A stretch of DNA of 14,299 nucleotides from Vitrella brassicaformis CCMP3155 (GCA_001179505.1 CDMY01000868.1:1-14299), one strand, 5' to 3'. Numbered from the stretch's first letter, positions 1 through 14,299 are shown. Program-made: numbers and translations. Notes: generated from the sequence alone by a model not told the origin.

Positions 1-441
1 GTCAAAGTTGTTTCTGTCCATGTATGGCATCATGAAGGGTGGTCAACACAGATCTCACTTCGGTGATGGCTGATAAGATCGTGTCTCCTCAGAATGCTTT
101 CCTTGTCTTTCCTTGTCTTCTCCTCTCTCTCTCCGTTACACAGCAATCTACCCTAGCTCACAAGCTCGCAGTGGTTCGTCTTGCCAAGCTGGCAATCCTG
201 ACATGATGGCGACCGACCATGGTGGGTATAAAGGGAGCATGGTTCTACATGACACTCATGCAGACCGACGCAGCACCAGAACCCTTCAGATTGCCCTCAG
301 AAGACGTATCTGCACATGATGCCGTCCAGCCGCCCGGCTATCTACGCATAACAAAACATACTACAACCGACAAACGGTGTGAGAAAAACACTTCCTCGGC
401 TTCGAGTCTGATATCTGTCTGTCTATCTCCCAATCCGTCTT

Positions 442-522
442 TCACTTCTCTAGCAGGCTTGGTGGCACCGGTCCAACCTTGGTCAGCACATACAGCTCGT
501 TGCCGAACCCGCGGGCTGCATC

Positions 523-553
<31 letters not shown>

Positions 554-1636
554 ACACATCGATCGGATGGATGGATGGATCTGTATGGCCCCTCAGCTCA
601 CCTATCCTCAGATCCTCATCCACATAGGTGGTTTCCACCGGTCCACCACCCCGCCGTCCCTCCCTGTTGAGATTGACCTTAGGCCACGGCCAGTTGCGCG
701 GCACCAGCTGCCCCAAAAAGGTGTCGGGCTCGAACGCCACGCTTTGGAAAGTCAGGTAGAGTTTGGAGTCGCTCTCGACCTCAGCCGACGCCCTCACACG
801 CAGCCGGGCCACGGTGCTGCCCAAGAACCGATTGGCCACCGAATCGAACTGAGGCTGCAGCTCGACCACGTTCTCGGCTGCGTTGACGACGCCGTCGAGG
901 TTGACGTTCTGGTACACCTGGCCGACCTGGACAGCTGGGATGAGACCGAGAAGCAGGACGTCGAGGGCGTTGGTGAATAGCAGGCGCCACTCGCCGTTTA
1001 GGGGCGATGAGCCGTCCTTCATCAGGTTCGGCTGTGGGTTTGGGTTGACGCTCTCGAGCAGCTCCAGCACCTGTCAGTCAGATCGGATCCGACGCAGCCT
1101 CCCATGTGTGCATTTCTATGTGGCCGTACGTGTGTACGTGCATACCTCTAAGATGTCTGCCGAGTCAGGCCGCTTGGCGTTGAACCCTCGATTCACACCT
1201 GCCCATCACACACACACACACACGCACAGAAAGAGAGAGAGAGATGAGGACCAGTCCTGCATGTGTGACCGTCTTGCCGACCTGGGCACATGAGGTATAG
1301 ATCTTTCTTGAGCTTAGCCCTGTCCATGGTGGGGAGGATCTCAAGAGGCCGTGCAGAGGGCGAGGGGGTGTCCATGGCCGTGTCGGAAGGTGCATCTGTT
1401 TCATCACCCTCCGAGGGATCTGCCGAAGAAGGCGTGACGGTTGTCGCTGCGCTCCCGGTGCTCTCCTTCTGCGCATAGAGGGGCACCAGCCGCCGTGCAT
1501 GACTATTGTAATCTGCCACTCTGGACGGCCCTGTCCTCCAGTGGGAGTGAGTTCGCAGCAGCTGCACGAAGGCATCGCTTGGCAGCAGGAAGAAGGCTTG
1601 AAGGATGACCGACAATGCTGCAATCAGGCGCATCAT
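442..1636 (-). CDS. Plastid lipid-associated protein / fibrillin (PAP_fibrillin family), 4 exons: complement(join(442..515,602..1070,1146..1198,1282..1636)), 316 aa, with bipartite signal + transit leader
   Basis: Manual splicing with GT-AG sites and consistent phases gives one 951-nt ORF. It contains fibrillin hallmarks LKKDLYLMCPGVNRGFNA, ILEVLELLESVNP, LNGEWRLLFT, GQVYQNVN, VETTYVDEDLRIARGFGNELYVLTK. N-terminus is a hydrophobic signal ending SDA|FV followed by an S/T/R-rich transit region. Confidence 0.9.
523..580. repeat. (CA)n plus (GATG)n microsatellites in fibrillin intron 3 (representative of many intronic microsatellites in the window)
   Basis: Directly visible. Confidence 0.9.
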
Positions 1637-1799
1637 TGGAACGAACGAACGAACGAACCTCCCACACCGATTGCGAGCTCAGATGTGTTGATCTTCGTGG
1701 GAGGATGGAGAGCCTTTCAGGATGTCTGTGCAGTGCATGAACCGAGTGATCTCGTCCCTCCGCCCCGGCATCTTCCCATCTGTAGCCCCCTCATGCGCG
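1637..1799. promoter_or_regulatory. Putative compact bidirectional promoter between the fibrillin and DUF179 genes
   Basis: Divergent start codons at 1636 (-) and 1800 (+; or 1722) leave only 85-163 bp; contains an (ACGA)n run at about 1641-1657. Inferred from geometry only. Confidence 0.45.
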
Positions 1800-4621
1800 A
1801 TGGCATCTCTGGCGTCTGCTCAGTCGGCGGCAGCCAGCCCGCTGGCGGCCCTCACCAAACCCCACCTGAAACGTACGCAGGCTGACAGGCAGACCGACAC
1901 ACGGGGAAAGAAGCAGCTGGGATGACATGGGGAGGCCTCATACGGATGGATGGATGGATATCAATGGTGTGTGTGCTGTCTGTGTGTGTGTTTGTCTGTG
2001 CTGCACTCAGTGTACACGAAGACCTACCGGCTGCTGAGTCGGCTGACACGCTGGTTCGATGAGCAGAGCGCCTACAAGGCCTTCCTCAGTGAGACCTACA
2101 GATACGACCGCGGTCAGCCACAGATCATGGGATGGGCACGGCACACACGAAGCTTGCGTGTTGTGTGTGTGCGAGAGAGAGATAGATCGGGGGTCGGGGG
2201 TTTGTTGCTTTGGTTGCAGAGTCGAGCAGCGCGTTGTACAATGCCTTGCTTCAGGAGTACTTGAACAACGCGCACTTCTACCTGCCCAGCCCCTTCAGCA
2301 AGGAGCCGTCGCTCACGAGATTCCTCCAGAGGAAACTCAGGAAACACTCCGACCCAAATGTCAGTGAGTGAGTCAGGAGGGGCACCTTGCCCCCCCACAC
2401 ATGGGCGATGCAATGCTTGAGTGGGTGCCTTGCTGTGTGGCGTGCAGACTATACTCGAGCTGCTGGACGCGGCTTTCTGTGCAATAAGGCACCTCAGCAG
2501 GGTGAGTGAGTGAGTAGCCGACCCTTTATCGACCACCTAGAGATGCATGCAGGCAGGACGCCCCCTTCCACCCTCCCTCCCTCCGTCTCTCCGTGTGTGT
2601 GTGTGTGTGGTTCAGGTGAGGTCGAGCTGCATGGACGTGGCTCTCGAGGAGCCTTACGTTTGGGAGAGCGACGAGGAGCGGAAGCGCACCAACAGCGCAC
2701 TCGTCATCGACGGCTCGGCCGTGCAAAAGGGTCAGTTAGGGGAGCGGGCAAAGAGAGCCAACATGGCCATGTTGGGTACTTGCTTGTTGTCGGTGTCAGG
2801 TCTGTTTCTCCTCGCCCACCCTTTGTCGACTGACATATGGTCAGCACATACATAAGGCAGCATTAAGACCGACGAACACTGCCGTAGTGTGTGTGTGTAT
2901 GTGTGTGTGTGTGTGGCTGGTCTTCAGGAGCCGCAGCGTGATTCTGATCCATAACCGGCACACCAACGGCAGCGTCGAAGGCACGCAACCACACATACAC
3001 AACACACTCAGGTTTCGTGTATGTGTGTATGTGCGTATGTGTGTGTGTGTGGCCGCATTGTGCAGGTGTGATACTGAATCGTCGCCCTGGTTCGTCCCGT
3101 TCGATTCGCCGCCATGTGAGTCAGCACTACAAGGACTTCTTCACTCACAATGAAGTGAGTGAGTCAGTGAGGAATCCAGACAGACAGACACCATACCACC
3201 CACACAACCAACACAACCAACACGATCGACACAGCACACTGACCGGCCCCTTTCCTCTGTGTCAGCGGCACCAGCAGTACTGGTCCCCCCCACCCTCCAC
3301 CGCCCAGCCATCCGGCCAGTCGTACAATCGGCGAGATTTCTGGTTCGGCGGCCCTGTGGCCGAGAAAGTGCTGTTCCACGACTGCAGACCACTGGGAGAG
3401 GAGGTCAGCTGCTTATGGGGGGAAAGGGGAAAGAAAGGTCAGTCTGTCTCTCTCTGTCGTTGCTTGGCGGTCCGTGCGTGTGTGTGCAGGAGGTGATTGC
3501 CAGTGTGATGTATCGCGGCTACAAGCGGCCCTCTGGCGGTGTGGCCAGTGGCGCCATGCAGAGGCAGCAGCACCAGCCCCCCGCTGCGCAGAACCCCACC
3601 ACAGCAACACTCGGGCAACACAGGCAAGCCACACCCACTCGCACAGACCCACACACCACCGACCACCGACAAACGATAATTGCATCTTATGTGCGTGCAC
3701 TCGATTTACTGCACTAACTGCAGCAGCCTCTCAACGGCAGCAGCCTACTCGTTCAAGCCCATATCGCCCATTTCCCCCTCCCCCCACCACGTGTCCGTCA
3801 TTCACCCCCCCACACACACCACCGCCCAGACGGCCACTGAGTTCCACCAGCCGATGCCGCATCGTCCAGCTGGTGGCTCCATGGCCGGGGTGCATGAGCA
3901 GCCGACTGCGGCAGCCAGCGAGACGGCGGCAGCCAGTGAGAGTCCGGTGGCTAGCAGCGGCAACCGGCCCAAGTTGAAGCCGACACGGGTACTCACCTCG
4001 CCCACACAAATTGAGAGGCATGTGTGTGTGTGTGTGGGGGTGTGTGTTTGTGTGCGTTTGTGCAGCAAAAGAAGATGATCGGCATTGCGGGGTGGGACCC
4101 CGGGCAGCTGGAGCAAGAGCTAGAGTGAGTGAGCTGCATTGCATCCACACCCACACCCACGCCCACGCCCACACGACCGACGTGACGTCCACAGTGGAAT
4201 GTCTGTCTGTGTTGCTGCTGCTTGCCTTGCCTTGTCTTGCCTTACCTTGCCACACACACACTAATCAAATCCAATCAACACACAGGTGGGGCTACTGGCT
4301 TCCACTCCAGTGCAGAGGTGAGCTGAGGTGGGCGAGCAATACGAGGGATGACGGCGCACCAAACACCAGTGCAGTGAGTGTGTGTCGTGAATGTCAGATG
4401 CCGACATAGCGCGGCGCATTGTGTGGTGTGGGGACCGAGATGACACCTGGAAAAGGCTACTCAGGTGCCCTCGACACACACATCCATGTGGCTGTGTCGA
4501 TGGATGGATGGATGGATGGATGGATGGACGTGTGTGTGTGTCAGTTCGCTGTCGCCCTGCTATGGTGAGATGAGCCGCCTTAGCACCAAGGCCGTGCAAC
4601 AAGTCATAGAGGCAAGTAACA

Positions 4622-4656
<35 letters not shown>

Positions 4657-4775
4657 CAGCCATGCAGCAAAGGCAGGCAGCCAGGCAATAGGATGGGAGC
4701 TCATCTCCGTCTCTCTCTGTGTGTGTGTGCATCTGATGTGTCCGATAGGGTTTTGATGACGGCGATGATGACTGA
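1800..4775 (+). CDS. DUF179 / YqgE-AlgH-like protein with N-terminal extension, 16 exons: join(1800..1872,2011..2112,2220..2359,2448..2501,2616..2730,2800..2839,2928..2980,3066..3154,3266..3403,3490..3623,3724..3988,4066..4124,4286..4317,4398..4464,4545..4611,4749..4775), 484 aa
   Basis: All exon phases chain into a 1455-nt ORF. DUF179 motifs occur in canonical order: GLFLLAHP, WSRSVILI, GVILNR, FWFGGPV, GEEEVI, IGIAGWDPGQLEQELE, WGYW, TWKRLL. An upstream in-frame ATG at 1722 is possible, and the last exon (GFDDGDDD*) is the least certain. Confidence 0.85.
4499..4526. repeat. (GATG)7 microsatellite in DUF179 intron 14
   Basis: Directly visible. Confidence 0.95.
4620..4656. repeat. Compound (AC)n(AG)n microsatellite in DUF179 intron 15
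   Basis: Directly visible. Confidence 0.9.
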
Positions 4776-5099
4776 CTGACCGGACGGGTGGCCACACAGC
4801 CGCGTGTGTGTGGTAGTGTGTGTGTGTTTGATGTGATTGGCTAGACAACATAATCAATACGTCTTGTGGTTTGCTACTCGAGGGCGCAAAAATAAATGGA
4901 CAGTCAGTGCCTGCGAGCCAGCCAGCCTCTCATGGTCTGCGTGGACAATGCTGAGCTTTGGTTTGGTTTGACTGAACCAATTCCTGACGAACACATAAAC
5001 GTCGATTTGACACAGAAACTCACTAATCCATCCACAGATGCATTCAGTCAGTCATTCCCCTCTGCGGCACACACACACCGATTGCCAGCCAGCCAGCAC

Positions 5100-5992
5100 T
5101 CAATCCACCACCCACCCCCTGTCGATGACGTCACGCTCCAGCTCAAATGCCTGCAGCAGACGGCGGGCGGCACCAACAGACACTGGATAGCGGTCGGCGA
5201 GCGGCTGAGACCGATCGGCGGCAGATGGCTCCGTCGTGCGCAGGTCGATGTCGCCGTACCCCACCCTCAGATGGGCGGCGACGGTCTCGTTGGGTCGGAA
5301 GCCGCTCACAATCACACGACGAAGGTCAATCGGATTCGCGGCATTCAGATTGAACCAGACGTCGCGGTAGTCGACCGCGATGCCCTGATCCTCACTGATG
5401 TCGTCAGTCCTCACTAGACGGCCATACCGATTGTCACCACGGCCGATATTTGCTGCGAGCACCCTCCTGTGACCCACTCCCTCTTCATGTGACCAGCTGA
5501 GAAGCGCGTAAAGTAGAAATGCCGAGAATGAGTGATAGAGCCAGCCGCCAGATCGGATGACGGGATCGGTCCTCTTGTAGCCTTCAGCATAGGGATGGCC
5601 GCCCGGCAGCTCACCCAACGGCACCACACGAAACGGCGCCTCGTTGCCCATCCGATACTGTCCGTTGTCGGCTTGCTGCAGCGCTAGGCTCTGCCCGCTG
5701 TGTGTGAGCAGGTGGCCGAACGACCGATAGATGGCAATGGCCAATGGCAGCTGATGGAATGCCGTCCTGCTGGGAAGGTGGGCTGTCAGCCACTGAGCCG
5801 ACAGCACCAGGGGCAGCCCATTGGCAGGCGTCAGCCGATAGATGGCGGCCAGCCGGATGAACCGCCCCATCCCAGGCCACTCGTTGCTGCCCTGCTCCAG
5901 CACATAGGCCGCCCGCAGCACGTAGCTGAATGGGAGAGGGGCGGTGCGGTCGATGTCGATGAGGCCGGTGAGGGAGTGGCGGGCGAGGGAGC
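5100..5992 (-). CDS. Unknown family, subfamily A copy 1 (A1); 5'-partial because the start lies in or beside the N gap; intact C-terminus
   Basis: Open frame from the gap edge to TGA at 5100-5102 (SLARHSLTG...YVLEQG...FHQLPLA...GELPGGHPYAEGYKRTDPVIR...SGFRPNETV...SQPLADRYP...DVIDRGWVVD*), clearly paralogous to the ORFs at 8687-9904 and 12769-13882. Confidence 0.8.
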
Positions 5993-6292
5993 NNNNNNNN
6001 NNNNNNNNNNNNNNNNNNNNNNNNNNNNNNNNNNNNNNNNNNNNNNNNNNNNNNNNNNNNNNNNNNNNNNNNNNNNNNNNNNNNNNNNNNNNNNNNNNNN
6101 NNNNNNNNNNNNNNNNNNNNNNNNNNNNNNNNNNNNNNNNNNNNNNNNNNNNNNNNNNNNNNNNNNNNNNNNNNNNNNNNNNNNNNNNNNNNNNNNNNNN
6201 NNNNNNNNNNNNNNNNNNNNNNNNNNNNNNNNNNNNNNNNNNNNNNNNNNNNNNNNNNNNNNNNNNNNNNNNNNNNNNNNNNNNNNNNNNNN
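5993..6292. other. Assembly gap (300 N)
   Basis: Directly visible run of N. Confidence 1.
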
Positions 6293-6813
6293 GGCACCAT
6301 GACTCCATACGTAGATACCGCCCATTCCCAGGTGGCCAGCCAGTGCAGATCGCCCAGTCACACACAAACACGCCCTTATAACAACCACGCACGGAGTGCT
6401 GGGGGTGCATGAGAACGCACCGCCGCCCTCTCCAGGGCGGAGAGGGGCGGCAGGTGGCCGACCCGCAGACACCCCCAGTGCACGCCCATACACATATCAC
6501 CGCCGGGATAAGTAGGAGCGCGGCAAGACACACACACAGCATCCCTTTTGCGAGCTTGGCTTGCAGAGCTCTCCTGTTTCCGGGCATGTGTGCGAGGCCT
6601 TCAGGACAGTCTCTGCCACACACGAAGACCCATCGTGGTGCAATCGATCTGCATGCTGCGAGCTGCCATCATCCCTGCGACGCCGTTTGGATGCTCTGAG
6701 GTCAGAGAAGGGCAACCAGGAGGGCCTGATGACACCAGCAATGACATCCCTGTGTGATTCCTCTGTGTGATTGTCGCAGAATCTGCGACTCACTAGGGGC
6801 TTCTTCCGCCGGC

Positions 6814-8061
6814 ATGTTCACCGATGTGTGGCGATGGCTGAATGGCTTATTCGCGGTGAGCCACGCGATGGGAGCGGCAGCCTACAGTGAAACGGTCTGT
6901 CTGTGTTGATGTTAACTGCAGACATCCTCTGACGCATCAGCCACTGTCCCTGCCGCTCATGTGCCGCAACACCTCTCACCGACGGTCGCCGAGTACGTCA
7001 GGAGCTACTCACAGCTGGAGGCCCTCATCGACGCCCATCCCACCCAATTCACCGCCGCCGTCCTGCTGCCCATCCTCGAGCGGCGGCTGTCCGCCGTGGT
7101 GGCCGCCATCTTTGGTGGCCTGGTGCAGGTGCCCCTACCTCAGCTCACCCAAGGTGCGGCCACCACTGCCCTCATCGACCAGCTCAGCCGCCGGCTCTTC
7201 ATCCTCGAGAGGGGCGGCGACTGGGACAGATGGCGGCCTCACCTGGAGATGCTGTACTTGCTGAGGGGCGAGAGGGCTGTGGTGCTGGATGACGACAACT
7301 TCGGTGTCTTCGGCAGCCGGGCGGCCTTTCTGGATGAGAGGGAGGCCGTCCGGCAGTGGAAGATACTCAGCTGGGGGGTCACTGTCAGGGATGATGATGG
7401 CCAGCACAGACGACTGATGGGCGGCAACTGGATTTTCCGCCACAGCTTCCACACGAGCGGCTTCCATTTCCTCAACCCCCGCGCCTCTGCCAGCCCCGTC
7501 TTCCCTAATGTATTCGATCCCGCCAATCCGTCCACAGAGCTAAAGGACTGGACGAGCCCTAGCTACACCTCCATGGTGGCCTTCGTTCTTTTCGGCTGGC
7601 TCTATAATGGCGATCACATTCGTTGGATCAAATCCTGGCGGTCTTACAATCCTGCTTCCACTGCATCTCGGCGTGTAGGTAAGCTGCTGGCGACCTCTTC
7701 CAGCAAAGTGGCACAGAGGGGGGCGGGGGCGGCCGTGTTCGACAAGAAGTGGTCTGCCCGGGTGGTACGAAAGGGAGATCCATCATCGGTGCCGGACGGG
7801 AAGATAGAGAGCCACCATCGGCGGCTGGTGGTGTTTGGCAGCGAGGCGATGGGCGAAAGGCACATGGCGATCATTTGGCTGAGCGATCGGGAGTGTTATT
7901 ATCCTCGTGATGTCTTCATCTATTCAACCGAGCCGGCCCCCCACGGGAAGACGCGCACTGTCGTGATGAGAGTGCTGGGGGAGCACCTGGAGGGCAAAGT
8001 GTGGCAGCTGGAGAGGGAGGTGGACGAGGACAGGCAAGCTACGGCCTGCACTGTGATGTGA
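6814..8061 (+). CDS. Unknown family, subfamily B copy 1 (B1): join(6814..6855,6922..8061), 393 aa, C-terminal CaaX (CTVM)
   Basis: The long ORF is open from 6922. A phase-0 intron 6856-6921 (GCG|gtgagc...gttaactgcag|ACA) links it to ATG 6814 (MFTDVWRWLNGLFA). Strong paralogy to 10775-12055. Confidence 0.8.
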
Positions 8062-8138
8062 TCGGGGGCTTTGCCGTAAGTGTGTCGACTGTTCATCCAG
8101 GACAGACAGAGAGATGCTCGGCGGTCAATGAGAGGGGA

Positions 8139-8162
8139 GACAGACAGACAGACAGACAGACA
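8139..8162. repeat. (GACA)6 downstream of the B1 stop
   Basis: Directly visible; B2 has (GACA)5 at a similar distance from its stop. Confidence 0.95.
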
Positions 8163-8686
8163 GCCGGGCAAGGGCTTTTTGCTCTCTGCCCGTCTGCTTG
8201 CATGGGCCTCTGTGTCCGTTCCCTTGGCTGCATCCTGCGTATGTCTGTCTGGTGAGTGAGGCATGACGTGGCGTGTGTCTGTGTTAATGGCACACGGGAA
8301 TGAATCAGCCCCGTGTCATTTGATGGGCAAAATGAAAGACAGTGAGTGGTTCTGCTGGCTGACGGGTTCATATGTCAGTCAGACGCGCACACACAGATGG
8401 ACAAACACACCCATAGACTCACTCGCATACTCACACACACACACTTCTTATGACAGACACACGGCATCCATCGAGTAGGTCCCTTGTCTGTCTGTCTGTC
8501 TGTCACACCCTCATCAACACAGCAGCCGACGGCGTCGGCCGGTCACGTCCTGTGATCATGTTCATCAGTGTGTGTGTCATGATGTTGTCCGTGCAGGCCA
8601 AACCTGCCACCGAAACAGTTGACACGTCGCTCAGGATTGAGTGGTTCATTCAGTCATGCAGTCAGTGAGCCTGACAAAAAAATGAG

Positions 8687-9904
8687 TTAAGCCCCCCCTC
8701 GCCCATCCATCCTGACCGCAATGCATTCAGTCCACATAAGCCATGCAGACGCACTCAGTTCCCCTCCACCAATTCTCGTCACTGCCAGATGGGCAGACCC
8801 TCTCCACCAGTTAAATGCACCACCAACACCCTTCACCCCATTACTGTACGTCACGCTCCAGCTCAAATGGTCGCAGCAGACGGCGGGCGGCACCAACCGA
8901 CTCGGGGTAGCGGTCAGCGAGCGGCTGAGACCGATCGGCAGCAGGCCGCTCGGTCGTGTGCAGGTAGATGTAGCCGTACTCCACCACCATATGACGGTCT
9001 CGTTGGGTCGGAAGCCGCTCAGAATCAGACGACGAAAGTCCCACACACCAGAATCATTCAGATCGCCCCCATCATAGCGGTAGTCGACAGCGATGCCCAA
9101 ATCCTCTGTGATGTCGTCGGCCCTCAGCAGACGGCGACGCCGAGGATCATCACGGCCGATGTTGGCCGACAGCACCCTCCTGTGACCCACTCCCTGTCCA
9201 TCCGACCAGCAGAAGAGCATCCTGTGCAGCAGGAATGCCGAGAACGAGCGTATGAGATTGGCGCCCTGGCGGATGACGGGATCAGTCCGCTTGTAGCCCT
9301 CAGCGTAGCGATGGCCGCCCGGCAGCTCACCCAACGGCACCACACGAAATGACTCATAGCCGATCCGATAGCTCCCACTGCCGATTTGCTGCAGCGCCAG
9401 GCTGGGTGTGTTGTGTGTGAGCTGCTGGCTGAACGTCTTGTAGATGGCCATGGCCAAGGGCAGCTGGTGGAAGGCCGTTGCTGTGGGCAGTGCGTCAGCC
9501 GACAGCCGGAGGAGCCGCGTTGCATTGGGCGTCAGCCGATAGATGAAGGCCATCCGAAGGAACCGCCCCATCGCCCGCCACTCCTCGCCACTGCCCCGCT
9601 CCAGCACATAGACCACCTTCAAGCCGGCCTCCACATCACCGCCAATGTCGAAGGCCAACACGTCCGCCAGCCCCAGACGAATGATGTGCTCATCCACGCG
9701 GCGCCTGACCTCACAGAGCATCGTGTCGACATCATCGGGATGGCTGTTGCTGATGTGTGAGCGGAGAGCGGCGCGTCTGTTGGGGTCAGGTGACATGGCC
9801 ACTGCAGCCGCCTTGCTGATGGCGATGCTGCGCAGGGGCGGGACTGCCGGCGGGGCGGTGTGGCGAGTGGCATGGGGAGGGGGAGGCTGGGCAGAGGACG
9901 CCAT
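8687..9904 (-). pseudogene. Subfamily A copy 2 (A2); intronless ORF with a 7-nt deletion at 8993/8994 that frameshifts the C-terminus (ancestral frame ends 8841; shifted frame ends 8687). May be a truncated functional allele rather than a dead gene
   Basis: A1 plus strand atg-ggcggcg-acggtct versus A2 atg-acggtct. The ancestral tail HMVVEYGYIYLHTTERPAADRSQPLADRYPESVGAARRLL survives in another frame (ORF 8841..9044). Confidence 0.7.
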
Positions 9905-9920
9905 CAGTCAGTCAACCCAC

Positions 9921-10297
9921 CTGAATCAAGGACACACACAAAGTGGCAATCAGTGCTGCCGAGATGAGTGTGCTCACCTTAGAACACTTGGCTATGAAGG
10001 AATCTCTGTCAGCAGCCCACCGCCATATGTGATGGATGCGCTGGTGACTCTGCAGGCACACACACAGCAGCATTATCCATCAGTGTCAGTCAATGCGACA
10101 GCGAAGGAATCGGACGAGCCACTGACCGTCAGCAATGGCTCCAGCGGCCCAAACTTTGAGGAGCAATCGAGTGGCTAGGCGGCCGTCGTTAGCGAGCCAA
10201 CGAGGCACTGTGAGAGATCTGCAGGCACACAAAACACCAAGCAGCAGTCGACTGAAGCATTTCAACGCTTCATCTGCCTCTTTCGCCGCCACCTTAC
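9921..10297 (-). other. Spliced 5' leader of A2 with three introns (10219..10297, 10050..10126, 9921..9977)
   Basis: Minus-strand donors gtaagg, gtcagt, gtgagc and acceptors tgtgcctgcag, tgtgcctgcag, ccttgattcag. An in-frame TGA lies just upstream of ATG 9904. All six sites are retained upstream of A3. Confidence 0.7.
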
Positions 10298-10774
10298 CCT
10301 CTCTGAGCGTCTTGAGAGCTAGAAACCTTTGGCTCTCGGCGATCTGCGAGCTTTGGCTTTACGTCATCTTTTTGCGATATTCTGGTGACAACAGGGCCGC
10401 GTAGAGTGTCGGGAAGATGCCCAAAGAGCCGCTGTGATGACATCAATCACCACAGATGCTGCCGTCATCTCCATGAGTGACGCTGATCGGACGCATTGAG
10501 GTGAGGGAGGGGACGCAGGAGGGATTCATGGAATCAGCAATGACCGTCTGTGTGGTCTCTGTGTGTGTGTGGCAGATTTGACGCCTTTTGAGTATCGTTG
10601 TGCGGTTGAGCGGGAGAGGGGGAGAGCACTCAGTGAGACCATCATGGGCAGCAAAGCAACCAAGGTACGGGAAGCGAAACCAGGCTGCTCGGATGTTGAC
10701 AGATCGATGAGGCGCCGCAGATCCATTCACTGATGTGATGATCCGTGATGTGTCTGTTTGTGAGTGGGCAGATC

Positions 10775-12055
10775 ATGTCGGCTGCTGCTGCTGGGGCTGG
10801 TGGCTCTGTGGCTGACGAGCCGTCCTCGTCGGCTGCGCCTGCCGCCAATGGCAACCAACAAGTTCGCTGCAGAAGGACACGACAATGCCGGCACACAGCT
10901 GTCTGTGTGTGTTGGGCTGCAGGTGCGGTCAGTGCACCTTCTGCCAACCACCACCACCAGCACCAGCAGCATGATCGCCTTATCGGTGCCGCTGACGTGC
11001 CGCAAGATGTCGCCCCGACGGTTGCCGAGTACGTCAGGAGTTACGCACAGCTGGAGGCCCTCGTCGACGGCCATCCCACCCAATTCACCGCCGCCGTCCT
11101 CACACGACTCCTGCCCATCCTGCAGCGGCTGCTGGGCACGCTGCTGGCCTCTCTCGGCCTCGGTGGCTTCCTGGTGTGCCTCATCCCCCAGCTGCCCCTC
11201 CCTGCGGCACTCAGCCACGGCTGCTGCACCGCATACCTCATCCAACAGCTCACACGCCGACTGTTCATGCTCGAGAGGGGCGGCAATTGGGCCAGATGGC
11301 GGCCTCATCTGGAGATGCTGTACTTGCTGCAAGGCAATAGGCCTGTGGTGCTGGGCGATGGCAACTTCGGTGTGTTCGGCAGCCGGGCGGCCTTCATCGG
11401 CGAGACGGAGGCCGTCCGGCAGTGGAAGATACTCAGCCGGGGCGTCATTGTGAGTCACAGAGGCCAGCAGAGACGACTGATGGACGGCGACACGATTCTC
11501 CACGAAGGTGTCTTTGTCGCACGTCCAGCCCGTTCCGCCCCCGCCCTCCTCCCTTCTGCCAGCCCCCTTTTCCCTCACGTACCATTTGACCCCGCCGATC
11601 CGCCCACTAAGATGAACGGCTTGACGCACCCAAACTACACCTCAATGGTGGCAATCGTCCTGTTCTACTGGCTGGTCGGTTGCGGCCACATCCCTTGGAT
11701 CAGGTCCTGGATGTGGAACCCTCAAGCCTCTCGTCCCTGGTGGTCTGACAGTAGTTCCTCTTCTGCCTCCCGGCGTGTGAGAGGGCTGCTGTCGGCCCCT
11801 CCCAGCAAAGTGGCACAGAGGGGGGCGGGAGTGGCTTTGTTCGACGGGAAGTTGCAGTGGTGGGGGGGGCATCAGCGGCTGGTGGTGCTGGGCAGTGAGG
11901 CGATGGGCGAGGGGCACATGGCACTCATTTGGCTGGGCGATTGGTGGTTTGACCGCAGGGTCAGCATCTACTCAACCGAGTCGTTCCCCCACGACAAGAC
12001 GCGCACTGCCGTGATGGGTGTGCTGGGGGAGGAGGAAGAGCAATTAGGTAGATAG
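10775..12055 (+). CDS. Unknown family, subfamily B copy 2 (B2), about 426 aa if unspliced; N-terminal ~70 aa uncertain (possible in-frame intron ending at 10922)
   Basis: Open frame from ATG 10775 to TAG 12055, paralogous to B1 from VPQ..PTVAEYVRSY onward. (TG)-rich intron-like sequence with a ctgcag acceptor at 10917-10922. Confidence 0.8.
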   Translation: MSAAAAGAGGSVADEPSSSAAPAANGNQQVRCRRTRQCRHTAVCVCWAAGAVSAPSANHHHQHQQHDRLIGAADVPQDVAPTVAEYVRSYAQLEALVDGHPTQFTAAVLTRLLPILQRLLGTLLASLGLGGFLVCLIPQLPLPAALSHGCCTAYLIQQLTRRLFMLERGGNWARWRPHLEMLYLLQGNRPVVLGDGNFGVFGSRAAFIGETEAVRQWKILSRGVIVSHRGQQRRLMDGDTILHEGVFVARPARSAPALLPSASPLFPHVPFDPADPPTKMNGLTHPNYTSMVAIVLFYWLVGCGHIPWIRSWMWNPQASRPWWSDSSSSSASRRVRGLLSAPPSKVAQRGAGVALFDGKLQWWGGHQRLVVLGSEAMGEGHMALIWLGDWWFDRRVSIYSTESFPHDKTRTAVMGVLGEEEEQLGR

Positions 12056-12121
12056 TATATGGTGTGCTGGAGGGCCTTCGCCGCCAGTCATTGTACAGAT
12101 TGATTTCGATCAAGAGGATGA

Positions 12122-12141
12122 GACAGACAGACAGACAGACA
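12122..12141. repeat. (GACA)5 downstream of the B2 stop
   Basis: Directly visible. Confidence 0.95.
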
Positions 12142-12768
12142 TCGGGTGTTCCTTCCTTTGCAAACCGCATGGAAAGACTGTGTGTACCAGTTGGAAACAA
12201 AGGCTCTTGTGACGTTCGGCATCATGGTGGACGGGTGACTTCAAATTGAGTGACTGCCGGGCTTCCGCTGACTGAGTGGTTGTATGTGTGTGGCCATCCA
12301 TGGTGAACTCACGAAGACTGCTCGACTGGCCGGCCATATGTGTGGTCTTCATGGACTCTCTCTCTCTCTCTGTGTGTGTCGCTGTGTGTGTGTCGATGTG
12401 TGTGTGAATGTGTGGTGACTTCCTGTGACTGAGTCGACTCGTGTGCATCATGTTGATCAGTGTTCGTCGAGCCGCTCGCCCGTGGACGCCAAACCAGCAC
12501 TCAACCAGCTGACATCTCGGCGATCGATAACTGTGTGGTTCTTTCAGTCATCCATTTGATTAAAGCCGTGCAGTCAAGTGAGTCTGACATGAACTAGTAG
12601 GGCGTCCAGCCACCCCCTCTGACGGCACACAATGCAATCAGTCACACCAGTGATTTAAACGCACTCATCGCCTTCCGCAACTGCTCGTCAGGCAGACAGA
12701 CAGGCAAACACCCCTCCCTCTCCACCCATTTCGGGCACCGCCAACACCCAGCCGACAGCCACCGCCGC

Positions 12769-13882
12769 TCACCCCATCACCCATCCCCTGTCGATGACAT
12801 CACTCTCGAGATCGAATCGCCCCAGCAGATGGCGCCACAAGGGCATCGACTCGGGATAGCGGTCGGCAAGCGGCTGAGACCGGCGGCAAGCAGGTCGCTC
12901 AGTTGTGAACAGCTCGATGGTACCATTCCCCTCGATGGCACCATTCCCCACCCACAGATAGGCAGCGATGGTCTCATTCGGCCGGAATCCACTGAGAGAC
13001 ACGACGGTCGTCAGTCGCGCCAGCATCATTTAGATCGCCCCGGTCGTAGCGGAAGTCGAAAGGGATGCCCAAATCCTTTGTGATGTCGTCGGTCCTCAGC
13101 AGCAGACGGCCATAGCGATGATTGTCACGCCCGATGATTGCCCACAGCACACTCCGCACGCCCACTCCCTCTCCATAGCGCCACCAGCGGGGCACCCTGT
13201 TCAGCAGGAGTACCGAGAAGGAGCGATAGAGTACGGGGCCGCATCGGATGACTGGATCGGTCCGCTTGTAGCCCTCGGCATAGGGATGGCCGCCCGGCAG
13301 CTCACCCAACGGCACCACCCGAAAGAGCGCCTCATTGCGGATCCGATAGTGTCCGTTGTCGCCTTGCTGCAGCGCCAGTGTGGTCCCTTTGTATGTGAGC
13401 TGCTGGCCGATGATCTTGTAGATGCCCATGGCGAGGGGCAGCTGGTGGAAGGCCGTTGCTGTGGGCAGCGAAGCAGCCGACAGATGGAGGGGCCGCGTCG
13501 TGTTGGGGGTCAGCCGGTAGATGAAGGCCAGCCGAAGAAACCGCCCCATCGCCCGCCACTCCTCGCCACTGCCCCGCTCCAGCACATAGACCACCTTCAA
13601 GCCGGCCTCCACATCACCGCCAATGTCGAAGGCCAAGACGTCCGCCAGCGCCAGACGACTGATGTGCTCATCCACGCGGCGCCTCACCTCATAGAGCATC
13701 GTGTCGACATCATCGAGATGGCTGCCGCTGATCTGTGAGCGGAGAGCGGCACGTCTGTTGGGGTCAGGTGACATGGCCATTTCAGCCGCCTTGCTGATGG
13801 CGATGCTGCGCAGGGGCGGGACTGCCGGCGGTGCGGTGTGGCCATTGGGAGGGGCAGGGGGAGGCTGGGACGAGGACGTCAT
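12769..13882 (-). pseudogene. Subfamily A copy 3 (A3); intronless ORF with a 2-nt deletion at ~12994-13000 that frameshifts the C-terminus (main ORF stops 12974; ancestral frame continues to 12769)
   Basis: Between ccRct and acgacg on the plus strand A1 and A2 have 9 nt (cacaatcac / cagaatcag) but A3 has 7 (gagagac). The tail SGFRPNETIAAYL...SQPLADRYP...DVIDRGWVMG* is in another frame (ORF 12769..13029). Confidence 0.7.
12913..12948. repeat. 18-bp tandem duplication (ctcgatggYaccattccc x2) inside the A3 tail, encoding GNGAIE GNGTIE
   Basis: Two adjacent copies at 12913-12930 and 12931-12948 with one mismatch; absent from A1 and A2. Confidence 0.95.
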
Positions 13883-14299
13883 CAGTCAGTCAACTGATCT
13901 GAATCAAGGACACACACAACACAAGGTGACAATCAGTACTCGAGATGAGTGTGCGTCTGTGCGCACCTTAAAGCACTTGGCTATGAAGGAATCTCTGTCA
14001 GCAGCCCAACACCAGACGGCTGCAGGCACACACACAGTAGAGTGGACAGCAGGGGGTACACAAGCATCCATCAGACGAGGAAGTCGTCAGGCGAGCCACT
14101 GACCGTCAGCAATGCCCACCAGCGGCCCAAGTGAAGCAATGGTGTGGCTATGCGGCCGTCGTCAGCGAGTCAAGGAGGCACTGTGAGAGATCTGCAGGCA
14201 CACAAAACACCGAAGCAGCAGCTGACTGAAGCATTTCAACGCTTCATCTGCCTCTTTCGCTGCCGCCTTACCCTACTCTGAGCGGCCTCAGAGCTTCAG
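13883..14299. repeat. Segmental duplicate of 9905-~10320 (upstream non-coding region of the A gene), direct orientation
   Basis: Long shared strings such as ctgaatcaaggacacacacaa, cacttggctatgaaggaatctctgtcagcagccca, gagccactgaccgtcagcaatg, gaggcactgtgagagatctgcaggcacacaaaacacc, gactgaagcatttcaacgcttcatctgcctctttcgc. Confidence 0.95.
13899..14271 (-). other. Spliced 5' leader of A3 with three introns (14192..14271, 14020..14103, 13899..13966)
   Basis: Donors gtaagg, gtcagt, gtgcgc and acceptors tgtgcctgcag, tgtgcctgcag, ccttgattcag at positions homologous to the A2 leader. Confidence 0.7.

Follow-up and report, generated by a model that had tools for sequence, protein, structure and literature searches.

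Head-to-head paralogue cassettes of a fast-evolving gene family restricted to Vitrella, with probable F-box-like receptors as products

Two kinds of gene alternate head to head on a contig of Vitrella brassicaformis CCMP3155, and the locus raises the question of what these genes encode and whether the two kinds depend on each other. The window analyzed is the entire 14.3 kb contig. From position 5100 to the contig end it carries A1(−), B1(+), A2(−), B2(+) and A3(−), with strand and subfamily in strict alternation; the original prediction had read this order from the ORFs, and profile matches agree with it. The repeat period proposed there is also confirmed at about 4 kb, being 3978 nt between the ATG codons of A2 and A3 (9904 and 13882) and 4036 nt between B1 and B2 (6961 and 10997). 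Pairwise identity is 77% for A2/A3 and 54% for B1/B2. The window contains two and a half cassettes; both of their B genes are intact, A2 and A3 each carry a frameshift, and an assembly gap truncates A1. The contig stops before a third B gene could appear. The features are as follows.

5100..5992, minus strand: A1, A1-type, C-terminal 296 codons and stop (family-A profile match 5106-5990, profile positions 77-364)
5993..6292, unstranded: assembly gap (N) hiding the A1 start and whatever separates A1 from B1; the frame stays open across it only because N is translated as X
6293..6539, unstranded: high-copy interspersed repeat flanking the gap, outside both genes (at least 40 genomic copies, up to 99% identity)
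6814..6855, plus strand: probable first exon of B1, 14 codons, M-F-T-D-V-W-R-W-L motif (sequence read against annotated model P0100)
6856-6921, plus strand: probable B1 intron, 66 nt, GT..AG (sequence read against P0100)
6922..8061, plus strand: B1 main exon, intact, F-box-like N-terminal helices and family domain (ORF 6961-8061; family-B profile match 6925-8019)
8687..9904, minus strand: A2, A2-type, frameshifted (ORF, profile match, comparison with intact copies)
9905..10744, unstranded: A2-B2 spacer, candidate bidirectional promoter (conserved between cassettes)
10745..12055, plus strand: B2, intact open frame (family match 10907-12034)
12775..13882, minus strand: A3, A2-type, frameshifted (ORF, profile match, comparison with intact copies)
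13883..14299, unstranded: A3 upstream region, a homologue of the A2-B2 spacer (self-alignment 8848-10320 vs 12797-14295, 80%)

The 507-aa ORF at 5100-6623 that might be taken for A1 is an artefact. Its frame is open because the N gap is translated as X, and family homology ends at 5990/5992, which corresponds to position 77 of the 365 in the profile. A1 is left without the expected N-terminus, including the F-box-like helices, which is lost in the gap. High-copy repeats are found in the window at 1-203 and 6293-6539. The latter is unrelated to the A/B family and many of its copies lie at contig ends; over it the depth of read-derived contigs is about 10-30 times that of the neighboring bins, and contigs break at 6539. 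This repeat probably caused the gap. The remaining part of A1 shares 78% identity with P0002, a full-length relative of 344 aa, and its 196 nt next to the gap match an A gene at C683:18987 at 98% identity. A1 differs in subtype from A2 and A3: its best alignment (78%) is to full-length relatives with an LPxELW start, whereas the A2/A3 start is long and Pro-rich. The first unit is therefore not a simple copy of the second.

Gene decay is directly visible in the A genes. A2 lacks 7 nt near 8994 compared with intact copies, so that the final ~50 family codons (8847-8993) are shifted out of frame. At this site the assembly is matched by read-derived contigs of two other studies, and the contigs of runs X3 and X4 cross 8874-9110 with zero differences. 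In A3, 2 nt are missing near 12999; the ORF 12974-13882 stops early and the rest of the family codons are read in a different frame as far as 12775. The two frameshifts are independent of each other. Of the B genes, B1 shares its start motif with P0101, P0116 and P0131, and a short intron probably lies in the low-complexity start of B2. In two probable RNA runs, X1 and X2, whose RNA assignment is the guess of the tool, exact contigs cover B1, A2 and B2 while the spacers are uncovered; one exact-match contig over B1 spans 7356-7801 in a probable RNA run. Depth at 10100-10499 in the A2-B2 spacer is none in X1/X2, and the DNA-like X3/X4 cover that stretch. MMETSP transcripts are known for both subfamilies.

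A and B are distantly related paralogues and represent two old subfamilies within a single, very large family. Profile-profile comparison (hhalign) joined them with a probability of 92% and an E of 5e-7 over 217 columns, and their structure models have the same order of secondary-structure elements. In line with the original prediction, which saw no known domain in A or B, Pfam gives no match for any of the five genes. In its own genome A has at least 152 matches and B at least 99, and among 1.84 billion protein representatives the family forms at least 176 clusters (50% identity) at E <= 1e-3. The family is restricted to Vitrella: the members checked come from this alga or, among the distant matches sampled (20/20), from it or short environmental contigs, which upholds the claim of lineage specificity. 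Copies are mutually 50-80% identical, dN/dS is 0.46-0.76 at dS 0.22-0.44, and about half of the copies on the large contig C240 are broken. In the family domain W, D and P are invariant, and Y, R and E near-invariant.

The cassette is duplicated as a unit, as originally claimed. Genome-wide, 14 of the 26 scorable B genes have a head-to-head A gene within 1.5 kb, at a distance of about 1 kb, against roughly 7% expected by chance even on the family-dense C240, and the whole spacer is conserved between cassettes (86-88% over 1.1-1.4 kb); it follows from both that gene, spacer and gene are copied together. The A2-B2 cassette of the window can be aligned over its full length to a cassette on C240. 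Its spacer is 73-94% identical to the one there and about 80% identical to the sequence 5' of A3, and may act as a shared promoter.

What these proteins do is suggested by their plan, which would consist of a short F-box-type module of three helices at the N-terminus, followed by a domain of ~280 residues. In the A model (pLDDT 91.9), residues 1-85 match the F-boxes of beta-TrCP1, FBXO31, Cdc4 and Fbs2 (Z 4.3-5.2). Residues 1-87 of the B1 AF2 model (pLDDT 77.8) match the beta-TrCP1 F-box with Z 5.3 and rmsd 2.8 over 75 aligned residues. Overall the matches of both models fall on the proteins expected for an F-box and span Z 4.3-5.3, rmsd 2.8-3.9 and 70-81 residues, but this is a Z range that the tool calls common. 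The (L/V)PxE(L/V)W start persists in A1-type relatives whose overall identity is as low as 40-50%, and three family members are named F-box proteins in UniRef. The N-termini of A1-type, A2-type and B have no detectable mutual similarity, and F-box status is therefore only probable for B and putative for the A2-type, to which A2 and A3 belong.

Docking was modeled for one A1-type relative, P0002 (78% identical to A1), rather than for a protein of the window. Residues 1-100 of P0002 are predicted to dock on Vitrella SKP1 (P0144) with an ipSAE of 0.81, the best of three controls reaching 0.02; 51 of 78 solved complexes reach the score mark used, as do 2 of 108 mismatched pairs. Contact agreement is 94% or more and partner pLDDT 68 or more, and the predicted interface is canonical, formed by the C-terminal helices of SKP1 and F-box residues 1-34. 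This pass may reflect likeness to solved SKP1-F-box complexes that the model had memorized. The domain of ~280 residues is well folded in the model; it has no Pfam match and no informative structural relative, so substrate binding by it is inferred. BTB is another cullin adaptor module, and the fusion of the domain to BTB in another member is at most suggestive of substrate selection at the C-terminus.

The most likely job of the family would be that of substrate receptors of SCF (SKP1-cullin-F-box) ubiquitin ligases. On balance, we regard it as probable that the locus represents fast-evolving, Vitrella-only F-box-like receptors of this type, borne on divergent paralogue cassettes that duplicate and turn over by birth-and-death. 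The F-box end would dock SKP1 and the fast-changing C-terminal domain would pick the protein for ubiquitination. An ancestral inverted duplication may have placed two family members head to head around a spacer of ~0.6-1 kb; the cassette would then have multiplied by segmental duplication, with gene conversion between copies, and single genes would decay at a high rate. A role in conflict or recognition is conceivable.

It is rather unlikely that the arrangement is as described while the proteins are no ubiquitin-ligase receptors, the helices being only F-box-like and the domain being, for example, enzymatic or structural. This would agree with the fact that the Pfam F-box threshold is never passed. 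PF00646 and PF12937 have no match in A1, A2, A3, B1, B2 and eight full-length relatives even at E <= 10, the best scores in the family (17.4 and 14.8 bits against a cut-off of 24.3) both belong to distant members, and a genome-wide PF12937 scan gave no match on any family-rich contig. The fold matches reach only Z about 5, the conserved W, D, P, Y, R and E could form an active site, and in other members the domain is also fused to HMG-box/SAP, cyclin, ankyrin or ubiquitin modules. However, the SKP1 docking prediction passes strongly and with the canonical interface, the LPxELW motif is conserved, the BTB and ubiquitin fusions point to the ubiquitin system, and high dN/dS together with high gene loss is typical of receptor families and not of enzymes.

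The original prediction went further and made A and B obligate partners (a heterodimeric receptor, sensor and executor, or poison and antidote), the cassette being kept by selection on the pair. Head-to-head pairing far above chance, constant spacing and the conserved spacer would be consistent with this, and the similarity matrices of the partners correlate (Mantel r 0.31, p about 0.01), so that the cophylogeny looked for is significant but weak. Some F-box proteins, such as Pop1/Pop2 and beta-TrCP, work as dimers, and the A2-type N-terminus is so divergent that it may no longer be an F-box, which would fit an asymmetric pair. On the other side, the pairing count is divided: a family partner is missing for about half of the B genes and likewise for about half of the A2-type genes, and B genes without a partner are intact as frequently as those with one (10/16 vs 10/14). 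The absence of A-A and B-B neighbors, on which the prediction drew, holds inside the window only; A-A and B-B neighbors and solitary copies are common in the genome, and A1-B neighbors occur as well. The intact B genes of the window each adjoin a truncated or frameshifted A gene. A and B are paralogous and Pfam finds no NLR, HET or toxin domain in either. Head-to-head gene spacing is moreover a general habit of the Vitrella genome (PMC4501334). Given the paralogy, the unpaired intact B genes, the other arrangements and the weak tree agreement, the claim of obligate partnership is not supported and is improbable.

The particular systems proposed for such a pair fare no better. Paired NLR immune receptors are rejected: NB-ARC, TIR, CC and LRR domains are absent by Pfam, and an NB-ARC-like fold is absent among the structural matches of the A and B models. 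A het-c/pin-c type allorecognition locus is disfavored because Pfam finds no HET domain in the genes of the one strain whose genome is covered. A toxin-antidote pair would appear to be disfavored as well, the genes being paralogues, about half of them unpaired, with unpaired B genes intact and no toxin-like domain. Asymmetric pairs, in which B or the A1-type is the working F-box receptor and the A2-type, with a degenerated F-box, is a decoy, inhibitor or co-receptor in a two-component recognition or conflict system on ubiquitin, are very doubtful. If present, they would constitute a diversifying ubiquitin-based recognition or conflict system, instead of NLR/HET modules, in a free-living apicomplexan relative.

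Expanded F-box, BTB and ankyrin families are frequent in giant viruses, and this, along with the high copy number, the many broken copies and the high-copy repeats at both places in the window, would suit genes carried by a transposable element or within an integrated viral region, with the repeated unit reflecting mobility. Such an origin is extremely unlikely and is rejected, as the copies are 50-80% identical with none near-identical, terminal repeats bounding the unit were not found, 3' flanks are unconserved between cassettes, the copies on C240 are interspersed with housekeeping genes, one for a methionyl-tRNA synthetase and one with MORN repeats, none of the ten longest other ORFs of that contig encodes a reverse transcriptase, a transposase or a viral marker, GC content matches that of the surroundings, and transposable elements total only about 1.5 Mb in the Vitrella genome (PMC4501334).

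The family of probable F-box-like receptors resembles the plant FBA/FBK/FBL and the Caenorhabditis F-box-FTH and F-box-FBA2 families in its N-terminal F-box-like module with a variable C-terminal domain, as well as in hundreds of clustered copies per lineage, high dN/dS and many pseudogenes. Unlike in those families, the C-terminal domain falls outside the known F-box-associated domains, the F-box has diverged beyond recognition by Pfam, the copies form divergent paralogue cassettes instead of simple tandem arrays, and the host is a chromerid alga. In the Mucor ferroxidase/permease loci (PMC12957363) and in histone pairs, two divergent genes and their spacer are likewise copied together, and the conserved Vitrella spacer would likely be, as there, a common control region. 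The Vitrella partners differ in being mutually paralogous and not functionally distinct, and the pairing is often lost while the genes are kept. With the plant paired NLRs RPS4/RRS1 and RGA4/RGA5 the locus shares the head-to-head order, pair duplication and fast evolution, but it lacks their domains, its pairing is non-obligatory and its partners have no demonstrable functional differentiation. Toxin-antidote elements and S-locus F-box (SLF) clusters are also linked, lineage-specific, fast-evolving genes, and in some of these systems (zeel-1, SLF) a ubiquitin-ligase receptor serves as the antidote or recognition component. In Vitrella there is no toxin-like or RNase partner, and both genes belong to the same family.

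Only about 15 F-box genes are recognizable in Vitrella by Pfam scan, and a family of F-box receptors would raise this repertoire several-fold. In Toxoplasma, a parasite relative, F-box proteins are predicted to number only about 19 (PMC11570480). If the members are F-box receptors, an expanded, fast-turnover ubiquitin-receptor family in the style of plants and nematodes would exist in the closest free-living relatives of apicomplexans. The family also defines a well-folded domain without a Pfam entry or clear structural relative, and provides a clean natural example of divergent paralogue cassettes duplicating with their spacer, useful for the study of bidirectional promoters and gene conversion in alveolates. 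It accounts for more than 150 entries annotated as 'unnamed protein product', and it flags wrong gene models in the window: the annotated B1 begins inside a repeat, and the annotated A2 spans the frameshift by means of an intron.

Vitrella brassicaformis CCMP3155 is a chromerid alga related to the apicomplexan parasites, with a genome of 72.7 Mb. The window makes up an entire contig of 14,299 bp. Five related genes of two subfamilies, A and B, were located in the window by ORF listing and profile searches. They alternate strictly in strand and subfamily, as the original prediction had stated, and the distances of 3978 nt from A2 to A3 and 4036 nt from B1 to B2 agree with its repeat period of about 3.7-4.0 kb. 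The first observation is real, with corrections. The best reading of the family is a Vitrella-specific, expanded and fast-evolving set of F-box-like receptors, whose genes often stand and duplicate as divergent paralogue cassettes.

Family genes of the window (ORF listing and profile searches)
5100-5992, minus strand: A1
6961-8061, plus strand: B1, ORF intact
8687-9904, minus strand: A2, frameshifted
10745-12055, plus strand: B2, ORF intact
12974-13882, minus strand: A3, frameshifted

Identity is 77% between A2 and A3 and 54% between B1 and B2. The profile search gave no family match in positions 1-5100. The first 203 nt are a high-copy repeat (at least 40 copies, 95-100% identity, many at contig ends), and 204-5000 is single-copy sequence without a family member.

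The A and B proteins are distant paralogues of the same family rather than unrelated partners. Profile-profile comparison of 38 A with 28 B sequences aligned 217 columns (probability 92%, E 5e-7), and the order of helices and strands is identical in the AlphaFold models of both. The A/B pair is thus an inverted paralogue pair. BLASTP of A against B detects no similarity except the common LERG..W motif. Three subtypes were defined by their protein starts, and pairwise hhalign comparison detected no similarity among the three kinds of N-terminus.

Subtypes of the family
A1-type: start (L/V)PxE(L/V)W; includes window A1
A2-type: start long and Pro-rich, with a motif resembling LPxLAIxxAAxMAMS; window A2 and A3 belong here
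B: start VPQxxxPTVAEYVRSY

Pfam scans of the five window proteins gave no match, in line with the earlier statement that no domain was recognised, and a family-defining Pfam match was absent from these proteins and 40 relatives. PDB sequences yielded no relatives in profile searches with either alignment, A or B; Foldseek gave no PDB match at E <= 0.001, and the ESM Atlas, searched by shape and by features, contained no usable match (TM <= 0.37). The structural model is confident for A (pLDDT 91.9, pTM 0.90) and fair for B1 (pLDDT 77.8). In exhaustive structural alignment, residues 1-85 of both models match the F-boxes of beta-TrCP1, FBXO31, Cdc4 and Fbs2, a weak but coherent signal (Z 4.3-5.3). 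The C-terminal domain of the family is new. The last approximately 120 residues of the protein (about 220-344) show only generic alpha+beta matches, to TBP-like folds, phosphoglucomutase domain 4 and KA1 (Z 5-7), which were not taken as homology. The UniRef name "TLDc domain" of one B member was rejected, because Pfam fails to reproduce it and the fold matches include no TLDc structure.

Vitrella SKP1 (P0144) was modelled with residues 1-100 of P0002, a full-length A1-type relative of 344 aa that is 78% identical to A1. The ipSAE was 0.81, a mark that 51 of 78 solved complexes attain but just 2 of 108 mismatched pairs; the highest of the three controls scored 0.02. Contacts agreed to at least 94%, the partner's pLDDT was 68 or more, and the predicted interface is canonical, joining the C-terminal helices of SKP1 with F-box residues 1-34. 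As a model, this shows likeness to known SKP1-F-box complexes, short of proof of binding. No family member reaches the threshold of the Pfam F-box models; this shortfall and the three mutually unlike N-termini count against F-box membership. F-box status is therefore graded by subtype. The modelling makes it well supported for the A1-type; for B it is probable from the fold match, the hydrophobic pattern and the UniRef naming of P0116; for the A2-type it is possible. Lineage-specific F-box expansions are already well known, and the novelty of the present family lies in its C-terminal domain and unusual cassette layout.

Matches in the Vitrella genome number at least 152 for A and at least 99 for B; they are dense on a few contigs (C240, C350, C377, C683 and C343) and scattered on others. 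All named homologues among 5.8 billion proteins belong to Vitrella, and MMETSP transcripts are present for both A and B. Among 1.84 billion cluster representatives, a profile search picked out 176 clusters; all 20 distant clusters looked up came from Vitrella or from short environmental contigs. At other Vitrella loci the family domain is combined with ubiquitin (P0231), HMG-box/SAP (P0255/P0259), cyclin C (P0246) and ankyrin (P0273) modules. It precedes the C-terminal ubiquitin, follows HMG-box/SAP and the cyclin C domain, and in P0274 follows BTB_2 and a weak TLD match. The family domain thus behaves as a shuffled module. The A2-type protein P0096 (368 aa, JGI contig) carries a CBM_25 carbohydrate-binding module inserted in its N-terminal region, the match of 27 bits equalling Pfam's cut-off. 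Beyond a B-family gene on another JGI contig (4807 bp), the next gene is convergent and encodes an M60 (enhancin-like) peptidase instead of an A protein.

The cassette is a real duplication unit, yet divisible. Pairing was sampled on the whole 153-kb contig C240 and at 30 B-centred loci. Among the best 30 B loci genome-wide, 14 have an A gene head-to-head within 1.5 kb, 12 have none in that position, and 4 are cut by contig ends; the share expected by chance is about 7% even on C240. The proposed count of divergent pairs thus bears out the pairing for about half of these loci. Spacers between cassettes retain 86-88% identity over 1.1-1.4 kb, and the A2-B2 cassette of the window can be aligned over its full length with C240 at 11.2-14.9 kb, which together with the paired loci confirms that the A-B pair was copied as a unit. 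Identity in the latter alignment is a mosaic from 0.5 to 0.96, a signature of gene conversion. Where a B gene is unpaired, the spacer persists just in its proximal 100-400 nt, marking rearrangement breakpoints. The claim that no A-A or B-B neighbours arose holds inside the window and fails elsewhere: on C240, besides three clean A(-)B(+) pairs, an A1-type and an A2-type gene stand head-to-head twice, several A genes are solitary, and two or three B genes lack an upstream A. Intact cassettes on this contig include those at 11.5-14.5 kb and 94.7-97.4 kb. Of approximately 47 A2-type genes, counted by hand from coordinate tables, about 16 face B, about 7 another A and about 20 no family gene.

The suggestion that A and B are obligate partners or form a conflict system appears improbable. 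Cophylogeny, proposed in its favour, is limited to a weak correlation of partner similarity matrices (r 0.31, p ~0.01). Strict dependence is argued against by B genes that are intact when unpaired (10/16) much as when paired (10/14), by the intact B genes of the window adjoining broken A genes, and by the general habit of closely spaced Vitrella genes, which lie head-to-head more often than by chance (PMC4501334). A transposon or viral-island origin is unlikely, since the densest family cluster also contains genes for methionyl-tRNA synthetase and a MORN-repeat protein (C240 16269-18464 and 98713-99939), and the long ORFs of C240 revealed neither transposase nor reverse transcriptase nor any viral marker. 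The MORN gene sits upstream of an unpaired B, in the place expected for an A gene. Paralogues show dN/dS of 0.46-0.76 at dS of 0.22-0.44, and about half of the C240 copies are frameshifted, truncated or fragments, which indicates birth-and-death evolution under weak or diversifying selection.

A 507-aa A1 frame crossing the N gap (5993-6292) was rejected as a real protein, being open solely because the N run is translated as X. Family homology of A1 stops where the gap begins, which corresponds to profile position 77 of 365, and the first 50-75 or so codons of A1 are therefore absent. To the right of the gap, 247 nt (6293-6539) belong to an interspersed repeat that is present in at least 40 copies, with identity up to 99% and frequent location at contig ends; read-derived contigs pile up on it and break at 6539. 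The A1-B1 junction is thus a scaffold join made across a repeat. That the two genes are neighbours across this join is plausible because A1-type/B cassettes also occur on C683 and C377. The final 196 nt of A1, bordering the gap (5797-5992), match an A gene at C683:18987 with 98% identity, although the two genes are only about 78% identical overall; this may reflect recent gene conversion or a mis-assembly beside the gap.

The annotated B1 model (P0100) begins within the repeat, at 6299; the conserved start motif points to a putative start at ATG 6814, which would open an exon of 14 codons ahead of a 66-nt intron. Relative to intact copies, A2 is 7 nt short near 8994 and A3 2 nt short near 12999, and each lesion puts the final 50-70 family codons into a different frame. 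The deficits lie at different aligned sites and are therefore independent; at the A2 site the assembly is matched by read-derived contigs from two other studies. The public models P0100, P0037 (A2) and P0136 (B2) look wrong: P0037 bridges the A2 frameshift with an invented intron and P0136 shortens B2 to 205 aa.

Two read runs guessed to be RNA gave exact-match contigs inside B1, A2, B2 and the shared 3' region, and none in the spacers, which are covered by the DNA-like runs. These assembled contigs carry neither expression level nor strand, and weakly suggest expression of B1, A2 and B2. At 12121-12141 and 10947-10971 the contigs of all four runs break or jump, with dozens of continuations; these points are probably short sequences common to many copies, or a low-complexity His/Gln-coding stretch.
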